A stretch of 64,000 nucleotides of DNA, from NCBI GenBank assembly GCA_902555985.1, contig CACDUI010000006.1:1709-65708 (forward strand), in the 5' to 3' direction. This DNA is from an uncultured Candidatus Actinomarina sp. GTDB taxonomy: Bacteria > Actinomycetota > Acidimicrobiia > Actinomarinales > Actinomarinaceae. Both the position numbers and the translations under genes were made by a program. Shown in pieces: positions 1 to 64,000 of this stretch; position 1 is the first letter of the stretch, and the number at the start of each line of letters is the position of its first letter. The notes beneath the pieces were generated by a model that searched no databases, was not told the origin of the DNA, and saw only the letters and a list, made by a program, of their open reading frames with translations.

Positions 1-1
1 T

Positions 2-754
2 ATACAAGACGGATTATCTGATGTTCCAGTAACAGTTTTGGGCAGTGTGACCGCTCAAAGGTTAGGAATTAATAATCTATCTAAACCAACAAGAATCATG
101 ATTGAAAACGAATGGTTTGGTGTTGTTGGAATATTAGAAGAATTAAAGATTCATCCTGACCTAGATAGGTCTGTGTTTATAGGATACGGCGTAGCAAAAA
201 CACTTTTTGATATTGACGAGGAACCAACAACTATTTACTTAAGGGCAAATCCAACATTCATAGAGGATGTTGTGGAGGTTCTTGCTCCATCTATGAATCC
301 TGAAAATCCAGACCAAGTTGAAGTAACACGTCCTTCAGATGCACTGGAAGCACAACAAGCAGCAGAAGAGGCTTTCACAAATCTACTTTTAGGCCTAGGT
401 TCAGTTGCTCTACTTGTTGGAGGAGTAGCTATTGCAAATGTTATGGTTATGTCAGTTCTCGAACGAAGAATGGAAATTGGCGTTAGGAGATCTATTGGTG
501 CAACCAGAAGAGAGATACGATACCAGTTTTTATTAGAAAGTATTGTTTTGTCAGGTATCGGAGGTCTTGTGGGGGTGCTTCTCGGAGCAGCTATCACTCT
601 GGGTTATACTAATTACACAAATATTGTATTCTCAATACCAGTATGGCAAATATTTGGAGCAGTGCTTTTAGCGTTATTAATCGGAGCTATTTCTGGTGTT
701 TATCCAGCTATAAAAGCATCAAAAATTCAACCAGCAGAAGCAGTAAGAAAGTAA
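2..754 (+). CDS. ABC transporter permease, FtsX/MacB family (3' part; start lies upstream of window)
   Basis: The frame is open from base 2. The C-terminal FtsX-type membrane domain is recognisable (LERRMEIGVRRSIGATRREI ... GVYPAIKASKIQPAEAVRK), preceded by a MacB-like extracytoplasmic segment. Confidence 0.8.
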   Translation: MQDGLSDVPVTVLGSVTAQRLGINNLSKPTRIMIENEWFGVVGILEELKIHPDLDRSVFIGYGVAKTLFDIDEEPTTIYLRANPTFIEDVVEVLAPSMNPENPDQVEVTRPSDALEAQQAAEEAFTNLLLGLGSVALLVGGVAIANVMVMSVLERRMEIGVRRSIGATRREIRYQFLLESIVLSGIGGLVGVLLGAAITLGYTNYTNIVFSIPVWQIFGAVLLALLIGAISGVYPAIKASKIQPAEAVRK

Positions 755-1272
755 AACTACTTTTCTTCGTTGCCGTTTTTACTGCATGCACAATTGGAGG
801 GGAAGAATCACAGGGTGTAGTGACTATTGACTCCACAACACAAACAACCATCGTTGATGAGGAAACTACTTTTGAAGAAGGTGTTCTTAACTTTGCACAA
901 TGCATGAGAGAAGAGGGAATTAACTTTCCAGATCCAACATTTGACATTGATGGCAATCCTGAGTTTGATAATTTAGAAATAGAAAATGAAGAAGAATTTG
1001 AGACTGCTTTTGAAAGTTGTGAAGATATTTTAAGGAATGCACTTCCAGAACAGTTTGACTTAGATCCTGAAGTTGAGGCAGCTTTAGTAGACGCTTCTTT
1101 AGAGTTTTCTCAATGTATGCGTGATCAAGGTATAGATTTTCCAGATCCAAAACCTGGAGAATTTGGTTTCTTTGCTTTTAGAGATGCTGACATTGACTTT
1201 AGTTCTGAGGAAGTACAGGAGGCTTTTGAGATTTGTCAGCCTGAAAATCCTCTTGATAGTCTTGATGAGTAA
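643..1272 (+). CDS. Secreted lipoprotein with an internally duplicated Cys-containing module; true start uncertain (signal peptide begins at ~751)
   Basis: Lipobox FTAC follows a hydrophobic stretch (KLLFFVAVFTAC). The module FAQCMREEGINFPDP / FSQCMRDQGIDFPDP is duplicated. The only canonical in-frame start (ATG 643) lies 112 nt inside the upstream gene. Confidence 0.6.
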   Translation: MANIWSSAFSVINRSYFWCLSSYKSIKNSTSRSSKKVKLLFFVAVFTACTIGGEESQGVVTIDSTTQTTIVDEETTFEEGVLNFAQCMREEGINFPDPTFDIDGNPEFDNLEIENEEEFETAFESCEDILRNALPEQFDLDPEVEAALVDASLEFSQCMRDQGIDFPDPKPGEFGFFAFRDADIDFSSEEVQEAFEICQPENPLDSLDE

Positions 1273-1731
1273 TTAAATACCAGATTCAAAATATGCAGGA
1301 GCAGTTACAGCTATAGTAAGCCAACACGGCTCTTCTAAATCGGGACATTCTGTTTTCTCAAAAACCCAAGTAATAACAAAATAGTTATTTGTTTTTGCAA
1401 GTACTTTTACTTCGTAGTGAACATTGGTTTCATTTTCATATGTAACTTCATAAGAGTATTCTTTTAAATCAATTATCGAGTCGTATGGCGCTGATATCAA
1501 CATTTGATAAAACCGCTCTTTTGGTCCTGTAATCTCTTTATTATCTTCATGAGCAAATCCCCAGATTATATCAACAGCTTTTTCTGGGTTGTTTGTAAAA
1601 TTTTTATAACTATCAAATATTAAATTAAGAACCTCTTCTGAATTGAGACTTTTTGGAGGTTCATCAACTGCTTGGCTTCCAGAACAAGAAACTAGAAGTA
1701 TTAAAAGAATTAAAGTTTTTTTAACCACCAA
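1273..1731 (-). CDS. Hypothetical lipoprotein (possibly NTF2-like/DUF4864-like)
   Basis: Signal peptide plus lipobox (LILLILLVSCSG). TTG/GTG start. The family assignment is only by resemblance. Confidence 0.55.
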   Translation of the reverse strand: MVVKKTLILLILLVSCSGSQAVDEPPKSLNSEEVLNLIFDSYKNFTNNPEKAVDIIWGFAHEDNKEITGPKERFYQMLISAPYDSIIDLKEYSYEVTYENETNVHYEVKVLAKTNNYFVITWVFEKTECPDLEEPCWLTIAVTAPAYFESGI

Positions 1732-1857
1732 TGAGTGTTGTTAAAACAAGATACATGTGCAATACAAATGCAATAGCTAAGAATCCAAAAAATGATTTCT
1801 TTTCAACTTTATTCACATCCAAATACTAGCAACAGTCTAATTTATACGTAAACTGGA

Positions 1858-2013
1858 CTATTTGTTTGCTTGCTCGTAAGCCTGACTATAAAGAATAAGT
1901 GTTGGAGCCCATAGACCTACATAAATTGCAAGCTGAGAATCATCCAAAACAATATAAATAAGCACAGATGCTATTACAGACACCATGCTTGCGTACAATC
2001 CTAATTTTTGCAT
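1858..2013 (-). CDS. Small membrane protein, 51 aa
   Basis: ATG is preceded by GAGAGGAAAT, the same Shine-Dalgarno (SD)-like string as upstream of panB. Two hydrophobic segments (MQKLGLYASMVSVIASVLIYIVL...). Below the ORF-track size cutoff. Confidence 0.45.
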   Translation of the reverse strand: MQKLGLYASMVSVIASVLIYIVLDDSQLAIYVGLWAPTLILYSQAYEQANK

Positions 2014-2063
2014 ATTTCCTCTCTTAATTTAATTATACTATGTAAATTTGTTATGATAAAAAT

Positions 2064-2219
2064 ATGCTAGACACATTAACTTCATCACCCTTATTTTTAA
2101 TACTTCTATTTCCTGTTGGCACGCTTACTATATTTGTAATCGGGGTAATTCGAGTAGATATTCGTGATTTAAGGGGACAACAAACAGCAGGTCAAAAGCT
2201 TGTTCTAGAAGAAGAATAG
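2064..2219 (+). CDS. Small membrane protein, 51 aa (tentative)
   Basis: ATG ORF MLDTLTSSPLFLILLFPVGTLTIFVIGVIRVD... with one clear TM segment. No obvious SD. Confidence 0.3.
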   Translation: MLDTLTSSPLFLILLFPVGTLTIFVIGVIRVDIRDLRGQQTAGQKLVLEEE

Positions 2220-2240
2220 TAATTTGTCTTACCTCACTGT

Positions 2241-2753
2241 TTGTATATAACTATGGACAGAGAAAATCTTGAAAATTTAGACGAGGAATCGTTATTTAAA
2301 ATTCAAAATACAATTTCTGAAATTATAAAAGAAAGAAATTTTAAAAAGGGTGATATTGAAGCAATAGTTGATGACTCTTTTGATGTTGCTTTTCCAAAGA
2401 TAGATGGATTAGGTTTAAATCCTTGGGTTGAAGGTTCTATGTTAGTTTGCCCTGGAGCAAGAATAGATAAATCACAGACAAAGCATATATGTAAATTTGT
2501 TGCTGTTGGTGAAGATTGGTCATGGGAGTCTAGCAATATGATTAGTGATGTAATACGTCGAGACCAGTCTTCAAAGAGATTTAGACAACACTCAATAACA
2601 TTAATCTCACCCTACGAAGGCATGACAGTCGATGTAATTATGCAAAAATCACAAAATGGAAAACATTTAGTAGATAGTGTTGAGTCTTATATATTTGCAA
2701 ATGGATCTCTAAAAAAAACAATGTCAAAATCCTCTAGATCAAGAGAACACTAA
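2241..2753 (+). CDS. Hypothetical protein
   Basis: 170-codon ORF (TTG 2241 or ATG 2253). No motif recognised. Confidence 0.55.
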   Translation: MYITMDRENLENLDEESLFKIQNTISEIIKERNFKKGDIEAIVDDSFDVAFPKIDGLGLNPWVEGSMLVCPGARIDKSQTKHICKFVAVGEDWSWESSNMISDVIRRDQSSKRFRQHSITLISPYEGMTVDVIMQKSQNGKHLVDSVESYIFANGSLKKTMSKSSRSREH

Positions 2754-2754
2754 T

Positions 2755-3246
2755 TTAAGAAAACCAACTATGCTTACCAAATTTATTTCTGGGTACAGGA
2801 GTATTTTCCTCAATAAACCATTCAATCCCGCTTAATACAGAGTTCAAATAGGACTTTAATTTGATATTTATGTATAAAAAATAAGGCAAAAAAGAAAAAA
2901 TCTTAGGCCAGGTGCTTAATAAAAAGGGGTACACGGTTATCGAAAGCCGCACCCCATTTTCTTCTTCCTTTATTCTCCACTCAACAAAGGATTGCTTTTT
3001 ATTACTGTTTCCTATCCAGAGATCATAGCCTTCACCCGGTTTCCAATCAGAAAATTTTCTTCGATAGGTTAATCCATTTAGATAGACCAGTTCGTCCTCA
3101 TGGAGATCTTTTTCCCAGTGAATTACAGAGTTGTTGTCACAATAAGGATGTGTATCGTTTAAATAATTTGGTGATGAAATAGTTTTCCAAAGCACTTCTT
3201 TTGAGCATTTATACAACTTATTATTAGAGGATTTAAATCTCTTCAT
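2755..3246 (-). CDS. SRPBCC/START-like superfamily protein (tentative)
   Basis: 163-aa ORF with size and pattern reminiscent of SRPBCC ligand-binding proteins. TATCCT lies 6 nt upstream of the ATG. Confidence 0.45.
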   Translation of the reverse strand: MKRFKSSNNKLYKCSKEVLWKTISSPNYLNDTHPYCDNNSVIHWEKDLHEDELVYLNGLTYRRKFSDWKPGEGYDLWIGNSNKKQSFVEWRIKEEENGVRLSITVYPFLLSTWPKIFSFLPYFLYINIKLKSYLNSVLSGIEWFIEENTPVPRNKFGKHSWFS

Positions 3247-3369
3247 AACTTAAGGATAAATGTGTTGAGTTATATATAAAATTGAGCATTGGTCAACCAC
3301 TTTTGAAGTGTGTTTGAGTGACATTTAACGCATACACGTGATTGACCACTAATAATTATAATTTTATTT

Positions 3370-3424
3370 TCACAACCTTGCAAGATTGTGATATTTATTT
3401 CACAAAATAATATTATTTGTGAAA
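3370..3424. promoter_or_regulatory. Two adjacent inverted repeats built from TCACAA/TTGTGA half-sites (candidate operators)
   Basis: IR1 is TCACAA-C-CTTGCAAG-A-TTGTGA (3370-3391). IR2 is TTTCACAAA-n9-TTTGTGAAA (3398-3424). A further TTTTCACG lies at 3444-3450. Confidence 0.35.
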
Positions 3425-3490
3425 ATAACTACTTAGAGGAAATTTTCACGAGTCACTGAAAGCAAGCCGGGAGCAATCCCAGTTTGCTTA

Positions 3491-4657
3491 TTAGTAAGTT
3501 ATTAGTGATATTGCTAAAACAAGACAAAGAATAAAGCCATAATAAGGTATGCCTACTGAGTAAAGTCTTTTCTCTTTATCTAGTTTGATAACACAGAGAT
3601 TTGTAATTGTGTAATATATCAAAATAAAAAAAGAACTTAATTTTATTGATCCCACAACATCAAAAATATAAATTCCGATTATCACTGAAATAAGAACAAA
3701 AGCCTCTGAGAAGTAAGCAGAGTTAAATTTGTTATGAATTTTGGAGAAACTCTGAGGGAGTATTTTATCTCTTGAAAGTGCGACATATATTCTGCTTATG
3801 CCAGGCATTAGGGCTAGGAATACAGAAACCATAGCAATAGAAGAAGCAAAAATGACCAGAAATGTAAATGCCGAAAATCTACTTACATCCATTGCAACAA
3901 GCAACGGAGTGCTTGAATTCATAATGATTTCTGGACTTACAATAGAAAGGGTTAACCAACTAATAATTAGATATAAAAAAACAGTAATACCAAGGCCAGT
4001 AAATATTGCTGTAGGAATTATTTCTTTAGGATTTTTTATCTCCTCACCAAATGTAGCCAGTCTTGAATATCCAGTGAAAGCAAAAAACCAAATACTTGCA
4101 GAAAGTAAAATGTTGTCGAAAGATATATCTTTAAAGACTGGGATAGAGTAACTAACACCCGAAGTTGAGAGAATCGATACGCTGTAAAATATAAGTAGCC
4201 CAAACAGAATCCAAACAAACCATTTTGCTATTTCTGCGGTTTTATTAATTCCAGAAAAACTTATTAAAAAAATTAATAAACATAAAACTACACCGATTTC
4301 TTTACCGTACACTGGCGAAAGATAATTTCCAACTGTTAACGCTATCGCTATACAGCTAATTGTCTTCCCTATTATAAAAACTACACCAGCGACAATATCA
4401 TAAGGTCTCCCTAAAATCTCTTTTGCGTACAAGTATGTTCCGCCTGTTTTTGGAAATAATGAGGACAGTTGAGCGGAAGATGAGGCGTTTGCAAAAGCCA
4501 AAGAAGAAGCTATCAACAAACCAATAATGGATCCATAGGAACTAATTTTTGAAGTGGGAGCAATGTTGTTAAACAAGCCAGCACCAATCATTGAACTTAA
4601 ACCGAGGTAGATAGAACTTTTTAAAGTAAGCGTTCGATTAAATTCTTGATTTTCCAT
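3491..4657 (-). CDS. APC-family amino acid permease
   Basis: Multi-TM protein with an N-terminal APC signature region (LGLSSMIGAGLF ... SSAQLSSLFPKTGGTYLYAKE). Confidence 0.8.
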   Translation of the reverse strand: MENQEFNRTLTLKSSIYLGLSSMIGAGLFNNIAPTSKISSYGSIIGLLIASSLAFANASSSAQLSSLFPKTGGTYLYAKEILGRPYDIVAGVVFIIGKTISCIAIALTVGNYLSPVYGKEIGVVLCLLIFLISFSGINKTAEIAKWFVWILFGLLIFYSVSILSTSGVSYSIPVFKDISFDNILLSASIWFFAFTGYSRLATFGEEIKNPKEIIPTAIFTGLGITVFLYLIISWLTLSIVSPEIIMNSSTPLLVAMDVSRFSAFTFLVIFASSIAMVSVFLALMPGISRIYVALSRDKILPQSFSKIHNKFNSAYFSEAFVLISVIIGIYIFDVVGSIKLSSFFILIYYTITNLCVIKLDKEKRLYSVGIPYYGFILCLVLAISLITY

Positions 4658-4724
4658 ATTTTTATTTTATCTTTTGTAGGTTTTTTAATAAAGATCAGAA
4701 AAGCATTGTGTTTATAATATTTGT

Positions 4725-5702
4725 ATGTTTAATAAATTGTCACCTGTCACAATAACCAATCAAAAGCACAGAAATTTATTTATAGTTGCTATGCTCTGGT
4801 TTTTTATTGGTGCCTGGATAGATGCAAGCGCTCATACATATTTATTGGATGATATAGAGACATTTTTCACTCCTTGGCACGCAGTGCTGTACACAGGATA
4901 TGCTTTCTCAGTTTTTGTTGCTATGTATGCTAAAAATAAAATAAAAGATTATAAATTTGATGTCGGTGTCCTAGGAGCAGTAATTTTTGGTATAGGAGGA
5001 GCCTCTGATGCAGTTTGGCATACTCTCCTTGGAATCGAGACCGGAGTAGAACCGTTAGTTTCACCCTCACACCTAATGCTTTTTCTAGGTGCCTTTCTTA
5101 TGTTAGATTATATTTTTACTGCAAGGCCAAGTATGGATAATTTGGATACAGCTTCAGTAGTAGCAGTATCAACAATCTATGCTTTGGTAATGTATATTAC
5201 GCAGTTTCTTCATCCATATTTACAGTATGGATTATTTTTTACAAATGATGATGCCTTTGCTGCAGGAACATTATTTTTTCAAGCTATGCTTGCGAGTGTT
5301 GTTTTTGTTTATGCAATAAGATTTAAAATAACACCAAGTCAAATGTTTCTACTCTACTTTCTCTCTTTTGCTTATGTTTCGGTTCACTTTGTATTAGGAG
5401 ATACTACTTTAATGTTGCTAACTATTGGCATCGGCTCAGTCTATAGTTTTGGAGTTTACTCAGTAACAAACTGGTATTACACAACAGATCATGATCGTAA
5501 AATTCAAGTAAGTACAGCAATGGTAGCTTCACTTTATGGCTTGTTTTTTGTAGCGTATTTAATAATTTTGCAATTTCAAATCTCTTATGACATTACCTGG
5601 AGATTCTATGGACTCGGAGGTTTGGTAACTACACCACTGTTATTTGGATATATGGTTGGTAATTTAGGTGTTAATCCGCGAACAGGGGAAGTTGTAGAAT
5701 AA
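4725..5702 (+). CDS. Polytopic membrane protein, unknown function
   Basis: 325 aa with about 9 hydrophobic segments and several conserved-looking His residues. TATAAT lies 6 nt upstream of the ATG. Confidence 0.65.
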   Translation: MFNKLSPVTITNQKHRNLFIVAMLWFFIGAWIDASAHTYLLDDIETFFTPWHAVLYTGYAFSVFVAMYAKNKIKDYKFDVGVLGAVIFGIGGASDAVWHTLLGIETGVEPLVSPSHLMLFLGAFLMLDYIFTARPSMDNLDTASVVAVSTIYALVMYITQFLHPYLQYGLFFTNDDAFAAGTLFFQAMLASVVFVYAIRFKITPSQMFLLYFLSFAYVSVHFVLGDTTLMLLTIGIGSVYSFGVYSVTNWYYTTDHDRKIQVSTAMVASLYGLFFVAYLIILQFQISYDITWRFYGLGGLVTTPLLFGYMVGNLGVNPRTGEVVE

Positions 5703-5704
5703 AT

Positions 5705-6556
5705 TTAACTAAGATTTCTTAGATAAATATTTCGATTTAACTTTAATAAAGCCTTTTTTCTTAGGCTTTCTGACTTATAGCGTAGTTGATTAATTGCGAT
5801 ATCGTTGTTATCACTAAGAGCACTTACGTTTATGGGTTTGCCAATTTTTATAGACATTTTTGTACTTCTTTTGTTAAACAACTCATTTAATTGAGAAACA
5901 TCTCTTAGTTGTTTATTTAGATATGAAGCAAAATAAAAAAACCAAGAGTTTTTACCTTCCACATACACAGGCACTAAGGGGAAATTATATTTTTTAGCAA
6001 GAGCAATAGGAGTACTCTCCCAAGGTCTATCCCATAAGCCAAATATTGTAAGTTTTGAAAGCCGTCCCGAAGGAAAGATTATTCCTCCTCTTTCATCACG
6101 AAAAAAAACACTGAGACGTTCAAGCGTTTCTTTGTTAGCTGAGTGAGTTTCCTTTTCTTTATTCCAGACAACTGGTGCTAGAAGATCATGAAAAGCACCT
6201 AAAAGATAAACAAATAATTCATTTGCAAAAAAGAAAAGATCATCACGAACCGGATAAATTTGGTGATATAGTGCGATAGCATCTGCAGCTCCCATTGGGT
6301 GGTTTGATACAATTAAGAACTTTCCTTCACGAGGAATATTTTCAAGACCTTCAACAGTGCAGTTGCTTGTGTATTCACCACCCAACCAGTTAAAGGCCTC
6401 TGGTCCTGACATACTTTGAATATGTTCACCAACAAAAACAGTTTCATTAAATTTGAGATATTTTTTAAGCATCTTGTAAACTACTTTGGAAAAAAAATTA
6501 CTCTTGAGTAACCAAGGGTTTCTCTCATTGATAAGGTGATGAATTTTTTCTTCCAT
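5705..6556 (-). CDS. Lysophospholipid acyltransferase (LPLAT/PlsC superfamily) protein
   Basis: SNHPMGAADA acyltransferase His/Asp motif and a downstream FPSGR motif. Confidence 0.65.
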   Translation of the reverse strand: MEEKIHHLINERNPWLLKSNFFSKVVYKMLKKYLKFNETVFVGEHIQSMSGPEAFNWLGGEYTSNCTVEGLENIPREGKFLIVSNHPMGAADAIALYHQIYPVRDDLFFFANELFVYLLGAFHDLLAPVVWNKEKETHSANKETLERLSVFFRDERGGIIFPSGRLSKLTIFGLWDRPWESTPIALAKKYNFPLVPVYVEGKNSWFFYFASYLNKQLRDVSQLNELFNKRSTKMSIKIGKPINVSALSDNNDIAINQLRYKSESLRKKALLKLNRNIYLRNLS

Positions 6557-7224
6557 TAAGCTTTAAACCTACTTTTTTTACCTTTTATTCCATCAAAACA
6601 AAAGCGAAGTCTTTGTATAACTTCTTCTTCTGACCCTTCAAGGTCTAAACTATTTAAAAACTGTAATCTGTGATTTTCATAATCAATCTGTACAGGCATT
6701 ACTTCAGCTTCTAGTTCCTTAGCTAAATACAAAAAACTACTTCTAAACCTAGTTGCATCAAATCTGCCTTCCGGTGTAATAATGAGTAGGAAGTTGTCTC
6801 GTTGAATAAGCTCTTCAACAACAGAATCGTACTGACCGCTATTCTTTTTTCTATCTACTGGAATGGCACCAAATTTTTTAAATACAAGTTCTTGTAACCA
6901 TCCAAGTGGCCAGCGGATACCTTGGTTGTCGATATCTGCAGGCTTAATAAAAGGATTAGGAATTCTTCTCATAGTCCATTTTGCTGAAAGGTAACAGACA
7001 TCAATATCTAAAGCTAAAATCATCAAAACCATTAAATATTCATCTTTTCCTGATTGATGAGGTGCAGCAGCAACTATTACTCTTTTATTATCTAAAAATG
7101 ATCCTTTGGCTTTGACGTTTTCAAATAAAAGCAGAAAATGAGCAAGATACTTTAAAAAGAAACGCTTCTTTCTTGGCGTGTAGGCACTAACGGTTACCTC
7201 AGGTAAGGCTTTTGTATAAGGCAT
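6556..7224 (-). CDS. PlsC-like acyltransferase (short form), paralog of 21824-22489
   Basis: APHQSGKD (HX4D) motif and ITPEGRF motif. Start overlaps the stop of the downstream gene by 1 nt. Confidence 0.65.
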   Translation of the reverse strand: MPYTKALPEVTVSAYTPRKKRFFLKYLAHFLLLFENVKAKGSFLDNKRVIVAAAPHQSGKDEYLMVLMILALDIDVCYLSAKWTMRRIPNPFIKPADIDNQGIRWPLGWLQELVFKKFGAIPVDRKKNSGQYDSVVEELIQRDNFLLIITPEGRFDATRFRSSFLYLAKELEAEVMPVQIDYENHRLQFLNSLDLEGSEEEVIQRLRFCFDGIKGKKSRFKA

Positions 7225-7246
7225 AATTTATTAATTTAAAATTATT

Positions 7247-7945
7247 TTAGTAGGTTTGCTCTTCGTCACTGTCCATAAATGAGACATTGTTGAACTCTTT
7301 AAGCCTAAAAAAGTGACCATTAGAAATTTCGGTCGATTTAAATGTCGTGTGTCCTGTATGTCTTGGAAGAAATTTTCTCCATGTCCATGCATAAAGAGGC
7401 ATATTTAAAAAATATGAGAGCAATACAGACATAGTTCCAGCGTGAGAAATAATCATAAGCTTCTCAATGCTAGATTTACTTAAATCAAATCTCCTATCAA
7501 ATTTTGTATCTAATGAAATGATTCCTCTTTTTTCAAGCTCTATTTCTAAATTCGATACAATATTTTTACTAAATTTTTCCATATATTTTCCATGATTACC
7601 ATCAGTCCACTCTTCAAATGACTGTGAATTACGCTTAGCAAAGAATGCAAAAACTTCTTCTTTGCTTTTTCCATATAATGCTTCTTCCTCATCATCTTGC
7701 ATTTCTTGAAGCCATTCATATATAAAAGTAGATTTCGCCACACTATTTTTCTCAAATGGTTCAAATGTTTCTTGAGCACGTTTTAATGGTGAAACCCATA
7801 ATTCATCGATACTATTTTTTTGAAACATTGCAGAAGATTTTTTAGATTGTAATTTTCCTAAATCAGTAAGACCTGGATTTTTAGTATAAACATCTATACC
7901 GCTTCCCCAGTCAGGTTGACCATGTCTAATCAATACGATTTCCAT
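7247..7945 (-). CDS. Histidine phosphatase family protein (phosphoglycerate mutase-like)
   Basis: N-terminal LIRHGQP (RHG catalytic motif) and a distal SHAGT motif. Confidence 0.8.
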   Translation of the reverse strand: MEIVLIRHGQPDWGSGIDVYTKNPGLTDLGKLQSKKSSAMFQKNSIDELWVSPLKRAQETFEPFEKNSVAKSTFIYEWLQEMQDDEEEALYGKSKEEVFAFFAKRNSQSFEEWTDGNHGKYMEKFSKNIVSNLEIELEKRGIISLDTKFDRRFDLSKSSIEKLMIISHAGTMSVLLSYFLNMPLYAWTWRKFLPRHTGHTTFKSTEISNGHFFRLKEFNNVSFMDSDEEQTY

Positions 7946-7995
7946 ACAAAAACAATAGCTAAACTAGGTTATTCTGATAGCTAAAGATAAAATAT

Positions 7996-8445
7996 ATGAA
8001 AATCTATAGAGATAGGAATAGTCTGCTGCTCCCACTTCTCAGGGGAAGTCTTCTTACATACATTGGAATAGATAATATTATTTCAGGACCTTTTAGAAAC
8101 TTAATGATTACTTATTTTAAATTAGGAGATTTTGGATCAAACGCAAGGGAGGAATATCTATATTATCTTCTATTATTTTTTGGTTTACTACAGTTATTTA
8201 TATCTATTCAAAGCATATTCCAACCAGTGATTGAAGTTGTTGACACAAAAATAGTGCTCCGCACAAAGGAAAAAACACTTTCTGTAATCAGAAATACATT
8301 TGATATAACAAACATTGAATTAGTAGAGGATAATTTTCTAAAGATATCATTTGGTGAAGAGATATACAATATTCAAATTGATGATGTTCCAATTAGTGAG
8401 ATTGATAATATTTTTCCATCATTTAACTTTCAAGAAGAAGAATAA
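7996..8445 (+). CDS. Hypothetical membrane-associated protein
   Basis: 149-aa ORF with two hydrophobic segments. Confidence 0.5.
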   Translation: MKIYRDRNSLLLPLLRGSLLTYIGIDNIISGPFRNLMITYFKLGDFGSNAREEYLYYLLLFFGLLQLFISIQSIFQPVIEVVDTKIVLRTKEKTLSVIRNTFDITNIELVEDNFLKISFGEEIYNIQIDDVPISEIDNIFPSFNFQEEE

Positions 8446-8522
8446 GTTACTTGCATTAGGAATATAGTCATTGATGCTCAAAATGGGAACAAAACCTCGC
8501 GAAAAATACATTAGTAAATATC

Positions 8523-8551
8523 TTGCATAAGAACAAAAACTGACGTATATT
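8523..8551 (+). promoter_or_regulatory. Sigma-70-type promoter of candidate sRNA 1 (TTGCAT-17-TATATT)
   Basis: -35 TTGCAT at 8523-8528, 17-nt spacer, -10 TATATT at 8546-8551. Confidence 0.5.
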
Positions 8552-8556
8552 TATAG

Positions 8557-8646
8557 AACACTATCGGAAAAGAAATCGCAAGATTGAAAAGAAGATAGGA
8601 TAAAAAATCCCGGAAGGTCGCAAGATCAATCGGGATTTTTGCTTTT
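8557..8646 (+). ncRNA. Candidate small RNA 1 (~90 nt), unknown family
   Basis: Predicted TSS is ~6-7 nt after the -10. Hairpin AATC-GCAA-GATT at 8574-8585. A long 3' hairpin AAAAATCCCGG/AA/GGTC-GCAA-GATC/AA/TCGGGATTTTT (8603-8640) is followed by a T-rich tail. No ATG in the transcript. Confidence 0.5.
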
Positions 8647-8722
8647 GTCCTTAAATAATTTTGAAGTATGAAATTATAAAACTGATGTATAAAAGTTCGC
8701 GAAAAAAAGATCCAGAAATATC

Positions 8723-8751
8723 TTGCTTAAATCACAAAACTACTGTATTTT
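8723..8751 (+). promoter_or_regulatory. Sigma-70-type promoter of candidate sRNA 2 (TTGCTT-17-TATTTT)
   Basis: -35 TTGCTT at 8723-8728, 17-nt spacer, -10 TATTTT at 8746-8751. Exactly 200 nt downstream of the unit-1 promoter. Confidence 0.5.
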
Positions 8752-8756
8752 TAAAT

Positions 8757-8846
8757 AACTATAAGAAATGAAGTCGCAAGACCTAATTGAAGATAGTAAG
8801 AAAATCCCGGAAGGTCGCAAGATCAATCGGGATTTTCACTTTTTAG
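8757..8846 (+). ncRNA. Candidate small RNA 2 (~90 nt), paralog of sRNA 1
   Basis: Hairpin GTC-GCAA-GAC (8773-8782) has a G-C pair where unit 1 has A-T. The 3' hairpin/terminator block is identical (8801-8836) and is followed by TTTTCACTTTTT. Confidence 0.5.
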
Positions 8847-9008
8847 AGGGTTTTTTACTCAAAAAAGCACAAAGACTCCCTGTGGCTGTAAATTTTTGTT
8901 TTATCGGCTTTAGAAGTGGCTCAAAGCACGAAAGGAAGTCCTAACTTTAATTTTAATATTCTTTTGTTTTTCTTTTAAAAATAAGAAAAAATTCATATAA
9001 TTACAAGT

Positions 9009-11381
9009 ATGAAAAGGTCAATAAACATAGGCATTATTCTATTTTTATTGTTTCAAGCTTGTTCTGGTGGAGAAAATGTTGAAAATCAGGCTTCTGTTGA
9101 GCCTATATCAGAAAATACCCCTATTAACCCACCTCCGGGAGAAAATAATCCACCTCCACCTCAAGGAGAAAATAACCCACCTCCGGGAGAAAATAATCCA
9201 CCTCCACCTCCACCTCAAGGAGAAAATAATATTGATAGAGCTCTACAAATTATTGAGGATGCAAATGATGACGTCCTAGATTGCATTAACAGAGAGCTTC
9301 CTACAGATATATTTCAAAGAATTGTTAACGATCTCAACCCAGACAATTATGAGGCAGGAATCATTATTGCTTGTTTTGAAGACCCGGGTAGTTCAAATAA
9401 TATAGCGCAACCACCTCCAGACGAAAATAATCAAGGTGAGAATCAAGGCTCAACACCACAACAAAGTAAACAACCAACAGAGGCAGAAGGCAATCAAGGA
9501 AATTCTTGGTATAGCTTAAATGTTTATGAATACACCACAAGCTACAGTCCTGCAACCTCTAACAACAATACTGGATTCGGTTTAGACGAGTCAGGCGATA
9601 TTTTACTTTCAGGATATGGGTTTAATGACTCCGGTGGATCTACAAAACTTAATCACCCAGTTTCTATATCAGCAAACCATGGCAAGCTTGCCGTCACAGA
9701 TAGGTTTAACAATAGAGTGTTAATTTGGAACTCTATACCAAGTGTAAATACTGCACCAGATTTAGTATTAGGTCAGTCTAATTTTACAACTCATAATTCA
9801 GGTACCGGTTTAAACAATTTAGATTTTCCAGGACAGGTGGTAATAACCCCGGATGGTAAAGTATTGATTGCTGATTCAGATAATAATAGAGTCCTTGTGT
9901 GGACATCTTTTCCAACTACATCAGGACAACCAGCAGACTATGCGTTACCTATTACAAGCTATGTAAATTTTGGAGATTCGTGGCCTTGGGGTGTTTGGTC
10001 AGATGGAACTAAAGTCATTGTCACTGCAACAGTTGCAAAGTCAGTATTATTTTGGAACACATTCCCTGGACCAAGCACGGCTCCTGATGTTGTTTTGACT
10101 TCTTCTCAAGTTGGTACTCCCAGATCAATTACATCTGACGGAAATTATGTAATGCTTGGTGATGAAAATGCTAACGGCCCTTGTATTGGCCAAAATGGTA
10201 CAAGATCTACACATATTTGGACTTCTTGGCCAACGTCTTCTAGAGATCCAGACGCATGTATCGACAACTGGTTAGCAAGTGCTATTTATGAATCAAAGAT
10301 TTATGGTATTGCAGCAGGAGGTGAAACTCTTTATTTTTATGATGAATTGTATACAACAACAGAAGATCTAAAAGCAAAAGTTAAATTAGCTAATCCGGGT
10401 GAAGGTCATCGCTGGGCTGGAGGAGATGATGGTGGAGCAACTGTTGCTGATGGAAAATTATTTATCGCAGAGTACAACGGTAATAGAATATCGGTATTCG
10501 ATAATCTGCCAAGTTCTCCAGCAGATAATCCTGACTGGGCATTATTAGCAGACGAACCAACAGACTATCCATTACTAGATGAATTTATTATTCAGAATCC
10601 AATTATCGATTCAAATGGCAAAATGTTATTTGTGTCTTCTGACTTTGATAGATCATTATCTATATGGAAACAATTACCTGGTAGTTCAGCTGCAAAGCCA
10701 GATATTGTTATGAGAAGGTTTGATCAAGCACCGTGGGATATGGTTGTTATTGATAACGAAGTATATTTAGCAGGTGGTAGCAGTGTATTCGGCTGGAAAG
10801 ATATTGAGAAAACTATCAGTAGTGGTAATTTCAGTTTTGACATTAACGCACAAACAATAGGTAGTGTAACGTTTCAGGGAGTTCGTGGAGTTGCATACAA
10901 TGGAACTTTCTTTGCAGTTGCAGATGCTGGTTCAGATACTATTTATGTTTGGGAGGGTGTACCAAACACATCAGACAACCCACTTTATTCTCTTTCAGGG
11001 TTAACAAACCTTGGTCGCATTGATATGAATGAAACCCATCTCGCAATAGGTTGCTACCCTGGTGGCACTGGTTTTAAAGTTTTAGAACTTTCAACTCTTG
11101 GCTCACCAGAATATAAAACTGTACCCGGTCAAGACTGCCCTTCAGAAGTAAGTTTTAACAGTAAGGGATTTTTTATCCCAAGTAATGACAAAATAATTGG
11201 TTGGAATTCTGTTGGAGATGCTTTAGCTGGCAATGCTCCAACAATGAGTTTTGGTGGGCGCACAGATAAATCAAATATGGGAACAAAAATGGCGGCTGGT
11301 ATTGGATGGGATGGATTTCACTTTTGGGTTGGGGAGTATAAATTTTCTAATAGATTACTTGGCTTTGCACCTTCAAAATGA
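9009..11381 (+). CDS. Large lipoprotein with Pro-rich GENN(P)n repeats and NHL-type beta-propeller repeats
   Basis: Lipobox LFQACSGG. NPPPGENNPPPPQGENN repeats. Recurrent DRFNNRVLIWNS / DSDNNRVLVW / EYNGNRISVFD NHL-like blades. Confidence 0.75.
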   Translation: MKRSINIGIILFLLFQACSGGENVENQASVEPISENTPINPPPGENNPPPPQGENNPPPGENNPPPPPPQGENNIDRALQIIEDANDDVLDCINRELPTDIFQRIVNDLNPDNYEAGIIIACFEDPGSSNNIAQPPPDENNQGENQGSTPQQSKQPTEAEGNQGNSWYSLNVYEYTTSYSPATSNNNTGFGLDESGDILLSGYGFNDSGGSTKLNHPVSISANHGKLAVTDRFNNRVLIWNSIPSVNTAPDLVLGQSNFTTHNSGTGLNNLDFPGQVVITPDGKVLIADSDNNRVLVWTSFPTTSGQPADYALPITSYVNFGDSWPWGVWSDGTKVIVTATVAKSVLFWNTFPGPSTAPDVVLTSSQVGTPRSITSDGNYVMLGDENANGPCIGQNGTRSTHIWTSWPTSSRDPDACIDNWLASAIYESKIYGIAAGGETLYFYDELYTTTEDLKAKVKLANPGEGHRWAGGDDGGATVADGKLFIAEYNGNRISVFDNLPSSPADNPDWALLADEPTDYPLLDEFIIQNPIIDSNGKMLFVSSDFDRSLSIWKQLPGSSAAKPDIVMRRFDQAPWDMVVIDNEVYLAGGSSVFGWKDIEKTISSGNFSFDINAQTIGSVTFQGVRGVAYNGTFFAVADAGSDTIYVWEGVPNTSDNPLYSLSGLTNLGRIDMNETHLAIGCYPGGTGFKVLELSTLGSPEYKTVPGQDCPSEVSFNSKGFFIPSNDKIIGWNSVGDALAGNAPTMSFGGRTDKSNMGTKMAAGIGWDGFHFWVGEYKFSNRLLGFAPSK
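9128..9230 (+). repeat. In-frame tandem DNA repeat (CCACCTCC(N)GGAGAAAATAA units) encoding the PPP(Q)GENN repeats
   Basis: Four near-identical units of 21-30 nt are read directly from the sequence. Confidence 0.8.
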
Positions 11382-12637
11382 TTCTGAATAATTCAAACAC
11401 AAAAACTTTTTTACTTTTGCTAACTTTTTTTATCTTTTCGTGTGGAGGTGATTCAGCTAATAATTCTAATGATTCTGCTCAAATAGATACTGCGAACGAA
11501 ATTCAAGATGAGCCATTAACTAATTCAAATAATGAATCTGAAAAAGAGAAGGATGAACAAACTAGTAAAAACATAGCTAATATAAATGAAGTCCTTAAAG
11601 ACTTTCCACAAGGCGCCCTTTCCTTTTTATCTCCAAAAGAACAAGAATGTATTGCTGAAAATTCATCTACAGAGTCGCTAAAAGATATGGAAAAAAACTT
11701 AATGCAAGAGGGTGCAATTCTTCAACAACAAATGGATTATTTTACTAACTGCAATATACCTCCTCCGCCTGGGATTGGCATAAAAGAAGCCCCCAATCCT
11801 GATGAAAGCAATAGTTCTGATTCAACAAGCAATATGGGTTCACTTGTAAAAATTGAAAATCTAACATCTTTAGAATTTTTTGGTACAAGCCCTCACCTTG
11901 AGAGAGTAAATGATTCAACAGTGAGATTATTTTATAACGATTTAGGTGGTGTTGCTGTACTGCTTTGCAGTAATGATTTAATTTGTGAAACTCAGGGAAG
12001 TATCCAATTCATTACAGATCTTACGATCGTTCAAACTAAAGCTGGCGAGAGAAGGGGATATTTTGTTGAGCTTAACCCAAACACAAGAGAGAGTGGTATT
12101 TTTACAGCTTCTTTCTCTGAGGATGGACTGACCTACTCAAACAAAACACCATTAGGAATTACCGCTCAAAAAGATGAAGTTGCTTGGGGAGTACCCGATG
12201 CGGTTGTTATGCCAAACGGTCTTGTTAGGGTTTACTGGGTATACACAGAAGATAGAACTTCGCCAGAAAAAATAGTAAGTGCAACTTCAAAAACTGAAAA
12301 AGGAATAGAGTTTACACTTGATCCTGGTTATAGAGTTGATAATGGTTATGTAGATTTTGAAGTACTGAAAGCTGAAGATGGTAATTGGCAAGCATTGATG
12401 TCTTACACCCCACACTATTTACCTTCTACCCCACAGAGTTTATTTTATGCAACTTCCAAAGACGGCTTAACCTGGGAGTTTAGCGAAGAGAGAATTACTC
12501 CAAGAGATTATAGCTACTTAGATCCAACAGGAATTCCGATTGATGATAAATCATATTTGATAGTTATGGGTGGGGCACCTAACGCTATGGGAGATAGAGA
12601 GTACCAACTATTTACTGCAGAATTAATTCTTCCCTAA
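11378..12637 (+). CDS. Lipoprotein with Asp-box (BNR) motifs, glycoside-hydrolase/sialidase-like propeller (tentative)
   Basis: Lipobox FIFSCGG. Asp-box-like SEDGLTY and SKDGLTW. ATGA overlap with the upstream gene. Confidence 0.6.
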   Translation: MILNNSNTKTFLLLLTFFIFSCGGDSANNSNDSAQIDTANEIQDEPLTNSNNESEKEKDEQTSKNIANINEVLKDFPQGALSFLSPKEQECIAENSSTESLKDMEKNLMQEGAILQQQMDYFTNCNIPPPPGIGIKEAPNPDESNSSDSTSNMGSLVKIENLTSLEFFGTSPHLERVNDSTVRLFYNDLGGVAVLLCSNDLICETQGSIQFITDLTIVQTKAGERRGYFVELNPNTRESGIFTASFSEDGLTYSNKTPLGITAQKDEVAWGVPDAVVMPNGLVRVYWVYTEDRTSPEKIVSATSKTEKGIEFTLDPGYRVDNGYVDFEVLKAEDGNWQALMSYTPHYLPSTPQSLFYATSKDGLTWEFSEERITPRDYSYLDPTGIPIDDKSYLIVMGGAPNAMGDREYQLFTAELILP

Positions 12638-12681
12638 AAATTATAAATCTAAATAATCCTTTTTTCATTTATACTTAACCC

Positions 12682-13449
12682 ATGAATATTGGTGCACACA
12701 TACCTTCAAAAAATGCAGTTGAAGAGATAAAAATGAGAAAAGGCGATACTTTTCAGATTTTTGTTTCAAGCCCGCAGATGTGGAAGAGCCCAAAACCACG
12801 AGAAGATCTAGAAGAATTACAAGATTACGGTGGTCCTATATATGTTCATGCACCTTATTTAATAAATGTTGCAACACCAAATAATAAAGTACGTCATCCA
12901 AGTAGAAAACTACTCAAAGATACTTGTAAAGTAGCAGCTAGTTTTGGAGCTAAAGGAGTCATTGTACATGGTGGGTCTGTAGGTGAAGGTGGAGATATTG
13001 GAGTAGGTTATGACAACTGGCGAAAAGCTATAGAACATGTTGAAGATACAGGCATGAGAGTTTTAGTAGAAAATACTGCTGGTGGAAAAAACTCTGTAGC
13101 AAGATATATGGATTCCATTGAAAGACTATGGGAAGTTATTGGACATTTAAATGTTGGACTTTGTTTAGATACTTGTCACACATGGGCTGGAGGTATTCCA
13201 ACTGAAAAGGCAGTCAGAGGATTTAAAAAACTGGTTAAAAATATTGACCTTGTTCATTTCAATGATTCTAAAGATGGATTTGAAAGTTCAAGAGATCGTC
13301 ATGAAAATCTAGGAAAAGGCAATATTCCAAAAGCAGAACTGGAATATGTTATTAAGAATTGTAAATCTGATATTGTTGTAGAAACACCAGGAGGACTTGA
13401 AGCACAGAAGAAAGATATTGCCTGGATCAAGCGTCGTTTAAAGAAATGA
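12682..13449 (+). CDS. nfo: Deoxyribonuclease IV (AP endonuclease family 2)
   Basis: YVHAPYLINVA, VHGGS, ENTAGG, LDTCH and HFNDSK ... DRHENLGKG motifs typical of endonuclease IV. Confidence 0.85.
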   Translation: MNIGAHIPSKNAVEEIKMRKGDTFQIFVSSPQMWKSPKPREDLEELQDYGGPIYVHAPYLINVATPNNKVRHPSRKLLKDTCKVAASFGAKGVIVHGGSVGEGGDIGVGYDNWRKAIEHVEDTGMRVLVENTAGGKNSVARYMDSIERLWEVIGHLNVGLCLDTCHTWAGGIPTEKAVRGFKKLVKNIDLVHFNDSKDGFESSRDRHENLGKGNIPKAELEYVIKNCKSDIVVETPGGLEAQKKDIAWIKRRLKK

Positions 13450-14714
13450 ATTACTTACCATCTAATCTCGAATTTAAAAATGGAGTTGCTCATATTGGAG
13501 AGACTTCATTACTCGATGTAGCAAAAGAGTATGGAACACCTCTTTATGTCTACGACTGGGAACACTTAAAAGATAACATTGATTATTTTACGAACGCCTT
13601 TGGTCAGGAGACATATTTTAGATACGCAGCAAAAGCATTTATCTGTAAAGCATTAGTAAAAGAGTTAGATGATAAAGGCTGGGGAGTAGATGTTGTCTCT
13701 GGTGGAGAAATGGCAACAGTGCAAGCAGTTACTGGAACATTAGAAAACTCACTATTTAATGGAACGTTTAAGCATAGAGATGAGATTGAGTTCTTTATGC
13801 AACACAATGGTGGCCATATCTCAGTCGATAATCGTTTTGAGATTCCAATGTTAGAAGAAGTTGCAGAAAAATTAGATAGAAAACAACCAGTCATAATGAG
13901 AATTAATTTAGATGTTGGAGCTGAGACGCACCCTATGGTGTTAACTTCAGGATACGACCAACAGTTTGGTATCTCTATTGGCTTTGCAGAAGAGGCATTA
14001 CAACAAATATACAACTCCCCTCACTTACTATTTTCTGGAGTACATGTTCATATTGGAAGTCAGATTAAAGACCCAGATCGTTATAAAAAAGCAATGAGTG
14101 AGTGTGCAGATTTTCTTAATGCTCACCCAGCAAGTGTGGAGAGAGAAATAGTCTTTGATGCAGGTGGTGGATTCTTCTCGCCCTATGCCGGCGATGAAGT
14201 AGATCATGAACTTAAAGTTTATGCAGAAGCCATTCATGAAGGGATTAAAGAACACTGGAGTGGATCATATAAAGTCATGATTGAACCAGGGAGAGCATTA
14301 GTCAATAATCCTGGAGTCATTTTATATACTGCTGGAGCTATTAAAGACGACAGAGGTGAGAAACCATATATTTTGGTAGACGGTGGTATGTCAGATAATC
14401 CAAGGCCAGCACTGTATGGAAGTGAACATAAGTTATTTAATATCTCCGGTGGAAAAGCTGGAGAAGATGTAGTGCATGCAGTCTCTGGTAGACACTGTGA
14501 AAGTGGTGATTTATTAGTCAAAGATGCAATGTTACCAAGCGATACTGTATCTGGAGATATTTTAATGTCTACTTCTACTGGAGCGTATACCTTTGCTATG
14601 GCAAGTAACTATAACCGAGTGCCTAAATCTGGAGTAGTTGCAGTTACCAATAGTGGTGTAGTTGAGTTAGTGAATAGACAGAGTTTTCAAGATACGTTTA
14701 TCAACGATCTATAA
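13446..14714 (+). CDS. lysA: Diaminopimelate decarboxylase
   Basis: GTPLYVYD, HVHIGSQI, EPGRALV, CESGD and STGAYTFAMASNYN motifs of the group IV PLP decarboxylases. Confidence 0.9.
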   Translation: MNYLPSNLEFKNGVAHIGETSLLDVAKEYGTPLYVYDWEHLKDNIDYFTNAFGQETYFRYAAKAFICKALVKELDDKGWGVDVVSGGEMATVQAVTGTLENSLFNGTFKHRDEIEFFMQHNGGHISVDNRFEIPMLEEVAEKLDRKQPVIMRINLDVGAETHPMVLTSGYDQQFGISIGFAEEALQQIYNSPHLLFSGVHVHIGSQIKDPDRYKKAMSECADFLNAHPASVEREIVFDAGGGFFSPYAGDEVDHELKVYAEAIHEGIKEHWSGSYKVMIEPGRALVNNPGVILYTAGAIKDDRGEKPYILVDGGMSDNPRPALYGSEHKLFNISGGKAGEDVVHAVSGRHCESGDLLVKDAMLPSDTVSGDILMSTSTGAYTFAMASNYNRVPKSGVVAVTNSGVVELVNRQSFQDTFINDL

Positions 14715-14791
14715 GCGATAGCTTTCCTTACAAGTAAAAAGTCTCAGTTTTAAAAAATATTAGACACGATTTATATGGCTAGAATCAAGTT

Positions 14792-15172
14792 ATGAGAAAG
14801 TATATTTTGTTAATAATTCTCCTTACTTCATGTACATCGTATAACGATGCTTATGAAGCTGAAACTTCAATAATGTACAAGAATATCTATACGGAATATG
14901 AAAATTTTTCAGATAGGCAAATGACAGATCAGCTTAAGTTAGAGTGCAATATTTTAGAAGATGAAATGCTTTTACATGTTGAAGACGGATTGACATTAAA
15001 TTACTTTCTAGAATATGAATATTATAAATACAGGTTTAAAGGCGGTACTCCTGAAGAAGTTGAATCTTTAATGTTTCCTTTGTTTTATCTTTGTGGGCTA
15101 GACGAAATAATAGAAAAACATTGGAATAGCTTGGACTTCCAAGAAGAGAAATATAAAAAACTTAGTGGCTAG
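14792..15172 (+). CDS. Hypothetical lipoprotein
   Basis: MRKYILLIILLTSC lipoprotein signal. TAGAAT lies 6 nt upstream of the ATG. Confidence 0.55.
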   Translation: MRKYILLIILLTSCTSYNDAYEAETSIMYKNIYTEYENFSDRQMTDQLKLECNILEDEMLLHVEDGLTLNYFLEYEYYKYRFKGGTPEEVESLMFPLFYLCGLDEIIEKHWNSLDFQEEKYKKLSG

Positions 15173-15300
15173 ATCTTTAATTTAATTAAAACTTTTTATA
15201 GTGAAATAACACTGGTCAAGATTAAAAATCCAATAAGTAGACAAGTTACCTAAACTAATCTCATAGCTTAGAAATTCTGGACAGGGTTTTTAAGCTTGTA

Positions 15301-15333
15301 AAAGAGGGGTAGTCAAGTCACCCCTCTTTTTTT
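15301..15333. terminator. Intrinsic terminator hairpin, potentially bidirectional
   Basis: AAAGAGGGGT-(9 nt loop)-ACCCCTCTTT followed by TTTT. An A-run on the 5' side gives a U-tail on the opposite strand. Confidence 0.6.
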
Positions 15334-15459
15334 ATGTAATCCTGTATGTTTTCTTGAAAAATGAAAGCACCTAAAAAAGCAATGAAATTATAAGATATGC
15401 CGATTTGCTGACTAAAAAGAGGCTTTGACACTGCCAAAACTATCAAAAGTAATGCTTAA

Positions 15460-15849
15460 CTAGTTAAAAAATGATCCTTCTGGGTATTTTTTTAGGATAT
15501 ATCTAGTAAATAAAAACAGCCATACCTCACCAATTAGTAAAGCAATTGAAACTGGGTGAATTCCTTCCTGCACAAAACTCAAGACTCTAGCAATCATTAC
15601 AAATCCTAAAGTCACAAAAAGAATCCTTATCCAGAAATTATCTCTCGTTCTAAGCCACAGAAGTGGGGAAATACCCACTAGAATCCAAAGACCACCAAGA
15701 TCTGCTTTTATTTGATTTAACGTATAATTTTCAGAAATAGAGACTCCAAGAAAGTCAAAAAACTGATTATTAAATACAAGCAATGCGACTGCAACAGTAA
15801 ATCCAAATATTGAAATACCAATTAAATTAAGTCGTATAAATAGTTTCAT
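15460..15849 (-). CDS. Small 4-TM membrane protein (DUF4345-like, tentative)
   Basis: 129 aa with four hydrophobic segments. Confidence 0.55.
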   Translation of the reverse strand: MKLFIRLNLIGISIFGFTVAVALLVFNNQFFDFLGVSISENYTLNQIKADLGGLWILVGISPLLWLRTRDNFWIRILFVTLGFVMIARVLSFVQEGIHPVSIALLIGEVWLFLFTRYILKKYPEGSFFN

Positions 15850-15979
15850 ATTTTACTTCTTAACAATTAAATATACTAAAAATGAATAGAAGCTGTCTTT
15901 TTAATTATTAAAGGTTTGTTAACGAAAATTTAATAATGAAATTACTCATAAATTTCAAAATATTGTAATTTATAACATA

Positions 15980-16165
15980 ATGTTTAAAAAATTAATTGAA
16001 TTAGAGAAAAAGATATTTTCAGCGCCATATAAGTGGCTTGTAAAAAAAGGAATAGTTACAGTATTGGTAACAAGTAAGAGAATATATAGAACTGTCGAAG
16101 ATTTATATGAAAGCAGATACGACGAGCCTTACGGGGGTAACCCTAATTTTCCTGGTGACGATTAA
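15980..16165 (+). CDS. Hypothetical small protein (61 aa)
   Basis: ORF only, no motif. Its stop shares TTAA with the convergent trhO stop. Confidence 0.3.
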   Translation: MFKKLIELEKKIFSAPYKWLVKKGIVTVLVTSKRIYRTVEDLYESRYDEPYGGNPNFPGDD

Positions 16166-16998
16166 AAACTGCTGTCTATACAGTAAGGGCAGTGTTCATT
16201 AATTTTAAAATCTGGTGAAGCTTTTTCTTCTGCAGACAAAGGTTCTCTACATATATAACAGTAAATATACTCAGTCTCGTTAAGTTCTTTATCTAAAGCA
16301 ACACGTTCATCAAAGACAAAACAATCACCTTCCCAGTAAGCACCACCAGTTTCTTTGAAATATTCGATAACACCACCATCTAACTGTTTTACATCTGCAA
16401 AACCAGCTTTCATCATGACTGCAGACGCTTTCTCACAACGAATTCCACCTGTACAGTACATTACAATTTGTTTATCTTTGTATTCCTCTGGTAGTGACTT
16501 AACTGCTTCTGGAAAATCTCTAAATGTATCTAAATTTAGATCAATTGCATTTTCAAATTTACCAACTCTGGTTTCATATTCATTTCTGGTATCTAGTACA
16601 AGAACTTCCTCTTTTCTGTCTAGTAATTTCTTTAATGCTTGTGGAGATATTTTTTCACCGGTCATCTCTCTTGGGTTGATGTCTTTTCTACCTAAAGAGA
16701 TTATTTCTTTTTTTAATCTGACTTTCATTCTCCTAAATGGCTGTGTTTCGCTGTATGTTACTTTTAGTTGAATATCTAAGAACCGACTATCTTCTTCTAT
16801 AAAATCAATAAAAGAATCAGTTGCTTGCTTAGTTCCTGCAACAGAGAAATTAATTCCATTTTTACTGATTAACATAGTTCCTTTTAACAACAGTTCATCA
16901 CACTTTTGTTGATATATAGGAATTAAATCTATTGCATCATTTAGCGGCTCAAATTTGTAACCAGCAATATTTACTACAGAGTTTTTATTCACAGCCAT
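16162..16998 (-). CDS. trhO: Rhodanese-domain protein, UPF0176/TrhO family (tRNA U34 hydroxylase)
   Basis: Rhodanese active-site loop YCTGGIRCEK and an N-terminal UPF0176-like region. Confidence 0.75.
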   Translation of the reverse strand: MAVNKNSVVNIAGYKFEPLNDAIDLIPIYQQKCDELLLKGTMLISKNGINFSVAGTKQATDSFIDFIEEDSRFLDIQLKVTYSETQPFRRMKVRLKKEIISLGRKDINPREMTGEKISPQALKKLLDRKEEVLVLDTRNEYETRVGKFENAIDLNLDTFRDFPEAVKSLPEEYKDKQIVMYCTGGIRCEKASAVMMKAGFADVKQLDGGVIEYFKETGGAYWEGDCFVFDERVALDKELNETEYIYCYICREPLSAEEKASPDFKINEHCPYCIDSSF

Positions 16999-17015
16999 AT
17001 TGTATATCTCTTGAA

Positions 17016-18005
17016 TTAGTTAATCAGACCTCTTTTTTGGAAAAAGGAAACCATATCGTGAATAGTCTCTTCTAAAGGTCTAGGATTATGACCAAGTTCT
17101 TCGCGTGCAAGAGTGCTAGGCACTACTTTATTACCAGTTTTACCAGTATGTAAAGTATCTACCGTAAGAACTCTCGGTTTTCCTGTAGCTAGAGATTTTA
17201 TATATTCGTATGGCAAACCAAGGTAGGATACAAAATTTGGAATTGTTCCTAACAAGACAGTTCTTCCAAGTTGGTTTTTCATTAACTCAGCAATATAGGA
17301 ATACATATGATACTCACCACCAACTATATAATTTTGTCCAGTCCTTCCCTTGTTTGCGGCTGAGATAGCTGTAACAGACAAATCTCTCACATCAACAAAA
17401 TTGTAACCCCAGTTAGGCAGCAACTTTCTTTTACCATTTGCAAGATTCACCATTTCTTGCATAGGAAGACCCGGTTTAAAATCATTTGGGCCAACAATTG
17501 ATGTTGGATGAATAATGCTTGCATCTAAGCCTTTCTCGCAAAACTCCATTACAATTTTCTGTCCATCTGCTTTAGATAAATCATATGGAACAGCATTTGG
17601 ATCATCAATAAGTTTTCTATCTTCAAGTAGAGTCTCTTCTATTGGAAACCTGTAAAAAGCATCGACTGAAGAAAAGTGAACTAGTTTACTGACACCAGCT
17701 TTCAAAGCTTTTTCACATACATTTCTAGTTCCCTCAACATTGACTTGTCGAATTTGTTTTTTGTATCTTCTATCAAGATTTATTAGTGCTGCTGTATGAA
17801 ATACAATATCAACATCTTTAAAAATTGGATCTAAAGAACTTTTATCTGTGATATCTCCTTTAATAATCTCGACATCATAACCCTCATAAGCTCTATGGTC
17901 ACCATCAAAGTCAATACATCTAATTTTGTAGTCAAGCTTGGAGAGTTCTCTTATTAGGTTTGAGCCCACATGGCCAGAGCTTCCAGTAATTAATACTGTC
18001 GTCAT
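17016..18005 (-). CDS. NAD-dependent epimerase/dehydratase (extended SDR) family protein
   Basis: N-terminal ITGSSGHVGSNL Rossmann motif and YDLSK catalytic motif. Confidence 0.8.
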   Translation of the reverse strand: MTTVLITGSSGHVGSNLIRELSKLDYKIRCIDFDGDHRAYEGYDVEIIKGDITDKSSLDPIFKDVDIVFHTAALINLDRRYKKQIRQVNVEGTRNVCEKALKAGVSKLVHFSSVDAFYRFPIEETLLEDRKLIDDPNAVPYDLSKADGQKIVMEFCEKGLDASIIHPTSIVGPNDFKPGLPMQEMVNLANGKRKLLPNWGYNFVDVRDLSVTAISAANKGRTGQNYIVGGEYHMYSYIAELMKNQLGRTVLLGTIPNFVSYLGLPYEYIKSLATGKPRVLTVDTLHTGKTGNKVVPSTLAREELGHNPRPLEETIHDMVSFFQKRGLIN

Positions 18006-18015
18006 TTACATTCCT

Positions 18016-18975
18016 TTATTGGTTTTTTGGTAAATACTTTTCTAGAAAATTACCTATTTGTTTAAAAGCCTCAATAGTCTCTGGCATTCCAACATCAATA
18101 TGGAAAACATGATACATACCTTCCCATTCAAAATATTCATGGACACATCCATCTACCTCTAATTTGTCTTTTAATCTCCTAGAATCAGAAAGCAGACACT
18201 CTTCAGTTCCAACTTGAATCATAATCGGAGGACAGTTTTCATAATTCCCCACTAATGGGATTACATAAGGGTCGTTTTCATCCATATCCTCTTCATTAAG
18301 ATAAAAATTATAAAGTTCGTCATCACTATCCCATATTTTTTTGAACATTGGACCAAGTAAGACGTCTCTTTCGGCCATTTCATATGTATATGTATCTCCT
18401 GAGCCACTTGGATCAGTCCAGGGAGATAAAAGCGCTAAACAGGAGGGCATACTTTTATTTGTTTCTTTGATCTTTAGTAAAGTAATAAGAGCTAAATGGC
18501 CTCCAGCAGAATCACCAGCAATAGCGATTTGTTCGGGCGAATAGCCCAAATCATTAATTAGGTAGTCGTAACTTTTAACACCATCCTCTAATTGGGCTGG
18601 GAATTTATTTTCTGGTCCTAAACGATAATCCGGAATATAAACTGTAGTTTTTGTTATATCTGCTAAATAACTTACTAGCGAGTAGTGAGATTGGGGACTT
18701 CCTAATGCATAACCACCGCCATGAAAATAAAGCAGAATTCTGTCTGGGTTTGAATTAGGTGTTGAAACTTTATAAGCTTTCATATCACCAAAATAAACTT
18801 CTTCCTTAATTGTTCCTTCGATTTTAGGGTTAATCGTTCCAGCTAGATTGTTAAACCATCTTGCAAAATTTAATCTGCCACTTGTAATTTCATTAGGCGT
18901 TTTATACAGAAAACCAAAAAAAGAAGCTATTTTTTTATATCTTTTTATACTTTTTTGTGCTTCTTTACTTATCAT
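18016..18975 (-). CDS. Alpha/beta hydrolase, hormone-sensitive-lipase-type esterase
   Basis: HGGGY oxyanion motif and GDSAGG nucleophile elbow. Confidence 0.85.
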   Translation of the reverse strand: MISKEAQKSIKRYKKIASFFGFLYKTPNEITSGRLNFARWFNNLAGTINPKIEGTIKEEVYFGDMKAYKVSTPNSNPDRILLYFHGGGYALGSPQSHYSLVSYLADITKTTVYIPDYRLGPENKFPAQLEDGVKSYDYLINDLGYSPEQIAIAGDSAGGHLALITLLKIKETNKSMPSCLALLSPWTDPSGSGDTYTYEMAERDVLLGPMFKKIWDSDDELYNFYLNEEDMDENDPYVIPLVGNYENCPPIMIQVGTEECLLSDSRRLKDKLEVDGCVHEYFEWEGMYHVFHIDVGMPETIEAFKQIGNFLEKYLPKNQ

Positions 18976-19056
18976 TTTATTTTTTAATAATTACCCTTCC
19001 TTAGCTTAATTTTTAAAACCGACATATTCAAAATTTTATAGTTTTATTATTGATAT

Positions 19057-19419
19057 ATGGGAAAACTTTTAGTTCATATAATCACAGGAGTTGAAAATCC
19101 AAGCAGGTCAGTTTTAGGTTTCCTGGTTGCAAAGTCAGCAATAGAGGATGGAAACGAAGTTACGATATTTTGTGCTGGAGATGGGGTCACCTCTCTACAT
19201 GAAATTACTACAAAAGAAATGCAAGGAGTAGGACTCGGAACTTTATCAGATCATTTAGAAGAGTTAAAAAATAAAGGTGCAAATCTCTATGCATCTGGAA
19301 AATCTGCTCAAGCTAGAGGGATAACAAAAGAACAATTAGAGTCATTAGGCTTTACTCCCGCCACACCTAACAGGCTCGTTGAATTAACTTTTGAAGCAGA
19401 CAGAGTATTAATTTACTAA
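19057..19419 (+). CDS. DsrE/DsrF-like family protein
   Basis: 120 aa with a DsrE-like N-terminal pattern (LVHIITGVENPSR ... IFCAGDGV). Confidence 0.65.
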   Translation: MGKLLVHIITGVENPSRSVLGFLVAKSAIEDGNEVTIFCAGDGVTSLHEITTKEMQGVGLGTLSDHLEELKNKGANLYASGKSAQARGITKEQLESLGFTPATPNRLVELTFEADRVLIY

Positions 19420-19448
19420 CAAGATTCTAAAAATTAATCTTTCTTGTT

Positions 19449-20477
19449 TTAATACAACGTAGAAACTTTTTCTAATGCTTTATTTTTTAATTCGGCATTA
19501 ACAAAACCAGCTTTAATAGTATTTCTTGTAATACTGAGAATATCTTTTTCATCTAAACCAAATGATTCGACTACATTGTTTACTTCTTCTGACATAGTTA
19601 TATCACTCATAAGTCGATTATCTGTATTTATAGTTACGTTAAATCCTGCATTGAATAGCGCACCAAATGAGTGATCTGAAACATTGGAATATGCTCCACA
19701 CTGTACATTTGAAGTTGGACAGATTTCTAAAGCAATATTGTTATCAAAAACATATTTCGCTGCAGAACTTTGAAAAGAGATTTCATCTCCATTGAGGGAT
19801 ATGTCATTAATGATCTGAGATCCATGTCCTACTCTTCTTGCATTAGAGTCTAATACAACTTCTTTAATTCCTTCTGCTACCTCCCAGTCAGCGTGAAGGG
19901 TAACGTTTATATTATTTTCTAGAGCCAAAGCGCATGCTTCACTATGATTAAGAACAGAAAAACCCACTTCAGGACCTGCGAGGTCAAAACCAATTACATC
20001 ACTGTGTTCAATGCATAAATTAACAACTTCAAGTGAGTTTTGTTCTTGTCGCATTGCACATAATATAACTCCAGCAACAATATCGTATTTTTCCATTCCA
20101 TCTTTTATGCCGTTAACTACTGAATTTATAATTTCACTCGTCGTCAAACCTTTAAATGTATGAACAAGTGGTGCAAATCTTAATTCTGCATATACCACTC
20201 CATCATTTGATAAATCTTCTAGTGCTTCCATAGTCACTCTATAAATTGAATCTTCATCCTGCATAACGCCAATAGTGTGCTCCCATGCTTCTAAGTTAAT
20301 TGCAAGTGACTTATCAGGTTTTGGTTGAATCCATTTTTTTAACTCGTCATGACTTGTTGATGGTAAGTTTTGATAATTTTGTTCATTTGCTAATTCAATT
20401 AATGTTTCAACTCTTAAACCTCCATCTAAATGATCATGAAGTACTGCTTTTGGAACAGTTTTTACCCAATCTTGCAT
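19449..20477 (-). CDS. add: Adenosine deaminase
   Basis: LHDHLDG metal-binding motif, HAGE-equivalent region and a C-terminal TINTDN motif. Confidence 0.9.
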   Translation of the reverse strand: MQDWVKTVPKAVLHDHLDGGLRVETLIELANEQNYQNLPSTSHDELKKWIQPKPDKSLAINLEAWEHTIGVMQDEDSIYRVTMEALEDLSNDGVVYAELRFAPLVHTFKGLTTSEIINSVVNGIKDGMEKYDIVAGVILCAMRQEQNSLEVVNLCIEHSDVIGFDLAGPEVGFSVLNHSEACALALENNINVTLHADWEVAEGIKEVVLDSNARRVGHGSQIINDISLNGDEISFQSSAAKYVFDNNIALEICPTSNVQCGAYSNVSDHSFGALFNAGFNVTINTDNRLMSDITMSEEVNNVVESFGLDEKDILSITRNTIKAGFVNAELKNKALEKVSTLY

Positions 20478-20533
20478 GGTAATCCTTAAAATTAGTCGTT
20501 AAATATTTCTTATCTATATCATTATATTCTTGA

Positions 20534-21811
20534 ATGAGTAAAAAAGTTTATCTTCTCTGGTTTGGTCAAACTGTTTCCTGGACAGGTTCAGCAATGTCTT
20601 TTTTTGCAGTAGGTGTATGGATATATGAAACTACAGGAAAAGCAAGTGCGCTATCAACAATATTGTTCATTGTTGCAATTGTTGGTGTAGTGACAGGACC
20701 ATTTGGCGGAGTACTTGCAGACAGATTTCCAAGAAAAAAACTAATAATTATTTTTGATTTAATAATTGCAGTACTGATGTGTGTTATCGGATATCTTGCA
20801 TTAAACGATCTCTTAACGCTGACTCTATTAATACCATTTGCTTTAGCTTTTGGTGTCTTCGAAATTGCCCACTGGACTACATGGAGTGCTTTTTTAGGCG
20901 ATGTTGTAAAAAAACAGGAAGTAACAAAAGTTTCAGCTTTATTTGAAAGTGCAGAAGCGATTTCTGTCTTAATTGGACCGATAGGTGGAGCCTTTATCTA
21001 TTCATTTTTTGGATTGCCAGGGGTTATCCTCGTTGATCTCATTACATGTTTTTTTGGCATTGCAACTATAACTTTTTTTAAAAGTAAGAAAGTTGAGATT
21101 AAAGGTAAATTAAGTTTTAAAAATGTTTATCTTGATTTAATTGAAGCTTACAACTGGTTAAAAAAACAAAAAGGTCTGCTCTCTTTAGTAACTATTCTCA
21201 CAATTGGTAATTTTTTATGGGGATTTACTTCGGTACTACTTCCACCGATGATACTTAGCTTCACTGACGCAAGGGGATTGGGCATTGTTGAATCAAGTGT
21301 GGGCTTGGCTTTTCTGTTTGGCTCCATTATTTCTCTCCGCTTAGCTGATAAGCTTCAGGGAAATTTAAAGGTTGCTATATATATGGGACTGTTAGGTGGT
21401 ATAAGTTTGATCTTAGGCTCTATCAGACCAAGCATCATTCTTTTATGTATTCATGGAGTAATTGCAGGAGTTAGTGGAACAGTTCAATATACCGTTTCTT
21501 CTGGAGCATGGTTAGCTATTACAACTGAAGATATTAGAGGTAGAGCTTTAGCACTCAGAGGGACGATTGCTCAAATGCTACGCCCCTTAGGAGTTGTTAT
21601 TGCTGGTCCTTTAGGAGATTATTTAGAGTTTACGTTTTATCCGGAAAATATCGACATTTTATCCCCACTCGTAGGAACTGGTCCTGGAAGAGGATATGCA
21701 TTCCTGTTTTTTCTTGTAGGAGTATTTTACGTAGTTCTTTGGATTGTAAATTTTAACAATAAAAATCTTAAATTCCTTTCTAAGCAGGTGATTGAAATTA
21801 CAAACAGCTAG
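20534..21811 (+). CDS. MFS transporter
   Basis: About 12 TM segments with a DRFPRKK loop motif between TM2 and TM3. Confidence 0.8.
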   Translation: MSKKVYLLWFGQTVSWTGSAMSFFAVGVWIYETTGKASALSTILFIVAIVGVVTGPFGGVLADRFPRKKLIIIFDLIIAVLMCVIGYLALNDLLTLTLLIPFALAFGVFEIAHWTTWSAFLGDVVKKQEVTKVSALFESAEAISVLIGPIGGAFIYSFFGLPGVILVDLITCFFGIATITFFKSKKVEIKGKLSFKNVYLDLIEAYNWLKKQKGLLSLVTILTIGNFLWGFTSVLLPPMILSFTDARGLGIVESSVGLAFLFGSIISLRLADKLQGNLKVAIYMGLLGGISLILGSIRPSIILLCIHGVIAGVSGTVQYTVSSGAWLAITTEDIRGRALALRGTIAQMLRPLGVVIAGPLGDYLEFTFYPENIDILSPLVGTGPGRGYAFLFFLVGVFYVVLWIVNFNNKNLKFLSKQVIEITNS

Positions 21812-21823
21812 TAAATTAAATAT

Positions 21824-22489
21824 ATGAAAGATATAAAAATTACAGATAATCATCCTGTAAATAAAAGAAAGACGCTCGGACCAATTGGAAGATTTCTTTT
21901 AAAACTTGTTAACTGGAATATAGTTGGTAATTTACCTGATAAAAAAAGAATTATAATCGCATCAGCACCACACTCATCTACTTTTGATGCCATTTATGCG
22001 TATTTTGTTTGTTTAGCAGTAGATTTAAAATTTTACTTTCTTGGTTCCGTTTCAATGTTTACGCGTATTGTTGTACCGCTTCCATTTAAAAAAAACCCAG
22101 ACAAACTAGGCATACCACATCCATTTGGAAAAATACAAAATAAACGCCTTCTTGAATTTGGGGGTATACCTGTTTGGAGAGCTAGCTCAACAGGGGTTAC
22201 TCAACAAGTTATTGATCAATTGCAGTCAGTTGATAAGTTTATTCTATATCTAACAGTTGAAGGAGAGATGAAAACAAACCAAACCATTAAAAGTGGTTTT
22301 CATTATATTGGAAAAGCACTGGATGCTACTGTTGTCCCAACCAAGATAGATTATAAAAATCGAAGATTCGAGCTAATGGAAGTTCTAGATCTTACAGACT
22401 CAGTCGAGGCAGATAAAGAAGCATTAATGGATAGGTATCATTTAGTTCAAGGTAAAAACAAAACATTTTTTAAGCCAGGTTCAAAATAA
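21824..22489 (+). CDS. PlsC-like acyltransferase (short form), paralog of 6556-7224
   Basis: APHSSTFD (HX4D), TVEGE and IDYKNRRFEL align with the 6556-7224 product. Confidence 0.65.
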   Translation: MKDIKITDNHPVNKRKTLGPIGRFLLKLVNWNIVGNLPDKKRIIIASAPHSSTFDAIYAYFVCLAVDLKFYFLGSVSMFTRIVVPLPFKKNPDKLGIPHPFGKIQNKRLLEFGGIPVWRASSTGVTQQVIDQLQSVDKFILYLTVEGEMKTNQTIKSGFHYIGKALDATVVPTKIDYKNRRFELMEVLDLTDSVEADKEALMDRYHLVQGKNKTFFKPGSK

Positions 22490-22490
22490 G

Positions 22491-22628
22491 ATGTTAGTAA
22501 TCTTAATTGCGATCATTGGATCTATAACGCTTCTGTATCTTTTTCCTAATATGACAATGTTGTTTTCAATATTTGTTGTTATTTTCTCAGTAAGATGGTT
22601 ATTGTTTAACAATAAATTTTACGAATGA
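22491..22628 (+). CDS. Small membrane protein, 45 aa (tentative)
   Basis: MLVILIAIIGSITLLYLFPNMTMLFSIFVVIFSVRWLLF... Its stop overlaps the next start (ATGA). Confidence 0.4.
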   Translation: MLVILIAIIGSITLLYLFPNMTMLFSIFVVIFSVRWLLFNNKFYE

Positions 22629-23815
22629 AAAAAAGCATAATCTTACTTTTAGTTTTAACGATGTGTAGTAGCGGTGCAGAACAAGCACAAATAGAAAACA
22701 CTTCACAAACTGAAAACACAGTGACTACCTCACAAACCGAAGATACATCGACCACTTCACAAACTGAAGACATAGGTGAAGTTATAAATCATATGTCTCT
22801 GGTTGACTACCCAGCAAAACTCTATTTTGCTGGAGATATACCAACCGAAGTTCATAGTCGAGTAGAGTATGCCTTTTCTATAATTCAAGAAAAACTCGGA
22901 AAATATCCTGTTGAAATATATTTTGTAGGAACTGATGAAAGTGAAAAAGACAATTTATCCAATCTTTTTTGTACTAACCGAGAAGAGGCCGGTAATTTTG
23001 ACCCAAATGACCTCCAATTTAATTTTCGAGATTTTGATGATTGTATGAATTTTATTGATGAAAGATATTTTTCAGAGTACCTTCGAAGTGGTCTAGAAAC
23101 TGAACAGAGAGGATATCAAGCCAGTGGCAATAAAGGCCATAATGGTCAATTCGAACAAAGGTACCATTTGCTTGTTTGGTCAAAGCCAATAGGGTTCGAA
23201 GTTGAAAATGGTGAGGGATACAACATAGAATTTAGAGGGGTATTCCATGAATATTGGCATGTATTTCAAATGGCTCATATGGATTTTTATAATTGTTCTG
23301 ATAAAGATGTTCGATCAACATGTAATTTTGATTTTGATTCAATTGACTATCTTGTTGGAGGTACGTGGCTTCAAGAAGGAACGGCAGTATTTAAAGAAAT
23401 AACGATTTTACAAGAGCAGATTAAGATAGGTAATCTTAAAAATATTCAAGGAGATATATTTCAAGATTTCAATAATCAATATTTTGACGGGCAAAGAGTT
23501 ATGGAGCAGTGTCCAGGAATGTCAATAAGAGACATAACCTACAGAGACCCATGTAGCCAGGCTGTTTATGGATGGGGAGCTTGGGCAGCTGCTTATCTGA
23601 CTCATAAAGTAAATGATCCTTATGTTTTTGAAAATGTTTATTATCCAGAATTAAAAAAATTAGGTGATCCAGAACTTGTTTTTGCTAATACATTTGGCAT
23701 GACAAGAGATGAATTTTTTGCTGATTTTGATTCATGGATCTATCTTTCTGAGGAGGAAAGAAAAATTGTAATCCCAACTGTGGAAGAACAAACAGGTAGG
23801 CTTTATTATCCTTAA
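22625..23815 (+). CDS. Gluzincin-like (peptidase MA-like) lipoprotein
   Basis: Lipobox LTMCSSG, an acidic T/S/E-rich linker, HEYWH (HExxH) and a downstream WLQEGTAVF candidate third ligand. Confidence 0.65.
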   Translation: MKKSIILLLVLTMCSSGAEQAQIENTSQTENTVTTSQTEDTSTTSQTEDIGEVINHMSLVDYPAKLYFAGDIPTEVHSRVEYAFSIIQEKLGKYPVEIYFVGTDESEKDNLSNLFCTNREEAGNFDPNDLQFNFRDFDDCMNFIDERYFSEYLRSGLETEQRGYQASGNKGHNGQFEQRYHLLVWSKPIGFEVENGEGYNIEFRGVFHEYWHVFQMAHMDFYNCSDKDVRSTCNFDFDSIDYLVGGTWLQEGTAVFKEITILQEQIKIGNLKNIQGDIFQDFNNQYFDGQRVMEQCPGMSIRDITYRDPCSQAVYGWGAWAAAYLTHKVNDPYVFENVYYPELKKLGDPELVFANTFGMTRDEFFADFDSWIYLSEEERKIVIPTVEEQTGRLYYP

Positions 23816-23819
23816 GAAC

Positions 23820-24962
23820 ATAAAGAAAACAGTACTTTTATTACTCCTAGTATCTTTTTGTGGTGGTACAGCAGAGTCAGGTTCAGTAACGAGTGAAGAC
23901 ATTTCTGTAGACGCAAATGAGGTAACACCCGAGGTTCAAAATGAAAATGACCAAGAGCAAGTAGAGTCAAAAGAAACTTCAGATGAAGAAACAACTCTAG
24001 CTGATGAAGAAACAACTACAACATCTGTTTCAGAAAGCAAAATATTATGGGGAGCTACAGATGCAAAGCCAGAAGTTTATGCTTCAGCCGATGTATCACA
24101 AACAACCATTGATCTTACTGTTGAGTGGGTAAACAAAGCAATTGGATATTGGGGTAGCTATGGACCACTTGAAATATGGATTGTCGGTACTGGTAAAGAT
24201 GAAGTAATAGCTTTAGATGAAAAATGGTGCGAAGTTCGATCAACAAAAGATCCAAATTGGAATAAAGAATGGGATTGCGCTAATGGAGATCCTTATGGAA
24301 GTGGTGATGGTTGGTCACCTTTTTATAGGTATATAGATGATGGAGGAGCTGCAGTTAGTTCTTATATTAGAGATCATTTAGGATATTATTTTAATGCCCT
24401 CATCATGTCATCTAAGTACCCAGGTCCTGAAGAAGAAGATTATAAACCAGTAATATTGCATGAATACTTTCATGTTTATCAGCATGGAAACTTATCAATA
24501 CCCGAATTACCGGACACAGATGGTGACTGGAGAACAAGTAACAGAAATGTATATTTTAATGGTGGTGAAGTACAGGTACCTTTTTTGATGGAGGGTGGAG
24601 CAGAATATATGGCACAGTATCGGTACTCCAAAGAAGCCGGTGTAGATGCAGGGTACTTAAAGCGAGTAATGGAATATAAAGCAGAAGCAATTAAGCCATA
24701 CTTCAATACAGGTAAAAGCTTAAGAGAGTTAGGTTATGACGAAGAATTTAATTCCTATGATATTCTTACATGGTTTGTTGCTTATTTGGTTCACAACACA
24801 AGTGAAGAAACTTTTAGAGTTAACTTTTGGACACAAATTGAAGACCTTGGTTTTGAAGAAGCTTTTAAAAATAATTTTGGCAAATCAGCTGATGATATGA
24901 TTGCTGAATTTGACACATGGGTTGCTCAGCCAATTGATGTATTGCTAGAAATTATTCCTTAA
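23820..24962 (+). CDS. Gluzincin-like lipoprotein, tandem paralog; non-canonical start (ATA 23820 or ATT 23805)
   Basis: The frame is open from 23772. The signal peptide (I)KKTVLLLLLVSFCGG and acidic linker are present, but there is no ATG/GTG/TTG before 24405. HEYFH and FLMEGGAEYM motifs. Confidence 0.6.
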   Translation: MKKTVLLLLLVSFCGGTAESGSVTSEDISVDANEVTPEVQNENDQEQVESKETSDEETTLADEETTTTSVSESKILWGATDAKPEVYASADVSQTTIDLTVEWVNKAIGYWGSYGPLEIWIVGTGKDEVIALDEKWCEVRSTKDPNWNKEWDCANGDPYGSGDGWSPFYRYIDDGGAAVSSYIRDHLGYYFNALIMSSKYPGPEEEDYKPVILHEYFHVYQHGNLSIPELPDTDGDWRTSNRNVYFNGGEVQVPFLMEGGAEYMAQYRYSKEAGVDAGYLKRVMEYKAEAIKPYFNTGKSLRELGYDEEFNSYDILTWFVAYLVHNTSEETFRVNFWTQIEDLGFEEAFKNNFGKSADDMIAEFDTWVAQPIDVLLEIIP

Positions 24963-25180
24963 CGGAATTTATCAAAATAACCTTTTCGCCAAGCATATCC
25001 AATCACAACTGTGAGTAATATACCTGCAAAAAAAGGTGGTATTCGGGACAGTAATAAAACAAATGCTATAAGAACTAAGGCATAGTCCACATATGTCCAA
25101 AATTTATTAGTCATTTTTGGAATTAAATTGAAGTATCTTAGAATTGAAACTGCAATAATTCCAGTTAATAAATAATACAT
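24959..25180 (-). CDS. Small 2-TM membrane protein
   Basis: 73-aa hydrophobic ORF. Its stop shares TTAA with the convergent gene. Confidence 0.5.
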   Translation of the reverse strand: MYYLLTGIIAVSILRYFNLIPKMTNKFWTYVDYALVLIAFVLLLSRIPPFFAGILLTVVIGYAWRKGYFDKFR

Positions 25181-25217
25181 TTCTTTAATTATAGGTATTA
25201 ATAAACTAAATTAAACA

Positions 25218-26057
25218 ATGACAAAAACTGCGATCATTACCGGTGCAAATAAAGGAATAGGATTAGCTGTTGCTAAGAATTTAATTTCTAAAAATTATCA
25301 GGTTATTTTAGCTTGTAGAGATATTTCGAAAGGAAAAATGGCTCAAGAGTTTCTTGGCAGCAATGCAAAATTTTTAGAATTAGATTTATCAAGACCCTCA
25401 AGTATCTCACAATTTGTAAACCAGATTAATTCGGACTACTCGGAGATAGATGTTTTATACAACAATGCTGGATTAATTTATAGAGATTTTGAATTAACTG
25501 AAGAAGGTTATGAGTCAATGCTTTCTGTAAATTATTTTGGTGCATACAGGCTAGCTTTAATGTTATTAGAAAACTTACACCGAAGATCTGGAAGGATTGT
25601 TCAAGTTACAAGTCTTTCAATGTATTTGGCAAGAACATTTAACCTAGACGGATTGCATTCTATGGAATCATTTTCTCCAAGCAACAGGTATAATCTCACA
25701 AATCTGCTTAGGTCAATGTTTGCAATTGAACTAGAAAATAAGCTTAAAAAAACATCTATTTCTGTTGCGGCTGCTCATCCAGGTGTCACAAAATCAAGAA
25801 AATCTAGACCATATGAGGTAAAGAAAATAAAAAAGTCTTTTTATACTTATTTTTCCACAAATATAAAAACTGGTATTGCGCCAATTGTCAGAGCAATTGA
25901 AGATGAAAATATTACAGCAGAACTTGTTTATGCTCCAAAAATATTAGGCGTTTATGGGAGACCATCACTCATGAAATACAATAAACTAGTTTACGACCAG
26001 GGGTTAAGAGGTAAACTTTGGTCTTACACAGTAAATGAGCTTAATTTAGATATATGA
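25218..26057 (+). CDS. Short-chain dehydrogenase/reductase (SDR)
   Basis: TGANKGIG cofactor motif and NNAG motif. Confidence 0.85.
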   Translation: MTKTAIITGANKGIGLAVAKNLISKNYQVILACRDISKGKMAQEFLGSNAKFLELDLSRPSSISQFVNQINSDYSEIDVLYNNAGLIYRDFELTEEGYESMLSVNYFGAYRLALMLLENLHRRSGRIVQVTSLSMYLARTFNLDGLHSMESFSPSNRYNLTNLLRSMFAIELENKLKKTSISVAAAHPGVTKSRKSRPYEVKKIKKSFYTYFSTNIKTGIAPIVRAIEDENITAELVYAPKILGVYGRPSLMKYNKLVYDQGLRGKLWSYTVNELNLDI

Positions 26058-26359
26058 TAATAATTCAAACCACAATAAATGAAGAGAAGAAAGCTCACGA
26101 TTTAATTAATTTACTTCTTGAAACTAAGAAAATTGCATGTGGAACTTTTAATAAAATTCAATCTTCCTACATATGGAAAGAAGAATTAATAGAAGAGTCT
26201 GAACTAGAGGTATCTTTGTATACAAAGGAATCATATATGTATGAAGTTGTAGATATCGTAAAGCAAAGACACTCATACGATCTTCCGAAAATTACTGTTA
26301 TAGAGCCGGTTTATACCCTACCTGAATATGAAGAATGGGTTAAAAATAGTACTACTTAA
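26054..26359 (+). CDS. cutA: Divalent-cation tolerance protein CutA
   Basis: About 100 aa with a CutA1 pattern (IACGTF ... SSYIWKEE ... HSYDLPKI). Confidence 0.8.
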   Translation: MIIIQTTINEEKKAHDLINLLLETKKIACGTFNKIQSSYIWKEELIEESELEVSLYTKESYMYEVVDIVKQRHSYDLPKITVIEPVYTLPEYEEWVKNSTT

Positions 26360-26834
26360 GGGACTCGAGATATCCAAATATCGAATAGTTATCTAAATTA
26401 ATTTCCCGTACATTATGTTTATCTAAAGCTGCAACAATTTGTGCCCTATGTTCTGTGGCATGGAAAATCATCATAGACAATATAACTGAAGCCTTTTGCG
26501 ATCTCATTCCTTTTGAGGTTTCATATGTAATTTCTCTATCCTCTTTATAAGCTTGCTCGATTAAATTATTATCAATTCCCTCAAGCGCTGAAAGTAGGTT
26601 GTCAATTAAATCTGGACTATCTATATCAAATTCAATTTTTGAAAATGGTTTTTCATCCAATCTTTGACCATACAAATATGAAGCGGCAACGATGTGAACC
26701 ATTATTATTCTCACTGTCCACTCTTTATCAACAACATAGTAATCAAGTACATCTGGATCTAGCTTTTTAACCTCTTTAAAAATTTCTTGATTAGCCCAAG
26801 CCATATGTTTTGCTAAAAGTTCAACAGATATCAT
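26352..26834 (-). CDS. DinB-family protein
   Basis: DinB-like four-helix pattern with His residues (HMAWAN ... HIVAAS ... HATEHRAQI). Confidence 0.65.
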   Translation of the reverse strand: MISVELLAKHMAWANQEIFKEVKKLDPDVLDYYVVDKEWTVRIIMVHIVAASYLYGQRLDEKPFSKIEFDIDSPDLIDNLLSALEGIDNNLIEQAYKEDREITYETSKGMRSQKASVILSMMIFHATEHRAQIVAALDKHNVREINLDNYSIFGYLESLK

Positions 26835-27127
26835 TTTTCCTCCAAATTTTCTATTCTTTTTTTTAATTCCCTTACTTCTACAGAAAGTACTTCAATAGCA
26901 TCTACATTTTTTGCAGATCGTATATACCGATCGTTTTGCCACTTTATTCCCCACTTAGTTAAACCAATACTAAAAATAGCAATAGGCAACACTACAAATA
27001 ATGCAGCAGGTTCACCACCAAGAGTGACAGCTAACAACATGACACCAAATATAAGGTACATAAAAGACATAACAACTTTTTCTATGGTTCGGGTAGTTTT
27101 TCTTTCTGTACTTTCTGTTGAACTCAT
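26831..27127 (-). CDS. Small membrane protein with a C-terminal coiled-coil
   Basis: 98-aa ORF with two TM segments. ATGA-type overlap with the downstream gene. Confidence 0.5.
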   Translation of the reverse strand: MSSTESTERKTTRTIEKVVMSFMYLIFGVMLLAVTLGGEPAALFVVLPIAIFSIGLTKWGIKWQNDRYIRSAKNVDAIEVLSVEVRELKKRIENLEEK

Positions 27128-27161
27128 ACTTAAACAATACAGTATGATTTAAAATAGTTCT

Positions 27162-27575
27162 ATGAAGATACTTGTTGTGTGTACTGGAAATTCATGTCGT
27201 TCTCAGATGGCTGAAGGCTTAATTAAGAATAGATTTCCAGATTTTGAAGTTTTTTCGGCAGGAACACATCCTGAATCAAATGTTAATCCTTACGCTGTAA
27301 GAGTCATGCAAGAAAAAGGGATTGATATAAGTAGTCATTATCCAAAATTAGTAGATGACCTCCTTGATACTGAATTTGATTATGCTTTAACAGTTTGTGA
27401 TTCAGCAAACGAACTATGTCCAGTTTTTCCTAATGCAAAAAATAGAATACATAAATCTTTTGTTGACCCAAAAAGAGATCATTATGATTCAGAAGAACAT
27501 GCTGTAGAGATATATACAGAGACGATGAACTTAATTGACCAGTGGATTGATGAATTAGAAACCCAGTGGGAGTAG
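27162..27575 (+). CDS. Low-molecular-weight phosphotyrosine phosphatase / ArsC-type arsenate reductase
   Basis: VCTGNSCRSQMAEG P-loop (CX5R(S/T)). Confidence 0.8.
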   Translation: MKILVVCTGNSCRSQMAEGLIKNRFPDFEVFSAGTHPESNVNPYAVRVMQEKGIDISSHYPKLVDDLLDTEFDYALTVCDSANELCPVFPNAKNRIHKSFVDPKRDHYDSEEHAVEIYTETMNLIDQWIDELETQWE

Positions 27576-27578
27576 CCT

Positions 27579-28703
27579 TTATCTAAATATCTCTCTCAAA
27601 TATTCTTTATCAGGGGGAGTAAATATTGTTTTAATAGTATTTTCAAATAATTTATGAAATAAAGGAAGCTGCTCTTTTACTTCAGTAGGAGTACTAATAG
27701 TGAACTCATCATGAGGTAGGTCATATATGTCACCGTATCCCCATTCAGTTATTATTCCCCAAAATGCAAACTCTATGGAAGTAATTCTATTGAAATCTTC
27801 AATATTTCCAGAATTATTTATTCTTTCATAACTAGAAGTATCAAAAATATTATTTTCAATTGCCTCGTTCACAGCTAGATTTATTTCAGAGTTTGGATTT
27901 TCCCAATCCCACTCTTTAAACTCTAAAGCAAAAGCAACCCCCGTAACAGTATGTAATAAATGTTCAACCACTTCTCCAATTTGTTCATCTGCACTTGCAT
28001 CAGGATATTCCCAAATAAAGTCTGTCTGATTATCGTCATAACCTTTTCCAGGACAACAATCAATACCTGGAGGATCAGAATCTAACCCATAGCGTTCTGG
28101 ACCTTCATATCCAATTTTTTGAAAAACAAAATCATTCTTTACTGTTTGCAGGTAACTATTTCTTATATCTTGATCAATATATTCACCTTCTTGAAGCATG
28201 AGGTAATATACTTCACCAACTTTATATATAAACTCATCTCCAACTTCTGGAAGGACAAACATTCTTAGACCTGCTACATCAATATATCTGTGATAATCAA
28301 GATAAGAATCATCTTCAACTATTTCTCCTAAAGATACAGTAGGCTCCCAACTTGTTTCTTCTCTTACTTCAGCTGTTTCCTCTCTATTACCACTTTCATC
28401 ACCTTCATTGATTTTTACTTCGCATTCATCAATTAAAATATTAAATTCGTCATAAAAAGATTCATCATATCCTTCATCAAACCTTACTTGTATATCTGAA
28501 TCTGTTATCTCAGGAGAAGGAAGGTCGCTAAGCCCACTGTTTTCTATACATTCATAAATTTCAAATATAGGATAATCTAAAGGCCAATCTAGAGTTTCAA
28601 AATTATCACCATTCGCTTTTTCCCTTGAGCCAGCACTAGAGTCTTCACCATCAGACCCACAGGAAATAAGAGTGATTGTTAATAAAATAATTACTTTTTT
28701 CAT
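27579..28703 (-). CDS. Hypothetical acidic lipoprotein
   Basis: MKKVIILLTITLISCGSDGE signal from ATG 28703. The longer track ORF (to 28775) adds a non-signal extension. Confidence 0.6.
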   Translation of the reverse strand: MKKVIILLTITLISCGSDGEDSSAGSREKANGDNFETLDWPLDYPIFEIYECIENSGLSDLPSPEITDSDIQVRFDEGYDESFYDEFNILIDECEVKINEGDESGNREETAEVREETSWEPTVSLGEIVEDDSYLDYHRYIDVAGLRMFVLPEVGDEFIYKVGEVYYLMLQEGEYIDQDIRNSYLQTVKNDFVFQKIGYEGPERYGLDSDPPGIDCCPGKGYDDNQTDFIWEYPDASADEQIGEVVEHLLHTVTGVAFALEFKEWDWENPNSEINLAVNEAIENNIFDTSSYERINNSGNIEDFNRITSIEFAFWGIITEWGYGDIYDLPHDEFTISTPTEVKEQLPLFHKLFENTIKTIFTPPDKEYLREIFR

Positions 28704-28704
28704 A

Positions 28705-29680
28705 TTAAAGTTCAGACCTTTTATTTGACTCCTCTTTTCGTAGAAAGTTAAAGAAACTAATAGTTGCAACAGCACACAATAAATGCCAGATCATATGTGC
28801 TTGAATTAAGGAATCTGGATTACACCAAGGGTGGCTAGGCATTCCAATTTCACGAATCCAAAAAAGCACTATAAAAAGAAATGTAGCCAATAAATGCCCA
28901 AGGACTATAAGTTCTTTGAACATTTGAATTTATATTTGGAATAAATATTGGAATTAAATTAAGGAAAGATTTCCAACTATCTTGAATGTTAAGTATTAAA
29001 TTAATAACATCTATTCCAAACAGTTGCATCACTATTAGAACTGTTACTAAAGCTACAACTCTTCCAAGTAAATTGGGAAGTTTAATTAGTATCTCAGTTG
29101 AAATCCACAAACCAATACTTAGTTCAAATAAATCAACACCAATTCCAAGTCCTGAATCTAAAAACCAATAACTATATGCATAGTAAGACAGCAATATTGA
29201 GTAGCTAATAAAGAATGTTCTATTTGATAAATTTTTGAGAATTTTTAAATTGTACAACCAGAAAATTAAGATGTATGAAATCATTGATACATTGTCTAAC
29301 CAAGCTCCAAAGGCAGTGTGTGTTCCGTGCATTGCCATTGAACCTGGACCAAGAAAAGTAGATGCAGAGGCATAAAGTAAAGCTATCTTGAATGATCCGA
29401 ATAAAGGATCTCTGTTATTTGTTGCATCTTGTGTTATCTTGTAAAACATAAATAAACCAGCAACTACAAAACCTAAATTTCCTAAGGTATTTACGGGCTC
29501 TCTAAAAAAACCACTACTAACCCTTTCACACCATCTAGAGATTTCACCTATAGCTTGTTCATTTTGAGCTGCTGGACCCCATCCGTTATATCCAAAAATT
29601 ACGAATAATAGAGCAGTAAAAAATACAGAATAAAGAGCGTACGAAAAATAATTGGCTTGTAGTTTACTTCTTGGTTTCAT
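28705..29680 (-). pseudogene. Alkaline-ceramidase-like 7-TM hydrolase, interrupted by a frameshift near 28925
   Basis: ORF 28850-29680 carries EPVNTLGNLGF and MHGTH motifs. The last TM with HMIWH (HxxxH) is in another frame (28705-28923). Confidence 0.5.
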
Positions 29681-30830
29681 TTAATGCAGACTCCATGTCT
29701 TCTATCAAGTCTTCAACATTTTCGAGTCCAACAGATATTCTGATCAAGTCAATAGGCGCACTAGCCTCAGTGTCTTGAGCATTATCGTGAGTCATTAAAT
29801 ATGGAAGTTCGATTAAAGTTTCTACACCACCCAAGCTAACTGCAAGTTTATATAAATCTAATGATTGCCAAAATTTTTCTTGATCTATACTTTCCTCTAA
29901 ATAAAAGCTCATCATTCCACCAAAATAATCCATCTGCTTAACTGCAATATCATGGTTCTCATAATTTTTTAAGCCTGGATATCTAATCTCTTTTATGTGC
30001 TCAGAATTTTCTAAATATTCAGCTAATTTATGGGCATTTTCTGAGTGAAGTTTTATTCTTGGACCAAGTGTGTAGAGCCCTCTTTGAACCAAGTAAGAGT
30101 CAAATGGAGACATGATTGCACCACCTTGTCTCTGGTAAAGCATTAATGTTTCATGAAGTTCAGCATCTTTACACAAAACTGCTCCGCCAAGAGTGTCACT
30201 ATGTCCTCCAATATATTTTGTAGTTGAATGCATAATAATGTCTACACCATGCTCAAAAGGTCTTGTGATAAAAGGAGTAGAAAACGTACTATCTGCAACC
30301 AGTAATGTTTCATGTTGATGAACTATTTCAGAAATTTTTTGTAAGTCATATAGTTTCATAGATGGATTTGAAGGAGACTCTATCCAAGCTAGTTTTGTTT
30401 TTTCATTTAATAAATCATTTAATGCATCGTGATCATCAAAATCACAGAAATTCACTTCTATTCCACGTTCTCTTATAATTTTTGAAAAATAGTTTGTCGT
30501 ACCCCCATAAACATCTTTGGTAATTACAACATTGTCACCTGGTTTAGCAAGTTCAGCAATCATACTTACAGCTGACATCCCTGAGGCCATTGCAAAAGCA
30601 TGTTGTTCTTCATAGTTTTCAATACCTTCAAGTGAAGCCAATGTTCTCTCAAAAAGTTCTCTAGTTGGATTATTTACTCTTCCATAAAAATATTCTGATT
30701 CACCAGGTATTTCATTTTTGTAAGTTGTAGAAAGATGAAGTGGAGGCATTATGTCACCGCTAATTGGTTCAAAACGCTTGTGGGCATGAAGAGCTTTAGT
30801 GTTCATTCCATAATTTTTAGATTTCCCCAT
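29664..30830 (-). CDS. Cys/Met-metabolism PLP-dependent enzyme (cystathionine gamma-synthase/lyase family)
   Basis: HSTTKYIGGHSD PLP-lysine motif and family-typical N-terminal region. Confidence 0.85.
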   Translation of the reverse strand: MGKSKNYGMNTKALHAHKRFEPISGDIMPPLHLSTTYKNEIPGESEYFYGRVNNPTRELFERTLASLEGIENYEEQHAFAMASGMSAVSMIAELAKPGDNVVITKDVYGGTTNYFSKIIRERGIEVNFCDFDDHDALNDLLNEKTKLAWIESPSNPSMKLYDLQKISEIVHQHETLLVADSTFSTPFITRPFEHGVDIIMHSTTKYIGGHSDTLGGAVLCKDAELHETLMLYQRQGGAIMSPFDSYLVQRGLYTLGPRIKLHSENAHKLAEYLENSEHIKEIRYPGLKNYENHDIAVKQMDYFGGMMSFYLEESIDQEKFWQSLDLYKLAVSLGGVETLIELPYLMTHDNAQDTEASAPIDLIRISVGLENVEDLIEDMESALNETKK

Positions 30831-30888
30831 ACATGGAGTTTAAATCATTTGATAAACATTGGTTAAATAATTTTGCTAATTTGGTTTT

Positions 30889-31314
30889 ATGATTAAAAAA
30901 ATTTATATTGCAGGTCCACTTTTTAATAAACATGAACAAATGTATCTAGAAGAAATTGCAAAAGAGCTTGAAGGGAATGGGTATGATTGTTTTCTTCCTC
31001 ATAGGGATGCTTCAACTGGTATTGATGAGTCCGAATTAAAAGATACAGATATGTCACAGGAGACTAAAGACATAATATTTAAAAACGATCTCGACGCATT
31101 AGATGCAGCAGATTTAACTGTAGCTCTTCTAACTGGTCAGGATATAGATTCTGGAACTTCAGCAGAGATAGGGCACACTTTTGCAAAGGGAAAACCCGTA
31201 ATTGCTATAAACGCCAATGAGAGAAGGTATAGAAACTTATTTGTTGAAGGAATGTTGACAGTAACTGTTAATAATATAGATGAAATAATCCCTGAAATTA
31301 AAAAATTAGGCTGA
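30889..31314 (+). CDS. Nucleoside 2-deoxyribosyltransferase family protein
   Basis: IYIAGPLF N-terminus and SGTSAEIG motif. Confidence 0.7.
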   Translation: MIKKIYIAGPLFNKHEQMYLEEIAKELEGNGYDCFLPHRDASTGIDESELKDTDMSQETKDIIFKNDLDALDAADLTVALLTGQDIDSGTSAEIGHTFAKGKPVIAINANERRYRNLFVEGMLTVTVNNIDEIIPEIKKLG

Positions 31315-32550
31315 AACTAGTAAGTTTTTAAAACCTCGAATACCGAAAGCACCTGTTCTTGATGGCTCTTCAATTAAGCTGAACTGTTTTTCAAGAATAT
31401 GATTGAAAGAAACTCCTAATTCTAATTTTGCTAAATGTGTACCAATACAAAAATGTATACCCCCACCCCAGCTACTGTGATCTTTCATTTCACGTTTAAA
31501 ATTTATTTGATCAGGATTTTCAAATATACGAGGATCTCTATTAGCGGAACCAAGTAAAATTGCTACTTTTGATCCCTTACTGATATTATGGCCACCAATT
31601 TCAATATCTTCTAAAGCATATCTTTGAAAAAATTGCAATGGACTATCATATCTAATTAATTCCTCTACAACATCGTTTATATCTTCCGTTTCACTTTTTA
31701 TTTCCTCAAAAGATTTTTCTAAGGTTAAAAGTGCATGTAAACCATTACCCAATGTATTCACGGTAGCTTCATGTCCAGCATTAAGTAATAAAATAACAGT
31801 ACAAATAATTTGGTCATCAGTTAGAAAGTTGTTGTCTTCTGAAACTTGTGACAACCTTGTAATCATGTCATCTTGAGGATCTTCTCTTCTTTTATCTAAT
31901 AAATTTTGAGTATATTCTATAAATTGTTTTGCTGCCTCTTCTGCATTGTTAGCATTCTGATCGCTAACTTCAAAGTCATACATTTTGACAATTTTATGTG
32001 ACCAATCAAGAAATTCTAAATGATCACTTTCAGGAACACCTAAAAGTTTTCCAATAATACTTACAGAATATGGTTGAGCATAATCTTTCAACATATCAAA
32101 CTCTGTTCCTTTAAGATTATTAAAAAGTTCATTAGATGTTTCTTCCATAAAAGGTAACAATTGTTGCACAGATCTTGGTAAGAATGCTTTGGCAACCAAC
32201 CCCCGGAGTTCTTTGTGAAGTTGACCTTCTAAATTTAAAAGTGAAAACTCTTCAGATTTCCAAAAATTTTCATATGTTCCAAATTGATCAGACCTTTTAT
32301 AAGCAGTTGAAGTAATTGGTATGGCTTGATTTTTAATAGTTTCTTCAAATCCATCTATATGATTAAAAGTTGTACCGAATGATTTTGTAGACTGGATGCT
32401 GCGAACATCCTTATACCTAGTAAAAAAGAACAGATCATTGATTTCATCCCAGAACACAGGTGTGCTTTCTCTAAATTCTGCCATTTTTATATAAGGATTT
32501 TTTATAAACTCTTTGTTTTCCGTAGGTAGATGAAGTTCAGGAATATTCAT
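31306..32550 (-). CDS. Cytochrome P450
   Basis: Heme-Cys loop WGGGIHFCIGTHLA, AGHEAT I-helix and ELIRYDSP (ExxR) motifs. Confidence 0.85.
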   Translation of the reverse strand: MNIPELHLPTENKEFIKNPYIKMAEFRESTPVFWDEINDLFFFTRYKDVRSIQSTKSFGTTFNHIDGFEETIKNQAIPITSTAYKRSDQFGTYENFWKSEEFSLLNLEGQLHKELRGLVAKAFLPRSVQQLLPFMEETSNELFNNLKGTEFDMLKDYAQPYSVSIIGKLLGVPESDHLEFLDWSHKIVKMYDFEVSDQNANNAEEAAKQFIEYTQNLLDKRREDPQDDMITRLSQVSEDNNFLTDDQIICTVILLLNAGHEATVNTLGNGLHALLTLEKSFEEIKSETEDINDVVEELIRYDSPLQFFQRYALEDIEIGGHNISKGSKVAILLGSANRDPRIFENPDQINFKREMKDHSSWGGGIHFCIGTHLAKLELGVSFNHILEKQFSLIEEPSRTGAFGIRGFKNLLVSA

Positions 32551-32640
32551 ATCATTAAACTATCACTTTTAACAGCAATTTCTACAAATTTATAAAAAAT
32601 TTTAGTGACCTTTTATAGATGGTTTGATATCATCTCAACC

Positions 32641-33411
32641 ATGACAGAAAAAAAATCTATGCTAGACGGACAAAAACAATACCATATCGGACTAGAACAA
32701 GGTGATGTTGCTGACTTTGTAATTTTGCCAGGAGACCCAGGAAGAGTAGAGTTCATTGCTGGACATTTTGATGAAGCAAAAGAAGTTGCATTTAACAGAG
32801 AGTACAAAACATACACCGGTACATATAAAGGCAGACCAGTAAGTGTAATGTCAACAGGAATGGGTTGCCCTTCAACAGCAATTGGTGTAGAAGAACTAGC
32901 AAACATAGGCGTCAAAACAATGGTTCGACTGGGAACATCTGGAGCTATGCAGGAACATACAAGAGTTGGAGACTTAGTAATAGCAAATGGTGCTGTAAGG
33001 CAAGAAGGTACATCTTTAGAGTATATGCCAATTGAATACCCTGCTGTTGGGTCAGCTGATATGGTATTTGCACTTGAGCAAGCTGCGAAAGATAAGGGAA
33101 GCACTTATCACATTGGCGTTGTGCAAACAAAAGATTCTTTCTACGGACAACATGACCCTGATTCAATGCCTGTTTCTTATGATTTAAATCAAAAATGGGA
33201 AGCCTGGGTTCGAGGTGGCGTATTGTGTTCAGAAATGGAAGTCTCTGCTTTATTCGTAGTTGGGAACTATAGAAGAGTAAGAACAGGAGCTTTACTAGTA
33301 ATTTATGGTGACCAATCTAGAAAAGAAGCTCTAAATAAAGATACATATTTAGATTCTGTAAGCAATGCGACAAATATTATTTTGGAATCTAGCTTAACCA
33401 TCGATCAGTAG
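32641..33411 (+). CDS. udp: Uridine phosphorylase (PNP/UDP-1 family)
   Basis: LPGDPGRVE, STGMGCPSTAIGVEEL, RLGTSGA and EMEVSAL are collinear with E. coli Udp. ATG 32641 is preferred over GTG 32605. Confidence 0.8.
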   Translation: MTEKKSMLDGQKQYHIGLEQGDVADFVILPGDPGRVEFIAGHFDEAKEVAFNREYKTYTGTYKGRPVSVMSTGMGCPSTAIGVEELANIGVKTMVRLGTSGAMQEHTRVGDLVIANGAVRQEGTSLEYMPIEYPAVGSADMVFALEQAAKDKGSTYHIGVVQTKDSFYGQHDPDSMPVSYDLNQKWEAWVRGGVLCSEMEVSALFVVGNYRRVRTGALLVIYGDQSRKEALNKDTYLDSVSNATNIILESSLTIDQ

Positions 33412-33428
33412 AAGTTTAGTTTTAAAGA

Positions 33429-34295
33429 TTAGCTGTAAGAAGATTGAGTCCCTTTTTTTGTAACTGACTGACTAGCTTTTTCTACTGCCTTTTTTATACA
33501 TACTTCTGGAGAGTTTGATTCTGATAATTCATATGCAAAAGTCCCAATAAATGAATCTCCAGCTCCAGTAGTATCTATTGCATCTACAGTTGGTGCGTCA
33601 AAATAAAGAGTTTCATTCTTATCAACTAAAACAGCTCCTTTTTCACCTAAAGTAACAATTAAATTACAAGGTATCTCTTTGTTAAATTTTAAAAAATTTT
33701 CATCATTAGATTCCATGCCACTTATTAATTCAAATTCATTTTCATTTGGGATTAACCAGCTAATGTGTTCCAAAAATTCTCTTTCAAGGCTTCTTGCAGG
33801 AGCAGGGTTAAAAATTGTTGTGATAGAGTTACTCCTCGCAAATTGGAAAACCTCATTATTAACCTCCATAGGAATTTCACATTGCCCAACTAAAACTGAA
33901 ATATTCCCAATTTCTTCCATTGAAGATATTGCTTTTTGTGCATCTATTTCATTATTTGCACCAGGAATAACAATTATTCTATTTTGCCCTGTTGAGTCAA
34001 CCCAAATCGGCGCTACACCACTAGCACCTCTAACCATTTGTATATGATCAGTATTTACATTATTTGCTTCGTAGTTAGTTACTGTCATCTCTTTATAAAC
34101 ATCATCGCCCAAACATGTAATCATATATACATCAGCTCCAAGTAGTCCGGCCATGACAGCCTGGTTAGCTCCCTTTCCTCCAAAACCCATTTGAAATGAA
34201 TCCCCAAATAGTGTTTCCCCATCAGACGGAATATTTTGAGTATATGCTATTTGATCAATATTTGAACTTCCTATTACACAGATTTTTGAACTCAT
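33429..34295 (-). CDS. rbsK: Ribokinase
   Basis: GGKGANQAV and DTTGAGDSFIG PfkB signatures. Confidence 0.85.
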   Translation of the reverse strand: MSSKICVIGSSNIDQIAYTQNIPSDGETLFGDSFQMGFGGKGANQAVMAGLLGADVYMITCLGDDVYKEMTVTNYEANNVNTDHIQMVRGASGVAPIWVDSTGQNRIIVIPGANNEIDAQKAISSMEEIGNISVLVGQCEIPMEVNNEVFQFARSNSITTIFNPAPARSLEREFLEHISWLIPNENEFELISGMESNDENFLKFNKEIPCNLIVTLGEKGAVLVDKNETLYFDAPTVDAIDTTGAGDSFIGTFAYELSESNSPEVCIKKAVEKASQSVTKKGTQSSYS

Positions 34296-34343
34296 AAAAT
34301 AAGTATAAAATTTTTTTCATTAATATCTACTAAGATTCTTAGT

Positions 34344-35324
34344 GTGAAAATTAATTGGGACTCAGAAGTCTTAAGTTCTGTATCAAAAGCTATTCACCAG
34401 CTTGAACACCTGTCTATAGACCTTGATTCAATTGAAAATACTGCAGATTGGTTAGCTTATGAAGAATTTTCATTTCCAAAAAACAATCAGGTTAGAGAAA
34501 ATCCTGAAGATTTTATAAGAGCAACAATGTTTATGAATACCTTAAATTTTGCATTCACAGATTTTCAAACATCTATTAAATATGAAGTTAAACGAGGTAG
34601 TGAAACACTTTCAGACAGTGAAGCGATGTATTTCCAAGTCAATGAAGCAATAGACTCAGGAAATAATTTAGTTGATGGAAAAATTATGGCCACACTCACA
34701 TTAGAACAACTAGCCAATATTTTTTCTGGCAATATTGAAATGCCCATGCTTAAAGAACGTGTAGAGATTTTAAATGATGTAGGTCAAAAGCTAGTTGATA
34801 ACTATGAAGGCGATTGGCTTAACTTTATTAATAATGGCCCAAAAAAACTATACGCAAAAGGAGAAGGTTTAATAGAGAGGTTAGTAAATGAGTTTCCTAG
34901 ATTTGATGATTCATCAGAATATAGGGGAAATAAAGTAAAGTTCTACAAATTAGCTCAATTAGCATTTTGGGGAATACATGGTGAACTTTCAGGCTCAAAT
35001 TACTTCAAAATAGAGGATATGCATTCAATGACAGCTTTTGCTGATTACATTGTTCCTGTTGCATTAAATGTTATGAAAATTATTACATACACACCTCAGT
35101 TAGATGAAAAAATAAGAGATGGAGAAATGATAGAAAGAGATTCTGAAGAGGAAATTGAGATAAGGTCTGCTTCTATTTATGCAACAGCAATTTTGACAGA
35201 GAAGGTAAATGAAAGAAGGCCTGAAAATAAATCAATAATAATTCCGCAACTTGATTACAGATTGTGGAAAAATTATCACGCTACACACCACCCTCACCAT
35301 TTGACCTACACAACAATGTATTGA
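34344..35324 (+). CDS. Qng1/DUF2419-like queuosine salvage protein
   Basis: FYKLAQLAFWG, MTAFADYIVP, EEEIEIRSASIYA and QLDYRLW match my recollection of the DUF2419 (queuosine 5'-phosphate N-glycosylase/hydrolase) pattern. GTG start. Confidence 0.7.
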   Translation: MKINWDSEVLSSVSKAIHQLEHLSIDLDSIENTADWLAYEEFSFPKNNQVRENPEDFIRATMFMNTLNFAFTDFQTSIKYEVKRGSETLSDSEAMYFQVNEAIDSGNNLVDGKIMATLTLEQLANIFSGNIEMPMLKERVEILNDVGQKLVDNYEGDWLNFINNGPKKLYAKGEGLIERLVNEFPRFDDSSEYRGNKVKFYKLAQLAFWGIHGELSGSNYFKIEDMHSMTAFADYIVPVALNVMKIITYTPQLDEKIRDGEMIERDSEEEIEIRSASIYATAILTEKVNERRPENKSIIIPQLDYRLWKNYHATHHPHHLTYTTMY

Positions 35325-35325
35325 G

Positions 35326-35904
35326 ATGAAAATATCTTACTTCATTAGGTTTGTAATATTTTTTTTAATCTTTAATACATGCACATCAGAAATCTCAACT
35401 CCTGAAAAAATTAGCGACTGTATTATGTTGGCAGATAATATTGAAGAGGTTTTTGACACAATCCAGATTGAAGCTTATGAGAGTGAGATATACAGGACTT
35501 ATTCCGGTATTGATGCAACAAAACTTGATTATGTAAATGAAGCTTTGAGGATTAACAAAATTGGAATTGATGGTCTTGAAAAAATTATCTCAATTTATGA
35601 AATCAATAATGATCACTTGTCCGGCTTAATAGATGGTTTTTACAATAATTTTCTAGATTCAAGAGAAGCAAATATTGCGCTTGAAAAACATTTAATATCT
35701 GTAAATAACCAATGGACTATACAAGATGAAGTTGATTGGTGGGAAGAAAACCAGCAATATAGTATAAAAAATTGGAGAGATTCAGATCAGTACCTTCAAT
35801 TAATGTCAGAGAAATCACAAAATACTTTATATCCTGATCCAGATTTTGTGGTTAGTGACAGTTATCCAAAAAATGTATTGCGAAGGCATTGTGATAGTTT
35901 GTAA
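35326..35904 (+). CDS. Hypothetical exported protein
   Basis: N-terminal hydrophobic signal (FIRFVIFFLIFNTC). The start is 1 nt after the upstream stop. Confidence 0.5.
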   Translation: MKISYFIRFVIFFLIFNTCTSEISTPEKISDCIMLADNIEEVFDTIQIEAYESEIYRTYSGIDATKLDYVNEALRINKIGIDGLEKIISIYEINNDHLSGLIDGFYNNFLDSREANIALEKHLISVNNQWTIQDEVDWWEENQQYSIKNWRDSDQYLQLMSEKSQNTLYPDPDFVVSDSYPKNVLRRHCDSL

Positions 35905-35925
35905 ATTTTTTGATATTCTAATTAA

Positions 35926-36894
35926 ATGACAAAGAGAAAATTTTTTATAGATACAGACACTGCTTCAGATGATGCAGTTGCATTACTGATGGCACTTGAG
36001 TACCCAGATGTAGAAGTCTTAGGAGTGAGTATAGTTTCTGGAAACATGCCTGTTGAGCAAGGAAGTATCAATGCAAGATATACAATTGAGCTTTGTGAAA
36101 AGGAAGTCCCAGTTTATGTAGGATCAGATAAGCCTATAGTCAAGAAAAGAGAACATGCAGATTGGTTTCATGGACCAGATGGAATGGGAAATATGAATTA
36201 TCCTCCACCTAAACTTAGCGAAGATAAATCTGATTACATAGAAGTCTTAAAATCTTTAATCGAAAAATACCCAAATGAAATTACTCTTGTGACATTAGGT
36301 CCATTAACTAATATAGGAAAATTTATAAAAGAGTATCCAGATTTATTTTTAAAACTCAAGAACATAGTGATAATGGGCGGAGCTTCCACAACAGTGGGCA
36401 ACGTGACTCCAGCTGCTGAATACAATATCTGGTGTGATCCGGAGGCTGCTGATACTGTTTTTAATTCTAATCATCCTGAGATAACAATGGTTGGATGGGA
36501 GTTATGTCGGGGAGGAGCAAACCTGACTGAGGATGAAATGGATTACGTATATAGTTTTAAAACCAAAAAGGGAGATTTTACAATAGATTGTAACAAGCAC
36601 GCTCTTGATTCAAGTCAAAACTGGCTGGGTGATCCTGGATTAGGACTTCCAGATCCGGTTGCTATGGCAGTAGCACTAAATGATGATGTTGTTTTAAAAA
36701 GCAACCGCCATCATGTCAAAATAGTTTTAGACGGCCCGGCAAGAGGCATGACAATCGTTGATGAATTAAATGTAGGAGAAAGTGAACCCCATATTGATGA
36801 GCACTGGTCTCACACTACTAAAAACATAAATGTTATTTGGGAGATTGATAATGACCAATGGAAAGAAACTTTATATCAAACTTTAAAAAACTAG
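35926..36894 (+). CDS. Nucleoside hydrolase (inosine-uridine-preferring, IUNH family)
   Basis: IDTDTASDDAVAL aspartate cluster at the N-terminus and a later WCDPEAA motif. Confidence 0.85.
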   Translation: MTKRKFFIDTDTASDDAVALLMALEYPDVEVLGVSIVSGNMPVEQGSINARYTIELCEKEVPVYVGSDKPIVKKREHADWFHGPDGMGNMNYPPPKLSEDKSDYIEVLKSLIEKYPNEITLVTLGPLTNIGKFIKEYPDLFLKLKNIVIMGGASTTVGNVTPAAEYNIWCDPEAADTVFNSNHPEITMVGWELCRGGANLTEDEMDYVYSFKTKKGDFTIDCNKHALDSSQNWLGDPGLGLPDPVAMAVALNDDVVLKSNRHHVKIVLDGPARGMTIVDELNVGESEPHIDEHWSHTTKNINVIWEIDNDQWKETLYQTLKN

Positions 36895-37499
36895 TCTTCT
36901 TTCCAAGTTTCTTCTAGAAAACCTTTTCTTCCACTTGCCTGAGCATACATTTTGTACCTCATGCTTTGTTTCTTATAGAAATCTTGATGGTACTCCTCAG
37001 CTATATAAAACTTAGGAGCTACTGTTATCGCAGTAACAATTGGCTTATTAAATTTTCCTGAGCTATCTAAATCTTCCTTAGACTTTTCAGCAAGAATTTT
37101 TTGATTGTCACCAACTGTAAAAATCTCAGTTCGATACTGTGATCCAACATCAGCAAACTGGTAGTTTAAAGCAGTTGGATCAATGTTGCGCCAAAACACT
37201 TCTAACAACTCTTCATATTTAATAATCTCAGGATCAAATAATATTTCAACAACTTCAGCATGTCCAGTTTCACCCGTTGTTACTTCTTCGTAGGTAGGAT
37301 TTTCCACTGAACCACCCATGTATCCAGATGTTGCTTCTATTACTCCTTCTAAGTCTTCAAAAGGAGGTTCCATACACCAAAAACATCCTCCTCCGAAATA
37401 TGCTTTTTCATATTTATCGTTCATTACTTCTTCACTTTCTATTGCAGCACATGAAATAAATAATAGTAATAATAGAACTTTTACTGATTTCATATTCAA
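36891..37499 (-). CDS. msrA: Peptide methionine (S)-S-oxide reductase MsrA, exported/lipoprotein form
   Basis: GGGCFWCME active site, preceded by the signal peptide LLLLFISCAA. Confidence 0.9.
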   Translation of the reverse strand: MNMKSVKVLLLLLFISCAAIESEEVMNDKYEKAYFGGGCFWCMEPPFEDLEGVIEATSGYMGGSVENPTYEEVTTGETGHAEVVEILFDPEIIKYEELLEVFWRNIDPTALNYQFADVGSQYRTEIFTVGDNQKILAEKSKEDLDSSGKFNKPIVTAITVAPKFYIAEEYHQDFYKKQSMRYKMYAQASGRKGFLEETWKED

Positions 37500-37557
37500 A
37501 TATTAAACCAGATAGAAAAAAGTAATAAATTTAAATTTTTAGTTATATTCTATGCTT

Positions 37558-38214
37558 TTAAGTCTGACCTTCTAGTGTCCATTCAAGGTTAGGTTTAATA
37601 CTGTAAATTAATGGAATACTCACTAGTGAACTGATTAGTTTAATACCAACCATTGATAAAAATATTGACCAAACGACTTCAATTGGAATTAAGCCATAGA
37701 AAGCAACAAATGAAAAAACTAGGGAATCAATAGGAGATGAAATAGTATTGGATGAAAGAACTCTTCCCCATTGAAATTTATATCCGTACCTAACCACCCA
37801 TTTCTGATAAACATATGTATCAATTAATTCTGCAATAAGCATGGCAATTATAGAGGCTGTAACAATTCGCCATTGTGGCCCAAGAACAGTTGACCACTCA
37901 GCTTGAGGCCCAACTTCCATGTCTGCAGGTGCGCTTGAAACCCACCAAAAATATAAAACCATCAGTACATTTACACCGGCTCCAGTGTAAATTGTTGCTT
38001 TAGCAGTTTGAGTTCCACCTATTTTATGAATTAAATCACGTAAAGTAAAAGTAAGTGGATAAATTAATGTACCCGCATCAATAGAAAAACCAGCAAAAAT
38101 AACTATTCTTAATGAAGCAATATTTGCAATTAAAGTACAGGCAAGATACAAACCAACAACTAGCACTAAAGCACTGAGCCAAGCATTAGAAATATTTTTT
38201 GAGCTATCTTTCAT
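37558..38214 (-). CDS. yhhQ: Queuosine precursor transporter, YhhQ/VUT family
   Basis: YPLTFTLRDLIHK and IDSLVF motifs, about 6 TM segments. Confidence 0.8.
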   Translation of the reverse strand: MKDSSKNISNAWLSALVLVVGLYLACTLIANIASLRIVIFAGFSIDAGTLIYPLTFTLRDLIHKIGGTQTAKATIYTGAGVNVLMVLYFWWVSSAPADMEVGPQAEWSTVLGPQWRIVTASIIAMLIAELIDTYVYQKWVVRYGYKFQWGRVLSSNTISSPIDSLVFSFVAFYGLIPIEVVWSIFLSMVGIKLISSLVSIPLIYSIKPNLEWTLEGQT

Positions 38215-38346
38215 TTTTACCTACAAAGTACATTTCAGCATATATAAATATTTAAATAAAATTATCAAGAAATAAAATGCTTTACCTACTTTTTTAAAAG
38301 TTTTATAATTAAATTAATCCTTCGACTTTTATAGCGGAGAGAGGAA

Positions 38347-39210
38347 ATGAAAAAAACTGTACCTTATATAAGAAATTTAAAAAATAATCGTGTTGTGTCA
38401 ATGATGACAGCCTATGATTATCCATCCGCAAAAGCAGTCTCTGAAGCAGAGATTGATATTATTTTAGTTGGAGATTCATTAGCACAAGTTGTTCTTGGAC
38501 ATGATGACACCTTATCAATAACAGTAGATGAAATGCTACACCATGTTAAAGCTGTAACAAACGCGAAACCCTCATCACTCGTTGTTGCAGATATGCCATA
38601 TATGTCTTATCACGTAAGTAAAGAAGAAACCATCAAAAATGCTGGCAGGTTCATACAAGAAGGCAAAGCAGATGCTGTAAAGATTGAAGGTGGTAGAAAA
38701 AGAAAAGAAACTATAGAGGCATTATTAGATGCGGAAATACCAGTAATGGGGCATCTTGGATTAACACCCCAATCAAAAAATTTAATGGGTGGATACAAAG
38801 TTCAAGGAAAAACTTTAGACTTGGCTCGAGAACTATTTGAAGACGCTCTACTCCTTGAGGAGATAGGGTGTTTTTCTATGGTATTAGAAGGTGTTCCAAC
38901 AATTGTTGGACAGTCTATTTCTGAAAATATAAATATTCCAACTATTGGAATAGGCGCAGGAAACCTAACAGATGGTCAGGTACTTGTATTACATGATTTA
39001 TTAGGTATGAAATCTAAAGAGTATATAGACGCTAAATTTGTAAAAAGATATGATCAACAATATGAAACAACACTCCAGGCTTTAAAAAGCTACAAATCAG
39101 ATATTGAGGTAAGAAAATTTCCCACAGAAGACCACTCATATAATATTGGGAGTGACATAAGCGAATTTCTAAAAGAGTGGAAAAAAGAAATTAAAAAAAT
39201 TCTGTCATAG
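38347..39210 (+). CDS. panB: 3-methyl-2-oxobutanoate hydroxymethyltransferase
   Basis: MMTAYDY, LVGDSL, KIEGG and IGIGAG motifs. SD GGAGAGAGGAA. Confidence 0.9.
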   Translation: MKKTVPYIRNLKNNRVVSMMTAYDYPSAKAVSEAEIDIILVGDSLAQVVLGHDDTLSITVDEMLHHVKAVTNAKPSSLVVADMPYMSYHVSKEETIKNAGRFIQEGKADAVKIEGGRKRKETIEALLDAEIPVMGHLGLTPQSKNLMGGYKVQGKTLDLARELFEDALLLEEIGCFSMVLEGVPTIVGQSISENINIPTIGIGAGNLTDGQVLVLHDLLGMKSKEYIDAKFVKRYDQQYETTLQALKSYKSDIEVRKFPTEDHSYNIGSDISEFLKEWKKEIKKILS

Positions 39211-39281
39211 TACGTTTCTAGTATTAAATTAAAAGGTACCTGCTTCGAAGGAAGCCACGTATTAGTGTCCATAGGAGAAAA

Positions 39282-39569
39282 ATGAATAAATATGACTTAG
39301 TCTCAATAGTGAGACCAACAGCAGACGATACAGTCGTCGAATCTATACATAAATCCATATCAGAAGTAATTTCTAACGGTGGTGGAACCGTGTCTGAACA
39401 AGGCGTGTGGCAAAAAAGAAAACTTGCATACGAGATTGATACTTTTAAAGATGGTATTTACACGATCACGACTTTTGAGGCTCCTTCAGAAGTACCAGCT
39501 GAACTAGATAGAGTGCTAAAAATTTCTGATGATGTCATTAGACACAAAGTCCTAAAGATGGAAAGCTAG
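39282..39569 (+). CDS. rpsF: 30S ribosomal protein S6
   Basis: YDLVSIVRP N-terminus. First gene of the conserved rpsF-ssb-rpsR-rplI block. Confidence 0.9.
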   Translation: MNKYDLVSIVRPTADDTVVESIHKSISEVISNGGGTVSEQGVWQKRKLAYEIDTFKDGIYTITTFEAPSEVPAELDRVLKISDDVIRHKVLKMES

Positions 39570-39581
39570 AGGTAGATAAAA

Positions 39582-40007
39582 ATGGTAGATAATACAGTAA
39601 CAATTGTTGGAAACTTAACTGCTGATCCCGAAATCAGAGTAACTGATGGTGGAGCGACATTGGCAGAAATAAGAATTGCACAAAATAAAAATAAAAGAAA
39701 TTCTGACGGGTCATGGGAACCTGGAGATCCTATGTATTTTCAGGGAACAGTTTGGAACGATATGGCAGAAAATGCTGCGGCTTCATTACAAAAAGGAATG
39801 AGAGTCATCGTAGTTGGAAAATTGAACTACAGATCATGGGAAACGCAAGATGGACAAAACAGGTCAGTTGTAGATATATCAATTGATGAAATTGCTCCTA
39901 GCTTACGCTGGGCTAAAGCAAGCATAGAAAGAGCTTCTGGTGGTATGCAATCTAGTCAAGAACCTGTAGCTAGAGAAAATTACGAAGAAGATGAAGCACC
40001 CTTTTAA
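39582..40007 (+). CDS. ssb: Single-stranded DNA-binding protein
   Basis: OB-fold N-terminus ([12 protein letters not shown]) and an acidic C-terminal tail EEDEAPF. Confidence 0.9.
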
Positions 40008-40018
40008 GGAGATTTATT

Positions 40019-40300
40019 ATGGCAAATACTAAAAGAAATACTGGAAGAAGGTCTTCAAAATATGAAGCTCCTAAACCAAGAAGAATTACAAAAAAACAGA
40101 TAGAAAATGCAACCTATAAAGATGTCAAACTATTAGAAAAGTTTATTTCTGATAGAGGAAAAATACGATCAAGTTTAATAACTGGTATTACTAAGCAGGA
40201 GCAAGCAAAGGTTGCAAGGCTAATCAAAGTAGCTAGAGAGCTAGCTCTTTTGCCTTACGTAACTACAAGCACATACAAGCAAAGTTACAATAGACGATGA
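40019..40300 (+). CDS. rpsR: 30S ribosomal protein S18
   Basis: [17 protein letters not shown] and [12 protein letters not shown] motifs. Confidence 0.9.
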
Positions 40301-40749
40301 AATTAATCTTAAATTCGGATGTTAAGTCTTTAGGTCGTAAAGGTGACGTAGTCGAAGTTGCTAAAGGTTATGCAAGAAACTATCTCTTGCCTAAAAAATT
40401 AGCAATAGTAGCTACTTCAAATAATTTAGAGTTTGCTCAAAAATTACAAGAAAAAAGACAACAGCAGGCTCAGGTAAATAATGAGCTTGCAGAATCTATA
40501 ATCACAGCTCTTGCTGATGCACATATCGTTATTTCTCAAACTACTACTGATGAGGGAACGCTTTATGCTTCAATTAGCAATTTACAAATTGTAGAGGCGG
40601 TTGAAACATTTTCTGGTTTTAAGCTTGAAGAAGAACAAATCAGTGTTGAAAATCAAGTAAAAGAAATAGGCTTACACACAATAAAAGTGGTTTTAGGTCC
40701 CGATACAAATTTTGATATCACTCTAGAAGTAGTTCCAGAAACAAAATAA
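40297..40749 (+). CDS. rplI: 50S ribosomal protein L9
   Basis: [33 protein letters not shown]-terminus. Confidence 0.9.
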
Positions 40750-42107
40750 TGGTTGGTCCAGAGGCACTATCATCAAGAGACAACCAGTCTTTAAGTAAAG
40801 TTCCTCCTCATAGCTTAGAAGCAGAAGAAGCACTTTTAGGAAGCGCATTGCTCTCAAGAGATGCTGTCACAAGGCTGATGGAAGAAGTTAAGCCACCAGA
40901 TTTCTACAGTCCTTCAAACCAAAGTGTTTACGAAGCAATGAAGGGATTGTTTGATACAGGAAATCCAATTGATACAGTTACTGTCTCAGAACTAATTTTT
41001 AAAGATGCAAAAAACTCCTCTGTTAACGCATCATACATTGCGAGGCTTGTAGAGAATGTTCCAAGCTCTGCAAACTTCGAAAGATATATTGAAATAGTCT
41101 TAGAACACTCACATAGAAGAAAGCTTTTAAAAGCAAGTGGAAGAATCGAATTGTTGGCTATGGCTATGGATAAAGAAATTCATAGTGTCTTAGATGAGGC
41201 AGAGCAAACAATATTTACGGCTTCTGATGATGCAATTGGTGATGGACTAGTTGGAGTTAACGATGTTCTTGAATCTGCAATTGAGAGAATTGAAGAAATT
41301 GAAAACAGAGGAACTGGTTTGTCAGGACTACCAACGTATTTCTCAGATTTAGATTATTACCTTTCAGGACTTCAAGAAGGCAATTTAGCCGTGATTGCAT
41401 CAAGACCAAGCATGGGTAAATCTTCTTTGGCTCTAAATATTGCAACTAATGTAGCTAAAGAAGGAAAAATAGCTGCATTTTTCTCACTTGAAATGACAAA
41501 GGAAGAACTAGTTCAAAGAGTATTGTTTTCTGAAGCAAAGGTAACTTCTGGCGATGCTAGAAAAGGTCAATTAGGTCCTGAAAAGTGGTCAAGAGTTGTT
41601 GAAGCGGCTTCAAAGGTAAATAATCTTCCTCTGTACTTTGATGATGCACCAGTTATAACTGTTACAGATATACGTGCTAAATCAAGAAGATTAAAATCTT
41701 CTAAAGGTTTAGATCTCATACTTGTTGATTATTTACAGCTTATGCAAAGTTCTTCTGGTGACAACAGGCAACAAGAAATTGCTGAAATAAGCAGAAATCT
41801 TAAAAATCTATCTCGAGAGCTCAAAGTTCCAATACTTGCACTTTCACAGTTGAATAGAGCTGCAGAAGCAAGAGAAGACAAAAGACCTCGTCTGGGAGAT
41901 TTGAGAGAATCTGGCGCAATTGAACAGGACGCTGATATTGTCATGATGCTTTATAGAGATGATTATTATAATCCAGGCACTGAAACTCCTGGAGTTGCAG
42001 AAGTAAATATCGTTAAAAATAGATCTGGACAAACTGGGAAAGTAGATCTTTTCTTTAGTAAAGAGTTCACACAATTTAGTAACTACGCCAAACAAGACCA
42101 ACAATAA
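40749..42107 (+). CDS. dnaB: Replicative DNA helicase DnaB
   Basis: PPHSLEAEEALLGS N-terminus, Walker A ASRPSMGKSS, and LSQLNR / ESGAIEQDAD motifs. Confidence 0.92.
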   Translation: MVGPEALSSRDNQSLSKVPPHSLEAEEALLGSALLSRDAVTRLMEEVKPPDFYSPSNQSVYEAMKGLFDTGNPIDTVTVSELIFKDAKNSSVNASYIARLVENVPSSANFERYIEIVLEHSHRRKLLKASGRIELLAMAMDKEIHSVLDEAEQTIFTASDDAIGDGLVGVNDVLESAIERIEEIENRGTGLSGLPTYFSDLDYYLSGLQEGNLAVIASRPSMGKSSLALNIATNVAKEGKIAAFFSLEMTKEELVQRVLFSEAKVTSGDARKGQLGPEKWSRVVEAASKVNNLPLYFDDAPVITVTDIRAKSRRLKSSKGLDLILVDYLQLMQSSSGDNRQQEIAEISRNLKNLSRELKVPILALSQLNRAAEAREDKRPRLGDLRESGAIEQDADIVMMLYRDDYYNPGTETPGVAEVNIVKNRSGQTGKVDLFFSKEFTQFSNYAKQDQQ

Positions 42108-42109
42108 GT

Positions 42110-42964
42110 TTGAATACAAAACTTAGGGCTTATCTTTTGATTAGTTTTTTAGCAATTTGTTGGGGTTCAATTCCTTTAATAATTAGAACCTCAGATGTTA
42201 GTTCAATGTCTTTAGTCGGTATACGCACTTTTCTAGGTGCTATGTTTTTGCTAATTTTTGTATTACGAAAAAGAGAAATATCTAAAGAACTTTTATATTC
42301 AGGTATATTTTTAGGACCTCTTTTGGCTATTCACTGGTCAACAATGTTCAAGTCAATTGAATTAAATACTGTTGCAGTAGGGATCGGATTAGTTTTTTCT
42401 TATCCTATATTTATTTTGATTATTGAACTTTTGCGTGGGAAAAATATTAAACCTGTTCAAATTTTAATCATATTAATTGGATTTTTTGGACTGTATCTAC
42501 TTTTAGACTTCACAACAATTTCTTCTATTGCAGGAGTAGTTTATGGTCTTATAAGCGCTCTTTCTTTAGCAATTTTAATAATATATGGATCATCTAAGTC
42601 AATAGAATTTGGTGGTCTAAATGTGGCATTTGTCCAAGTATTTTTTGCCGCAATTATTTTATCCCCCTTTACTTATTCAGGCATTTCTTGGATGTTTGAA
42701 AACTTACTTGTGAGTATCTTTCTTGGCTTTTTTCTTACAGGAGTTGGCTTAACAACTTACTGGTATGTAATAAAATTTATTTCACCTATATCAATTGGAA
42801 CTATAACTTATTTAGAGCCTGTAACTGGAGTTATTATCGGATCAATGATTTTAAACGAATCACTGAGGATTTCTCAATACTTTGGATTTGGAATTGTTTT
42901 GCTAGTTGGCATTACACAGGTTTTTATTGATACCAAGAATCAAGCTCAACCCCTTGAAAACTAG
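42110..42964 (+). CDS. EamA/DMT-family transporter
   Basis: 10 TM segments with a two-EamA-repeat organisation. TTG start. Confidence 0.75.
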   Translation: MNTKLRAYLLISFLAICWGSIPLIIRTSDVSSMSLVGIRTFLGAMFLLIFVLRKREISKELLYSGIFLGPLLAIHWSTMFKSIELNTVAVGIGLVFSYPIFILIIELLRGKNIKPVQILIILIGFFGLYLLLDFTTISSIAGVVYGLISALSLAILIIYGSSKSIEFGGLNVAFVQVFFAAIILSPFTYSGISWMFENLLVSIFLGFFLTGVGLTTYWYVIKFISPISIGTITYLEPVTGVIIGSMILNESLRISQYFGFGIVLLVGITQVFIDTKNQAQPLEN

Positions 42965-43334
42965 AACTGTTTAGAAATGTATCAATACTGAATAAGTAAG
43001 AATTATTAATTAAGTATTTTTTGATATGATCAGTTCTAGTAATTATTGGATAAGAAATTTTTCTGAAATCGTCACGATTTAAATGTGAAACTATTTGATT
43101 ATTCTCAATTTCTTTGAGTGCACTAGTGACTTTCTCGAAACTAACAATAGTCTCATTGTTTTCAACTAAATTTATAATTTTTGGTACAAGGGAATTCTCT
43201 TGGGGAATTTTGTTGGAAATTAAAGTGTACTCCTGGGCAAGTATTTCTAATGATTCTTTATTTAAAGAATACAGCTTACTTTTGTCTTCATATAGTAAGT
43301 TTTGACCTTCAACCAGTAAAAAATTATATTCCAT
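42924..43334 (-). CDS. Hypothetical protein
   Basis: 136-aa ORF with no motif. Its 3' end overlaps the convergent transporter gene by 41 nt. Confidence 0.45.
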   Translation of the reverse strand: MEYNFLLVEGQNLLYEDKSKLYSLNKESLEILAQEYTLISNKIPQENSLVPKIINLVENNETIVSFEKVTSALKEIENNQIVSHLNRDDFRKISYPIITRTDHIKKYLINNSYLFSIDTFLNSSSFQGVELDSWYQ

Positions 43335-43404
43335 ATTTTGAACATTAATTAATTAATAAAATTACAGCTATTGCAATAAATAATTAATTAACTAACTTTA
43401 GTCT

Positions 43405-45024
43405 ATGAGAGTTTTACAAGGTAAAGGTGTGTCTCCAGGAGTTAATACTGGAAAGCCAGTAAATATTGAGAGATCGTTAGATTTTTCTGTTCCAGCAAAA
43501 ATGTCTCTAGATGAAGGCATAGTAGAACTAACCTCAAGATATAAAGGTATTGTTGAGAAGTACAACTCATCATCTAGAGAGGTTGAGGCAGAAGTCCTTG
43601 AAGCGTATATCTTAATTCTTAATGACCCAGAATTAGTAGGCAGTCTATCAAACTTAAACAGCTCTCAATTAGAAGAAATTTATAATATTTTTTTAGAACA
43701 AGCAGAAGTATTCAAACAAATGGATGATGATTATTTTCGACAAAGATCTGAAGACATAGAGGCAATAGGTAAAGAATTAATATTCACAATTCAAAATGTC
43801 TCTTTAGAGATTGATATGGAGACACCACAAGTAATTTTTGCTAATGAATTAACACCTAATGAAACATCTTCGATGAACTTAAATCAAGTAACTGGATTTG
43901 TTGTAAAAGAAGGTGGTCCAACATCACATGCCGTGATTGTTGCTAAAAATTATGGTATTCCATGTATTTTAGATATTAGTGTCCAAGATTTTGATATTGA
44001 GAATACAAACGAAGTTATTATAAACGGAACTTCTGGTGAATTGACGATCAATCCTGACAAGAGCTCACTTAAAATTGTTGAAGATTATCAACTAACTGCA
44101 ATCAGCTATCAAGAAAATTATAAACAAGAATCACTGGACAAGCTTGAGATTGAGCTCAGGGCAAATATTGGTTCAACTGATGAAATAAAAAATTTCAAAG
44201 ATCCATTAATAAATTCAGTAGGACTATTTCGCTCTGAATTTCTATATATTGAAGAAAAACAAGAGCCTAAATTGGCGAATCTCGTCAAAGCTAACAATCT
44301 TCTAAATGAAAAATTTGAAAAAACAATTGTTTATAGAACTCTAGATATTGGAGGAGACAAACAAGTTGACTATCTTAACTTACCAAAAGAAGATAATCCA
44401 TTTTTAGGCGTAAGAGGAGTTAGGCTAACTCTTGAAAATCGACAGTTATTTGAAACTCAAATAAGTTCTATTTTAGAATCAAATATTAAAGAAAAAGTCA
44501 AAATAATGTTTCCGATGATATCAATCCTGGAAGATTATTTAGAAGCGAAAGATGTTGTAGTTACTATTGCTAAAAAAATTGGAGCAGAAGTTCCAAGCAT
44601 GGGAATTATGGTGGAAACACCTTCTGTTGCTATAGCCCCAGAGATATTTGTTGAAGAAGTAGATTTTTTCTCAATTGGAACAAACGATTTGCTACAATAC
44701 TCTTTTGCAGCTGACAGGGGAATAACTTCACTGAATAAATATCATGATGCATTACACCCCTCATTTTTGAAATTACTTCACAATATTATTAAAACAGCTA
44801 ACGACAACAATATAGAGGTTTCAGTATGCGGCGATATGGCGTCAGATTCAGACGGAGCATATATGTTGTATCTCATTGGATTAAGAATTTATAGCTTAGC
44901 TCCATCACAGGCTCCAGCCATTGTCTCCTCGCTTTTAAAAGCTAATGATGCAATAAATACATTAGATGTTGATGAAATACTATCTCAAAAAAATTCACAA
45001 AGTGTACGAAAGTTCATAATATAG
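43405..45024 (+). CDS. ptsI: Phosphoenolpyruvate-protein phosphotransferase (PTS enzyme I)
   Basis: GGPTSHAVIVAKNYGIP phospho-His motif and a C-terminal PEP-utilising TIM-barrel (FFSIGTNDLLQY). Confidence 0.85.
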   Translation: MRVLQGKGVSPGVNTGKPVNIERSLDFSVPAKMSLDEGIVELTSRYKGIVEKYNSSSREVEAEVLEAYILILNDPELVGSLSNLNSSQLEEIYNIFLEQAEVFKQMDDDYFRQRSEDIEAIGKELIFTIQNVSLEIDMETPQVIFANELTPNETSSMNLNQVTGFVVKEGGPTSHAVIVAKNYGIPCILDISVQDFDIENTNEVIINGTSGELTINPDKSSLKIVEDYQLTAISYQENYKQESLDKLEIELRANIGSTDEIKNFKDPLINSVGLFRSEFLYIEEKQEPKLANLVKANNLLNEKFEKTIVYRTLDIGGDKQVDYLNLPKEDNPFLGVRGVRLTLENRQLFETQISSILESNIKEKVKIMFPMISILEDYLEAKDVVVTIAKKIGAEVPSMGIMVETPSVAIAPEIFVEEVDFFSIGTNDLLQYSFAADRGITSLNKYHDALHPSFLKLLHNIIKTANDNNIEVSVCGDMASDSDGAYMLYLIGLRIYSLAPSQAPAIVSSLLKANDAINTLDVDEILSQKNSQSVRKFII

Positions 45025-45031
45025 TTTTATA

Positions 45032-45703
45032 TTGAAAACTTTTGGAATAATACTTGCAGCTGGTGAAAGCACACGTTTTGATGCTCAGGTTAATAAATTG
45101 TTTTATAGAGTAAACGATAAGGAGCTGATTCTCTATCCCGTAGAAACATTTTTAAATAACGAAAGTATAGATGAAGTTGTGATTGTCTCATCAGAGTCAA
45201 ATAAATTAAAACTAGAAAATCTTTTTAAAGGAAAACATGAAATAACTGTTATTGAAGGTGGGTTATCGAGACAAGAAAGTGAGTATTGCGCTATTCAATA
45301 TTTAGAACAAAAGGCAACTGATGATTGCATCGTAGCAATTCACGATGCTGCAAGATCTTTTTTATCTACAGAGCTATTAACAAATTTAGTTAATACTGCA
45401 AAAGAATATAGTTCGGCAGCTCCATATTTAGAGAGTAATAAATTTTACGACACCTCAAACAATAAAATGGTGCTGACTAAAAAAATTGTAGACATTCAGA
45501 CACCCCAAATATATAAATATAAGGAATTATTAGAGTGCTACTCCTTTTTGGCTGAAAACGGTATTACAAATATGGTTGATACAACTGAAAGTATGTATAA
45601 ATTTAACAAACTTAAAACACACGTTATAAAAGGTGAAAAAAATAATCTGAAAATAACTTATAAGAGTGACTTAAATACACTTGAGAGCATTACAAGAGCA
45701 TAA
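45032..45703 (+). CDS. IspD/TarI-family cytidylyltransferase
   Basis: ILAAGESTRF, IEGGLSRQES, AIHDAARSF and IQTPQ motifs. TTG start 7 nt after the ptsI stop. Confidence 0.7.
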   Translation: MKTFGIILAAGESTRFDAQVNKLFYRVNDKELILYPVETFLNNESIDEVVIVSSESNKLKLENLFKGKHEITVIEGGLSRQESEYCAIQYLEQKATDDCIVAIHDAARSFLSTELLTNLVNTAKEYSSAAPYLESNKFYDTSNNKMVLTKKIVDIQTPQIYKYKELLECYSFLAENGITNMVDTTESMYKFNKLKTHVIKGEKNNLKITYKSDLNTLESITRA

Positions 45704-46932
45704 TGAACCAATTAGATAAATTTAAAAACTATATTGACGATCGTAAAGAGAATGTAAAAGTGGGCCTTGTTGGAGCAGGGCAAATGGGCCAAGGCATTGT
45801 TGCCCAAATTTCGAAAATGTATGGAGTTGATTTAGTTTGTATAGTAGACAGAAATCAAAATCAACTTGAAAATGCTTCAGATAGATATAGAAATTCAAAA
45901 AATAACGAACTGGTGTGCTCTGATAATATCTCAGCATTGGATGATATAGATTTAGACATAGTCATTGAGGCGACAGGAACACCTGCCGCTGGAGCAGCAG
46001 TTGCAAAAAATGTTCTCAGTAGAGGCATTAATTTAATTTTATTAAATGTTGAAACTGAAGCAACAATCGGCTTAGCTTTAAGGAAAGAAGCTGAAAAAAA
46101 TAAAGCCATAATCACTGTTGCTGATGGAGATGAGCCAGTAGCAGCACTTGATTTATACAACTTTGCTACAGAACTTTCATTTGAAGTTGTTTCGATTGGT
46201 AAAGGTAAAAATAACCCATTCAATAGGTACGCCACTCCAGATTTATTAGCAAAAGAAGCTACTTCAAAAAAAATGAATCCAAAAATGTTAACAAGTTTTG
46301 TAGATGGTTCAAAAACAATGGTTGAGATGGCAGCACTCGCTAATTTTCTTGATTTTGAAATAGATATTGATGGAATGCATGGGATAGAAGCCACCTATGA
46401 AAACATAAATCAATACTATATACCAAAAAAAGATGGTGGTCTCCTAGAAAACTCACAAGTTGTAGAGTTTGCGTTCGGTATTGCACCAGGGGTTTTTGCT
46501 GTAATTTATTCAGAAGATGATTATGTGAATTATGAAATGGAGTATTTAAAAATGGGCAAAGGCCCTTTTTGGACCCTAGCTAGACCTTATCACTTAACAA
46601 GCCTTGAAATTCCTAGGACTATTAGGCATATTATGTTAGAAAAATATTCAAAACTAAGTGCAACTTCATGGAATGTTGAAGTTGTTGCTTACGCTAAACA
46701 AGATATTGAACCAGGTACAAATTTAGGCTCAATTGGCGGAGATTATATTTATGGTAAAGCCCAGAAAGCGGTATCTTCTAAGGGCTTTCTTCCGTTAGGA
46801 ATTGCAGAGGATAATGTTGTGAACAAATTAATAAAAAAAGGAGATCCTTTGATGGTTGACGATGTAGATGCACAAGATAATGTATTATGTGAATATTGGA
46901 AAAAGCAAAATCAAATATTGGATAGTTATTAA
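45703..46932 (+). CDS. NAD(P)-binding oxidoreductase, homoserine-dehydrogenase-like with SAF-type C-terminus (COG4091-like, tentative)
   Basis: VGLVGAGQMGQG Rossmann motif. The TAATG overlap links it to the upstream gene. Confidence 0.55.
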   Translation: MNQLDKFKNYIDDRKENVKVGLVGAGQMGQGIVAQISKMYGVDLVCIVDRNQNQLENASDRYRNSKNNELVCSDNISALDDIDLDIVIEATGTPAAGAAVAKNVLSRGINLILLNVETEATIGLALRKEAEKNKAIITVADGDEPVAALDLYNFATELSFEVVSIGKGKNNPFNRYATPDLLAKEATSKKMNPKMLTSFVDGSKTMVEMAALANFLDFEIDIDGMHGIEATYENINQYYIPKKDGGLLENSQVVEFAFGIAPGVFAVIYSEDDYVNYEMEYLKMGKGPFWTLARPYHLTSLEIPRTIRHIMLEKYSKLSATSWNVEVVAYAKQDIEPGTNLGSIGGDYIYGKAQKAVSSKGFLPLGIAEDNVVNKLIKKGDPLMVDDVDAQDNVLCEYWKKQNQILDSY

Positions 46933-46965
46933 TTTCATAAAGAGTTATTATAAGATTTGAAACTG

Positions 46966-47496
46966 ATGGAAAATAAAAATAAAAATCAAAGATTAGGTGC
47001 TCAAACATTAAAATTTGAGCAGGTAGAGCTTTTTAAATCTGAAAGTAATAAATCATCCACAATGGCTCTTCACTTTGATACCGAAGAAACAAATCAGTTT
47101 TGTGATTTTACAGAAGCTGTTCTAAGTATCGTTACTAAATCAGGTATTAAGCACGGTTCTGTCACCTTGTTTACACCACACACCACAACAGCTGTTCTTA
47201 TTAATGAGTCAGAAACAGGTTATATTAATGACTTTAAGAAAAGAATTGAAGAACTTATACCATCAGATTCTTATTACGAGCATGATGATTGGGATTTAAG
47301 AACCGAGAACATGCAAGAAGATGAGAATGTAAACGGTAGGTCTCATGTAAGAGGTACAGTAATAGGTTCTTCTGGCGTAACATTGCCAATAATTAATTCT
47401 GAATTAATTATTGGAAGATGGCAAAGACTGTTTTTTGTCGAACTAGATTGTGCTCGATCTAGAAGATTGTTTGTTCAAACACAAGATTTAAACTAG
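46966..47496 (+). CDS. YjbQ/UPF0047-family protein (secondary thiamine-phosphate synthase-like)
   Basis: FTPHTTTAVLINESE and GRWQRLFFVELD motifs. Alternative TTG start at 46957. Confidence 0.75.
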   Translation: MENKNKNQRLGAQTLKFEQVELFKSESNKSSTMALHFDTEETNQFCDFTEAVLSIVTKSGIKHGSVTLFTPHTTTAVLINESETGYINDFKKRIEELIPSDSYYEHDDWDLRTENMQEDENVNGRSHVRGTVIGSSGVTLPIINSELIIGRWQRLFFVELDCARSRRLFVQTQDLN

Positions 47497-48086
47497 CCTT
47501 TAATTTCTAAAAAATATTCAGGCTCTTCATCAATTTTCCACTTTATATTACAACCCATACTTGGATATTGTGTAGCAACTGTTTCATTTGAATTCAGGTA
47601 TAGCTCTACTGCCTCATTAAGACTCTCTCCTGTAACAGGCTTATCATTTCCAGGTCTGGAAAAGTCAAATTGTCCTCTATAGATAAGCTCCGATTGTTTG
47701 TTGAAAAGAAAAAAGTCAGGCGTACATTGAGCTGTAAAGTTTTTAGCGACAGTTTGATCTTCATCCACAACATATGGGAATTGATAGCCTAGCTCAGATG
47801 CATACTCTTTCATTCTATCGATACTGTCTTCAGCATATTTTTCTTGAGAACTATCATTTGAGTTAATACCAATAACCCCAATATTCTTGCTCATCAAATC
47901 ATTTGTAAAACCAACTAGTCCAGCATTGATATGTTTAACAAATGGACAATGGTTGCAAATAAACATCACCAAAAGACCATTATTTTCTGAAAAATCAGTA
48001 TTTTTATAGTATTTTTCGTCAATTCCTCTTAAATTAAATTCTGGTAATTTAGTCCCTAAGGGCAACATTGTTGACTCTACGTCCAT
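47493..48086 (-). CDS. Thioredoxin-fold (redoxin/AhpC-TSA-like) protein
   Basis: FICNHCPFV motif within a thioredoxin-fold-length protein. Confidence 0.7.
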   Translation of the reverse strand: MDVESTMLPLGTKLPEFNLRGIDEKYYKNTDFSENNGLLVMFICNHCPFVKHINAGLVGFTNDLMSKNIGVIGINSNDSSQEKYAEDSIDRMKEYASELGYQFPYVVDEDQTVAKNFTAQCTPDFFLFNKQSELIYRGQFDFSRPGNDKPVTGESLNEAVELYLNSNETVATQYPSMGCNIKWKIDEEPEYFLEIKG

Positions 48087-48163
48087 TTTTCCTCACTTTT
48101 TATTAAATATTTCACAATTATACAAACTATGAGGGTTAATGAGACCTTGCTGTTTATGTTGAG

Positions 48164-48178
48164 TTACATAAAATGTAA
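48164..48178. promoter_or_regulatory. Perfect inverted repeat TTACAT-AAA-ATGTAA upstream of the mannitol PTS operon (candidate operator)
   Basis: 6-3-6 palindrome about 40 nt upstream of a TATAAT (48220-48225). A partial third copy TTCATGTAA follows at 48183-48191. Confidence 0.3.
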
Positions 48179-48285
48179 AAATTTCATGTAAATTAGCTGA
48201 ATCTCAAGAGAAAAATTCATATAATTAGAGAGATTATTTTATAAATTAATCAGTATAAAAATCAATCGTTAGGGGGATTGTAAAT

Positions 48286-49347
48286 ATGAAAGAATCCATA
48301 CAACGCGTTGGCGGTGCTATGTCAGGAATGGTTATTCCTAACATCGGTGCTTTCATCGCTTGGGGTTTGATTACAGCACTCTACATTCCAACTGGTTGGA
48401 CGCCAAATGAAGATTTGTCATCCATGGTTGGACCTATGATTTTGACCCTTCTTCCACTGTTATTAGGTTATACAGGTGGAAAGATGGTTCATGGTCATAG
48501 AGGTGGTGTGATCGGTGCAATTGTAACAACAGCAATTATTGTTGCTACATCTTCACCTCAGTTCCTAGGCGCTATGGTCATGGGACCAGCAGCAGCTTGG
48601 GTAATGAAACAAGTTGACGACAGATTACAAGACAGCATTCCTGAAGGCTTTGAGATGTTATATGATAACTTCTCACTAGGTATTTTGGGTTGGGGTCTTT
48701 CTGTTTTAGCTTACAATGTTATCAGTCCAGTACTTGATGCAATCACAGAAGCATTAGGAAATGGTGCAGCAGCACTTGTTGATAGTGGTTTAGTTCCACT
48801 TGCAGACATTCCTATTGAGGTTGCAAAAGTATTGTTCTTGAATAATGCTGTTAACCAGGGTGTACTTACACCTCTAGGTGCAGCAGAGTCAGCAGAAGCT
48901 GGCCAATCAATTTATTTCTTGCTTGAAACAAACCCAGGTCCTGGACTTGGATTGCTTCTTGCTTATTGGTTTGCTGGAACTGGAATGTGGAAAGAATCCG
49001 CTCCTGGCTCAATAATTATTCATTTCTTTGGAGGAATCCATGAAATCTACTTCCCATATGTCCTTGGTCATCCAATTATGATCATTGCAATGTGGGCTGG
49101 TGGAATTTCAGCTGACCTCTGGTTCGTAGCAACTGGAGCAGGCTTAGTAGGACCTCCATCGCCAGGAAGTATTTTTGCATACATTGCTATGCTTCCAAGA
49201 GGTGGGGCATTCCCAGTACTAGCTGGGGTAGCTATAGCAACAGCAGCATCAGCAGTAGTTGGTGTCATATTGCTAAGAGCACGTCCTATTAAAGAAACAG
49301 ACGCAGGTGTAGAAACTACAATCGAGAGTAATATACCAACTGTCTAA
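48286..49347 (+). CDS. mtlA: PTS mannitol-specific EIIC component
   Basis: VQRVGGAMSGMVIPNIGAFIAWG N-terminus typical of MtlA IIC. SD GGGGGA. Confidence 0.85.
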   Translation: MKESIQRVGGAMSGMVIPNIGAFIAWGLITALYIPTGWTPNEDLSSMVGPMILTLLPLLLGYTGGKMVHGHRGGVIGAIVTTAIIVATSSPQFLGAMVMGPAAAWVMKQVDDRLQDSIPEGFEMLYDNFSLGILGWGLSVLAYNVISPVLDAITEALGNGAAALVDSGLVPLADIPIEVAKVLFLNNAVNQGVLTPLGAAESAEAGQSIYFLLETNPGPGLGLLLAYWFAGTGMWKESAPGSIIIHFFGGIHEIYFPYVLGHPIMIIAMWAGGISADLWFVATGAGLVGPPSPGSIFAYIAMLPRGGAFPVLAGVAIATAASAVVGVILLRARPIKETDAGVETTIESNIPTV

Positions 49348-49367
49348 TTAAAACTATTAAGTTATAA

Positions 49368-49405
49368 TTGACTTGGGAAGTAAAATTCCCAAGTCAATTT
49401 TTTTT
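49368..49405 (+). terminator. Strong intrinsic terminator/attenuator hairpin between the EIIC and EIIB genes
   Basis: 12-bp perfect stem TTGACTTGGGAA / TTCCCAAGTCAA, 6-nt loop, then T8. The GGAGG SD of the EIIB gene follows immediately. Confidence 0.7.
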
Positions 49406-49415
49406 GGAGGAAATT

Positions 49416-49736
49416 ATGAGTTCAATTAAGGGTTCGGAAGTAAAAAAAATATGTCTCGCTTGTGAAGCTGGTGCTGGTTCAAGCTTGATGGTTAAAAATG
49501 GTCTTATTAAAAAAGCAAAAAAAGCAGGCCTAGATGTGGAGATTGTTCATGCTCCAGCAACACAAATACCTGCAGATTCAGACATTGTTGTATGTCATAC
49601 TGGTTTAGCAGGTGCAGCTAAAAATGCAGCACCAGAGGGATCCGTTTTAATTCAATTTACTATGTTTATGAATGATCCAAATTTAAAAAAATTAATTGTG
49701 GACTTATCAGAGGATAACGAGATAACTTCTTCATGA
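49416..49736 (+). CDS. PTS mannitol-specific EIIB component
   Basis: KKICLACEAGAGSSLM active-site Cys motif. ATG 49416 has GGAGG 5 nt upstream. The upstream track start at 49368 lies inside the hairpin. Confidence 0.8.
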   Translation: MSSIKGSEVKKICLACEAGAGSSLMVKNGLIKKAKKAGLDVEIVHAPATQIPADSDIVVCHTGLAGAAKNAAPEGSVLIQFTMFMNDPNLKKLIVDLSEDNEITSS

Positions 49737-50176
49737 GTCAAAAAAGTGTATTGATAAAAGAATCAATACTTACTAACAAAGTATTTTTGGATAATAAAGA
49801 GGCAACCATAGCCGCTGGAAATCTATTGCTTGAAAATGGTTATATTGAAAAAGAGTATATAGATTCAATGCTTGAGAAGCTTGAGACTCAATCTTTTGCT
49901 ACATATATCGGAAATGGTGTTGCAATACCACATGGAATGTCTGATGGGTCTAAATACGTCACTAATACGGGAATATCTGTCATTCAGGTGCCTGAAGGTG
50001 TTGACTGGAATGAAGAGAAAGCCTATATAGTTGTTGGCATAGCAGCAAACTCAGATGATCATATGAATGTACTGGCCTCCCTAGCAGATGCTATTGAAGA
50101 CTTAGAGGATGCAAAAAAACTTTGGAGTGAAACATCTGTAGAAAAAATATACGAACTTTTGTCTGAAAATTTATGA
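49733..50176 (+). CDS. mtlF: PTS mannitol/fructose-type EIIA component
   Basis: GNGVAIPHG phospho-His motif. Confidence 0.85.
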   Translation: MSQKSVLIKESILTNKVFLDNKEATIAAGNLLLENGYIEKEYIDSMLEKLETQSFATYIGNGVAIPHGMSDGSKYVTNTGISVIQVPEGVDWNEEKAYIVVGIAANSDDHMNVLASLADAIEDLEDAKKLWSETSVEKIYELLSENL

Positions 50177-51246
50177 AAACAGCTGTTCACTTTGGAGCTG
50201 GCAATATAGGTAGAGGATTCATCGCACCCATTCTTCAAGAAAATGAATATGAAGTAACTTTTATTGATATAAACAGTGAGTTAATTAAACAAATTAATAG
50301 TTTAAATAAATATAAAATAACTTCTTTGGGCCTAGAGTCTAATACTGATAAATACATTGAAAATGTAAATGGAATAGATTTAAATGACAACACTAAAGTT
50401 ACAGAAAAAATAGCAGCAGCAGATTTAATTACAACTTCAGTAGGTCCTAAGTTTGTAGACGAAATTTTTAAAATAATTTCAAATATTACAACCAATAAGC
50501 AACAATCATTTATTGCTTTTGAGAACATGTATCGTGCATCTACATCTAATTTAAATAACAGCAATAAAGACCGCATAAATTTAATTGATGCAGTTGTAGA
50601 TAAGATTGTTCCCCCACAAAAAAGCACGTCTCTAGATGTTTTAGTTGAGGAGTATGGATCTATTATTTTGGATGAAGAAACAAATATTAAACCTTTAAAT
50701 CAATCAGAAATTGTTTCGTATAAAAATTATGAAAACGAATTTTACAAGAAATTATGGTTGCTAAATGGTTTACATTTAAAATTAGCTTACTTTGGACTAT
50801 CTCAAAATTTGAAATTTATCCATGAGGTAATGCAGAATGAAGAAGGAAAAATTTTTGCTTCAGAATCTATTAATGCACTTGCTAAAGCATATAAAATATA
50901 TTCAGAAACTGATGAAAACTTAGAAACCTTTAGCAAAATTATACTTAATAGATTTTCTTTACCCGATCTTCAAGATGAGGTACGTAGAGTAGCTAGAAAC
51001 CCTGAAATTAAATTTTCTTTAAATGAAAGATTTGAACATCCATTAAGATACTTAATTTCTGAAGATGAAGAAATAAAAACTTTCAAAGAAGTATTAGATA
51101 TTATTTATAGTAATAATTTTGATGAAGTAGAAGGATTTAATAAGTTCAAACTCACAGAACTTATTAATGATAAAAAATCTTTTTATAATAAATTTTGGAA
51201 AATTGATACTAATATTCAAAAATACACAAAGAGACTTGGAGAATAA
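50173..51246 (+). CDS. mtlD: Mannitol-1-phosphate 5-dehydrogenase
   Basis: VHFGAGNIGRGFI N-terminal motif. Location in the mtl operon. Confidence 0.85.
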   Translation: MKTAVHFGAGNIGRGFIAPILQENEYEVTFIDINSELIKQINSLNKYKITSLGLESNTDKYIENVNGIDLNDNTKVTEKIAAADLITTSVGPKFVDEIFKIISNITTNKQQSFIAFENMYRASTSNLNNSNKDRINLIDAVVDKIVPPQKSTSLDVLVEEYGSIILDEETNIKPLNQSEIVSYKNYENEFYKKLWLLNGLHLKLAYFGLSQNLKFIHEVMQNEEGKIFASESINALAKAYKIYSETDENLETFSKIILNRFSLPDLQDEVRRVARNPEIKFSLNERFEHPLRYLISEDEEIKTFKEVLDIIYSNNFDEVEGFNKFKLTELINDKKSFYNKFWKIDTNIQKYTKRLGE

Positions 51247-51248
51247 TT

Positions 51249-51578
51249 ATGGCAATTACAAACGTTTTTGAAATCTTAATTTACCCTGGTTTGCATTCCA
51301 GGCCGGGCAAAGAATTTGTGAACATTTGCATGGAACATGAAAGTTCAGTAACAATTAAAATGAATGATAATGAATTTGATGGTAAAAGTTTTCTTTCACT
51401 TCTAAAAAACAAACCATCACAGTCAGAAATTATCCATTTAATAATTGATGGTAAAGATGAAAATGAATTAATGGAAAAAATAATAAACTTGGAAACTTTG
51501 TCACATAAAAGTAAAGAAGACTTTGACAGTGAAAATGAAGAATTATTGCAAGTTTTTAGATTGGTAGGAAATGAATAG
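51249..51578 (+). CDS. ptsH: HPr-family phosphocarrier protein with a C-terminal extension
   Basis: GLHSRPG (His-15 region) and GKSFLSLL (Ser-46 region). About 20 aa longer than a canonical HPr. Confidence 0.65.
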   Translation: MAITNVFEILIYPGLHSRPGKEFVNICMEHESSVTIKMNDNEFDGKSFLSLLKNKPSQSEIIHLIIDGKDENELMEKIINLETLSHKSKEDFDSENEELLQVFRLVGNE

Positions 51579-51849
51579 CGAATTGTATGATTTATTAATT
51601 AAATCTGAGAAAACTCAACAATCAGATGAATGGGACCTTCTATACAACAACCTTCCTGTAGTTATTGCAGAAGACGCAAACTCTCTGCAAGCTGCTTTAG
51701 AAAGGTTAGATGATGTTGGTGGGTATGGTTACGTTGCTACTTGGAAAAAGAATTTATTTGCTTTTAACACTAAGTTGCTATCAAAACGTTGTGGATTGAT
51801 CGATGAAAATGGGGGTTTGCTAAAAGCAGCAAGGGTTCCTAAGAATTAG
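51571..51849 (+). CDS. Hypothetical protein, last gene of the mtl/PTS operon
   Basis: 92-aa ORF overlapping the HPr gene by 8 nt. No motif recognised. Confidence 0.5.
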   Translation: MNSELYDLLIKSEKTQQSDEWDLLYNNLPVVIAEDANSLQAALERLDDVGGYGYVATWKKNLFAFNTKLLSKRCGLIDENGGLLKAARVPKN

Positions 51850-52127
51850 GTATTGTTTTTAAAGTTATAAATCTGCAATCTAATGATTTGAATTGTGTAC
51901 ATAGCGACTATTGTTATTCCAATTTTTATTATTTCTCTCATCCACCACAGGTTTTGAGGAATATCCATGTTGTTTCCAATAGACCCACCTACTAGACCCC
52001 CAACTAATCCAGATGAAATTAACAGTAAGTAATCTCTGCTACTTGCTCTTTTTAAAAATAAGGAAGCAATTAATCCGTAAACTAGCCATCCACCAAGAAG
52101 CGGGACTAAGGCATAAATTACTTGCAT
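51846..52127 (-). CDS. GlsB/YeaQ/YmgE-like small membrane protein
   Basis: Gly-rich TM segments (LVGGLVGGSIG). Confidence 0.55.
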   Translation of the reverse strand: MQVIYALVPLLGGWLVYGLIASLFLKRASSRDYLLLISSGLVGGLVGGSIGNNMDIPQNLWWMREIIKIGITIVAMYTIQIIRLQIYNFKNNT

Positions 52128-53374
52128 TATTTCTTTGCTATTTTCTTTACTATAAAAGATTCTATTCTTCTGTTATCCAACTCGGTTACGGTAACCTCTA
52201 AGCCGTCTATTGTGATCTTTTCACCTTCTGCTGGGAGCTGCTCAGAATGACTAAGGAATAATCCACCGACTGTTGCAATATCTTTTTCATTTGGCTCTAA
52301 ACCAAAAAACTCCTCAAAATCATCAATATCAGTTTTCCCATCAACCCTCCACTGACCAGGACCTAATCTTCTTATACCAAGGAACCTTTGATCGTGTTCA
52401 TCAGGTAAGTCGCCAACAAATTCCGATAGAACATCTTTTATTGTTATTACACCTTCTATTCCGCCATTTTCGTCAATTACACATGCAAAACTTGCTTTAT
52501 TTTCTCTCAAAATATTTAAAGCTGAAAGAACAGTTGTGTATTCAGGTAAGTAAATTACATCCTTTACTAAATTTTCTACTTCGATTGAATCAGAAGTAGA
52601 TTTTAAATTAAAGAGATCTTTTACATAAACAATTCCAAAAGTATCATCTAGAGATTCAGATTTTGATACAGGCATTCTTGATATTCTTTTTTCATCAACA
52701 ATTTTCTTTATATCACTCATCTCAATAGGAAGAGATAAAAACAAAACATCAACCCTAGGGGTCATAATTTCCTTAATAGGACGATCTGAAAAATCTAGCA
52801 ATGAGTCGATAATCTCTCTTTCAGCAGGGAGTATTTGCCCCTCCATTTCACCTAGAGCAGTTAACGCTTGTATATCAGCCTCAGTAATTTCCCCATCTCC
52901 ATCCATATCACCATCTCGAGAGGTTCTATCAATGGACTTAGTTATTAGGCTTGTAAAAGGTGCAAAGACTCTTGATAAAAAATCAATAATAAAAGCTGTC
53001 CTTGAAAGAAATCCTATAGGGTTTCTAGATGCAATAGTCTTTGGAGTTATTTCTCCCGCAATCAATACAAGTAGTGTAATCACAATTGTTGATAAAGCAG
53101 ATCCAGCTGTTTCATCTCCATCAAGAAAATTAACAAATAGAATTGTTGAAAGAGAAGCCATTAAAATATTTACAAAATTATTTGCAACAAGAATTCCACC
53201 TATTGTTTGTTCCAGATCATCTTTAGCTTTTTTTATTTTGTTATTTCTTTTTGATTCGGAAAGTTGATGAATCTTTTCTCTAGGTACATAGGTTATTGCA
53301 GTTTCTGAGCCTGAAAGCAAAGCAGAGAAAAACAAGCAGATTGCTATAAGTGCGATAATAAAATTAGTACTCAA
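52127..53374 (-). CDS. CNNM/CorB-type (DUF21-CBS-CorC_HlyC) hemolysin-family transporter
   Basis: N-terminal DUF21 (SGSETA), IMTPR followed by a CBS pair, and a C-terminal CorC/HlyC domain. Confidence 0.85.
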   Translation of the reverse strand: MSTNFIIALIAICLFFSALLSGSETAITYVPREKIHQLSESKRNNKIKKAKDDLEQTIGGILVANNFVNILMASLSTILFVNFLDGDETAGSALSTIVITLLVLIAGEITPKTIASRNPIGFLSRTAFIIDFLSRVFAPFTSLITKSIDRTSRDGDMDGDGEITEADIQALTALGEMEGQILPAEREIIDSLLDFSDRPIKEIMTPRVDVLFLSLPIEMSDIKKIVDEKRISRMPVSKSESLDDTFGIVYVKDLFNLKSTSDSIEVENLVKDVIYLPEYTTVLSALNILRENKASFACVIDENGGIEGVITIKDVLSEFVGDLPDEHDQRFLGIRRLGPGQWRVDGKTDIDDFEEFFGLEPNEKDIATVGGLFLSHSEQLPAEGEKITIDGLEVTVTELDNRRIESFIVKKIAKK

Positions 53375-53405
53375 TATGTATTATTGATTCTAGAATATTT
53401 TCTGT

Positions 53406-53729
53406 TTAAGTAAAAAGGTTTTTTAATTTAGTTTTTTCCAATGGTTTAAGTAAATAGCTGTCTGCACCTACTCTTTTAGCTTGAAAACTGTCAGCTTCTC
53501 TATCAATTAAAAGAACTATTGAAGAATCAATTACTTTCTCACTTCTTTTTAGCTCCCTTACTATGGAGGGTCCTCCATTATTGTTTACTTGCATATCTAC
53601 AAATATAAAATCAAAAGATATGTTGACATCTTTGGCATTATCCAAGTGAGTAAAGTTACATTCAAAGTCAATTAACTTAACTAGAGAATCCTTAACCCAA
53701 GAGTTATCAGTTATTAAGCAAATTTTCAC
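53406..53729 (-). CDS. Single-domain response-regulator receiver (CheY-like)
   Basis: IFVDMQV phospho-acceptor region and LLKPL lysine motif. GTG start. Confidence 0.55.
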   Translation of the reverse strand: MKICLITDNSWVKDSLVKLIDFECNFTHLDNAKDVNISFDFIFVDMQVNNNGGPSIVRELKRSEKVIDSSIVLLIDREADSFQAKRVGADSYLLKPLEKTKLKNLFT

Positions 53730-53770
53730 AGTTTTAAAAGACTACTATCCTATATATTTAAGTATATAAA

Positions 53771-54931
53771 ATGATAAAACTATTACCCATATTATTCTCA
53801 GTTGTCATAAATATTGCAAATGTCAATATTTTTGAAATAGAAGGTATTTTCTCTAGTGGGCACATCAATGCACTCAATCGATATGCTGAGGAAATTAAAG
53901 GTGATCAACAAGATCTTTTCATAGTGCAATACAATGCATCTGATATTAATTCTTCTTCTGTAAAAGACTTACAAGTTGTTTTAAAAAATATAAATACTCC
54001 AAAAGCTATTTGGGTTGGTCCAAACAAAAGGGAAGTCAAGATGAGTATTCTAAAAAATTTTGATTTTATTGGACTATCTCCAGGAACTGTAATTACAACT
54101 GATGAAGGAGTAAATGCCTTTGGAAATATCTGTCAATTTAATACTTGTACAGGGTCAGACGTACTAATTGATGCTGAAGAAGGCGTTTATCAAGACTATT
54201 TAGTAGTTGGTTCTATAGGAGCGTTTGTAGAAAAACTTGGCAGTCAAGATATACCCTCAAGATTAAGACCTATGTCATTGAGTTTTAATTTAAGTTCTGA
54301 AGAGATTGATCAAATTAGATTTATAAAGCCATCACTTTTTGAAAGATTTTATATAGCAATATCAAATCCAGTTTTTACTTATTTATTTTTTACTCTTGGC
54401 TTTGCGTTGATTGGATTAGAACTTTTTGCAATTGGGCCAGGGTTAATGGCATTTATTGGAGCACTATTGATAAGCTTTTCATCTATGACGTTTTACGAAT
54501 ACAATTTAAATTATTCAGGCTTAATTATATTTTTATTTTCTTTTTTGATTTTTATAAAAGTTCTATCAAGAGGATATTTTGGTTTACTAGGTATAACAGC
54601 ACTAATTGTCCTTCATAGTTCATCTTTAATTATGTTTTCAAATTACTTACTTCAAGTTAACCATTTTCTTTTAGCGGGATCTTCACTGGTAATAGCTTTT
54701 TTCTACTATATAGCGATTCCTACAGTCATTCGATCTCGTTTAACTACAGATACAAGTGCTATGTCTTCATTGGTTAATTCAGAAGTAATTTTGCTTGAAT
54801 TAATCAACAATAACCAAGCTTTGGTTAAGTTAAATGGAAAAAAGTTAGTTGTTGAAACAAGTAAAAACAATTCCTATATTTTAAAAAATGAGTATGAACT
54901 TCTTGAAGAAGATGGAAAACTGATTATCTAA
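53771..54931 (+). CDS. NfeD-like membrane protein (tentative)
   Basis: A soluble N-terminal domain, about 5 TM segments and a C-terminal OB-like tail. Architecture only. Confidence 0.45.
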   Translation: MIKLLPILFSVVINIANVNIFEIEGIFSSGHINALNRYAEEIKGDQQDLFIVQYNASDINSSSVKDLQVVLKNINTPKAIWVGPNKREVKMSILKNFDFIGLSPGTVITTDEGVNAFGNICQFNTCTGSDVLIDAEEGVYQDYLVVGSIGAFVEKLGSQDIPSRLRPMSLSFNLSSEEIDQIRFIKPSLFERFYIAISNPVFTYLFFTLGFALIGLELFAIGPGLMAFIGALLISFSSMTFYEYNLNYSGLIIFLFSFLIFIKVLSRGYFGLLGITALIVLHSSSLIMFSNYLLQVNHFLLAGSSLVIAFFYYIAIPTVIRSRLTTDTSAMSSLVNSEVILLELINNNQALVKLNGKKLVVETSKNNSYILKNEYELLEEDGKLII

Positions 54932-54939
54932 AGCAATAC

Positions 54940-54984
54940 TTCGCGAAAAAAATCTTTTTACAGACGATTTGAGACGTTTAATGT
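54940..54984 (+). promoter_or_regulatory. whiB-like gene promoter region: TTCGCGAAAAAAA element plus TTTACA-16-TAATGT
   Basis: Palindrome TTCGCGAA at 54940-54947. -35-like TTTACA at 54957-54962. -10-like TAATGT at 54979-54984, 6 nt before ATG 54991. Confidence 0.4.
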
Positions 54985-54990
54985 TTAAAT

Positions 54991-55245
54991 ATGCTTCAAA
55001 TTAAAGTTTCAACATGGCAGTATGATGCTCTTTGTAGACAACACAGTAGCAACTTGTTCTTTCCTCCTGCAACTTTTGAAAAAAAAGAAGATCGTGAAAA
55101 AAGAGAAGCAAAAGCAAAAGCTGTATGTAGTGGTTGCCCAGTCAAAATTGAATGTCTCGATGAGGCAAATGAAATATCTGAACCTTTTGGTGTTTGGGGT
55201 GGCATGAACGAGGTTGAGAGAAAAAGAGAAATAGTATACTTTTAA
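54991..55245 (+). CDS. whiB: WhiB-family transcriptional regulator
   Basis: Four Cys (C-x29-CSGC-x5-C pattern), GVWGG turn and a basic C-terminal tail. Confidence 0.9.
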   Translation: MLQIKVSTWQYDALCRQHSSNLFFPPATFEKKEDREKREAKAKAVCSGCPVKIECLDEANEISEPFGVWGGMNEVERKREIVYF

Positions 55246-56921
55246 TCAATTCTTCTTCTTAGACCTTCACTATTTATTTTCTTTGTAATCAATTGTCTAT
55301 CTAAAAACTCTAAAAATGGAATTGTATATTTTCTTGATAAATTAGACACTTCTTTAAATTCTTTTACTGAAAAATCCTGAGGCAGGTTTTCAATAATTTT
55401 AATTAAGTCACTTCTTTGCTTTTTAGAAATGATTAATTTTTCTGATACTCTAAATAGATAGCCATTCATAAAAAGCGACTTAATTGCTTCAGAATCATAT
55501 TTTTCTAATTCAATAATCTCAACATTCAAGCTATTACCCAATAAATTATTTATTTCGTTAAAAATATTTATATCAATATTTTTTACTAAATTTTTTGAAA
55601 CTTGATCTTTATTAATTTTTAAAGATGAAAAGTGTTTACTTAAATCATCAATTTCTTTTTCATCTACAAAAAAGTTTTCAAATAGATATTTTTTTAGTCC
55701 AAATTTATTTACTATTTCAATATTTGATTTTAAATTTTCTTCAACAGCAGCTAACTTCTCGTTAGCAATATATAACTCTCCGATTTTTTTATAAGCAATT
55801 TCATCTTTTGTAAAATATTCTGGAATCATTGTGAAGAATATTTCAGAGTCTACATTTTTTTGTTTTCTAAAATTTTTAACTATCTTTGATATTAGAAAAG
55901 TGTTGTTTGTAGAAAATATTACACTTCCGCCATTAAATGTATTTTTCGATAGGTTGTGTAGTAAAACTTTTTGGTAGTCAGGAGTGCATAAACTTTCTGA
56001 TAGGTGAATTATCCCAATTGTTTTTTTGTTTATGTTTATAGTTGTATATTTTTTGATAATTTGATTGTGAGTTCCGATAAAAAGTCTTAACGTACCTTTC
56101 CTAAACAAATTTTTTTCATCAGTTTCAGTGTTTATAAAAATAAAATTTTTAGATTTCACTTTTTTATTTGTTAACAAGTTTCCTTTTTTTATTTCATATG
56201 CATTATTTTTCTTGATAGATATGGCCAGTCTTGATGATGAAGAGCTTGATGAAATTATTTTTTTTCCGATAGTTTGAATTTCTCGAATATCTAATACAGA
56301 CTCTTGATTGCCAACAAATATGTTTTCGAATTCCATGTCTTTACTAGCTGTTCCTGTTACAACTTTCCCAATTCCCTCAATAGTAAAAACTCTATCAACC
56401 CACATTGAAGGAGGGTTACTAATGTTCTCAACTTTATTGAAAAATTCAAAAATACTTTTTTTTACTGTTAATTTATCACTATTTATCGAACTGAACTCTA
56501 TCACACCATATTGAAGATCTTTAAAGTTCCTCAATTTACTTTCTAAATCACTTACATTAAATGTAGATTCTTCTTTGTCTGTTTTTGTTAGGAAAAAAAG
56601 TAAGTTATTAATACCAAGTTTATACAATGATAAAAAATGCTCTTCTGACTGTTGAGACCAACCTTGTGTAGTGTCTATACAGAATAAAACACCATCTACA
56701 TTGGAAAAGCCATTTATTGTATTCTTAAAATAATCGGAATGTCCAGGTACATCTACAATAGAAAATATTTTGCTTTTATATTCGAAGTAGGTGTACCCAA
56801 GATTTATAGTTAGCCCACGCTGTTTTTCCTCTTTTAAACGATCTGTTTCTTGCCCAGTTAAAAAGTTTACAAGTGTAGATTTACCATGATCAACATGGCC
56901 AGCTGTTGCCAGAACGGTCAT
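55242..56921 (-). CDS. selB: Selenocysteine-specific elongation factor SelB
   Basis: ATAGHVDHGKSTL G1 motif, DVPGH, and a long winged-helix-rich C-terminal extension. Overlaps selA by 4 nt. Confidence 0.8.
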   Translation of the reverse strand: MTVLATAGHVDHGKSTLVNFLTGQETDRLKEEKQRGLTINLGYTYFEYKSKIFSIVDVPGHSDYFKNTINGFSNVDGVLFCIDTTQGWSQQSEEHFLSLYKLGINNLLFFLTKTDKEESTFNVSDLESKLRNFKDLQYGVIEFSSINSDKLTVKKSIFEFFNKVENISNPPSMWVDRVFTIEGIGKVVTGTASKDMEFENIFVGNQESVLDIREIQTIGKKIISSSSSSSRLAISIKKNNAYEIKKGNLLTNKKVKSKNFIFINTETDEKNLFRKGTLRLFIGTHNQIIKKYTTININKKTIGIIHLSESLCTPDYQKVLLHNLSKNTFNGGSVIFSTNNTFLISKIVKNFRKQKNVDSEIFFTMIPEYFTKDEIAYKKIGELYIANEKLAAVEENLKSNIEIVNKFGLKKYLFENFFVDEKEIDDLSKHFSSLKINKDQVSKNLVKNIDINIFNEINNLLGNSLNVEIIELEKYDSEAIKSLFMNGYLFRVSEKLIISKKQRSDLIKIIENLPQDFSVKEFKEVSNLSRKYTIPFLEFLDRQLITKKINSEGLRRRID

Positions 56922-58216
56922 ATTAGATTAAGAAATTCAGCAATTTCATTATCTTGATTCTCAAAAACACTTCTAATGTCGAGGTTGATACTTCCATCAG
57001 TCATTCTTGGAATAATTGGAGTTTTATTGTTTAGGAGTTTAGATAGAATTTCTACATTATTGTTTGTATCCAAAACTAAAACAGGAGACTCCATTGTTAT
57101 ATTTGGAAGTGTACCCCCGCCTATTAAACTTTTGCCCTTTATAATCCTGTATTTAAAAGAAGCATCTTTAATAATTTTATGAATTCTAAGTTCTAATTCA
57201 TCATATGTTTTCGTTAATAAATTCCAAAAAGGAATTTTTTCCTCTGATTTTTTAATATAGAAATCTGTAGTTTCTTGAAGCTCGTATAAGACAACTGGTG
57301 AACACCTATAGGTTCTAAAAATACTGAAACTTTTAATAGCCTGAACTATTTTTGTTTTCCCAGCAATGATTCCAGACTGCAATGATCCAAACAACTTATC
57401 ACCTGAAAACATAACAATGTCTGAGCCATCTTTTAATGATTGCTGCACTCTAGGCTCTTTTTGAAACATTGTTAAATTGTTTTTTGAAAGAAACGCATTG
57501 TCAGCTACCAATCCGCTTCCTAGATCGTGAATAAGAAGGCTTCCATATTCGTTTTTTAAAATATTTAGTTGTTTAATATCTACTTCTTCAGTAAATCCAC
57601 TTATCGAAAAATTGCTTCTATGAACTTTTAACAATATCGCATTAGGGTTAATTTTCAATGCGTCTTTATAGTCATCTATCCTAGTTTTATTTGTAGTTCC
57701 AACTTCAATTAGTTTCATTCCCGTTTCAAAAATTATGTCAGGAAGTCGGTAAGATCCGCCAATTTCAATTATTTCTCCTCTAGAAACTATGACGCTATCT
57801 TTACTATATTTTTTTGATAGAGAAAGCAAAGTTAGGTAAAGAGAAGATGCATTATTATTTACAAATGTGACATCTTCAGCATTTAGCAAAGTTTTCATAG
57901 ATTCTGTTAAATAACTATTGCGATCGCCTCTTGAAGATGTTGTTAAATCGTATTCAACATTTGAATACGATCCAGAATAAGAAATGTTTGTGGGAGATCT
58001 TCCAAGATTTGTATGTAAAACTGTTCCAGTTGCATTGATAACATTTTGTTGCTTTTTCATATTGAGTTTTTTGATTAATTCACCAAACTCTTTTTTTGCT
58101 TCAGCCGGTTCTTTTTTTGTTGATAAAATATTTTTTGCAAATGTAAGTTTTAATTCTCTAGGGAGGTCAGAGCTGGATGATTCTACAAGTTCATTTACTG
58201 AAATATTTTCCATCAT
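56918..58216 (-). CDS. selA: L-seryl-tRNA(Sec) selenium transferase SelA
   Basis: NATGTVLHTNLGRS, FSGDKLFG and KVHRSNF motifs. Confidence 0.85.
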   Translation of the reverse strand: MMENISVNELVESSSSDLPRELKLTFAKNILSTKKEPAEAKKEFGELIKKLNMKKQQNVINATGTVLHTNLGRSPTNISYSGSYSNVEYDLTTSSRGDRNSYLTESMKTLLNAEDVTFVNNNASSLYLTLLSLSKKYSKDSVIVSRGEIIEIGGSYRLPDIIFETGMKLIEVGTTNKTRIDDYKDALKINPNAILLKVHRSNFSISGFTEEVDIKQLNILKNEYGSLLIHDLGSGLVADNAFLSKNNLTMFQKEPRVQQSLKDGSDIVMFSGDKLFGSLQSGIIAGKTKIVQAIKSFSIFRTYRCSPVVLYELQETTDFYIKKSEEKIPFWNLLTKTYDELELRIHKIIKDASFKYRIIKGKSLIGGGTLPNITMESPVLVLDTNNNVEILSKLLNNKTPIIPRMTDGSINLDIRSVFENQDNEIAEFLNLI

Positions 58217-59340
58217 TTAGATAGTTCTTCAAATACTTTTGCCAACCGCCCTGTGCAGGTTTCATCTACTATTGGAGGCAGTTTTTCTGCGATTACAGTA
58301 ATTAGTTTTTCAATTGCAGACTTTGTTGGCGTGTCGTTATCTTGATTTATAAGAGGTGTGCCATCATCTGCAATATCATTTGTACCTTCACTAATTGGTA
58401 TCTTACCAAGTAATGGTATTGAGAATTGATCTGCTAAAGCATCTCCACCACCTTTGCCAAATATATCAAATTTATCTCCAGTATTTGACTCAAAGTGAGA
58501 CATATTTTCTATTACGCCTAAAAGAGGTATAAAACTTCTCTTAGCCATATCAGCAACTCTAGTAGCAACTTTTTGAGCCATTAGTTGAGGTGTTGTTACA
58601 ACTATTAATTCTGCCTGCGGAAGGAGCCTACTAAGTGCCATTTGAATGTCTCCAGTTCCTGGCGGAAGGTCAATTATGAGGTAATCAAGATCTCCCCAAT
58701 CTACATTTGTTAAAAATTGCTCTAAGGCTTTACTTAACATTAAACCACGCCACATAAGGGCAGTGTCTTCATCACTGGTTATTAAGCCAGTAGAAATGAC
58801 TTTTAAGTTATCATAATCATAAGGAATCATCAATTTTTCTTCGTTTGCTTCTATTCTTCCGCTAATGCCTAATAGCCTTGGTATAGAAAAACCCCAGATA
58901 TCTGCATCTAAGAGACCAGTTTTAAATCCTTTTTTTGATAAACCAAGAGCGATATTTGTAGATAATGTTGACTTACCTACACCTCCTTTACCACTTCCTA
59001 TTGCTATAACTCTTGTTCTTGGGTCAATTTTTGTAGGCTGAGCATTTTCTCTAGCTTTTTTTCTAGCCTTCTCCATTACAGTAGATCTGTCTTTTTGATC
59101 CATCGCAACAACATTAATTTCTACATTTTCTACATTTTCAAGTAAAGTGAGCTTTCTTTGTATTTCTTTTTCAATCTGGTTTCTCATCGGACAATCAGCG
59201 ATAGTTAATGCAAGTTTAATAAACACACTAGAGCCTTTATGCTCTACTTCTTTTACCATTCCAAGCTCAACGATATTAGCCCCTAGTTCAGGATCGAATA
59301 CTGTTGATAGATGTTTAAGTAAAATATCACTTTGTACCAT
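58213..59340 (-). CDS. apbC: Mrp/ApbC-family Fe-S cluster carrier ATPase with N-terminal DUF59 domain
   Basis: GSGKGGVGKST deviant Walker A and a DUF59-like N-terminus (DPELGANIVELGMV). Confidence 0.9.
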   Translation of the reverse strand: MVQSDILLKHLSTVFDPELGANIVELGMVKEVEHKGSSVFIKLALTIADCPMRNQIEKEIQRKLTLLENVENVEINVVAMDQKDRSTVMEKARKKARENAQPTKIDPRTRVIAIGSGKGGVGKSTLSTNIALGLSKKGFKTGLLDADIWGFSIPRLLGISGRIEANEEKLMIPYDYDNLKVISTGLITSDEDTALMWRGLMLSKALEQFLTNVDWGDLDYLIIDLPPGTGDIQMALSRLLPQAELIVVTTPQLMAQKVATRVADMAKRSFIPLLGVIENMSHFESNTGDKFDIFGKGGGDALADQFSIPLLGKIPISEGTNDIADDGTPLINQDNDTPTKSAIEKLITVIAEKLPPIVDETCTGRLAKVFEELSK

Positions 59341-59382
59341 ATGAATATTCTAAGTTGATTTAAGAAAGATGTAATTATTAAT

Positions 59383-59411
59383 TTATTGAATATCTATTTT
59401 CTTGTTATAAT
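59383..59411 (+). promoter_or_regulatory. Promoter TTATTG-17-TATAAT positioned for a leaderless iscA/erpA-like mRNA
   Basis: -10 TATAAT at 59406-59411 lies 6 nt before ATG 59418. No SD. Confidence 0.45.
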
Positions 59412-59417
59412 TGCACT

Positions 59418-59765
59418 ATGGATATACAAATTAAATCATCAAGAGCTATATTAGCTACTGATGGTGCTGTAAAAAAACTTGTAGAACTTAAATCTGAGGA
59501 AACTGCGGAAGATAGCTTTCTTAGGATGGGAGTAAAACCGGGAGGTTGTTCAGGTTACTCTTATGAAATGTTCTTTGATACTGACAAATTTGATGGTGAC
59601 ATAATAGAAGAGTATGCCGGCGTAAATATTGTTGTAGACGGACAAAGCTTAGAACATATTAAAGGGGCTACTCTTGATTACAAAGAAGGATTAATGGAAA
59701 CAGGATTCTCCATCGACAATCCTAATGTATCCAGAACTTGTGGCTGCGGAAATAGCTTTAGTTAA
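59418..59765 (+). CDS. Iron-sulfur cluster insertion protein, HesB/IscA/ErpA family
   Basis: GGCSGYSY and C-terminal CGCGNSF motifs. Confidence 0.85.
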   Translation: MDIQIKSSRAILATDGAVKKLVELKSEETAEDSFLRMGVKPGGCSGYSYEMFFDTDKFDGDIIEEYAGVNIVVDGQSLEHIKGATLDYKEGLMETGFSIDNPNVSRTCGCGNSFS

Positions 59766-60387
59766 ATTTATAACCCACTGAATGAACTGTCTTAATCCAG
59801 TCGTTTCTATTTTCACCTAGTTTTGCTCGAAGCCTTCTTACATGAACGTCGACAGTTCTAGCTCCACCAAAATAATCATATCCCCATACTTTTTCTAAAA
59901 GCTGCTCTCTTGACCAAACATTATCTTGATTTACGATAAAAAATTTCAATAATTCATATTCCATAAATGTAAGATCAAGTAATACTTCACCAGCTTTTGC
60001 TTCATAAGTTTTCAAGTTAATAGTAAGATCTTTAAATTCAAGCATCTCTGACTCACTATCTCCAACTAGGGCATGCACTCTTGCGCTAACCTCTTCTAAG
60101 TTACTATTGCTAGAGACTAATTCAATTTGAGGGTTCTGAATTAATTCAACAGTTTGTTCAAAGTCAACACTGTCAACAATAATTAACGTAGGAAAAGGTT
60201 TATTTGAAGACTCGAGATCGGACAAGTTTTTTTTTGTTTCACCGTATTTTGATAAAGAACTTACAACAAGATGAATTTGTTTAGGATTTTCAATTTTTTT
60301 TATTGAGAGCTTTTTAACCCCAGAAGACTTTAATAATTCTTCAAAGCCTTTGTGCTCTTTGTCTATGTTTATATATGTATCTATCAT
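59758..60387 (-). CDS. OmpR/PhoB-type winged-helix regulator with a degenerate (pseudo-)receiver domain; GlnR-like by context
   Basis: The C-terminal DNA-binding domain is clear (LTFMEYELLKFF ... VDVHVRRLRAKL ... VHSVGYKF). The N-terminal half lacks the acidic pocket (HLVVSSLS where DLVLLD is expected). It is divergent from glnII. Confidence 0.6.
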   Translation of the reverse strand: MIDTYINIDKEHKGFEELLKSSGVKKLSIKKIENPKQIHLVVSSLSKYGETKKNLSDLESSNKPFPTLIIVDSVDFEQTVELIQNPQIELVSSNSNLEEVSARVHALVGDSESEMLEFKDLTINLKTYEAKAGEVLLDLTFMEYELLKFFIVNQDNVWSREQLLEKVWGYDYFGGARTVDVHVRRLRAKLGENRNDWIKTVHSVGYKFN

Positions 60388-60450
60388 CTCGAAACAATTA
60401 TTTAATAATTCTGTAACAACATTGTCTGAGTTATATATTACATTATTTTC

Positions 60451-61479
60451 ATGAAGATAAAAGCAGAATATATATGGATTGACGGTCTAACTCCTACCGC
60501 AAAATTAAGGAGTAAAACAAAAATAATGGAACAAGGAACGGAGCCACCAATTTGGGGCTTTGATGGTTCAAGTACACAACAAGCAACAGGGGACCAATCT
60601 GATTGCGTATTAAAACCAGTTGCTCAATTTCCAGACCCAATTAGAGGTGGAGATAACATATTGGTAATGTGTGAAGTTTTGAATGTAGACATGACACCTC
60701 ACGCATCAAATACAAGAGCAGCACTAGTAGAATCAGCTTCAAATTTTAGTGAGTTTGAACCATGGTTTGGTATGGAACAAGAATATACATTTTATGAGCA
60801 ATCTTACGACTCTCTTAAATATGGACAACCTCTTGGTTTTCCCCCATCAGGATACCCAGCACCACAAGGAGGCTATTACTGTGGAGTGGGTGCAGACGAA
60901 GTGTATGGACGAGAAATCTCTGAGGCACATGCAACTGCGTGTATGGAAGCAGGTTTAGGAATATCTGGTACAAACGCAGAAGTTATGCCAGGTCAGTGGG
61001 AATTTCAAATTGGTCCAGTAGGAGCACCAGATATTGGTGACCACGTATGGGTTGCAAGATGGTTGCTTTATAGAATTGCTGAAGACTGGAACATTTCTGC
61101 AACCTTAGATCCAAAACCTGTAAAAGGAGATTGGAACGGTGCAGGCATGCATACAAACTTCTCAACAAAACAAATGCGAGAAGATGGAGGCTATGAAGCA
61201 ATTGTTGCTGGGTGTGAAGCTCTAGGCAAGAATGCAGATTTGCATGTTAAAAATTATGGTGCAAACATTGAAGACAGGTTAACAGGAGACCATGAAACTC
61301 AAAGTTTCGACACATTTTCCTATGGAGTTAGTGACAGAGGAGCTTCTATCAGAATTCCATGGCAGGTTGAAGTTGACAAAAAAGGATATTTAGAAGACAG
61401 GCGACCTAATGCAAATGGTGATCCTTATGTGATTGCTATGTTGATGATTGATACTGTTTGTTCTGGAGCTTCTAGTTAG
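60451..61479 (+). CDS. glnII: Glutamine synthetase type II
   Basis: KAEYIWIDG N-terminus, GFDGSST, EVMPGQWEFQIGP, NGAGMHTNFS and DRRPNANGDPY motifs of GSII. Confidence 0.9.
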   Translation: MKIKAEYIWIDGLTPTAKLRSKTKIMEQGTEPPIWGFDGSSTQQATGDQSDCVLKPVAQFPDPIRGGDNILVMCEVLNVDMTPHASNTRAALVESASNFSEFEPWFGMEQEYTFYEQSYDSLKYGQPLGFPPSGYPAPQGGYYCGVGADEVYGREISEAHATACMEAGLGISGTNAEVMPGQWEFQIGPVGAPDIGDHVWVARWLLYRIAEDWNISATLDPKPVKGDWNGAGMHTNFSTKQMREDGGYEAIVAGCEALGKNADLHVKNYGANIEDRLTGDHETQSFDTFSYGVSDRGASIRIPWQVEVDKKGYLEDRRPNANGDPYVIAMLMIDTVCSGASS

Positions 61480-62080
61480 AAGTTGCTGAAGCAACTATTT
61501 CTTCAATCTTTTTAATAAATTGGTCTAGATCATTATTAAAAGAATCTAGGGCAGCAGCTCTTTGTTCACCTGTGTCAGATGATTCAAGACCTGCTAGAAG
61601 TTCAACTGTATCTAGGTAAATTAGATTAACTAAAGTTTTGAGCTCTTCATGACTAGTAACTAAATTTGCATATTCATTTGGAGGGCCTGGGTCAGAAACT
61701 GTTGATACAAATTGTTCAGCAGTTGCAATAAAGGCTCTAAATTCATCTTTTGCTTCTTGATAGGTTACTGTTTTATCATCCCAATTTTCATTTGCTTCTA
61801 AAACTTCTTTACCTAGTTCAGTTGCTTGTATTTTTTCAGCCGTAATTTCTTCGAGATATGCTACATAGTTGCCAGGCAAAGTTGTTGAAGTAGTAGTTGT
61901 AGATGTGTCCTCGACAACTACTTCAGCAATAGTTTCAACTGGAGTTTCTTCAGCAACAATGTTTATATCATTATTTGTTGCAACTCTGTTAATAAAAGTA
62001 TACGTTGTTGCAATCATACCTATTAAGACAAGGGGTAAAACAATTCTTCCTGGCTTTGGATCTGGATTAAAGGTTTCCAT
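61472..62080 (-). CDS. Membrane-anchored hypothetical protein
   Basis: One N-terminal TM segment, a Thr/Glu-rich linker and a helical C-terminal domain. Confidence 0.5.
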   Translation of the reverse strand: METFNPDPKPGRIVLPLVLIGMIATTYTFINRVATNNDINIVAEETPVETIAEVVVEDTSTTTTSTTLPGNYVAYLEEITAEKIQATELGKEVLEANENWDDKTVTYQEAKDEFRAFIATAEQFVSTVSDPGPPNEYANLVTSHEELKTLVNLIYLDTVELLAGLESSDTGEQRAAALDSFNNDLDQFIKKIEEIVASATSN

Positions 62081-62082
62081 AG

Positions 62083-62325
62083 CTATATTGTATCAAATTT
62101 ATTTAATATATCTTTATTAATGCTGCCCCAGTCAGCAGCTTCTTCTTTTGTAACTGTTAAAAAATTCGGACCCGTAAATATTGATACAACTCCATCAACT
62201 TCAATCAAATCTTTAGCCATGCCTTCAATGTCACCGTTACCCTTTTCAATGTTTATTGCAATTTCATAATCGTGGTTAACTATCACTTTTTTTGCATTGG
62301 GATTTGGGGTATCTATTAATTCCAT
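62083..62325 (-). CDS. Nfu/NifU N-terminal-domain protein
   Basis: MELIDTPNPNAKK ... DGVVSIFTGPNFLTVTK ... DW pattern. ATG 62325 is preferred over the longer track ORF. Confidence 0.65.
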   Translation of the reverse strand: MELIDTPNPNAKKVIVNHDYEIAINIEKGNGDIEGMAKDLIEVDGVVSIFTGPNFLTVTKEEAADWGSINKDILNKFDTI

Positions 62326-62367
62326 ATTTAAATAATATTTTAATATAAAAACAGTTATTATGTCTGT

Positions 62368-62910
62368 ATGCAATACGAAGTTAGCAAGCTTAGTAAAGAA
62401 AGTTTCTCCTTAAATAAAAGTCTTGTTTTATCTGTGGTCGGACTCTACTGTTTTGTCTTAGGAACATCACTACTAGGCTTTTCTGTATATTTATTTCTCG
62501 AGTCTTCTGGTTTTGTTAATCAAGAATTCATAAGTTGGAGCGGACAAGGATTATTTTGGTCTTTAATTACTTTTTTTATTTCCTTATTTGTTTTATTTGT
62601 ACCTGTAGAATTTTTTAATGAGTATTTTATTGAAAATAGATCTTTCAAAAATTTATTAACTAATATAATTTCTGTAATATTTGTATCTTTGTTTTTTCTT
62701 GTCGTTTTTCAACTTCTTCTTAGAAATCAAAATATTTTCATAAATGAGTACCTTGCAATCGCTAGGGCGGTATCATTTTCTGGATTTATTGCAATTCCTT
62801 TAATCTTATTTTTACTTCATAACTTTGGTAAAAATCTTCACCTTGTAAGTAAATATTCTTACAGTGTGATTTTAATTATTTGGATTGCATCAACTCAAAT
62901 ATTTTTATAA
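62368..62910 (+). CDS. Polytopic membrane protein, unknown function
   Basis: 180 aa with about 5 TM segments. Confidence 0.5.
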   Translation: MQYEVSKLSKESFSLNKSLVLSVVGLYCFVLGTSLLGFSVYLFLESSGFVNQEFISWSGQGLFWSLITFFISLFVLFVPVEFFNEYFIENRSFKNLLTNIISVIFVSLFFLVVFQLLLRNQNIFINEYLAIARAVSFSGFIAIPLILFLLHNFGKNLHLVSKYSYSVILIIWIASTQIFL

Positions 62911-64000
62911 TTACATCTGTTCTACAGGTGCTATTCCCAAGCAGTGCATAACGTTATGACTGGTAGTCAAAAATAAATTTATCAAAAATATTTTTGATGA
63001 TAAATGATCCAAGTCAGTTATTTCACTAATCTTTTCACTTTCATAAAATTGATTAAATAAATTTGAAATATCATAAAGATAATTAGCAAGGTGATGAGGC
63101 TCATTCAAAGAAAACGCCTGTTCAAGAAAATATCCAAACATATATAGTTTTGAAAGTAGCTTTTTATCTACTTCAGATAAAATCAATTCAGAAGGCTGAT
63201 TTTTTTTCTGATTTAAAGTTTGAAGCAATTTCTTGGCTCGAACTTGAGCATACTGAACATAAATACCTGTCTTGCCATTAACGTTAGTAAATTTTTCTAA
63301 ATCAAACTTATAATCTGTTTTTCTATTTGTAATTAAATCACTGAATGTTAAAACAGAATTTGTTAATTGTTGAATTGTAGATTCTTTCAAAGAGACATTT
63401 ATGTTTTTTATATATATATACGTTTCTTCAAACAGCTCACTTAATGGTTTAGTTCCGCCATCCCTTGTTTTGAATGGATTGCCATCACTATCATTCAGTG
63501 TTCCATAAGAAATGTGTTCATGATAAAGAGTACTGAGTCCAAAGAAATTTATTGAATCAAATAATTGTTTAAAATGAAGGGATTGTCGATTGTCAACAAT
63601 ATAGAACGCCTTATCATAACTAAAATTATTTTGTCTATATAGAATTGTTGCAAGATCAGTCGTTATATAGAGATATGAACCATCAGATTTTGTAATTAAT
63701 ATTTTTGGCTCTGTATCTTGAGCACTTATTAAAGCACCTGAATCATTAATAATTTTTTTGTTATTAATAAGATCATTTATCATTTCTGGAATTAAATCGT
63801 TCACATCACTTTCGCCTAGCCATTGATCAAAAGAATGATTTAACAACTTAAAATTTTCTTGCAGGCTTTTAATTGATATATCTTTAATAGACTTCCAAAT
63901 AGTTAAAAGATCTTTATCGTTATTATTTAGTTTTTTGTTAATCTCTTGAGCTCGAATTTTAAATTCATCATTTTGTTTATATTCTTCGCTTGCTTTTGGA
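62911..64000 (-). CDS. argS: Arginine--tRNA ligase (C-terminal part; start outside window)
   Basis: The frame stays open to the window end. FDQWLGES, an anticodon-binding domain and a terminal ...APVEQM are typical of ArgRS. Confidence 0.85.
   Translation of the reverse strand, partial: PKASEEYKQNDEFKIRAQEINKKLNNNDKDLLTIWKSIKDISIKSLQENFKLLNHSFDQWLGESDVNDLIPEMINDLINNKKIINDSGALISAQDTEPKILITKSDGSYLYITTDLATILYRQNNFSYDKAFYIVDNRQSLHFKQLFDSINFFGLSTLYHEHISYGTLNDSDGNPFKTRDGGTKPLSELFEETYIYIKNINVSLKESTIQQLTNSVLTFSDLITNRKTDYKFDLEKFTNVNGKTGIYVQYAQVRAKKLLQTLNQKKNQPSELILSEVDKKLLSKLYMFGYFLEQAFSLNEPHHLANYLYDISNLFNQFYESEKISEITDLDHLSSKIFLINLFLTTSHNVMHCLGIAPVEQM

Follow-up and report, generated by a model that had tools for sequence, protein, structure and literature searches.

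Sibling small RNAs whose genes share a regulator site are known from several bacterial groups, including OmrA/OmrB of E. coli, PrrF1/PrrF2 of Pseudomonas, Qrr1-5 of Vibrio and the CiaR-dependent csRNAs of Streptococcus. The locus described here, whose predicted products we term T RNAs, shares many characteristics with these systems. Several paralogous genes of ~80-110 nt are present per genome, some of them adjacent and head-to-tail, and each has its own (in our case predicted) promoter, preceded by a conserved site common to all, and an intrinsic terminator of its own. In addition, the paralogues have near-identical ends and internal segments that differ from one another. However, T RNAs have no similarity in sequence or structure to these siblings and no Rfam match, their host is an actinobacterium in which Hfq is not expected, and their genes are interleaved with variable genes.

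Three other described groups bear comparison. The 6C RNA (RF01066) is also actinobacterial, ~80-90 nt in length, composed of two stem-loops, independently transcribed (a prediction for T RNAs) and conserved beyond its neighbouring genes. Its loops are C-rich by definition, whereas both T loops are GNRA tetraloops, and the statement in an earlier note on this DNA that the structure is not 6C-like agrees with the lack of any 6C match even at E <= 10. The Guanidine-II (mini-ykkC) riboswitch similarly consists of two small hairpins with the same conserved tetraloop and closing pairs, but its loops are ACGR rather than GNRA, and the second T hairpin is a constitutive terminator. Moreover, T units (each comprising an upstream motif, a promoter and an RNA) lack a consistent class of downstream gene and a Guanidine-II-type Rfam match. 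Finally, IMES-1 to IMES-4, Yfr103 and the Yfr2 family are likewise lineage-specific, multi-copy non-coding RNAs of abundant marine plankton, although they are unrelated to T RNAs in sequence and structure and no such Rfam family was matched. A search of Rfam 15, whose families include 6C, mini-ykkC, IMES and Bacteria_small_SRP, yielded no match at gathering score in the whole window, which is the 64-kb stretch of DNA analysed here. At E <= 10, the best matches in 8300-9100 had scores of 12-23 bits (thresholds 40-197), and most of them were on the wrong strand and reflected the terminator. This check, which returned noise only, agrees with the earlier note, in which the structure was not recognized as any known RNA family.

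[quoted passage not shown] They have genomes of ~1.1 Mb with very few regulators and have never been cultured. In the window, two units of ~198 nt are arranged head-to-tail at 8491-8890, where the direct-repeat families D2-D4 have a period of 197-200 nt, and alignment of 8480-8680 with 8680-8880 gives a mean column identity of 83%. Each unit consists of the motif TCGCGAAAAA, a promoter with a 17-nt spacer between its −35 and −10 hexamers, and a predicted RNA of ~88 nt that ends in a long terminator hairpin. Thus, the two tandem promoter-hairpin-terminator units that had been proposed are present, element by element and with the expected period.

All features of both units lie on the + strand. 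In unit 1, the upstream motif (8497-8506) has its start 26 nt upstream of the −35 TTG, and the promoter (8523-8551) is formed by TTGCAT (8523-8528) and TATATT (8546-8551). It was missed by a simple sigma-70 scan because its score lies under the 9/12 threshold of that scan. The predicted T1 RNA (~88-90 nt, 8556-8646) is matched by our covariance model at 8556-8644 with 105 bits. In unit 2, the motif (8697-8706) is followed by a promoter at 8723-8751 with TTGCTT (8723-8728) and TATTTT (8746-8751), and the predicted T2 RNA (8754-8848) is matched at 8754-8841 with 106.5 bits. Both promoters had been described as well spaced, and their hexamers prove to be conserved across copies.

The proposed secondary structure model begins with a stem, P1, formed by 8561-8565 with 8594-8598 in T1 and by 8758-8762 with 8793-8797 in T2. 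In T1, this encloses an internal loop whose two 8-nt sides are composed of purines only. A second stem, P2, is capped by GCAA in both copies (8574-8577 with 8582-8585 and loop 8578-8581 in T1; 8773-8775 with 8780-8782 and loop 8776-8779 in T2). The T1 terminator (8603-8646) has a lower stem of 11 bp (8603-8613 with 8630-8640), a 2x2 AA/AA internal loop, an upper stem of 4 bp (GGUC/GAUC), a GCAA loop at the tip (8620-8623) and the U-rich 3′ tail UUUUUGCUUUU, and the T2 terminator occupies 8800-8837 with the tail CACUUUUU. As had been pointed out, a 36-nt block (AAAATCCCGGAAGGTCGCAAGATCAATCGGGATTTT) is identical in the two copies (8604-8639 and 8801-8836). For the 26-nt core of the terminator, two occurrences compare with 0.00 expected, and TCGCAAGA occurs four times in the window against 1.0 expected, every time inside the T1/T2 hairpins. 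A scan of both strands of the 64 kb for hairpins of <= −10 kcal/mol followed by a T-run returned 17 candidates, two of which are the T1 and T2 terminators, and hence the remark that strong terminators are almost absent elsewhere is roughly right.

The predicted fold is unusually stable, with a minimum free energy (MFE) of −25.4 kcal/mol for T1 (z = −4.1 to −4.4) and −26.8 kcal/mol for T2 (z = −5.1), and the − strand of the same units folds more weakly (z = −1.1 and −2.5). Among homologues, 95-96% of cells are paired, compared with 27-52% after the partners are slid by 1-3 columns. The covariation score of 0.14-0.16 exceeds those of shuffles (0.09-0.10) and of slid partners (0.006-0.05), and none of 500 shuffles reached the observed value. 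Seven to eight pairs have changed on both sides, and covariation supports the structure, with P1 supported in part only. The terminator, a 15-bp interrupted stem with a U tail, is paired in 100% of cells in sets of 56 and 68 distinct sequences and contains 3-4 covarying pairs; at the foot of the stem A-U, G-C and G-U replace one another, and elsewhere in it G-C becomes A-U, U-A becomes C-G and C-G becomes U-A. The compensatory change noticed earlier between the first hairpins of the two units reappears across the family, where the P2 pair 20-29 is either A-U or G-C, and pair 19-30 is unpaired in most sequences. The GCAA loops recognized in both hairpins of the window are part of a broader pattern, since the loops found among the copies (GCAA, GAAA, GUAA, GGAA and GAGA) are GNRA without exception.

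P1 is weak: it is absent from the RNAalifold consensus, has partial compensatory support, and its innermost pair does not form in 8-14 distinct sequences. A segment that had been called conserved and single-stranded (GAAGATAG) is indeed conserved, but the MFE structure pairs its GAUAG with an upstream CUAUC, a pairing with some compensatory support. The seed proposed for target prediction, GAAGAUAG, is thus probably half paired in the modelled fold through P1 (GAUAG/CUAUC) rather than free.

Coding potential is low by several measures. T1 has stop codons in all three + frames, and single-base indels separate the T copies. Unit 1 had been said to lack an ATG, which is true of the predicted transcript (8556-8646) but not of the 200-bp unit, as ATGs are present at 8668 and 8685 in the spacer between the units. 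An ORF of 58 codons (8768-8944) could in principle make a small protein the real product, and gene callers have annotated a 48-aa ORF over T2 and the adjoining conserved block (element X, see below) in some metagenomic contigs (L007, L014, L015 and L023). However, the 58-codon ORF runs through the T2 terminator, has no counterpart in T1 and gave no Pfam match. On these grounds the earlier non-coding interpretation holds, and we regard a protein product as extremely improbable.

More than 200 homologous copies were recovered by pattern scans and the covariance model, all from Ca. Actinomarina/Actinomarinales genomes and marine metagenomes. The pattern scan of genomes gave 47 loci, all in Actinomarina/OCS155/Actinomarinales, which bears out the low-GC actinobacterial source supposed earlier. 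The covariance model gave 89 matches above 90 bits in genomes of the same groups together with at least 112 matches in 80 marine metagenomic contigs. No copies were found in the viral contigs scanned, and so there is no sign that T units serve as phage attachment sites. Because the family scans demanded TCGNAAGA and parts of the terminator, some of the invariance of the family reflects ascertainment. Three paralogue types (T1, T2 and T3) can be distinguished, and each genome has 3-4 copies at two loci. The purine-rich internal-loop and linker sequences differ among the types and are kept within each. T1 is 89-93% identical where the adjacent gene for a 149-aa protein and a histidine phosphatase gene have a nucleotide identity of 60-66%. 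The patterns of change among these copies show purifying selection on both the sequence and the pairing of the predicted RNAs. Comparative evidence also supports the view that T1 and T2 are paralogous genes of an undescribed family of ~88-nt structured small RNAs restricted to Ca. Actinomarina/Actinomarinales, and we found no published description of them in the literature searched.

The head-to-tail repeat of a ~200-bp unit is real, but it is not a recent local duplication. The tandem pair is composed of two old paralogue types, T1 and T2, which are separated by inserted genes in other genomes; L011, L023, L032, L047 and L067 have such insertions between T1 and T2/T3.

Some invariant details of the hairpins raise the question of whether T RNAs bind a protein, sequestering or delivering it as a decoy instead of acting by base pairing. 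The two UCG-GNRA-AGA hairpins, together with the purine loops beside them, could be mimics of a natural RNA site, and GGUCGCAAGAU may resemble helix 27 of the 16S rRNA of low-GC bacteria, a likeness that we take to turn on the sequence GGUCGCAAGAUC. The G62.U71 pair in the upper terminator stem is present without exception in both sets of distinct sequences (56 and 68), and this pair, the 2x2 purine loop and the GNRA loops are maintained even though termination would work equally well without them. Furthermore, UCGCAAGA is common to all four hairpins in the window, and multiple gene copies with an A-tract/UP-like promoter suggest high dosage. Set against these points, no candidate protein was recognized, no conserved gene for an RNA-binding protein was found among the neighbours of T units, and thermodynamics alone suffices to make C(GNRA)G hairpins common and stable. 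We consider a protein decoy unlikely. A decoy of CsrA type, exposing GGA, or a mimic of an anti-Shine-Dalgarno sequence was rejected, as the GGA/GGAGG motifs are not conserved across T types.

The regions upstream of the RNAs provide further evidence that they are genes in their own right. In a set of >70 distinct promoters, the spacer drifts and both the hexamers and the upstream motif stay fixed. For the 66 distinct promoters of T2/T3 type, conservation is >=90% in the motif, TTG and TAnnTT and 30-70% in the spacer columns. T units are accordingly predicted to carry their own promoters of sigma-70 type. The upstream 10-mer TCGCGAAAAA is also highly specific, in that 273 of its 274 occurrences in 1.35 Mb of fetched Actinomarina DNA precede a T RNA, of which 269 are complete and 4 are truncated where the contig ends. 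The motif is likewise present at 54941-54950 on the + strand, before a gene (54991-55245) for a WhiB-like protein (Pfam Whib, PF02467), where it lies one helical turn nearer the −35 hexamer than in T promoters. It is retained before orthologues of this gene whose products have 85, 73 and 69% amino-acid identity, and the surrounding intergenic sequence differs. This shared motif, which takes the form TTCGCGAAAAA for whole-genome scanning, suggests a site for a common regulator and is a first handle on an Actinomarina regulon.

T units punctuate a variable gene-cassette locus, with the order gene-T-gene-T-gene-T in L067 and L047. Units begin 42-111 nt (usually 61-78 nt) past the upstream stop codon, and at the other end 1 nt separates them from a gene in convergent orientation or 31-37 nt from the following ATG. 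Each copy shares its strand with the next co-directional gene, whose start codon lies at a constant 142-177 nt from T2/T3 or 31-37 nt from T1. This regularity, together with the order of promoter, structured domain and terminator, is the layout expected of a cis-acting leader or attenuator, perhaps riboswitch-like, in which the terminator governs read-through into the downstream gene. However, the downstream genes are functionally unrelated (P450, 5′-3′ exonuclease, tRNA-Thr, NHL lipoproteins, AP endonuclease, a convergent acetyltransferase and even another T unit), and T1 faces a convergent gene at 1 nt in at least five genomes. The downstream genes also possess −10 hexamers of their own, located 6-7 nt upstream of the ATG, and look leaderless. 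No antiterminator pairing is conserved, the sole one that can be drawn (GGAU/AUCC) being specific to the copy in the window, and the fold is stable and dominates its ensemble (MFE frequency 0.34-0.46). A leader function is thus quite improbable.

The same arrangement could also indicate that T units are mainly DNA-level modules for punctuation and recombination, a terminator plus an outward promoter of which the short RNA is a by-product. Such cassettes would insulate neighbouring genes in an extremely compact genome, and the repeats would mediate the gain, loss and duplication of single genes. The placement of units between almost every gene of the variable locus, their close fit to the adjacent genes and the TTGCTT in the T1 tail, which can serve as the −35 of the next, leaderless gene, are consistent with this explanation. 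So is the finding, reported in a preprint, that other internal repeats are almost absent from Actinomarina genomes (median repeat length 152 bp; 10.64898/2026.04.03.716425). The terminator is the most conserved portion of the RNA, which also would be expected were termination its sole function. There is a parallel with integron attC arrays, in which repeated structured elements lie between single, mostly co-oriented, variable genes. However, attC sites conserve structure and not sequence, whereas T units are ~90% identical in sequence, hold promoters and terminators, exhibit RNA-type constraints and include one copy (at site B) in a stable, non-variable context, and no integrase or recombinase was found among their neighbours. 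Nor would a terminator need a conserved promoter and upstream motif aimed into it, or a 45-nt 5′ domain in which a GNRA loop, the covariation of a hairpin and type-specific loops are kept at ~90% identity genus-wide. We therefore judge a mainly DNA-level role to be unlikely.

A combined explanation, which we consider unlikely, is that T units have a dual function as genes for regulatory or decoy RNAs and as junction modules of an integrase-free cassette array, in which they would flank each variable gene of the locus. Homologous exchange between near-identical units would then shuffle, duplicate and delete single genes, and each incoming gene would automatically gain an upstream terminator and a −35 element. 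If the hairpins also mimic helix 27 of 16S rRNA, array dosage would become linked to ribosome biology.

On balance, we favour as the probable explanation that T1 and T2 are independently transcribed sibling small RNAs that act in trans. The core of the earlier reading, namely that two non-coding small RNA genes from an undescribed family each have a promoter and a terminator, is supported by every comparative test, with transcription being what we infer from these data. T RNAs would be made as discrete, abundant transcripts and would serve as sibling regulators, whose type-specific purine-rich internal-loop and linker sequences may recognize partner RNAs or a protein. The invariant terminator hairpin could provide a common handle for stability or protein binding, and the upstream site may place all copies under joint control with the gene for the WhiB-like transcription factor. 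Since the copies offer 40-150 nt of near-identical sequence and are sited between single genes, they probably also act as homology anchors for gene gain, loss and duplication. A duplex scan for targets in the window, which represents ~6% of a genome, gave nothing above background, and its best non-self duplex is antisense to selB. Actinobacteria generally lack Hfq, ProQ and CsrA, and hence a chaperone-dependent mechanism should not be assumed.

Given their ~90% identity genus-wide and the presence of 3-4 copies in an otherwise nearly repeat-free genome, T RNAs are likely to have a major regulatory or structural role in this lineage, and they are currently invisible to Rfam-based annotation. 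The covariance model could be used at once for genome annotation and for counting transcripts in marine metatranscriptomes. T units also mark a small variable cassette locus that is distinct from the tRNA-bounded island already described.

A conserved non-coding block, element X (8873-8940, + strand), is located after T2/T3 or directly before the promoters of AP-endonuclease or NHL-lipoprotein genes, and is represented by 93 copies (75 distinct) in the fetched loci. We rejected it as a structured RNA, since RNAalifold gives −3 kcal/mol with no compensatory pairs and no convincing consensus fold. Pairing between T RNAs and element X was likewise set aside: judged by eye, T1 could form an A/U-rich duplex of 13 bp, but T2, the actual neighbour of X, pairs worse, and we therefore treat the duplex as chance in AT-rich sequence. 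A minus-strand RNA at 8856-8946, with promoter-like and terminator-like matches, was also dismissed, as its fold is no better than shuffles (z = −0.6) and its hairpin is not shared by the other copies.

Short-read assemblies break at the T units of this locus, with many contigs terminating within the tandem, and two contigs (L010 and L018) join site A to site B. T units may also create chimeric joins between the two loci in assemblies, and these T-linked effects matter for the quality of MAGs and SAGs.

Two head-to-tail units with a period of 197-200 nt (direct-repeat families D2-D4) occupy positions 8491-8890 of the window and align with a mean column identity of 83%, which bears out the tandem duplication with promoter, hairpins and identical 36-nt block proposed in the earlier note. 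Each unit carries one TCGCGAAAAA motif (8497-8506 and 8697-8706), promoter-like hexamers spaced by 17 nt (TTGCAT/TATATT at 8523-8551 in unit 1, TTGCTT/TATTTT at 8723-8751 in unit 2), a small GCAA-loop hairpin, GAAGATAG, and the 36-nt block, which is identical between units and is followed by a T-rich tail (8604-8639 and 8801-8836). The 26-nt core of this block is found in the window only in these two units (expected 0.00), and the four occurrences of the octamer TCGCAAGA (1.0 expected) are the four hairpin tips. The fold of the + strand of the two units is far more stable than that of shuffled sequences (z = -4.1 and -5.1); folding of the - strand is not much better than that of shuffles (z = -1.1 and -2.5). 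Thus, the units are real and the main interpretation of the earlier note holds, with some corrections. GAAGAUAG is probably not a free single strand as had been thought, because its GAUAG pairs with an upstream CUAUC (outer stem P1) in the minimum-free-energy fold. Likewise, strong terminators are not quite so rare elsewhere as was stated, given that the window has a few other good terminator-like hairpins.

The RNAs also appear to be new, as had been claimed along with their distinctness from 6C RNAs. Covariance-model searches of Rfam returned no credible match, with no hits at the gathering score for the whole window and only noise around the two units at E<=10. The T RNAs fail the covariance-model test for each of 6C, mini-ykkC, IMES RNAs and SRP RNA, and no description of them was found in the literature searched. 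They very probably constitute an undescribed sRNA family, and they belong to no curated family.

Three paralogue types of this predicted ~88-nt RNA, designated T1 (unit 1), T2 (unit 2) and T3, can be distinguished by their 5' domain and tail, and genomes that are contiguous enough carry three to four copies. A pattern verified on the window and on fetched loci (L-numbers below) identified 47 loci in the genome collection, all from Candidatus Actinomarina, the OCS155 cluster or Actinomarinales SAGs/MAGs. Scored with covariance model R1 (88 positions, 24 pairs), the genome loci gave 89 matches of more than 90 bits, some of them copies missed by the pattern, and at least 112 matches came from 80 marine metagenome contigs; as these metagenome counts are lower bounds, the family is much larger than sampled. 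Viral contigs contained no copies. Many marine metagenome contigs encode a protein identical to that of the 149-aa ORF upstream (7996-8445), with unit 1 next in all of them; many contigs terminate within the T1/T2 tandem, showing that the repeat breaks assemblies. A 2026 preprint reports that internal repeats are almost lacking from Actinomarina genomes, most of which have just two; the median repeat length is 152 bp (10.64898/2026.04.03.716425). The T units would fit these figures as the main repeats of the genomes. The family is unusual for its extreme conservation and multiple copies in a genome that ranks among the most streamlined known.

Constraints typical of RNA are evident within the elements, which end in an intrinsic terminator. 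Base pairing in the terminator hairpin is 100% across sets of 56 and 68 distinct sequences. Its basal pair can be A-U, G-C or G-U, pairs 57-76 and 58-75 alternate among G-C, A-U and G-U, a GAGA loop accompanies the change of pair 63-70 from U-A to C-G, and one sequence replaces C-G with U-A. In hairpin 1 (P2), T1 has A-U at pair 20-29 where T2 and T3 have G-C, a pattern seen in all 112 aligned metagenome copies and in every distinct sequence of the genome-derived alignment, so the compensatory change noticed between the two window units extends to all copies aligned. A putative fourth P2 pair (19-30) is unpaired in most sequences. For P1, three pairs are invariant and the other two vary (C-G to U-A or A-U, and U-A to A-U), with mismatches too; the stem is not included in the consensus produced by RNAalifold itself, and real pairing there is plausible, not proven. 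Overall, 95-96% of cells are paired; shifting the partners by 1-3 columns lowers this to 27-52%, and none of 500 shuffles reached the observed covariation score. Both loops are GNRA without exception (GCAA, GAAA, GUAA, GGAA or GAGA), and the 2x2 purine internal loop of the terminator and a G.U pair in its upper stem are unchanged in all sequences, this invariance being partly imposed by the search patterns themselves. One reading of such an RNA is that it serves as a protein-binding decoy, possibly mimicking an rRNA helix, which we regard as distinctly unlikely.

T1 is 89-93% identical to the window copy in relatives whose 149-aa gene and histidine phosphatase gene are only 60-66% identical at the DNA level. 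This constraint is not on a protein, because stop codons interrupt each of the three + frames of T1 and indels of one base distinguish copies from each other, in agreement with the non-coding claim made previously. The accompanying statement that unit 1 lacks ATG is true of the predicted transcript and incorrect for the 200-bp unit (ATGs at 8668 and 8685). We give essentially no credence to a small protein, and judge it very probable that the T units are real RNA genes.

The copies reside at two loci. Site A, the locus in the window, is ordered as histidine phosphatase (-), 149-aa ORF (+), T1, 0-3 variable genes (cytochrome P450, membrane protein, convergent GNAT acetyltransferase, or NHL-repeat lipoproteins), T2 or T3, a conserved non-coding block (element X), 0-3 NHL lipoprotein paralogues, AP endonuclease and Orn/DAP decarboxylase. 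T1 and T2 are adjacent in the window, one or two genes lie between them in L011, L023, L032 and others, and three T units alternate with single genes in L047 and L067. Site B consists of metK, an O-acetylhomoserine sulfhydrylase-type gene (Cys_Met_Meta_PP), an alpha/beta hydrolase, T1 and a 5'-3' exonuclease, the latter replaced by tRNA-Thr(CGU) in a divergent Actinomarinales lineage. Site-B T1 (L024, L029, L062, L066) always follows a methionine/SAM cluster, either metF-metE-metK or metK with the sulfhydrylase-type and hydrolase genes, ~62 nt from the stop codon. Because the T RNA of the divergent lineage lies 17-35 nt upstream of the tRNA (L060 3069-3246; L078, L082, L103, L112), co-transcription is a possibility.

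All T copies have the same orientation as their neighbours. Between the end of T1 and the following start codon there are 31-37 nt; where the next gene is convergent, its stop codon is 1 nt away. For T2/T3, the distance to the following ATG is 142-177 nt. The elements are independent of the identity and orientation of the downstream gene. A cis-acting attenuator is improbable, because the downstream genes are unrelated or convergent and an alternative fold is absent. The downstream genes look leaderless, since each has a separate -10 hexamer 6-7 nt upstream of its start codon; the T1-tail TTGCTT could be used as their -35. The leaderless appearance, with no Shine-Dalgarno, recurs at many loci (in the window, 8996-9011 and 54979-54993), the NHL lipoprotein gene having TATAAT-7-ATG and a WhiB-like gene TAATGT-6-ATG.

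The T units are unusual in being placed at the junctions of a variable cassette locus. The one resemblance to integron arrays is the presence of repeated elements between variable genes; no integrase was found among the neighbouring genes, and the units are conserved in sequence rather than structure. Two metagenome contigs (L010, L018) connect the site A upstream gene to the site B downstream gene across T1, reflecting either real rearrangement or recombination at the repeat or an assembly chimera. With L008 included, the downstream genes joined to the site A upstream gene in this way are those of site B or others. The units could be punctuation or recombination modules in which the RNA is incidental, a reading we consider unlikely.

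The region preceding the elements shows promoter-type conservation. Among all copies, (A/G)TTCGCGAAAAA is invariant, -35 TTG and -10 TAnnTT are conserved, and the 17-nt spacer and the stretch from motif to -35 vary freely, the pattern that a functional promoter preceded by a protein-binding or UP-like site should show. The 10-mer motif occurs 274 times in 1.35 Mb of fetched Actinomarina DNA, and 273 of these are T promoters. The sole exception, in the window, lies 41 nt upstream of the start codon of a WhiB-like gene (84 aa, Pfam Whib; 54991-55245, +; 54941-55245 with its TTCGCGAAAAAAA motif) adjoining selB. Orthologues at 85, 73 and 69% amino-acid identity retain the motif in intergenic regions that otherwise differ, and it is degenerate upstream of a 66% orthologue (loci L201, L203, L205 and L206). 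Its start at the WhiB-like gene is 16 nt before the -35 TTG vs 26 nt in T promoters, shorter by exactly one helical turn. From this unusual sharing of a promoter motif with a regulator gene, we infer that a common regulator may act on both. A 17-bp complement (one G.U) to the T1 5' end is present at 56255-56275 (+), antisense to the selB coding strand, and is probably due to chance.

Sibling sRNAs such as OmrA/B, PrrF1/2, Qrr and the CiaR-dependent csRNAs come in sets of several paralogues that are conserved at the ends and divergent in the middle; every member is preceded by a common site and closed by a terminator of its own. The T units resemble them in layout. We moderately favour the combined reading that they are real genes for sibling trans-acting small RNAs; that these work by base pairing is a tentative suggestion that we lean mildly against. 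As discrete trans-acting RNAs, they would derive specificity from type-specific purine-rich loops and the linker, share the invariant terminator hairpin as a handle, and be co-regulated with the WhiB-like factor. As the main genome repeats, the units may additionally provide homology anchors for cassette turnover at site A.

The NHL-repeat lipoprotein family at this site (9009-12637, +) comprises, in the window, proteins of 790 aa, with PPPQGENN-type repeats (9125-9243), and 419 aa. Because the number of tandem paralogues (0-3) differs between genomes (L055, L058, L032 and others), the locus makes up a small flexible island, different from the tRNA-bounded one known from the literature. Element X (8873-8940, +; also L011, L023, L032, L041 and others) is a ~70-nt block with two GTGGCT direct repeats, located after T2/T3 or just before the promoters of AP-endonuclease or NHL-lipoprotein genes. 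Its 93 copies (75 distinct) yielded no convincing consensus fold, and indels exclude a coding function. G.U pairs are preserved through C-to-U and A-to-G changes, a hint that the element may act as a + strand RNA.
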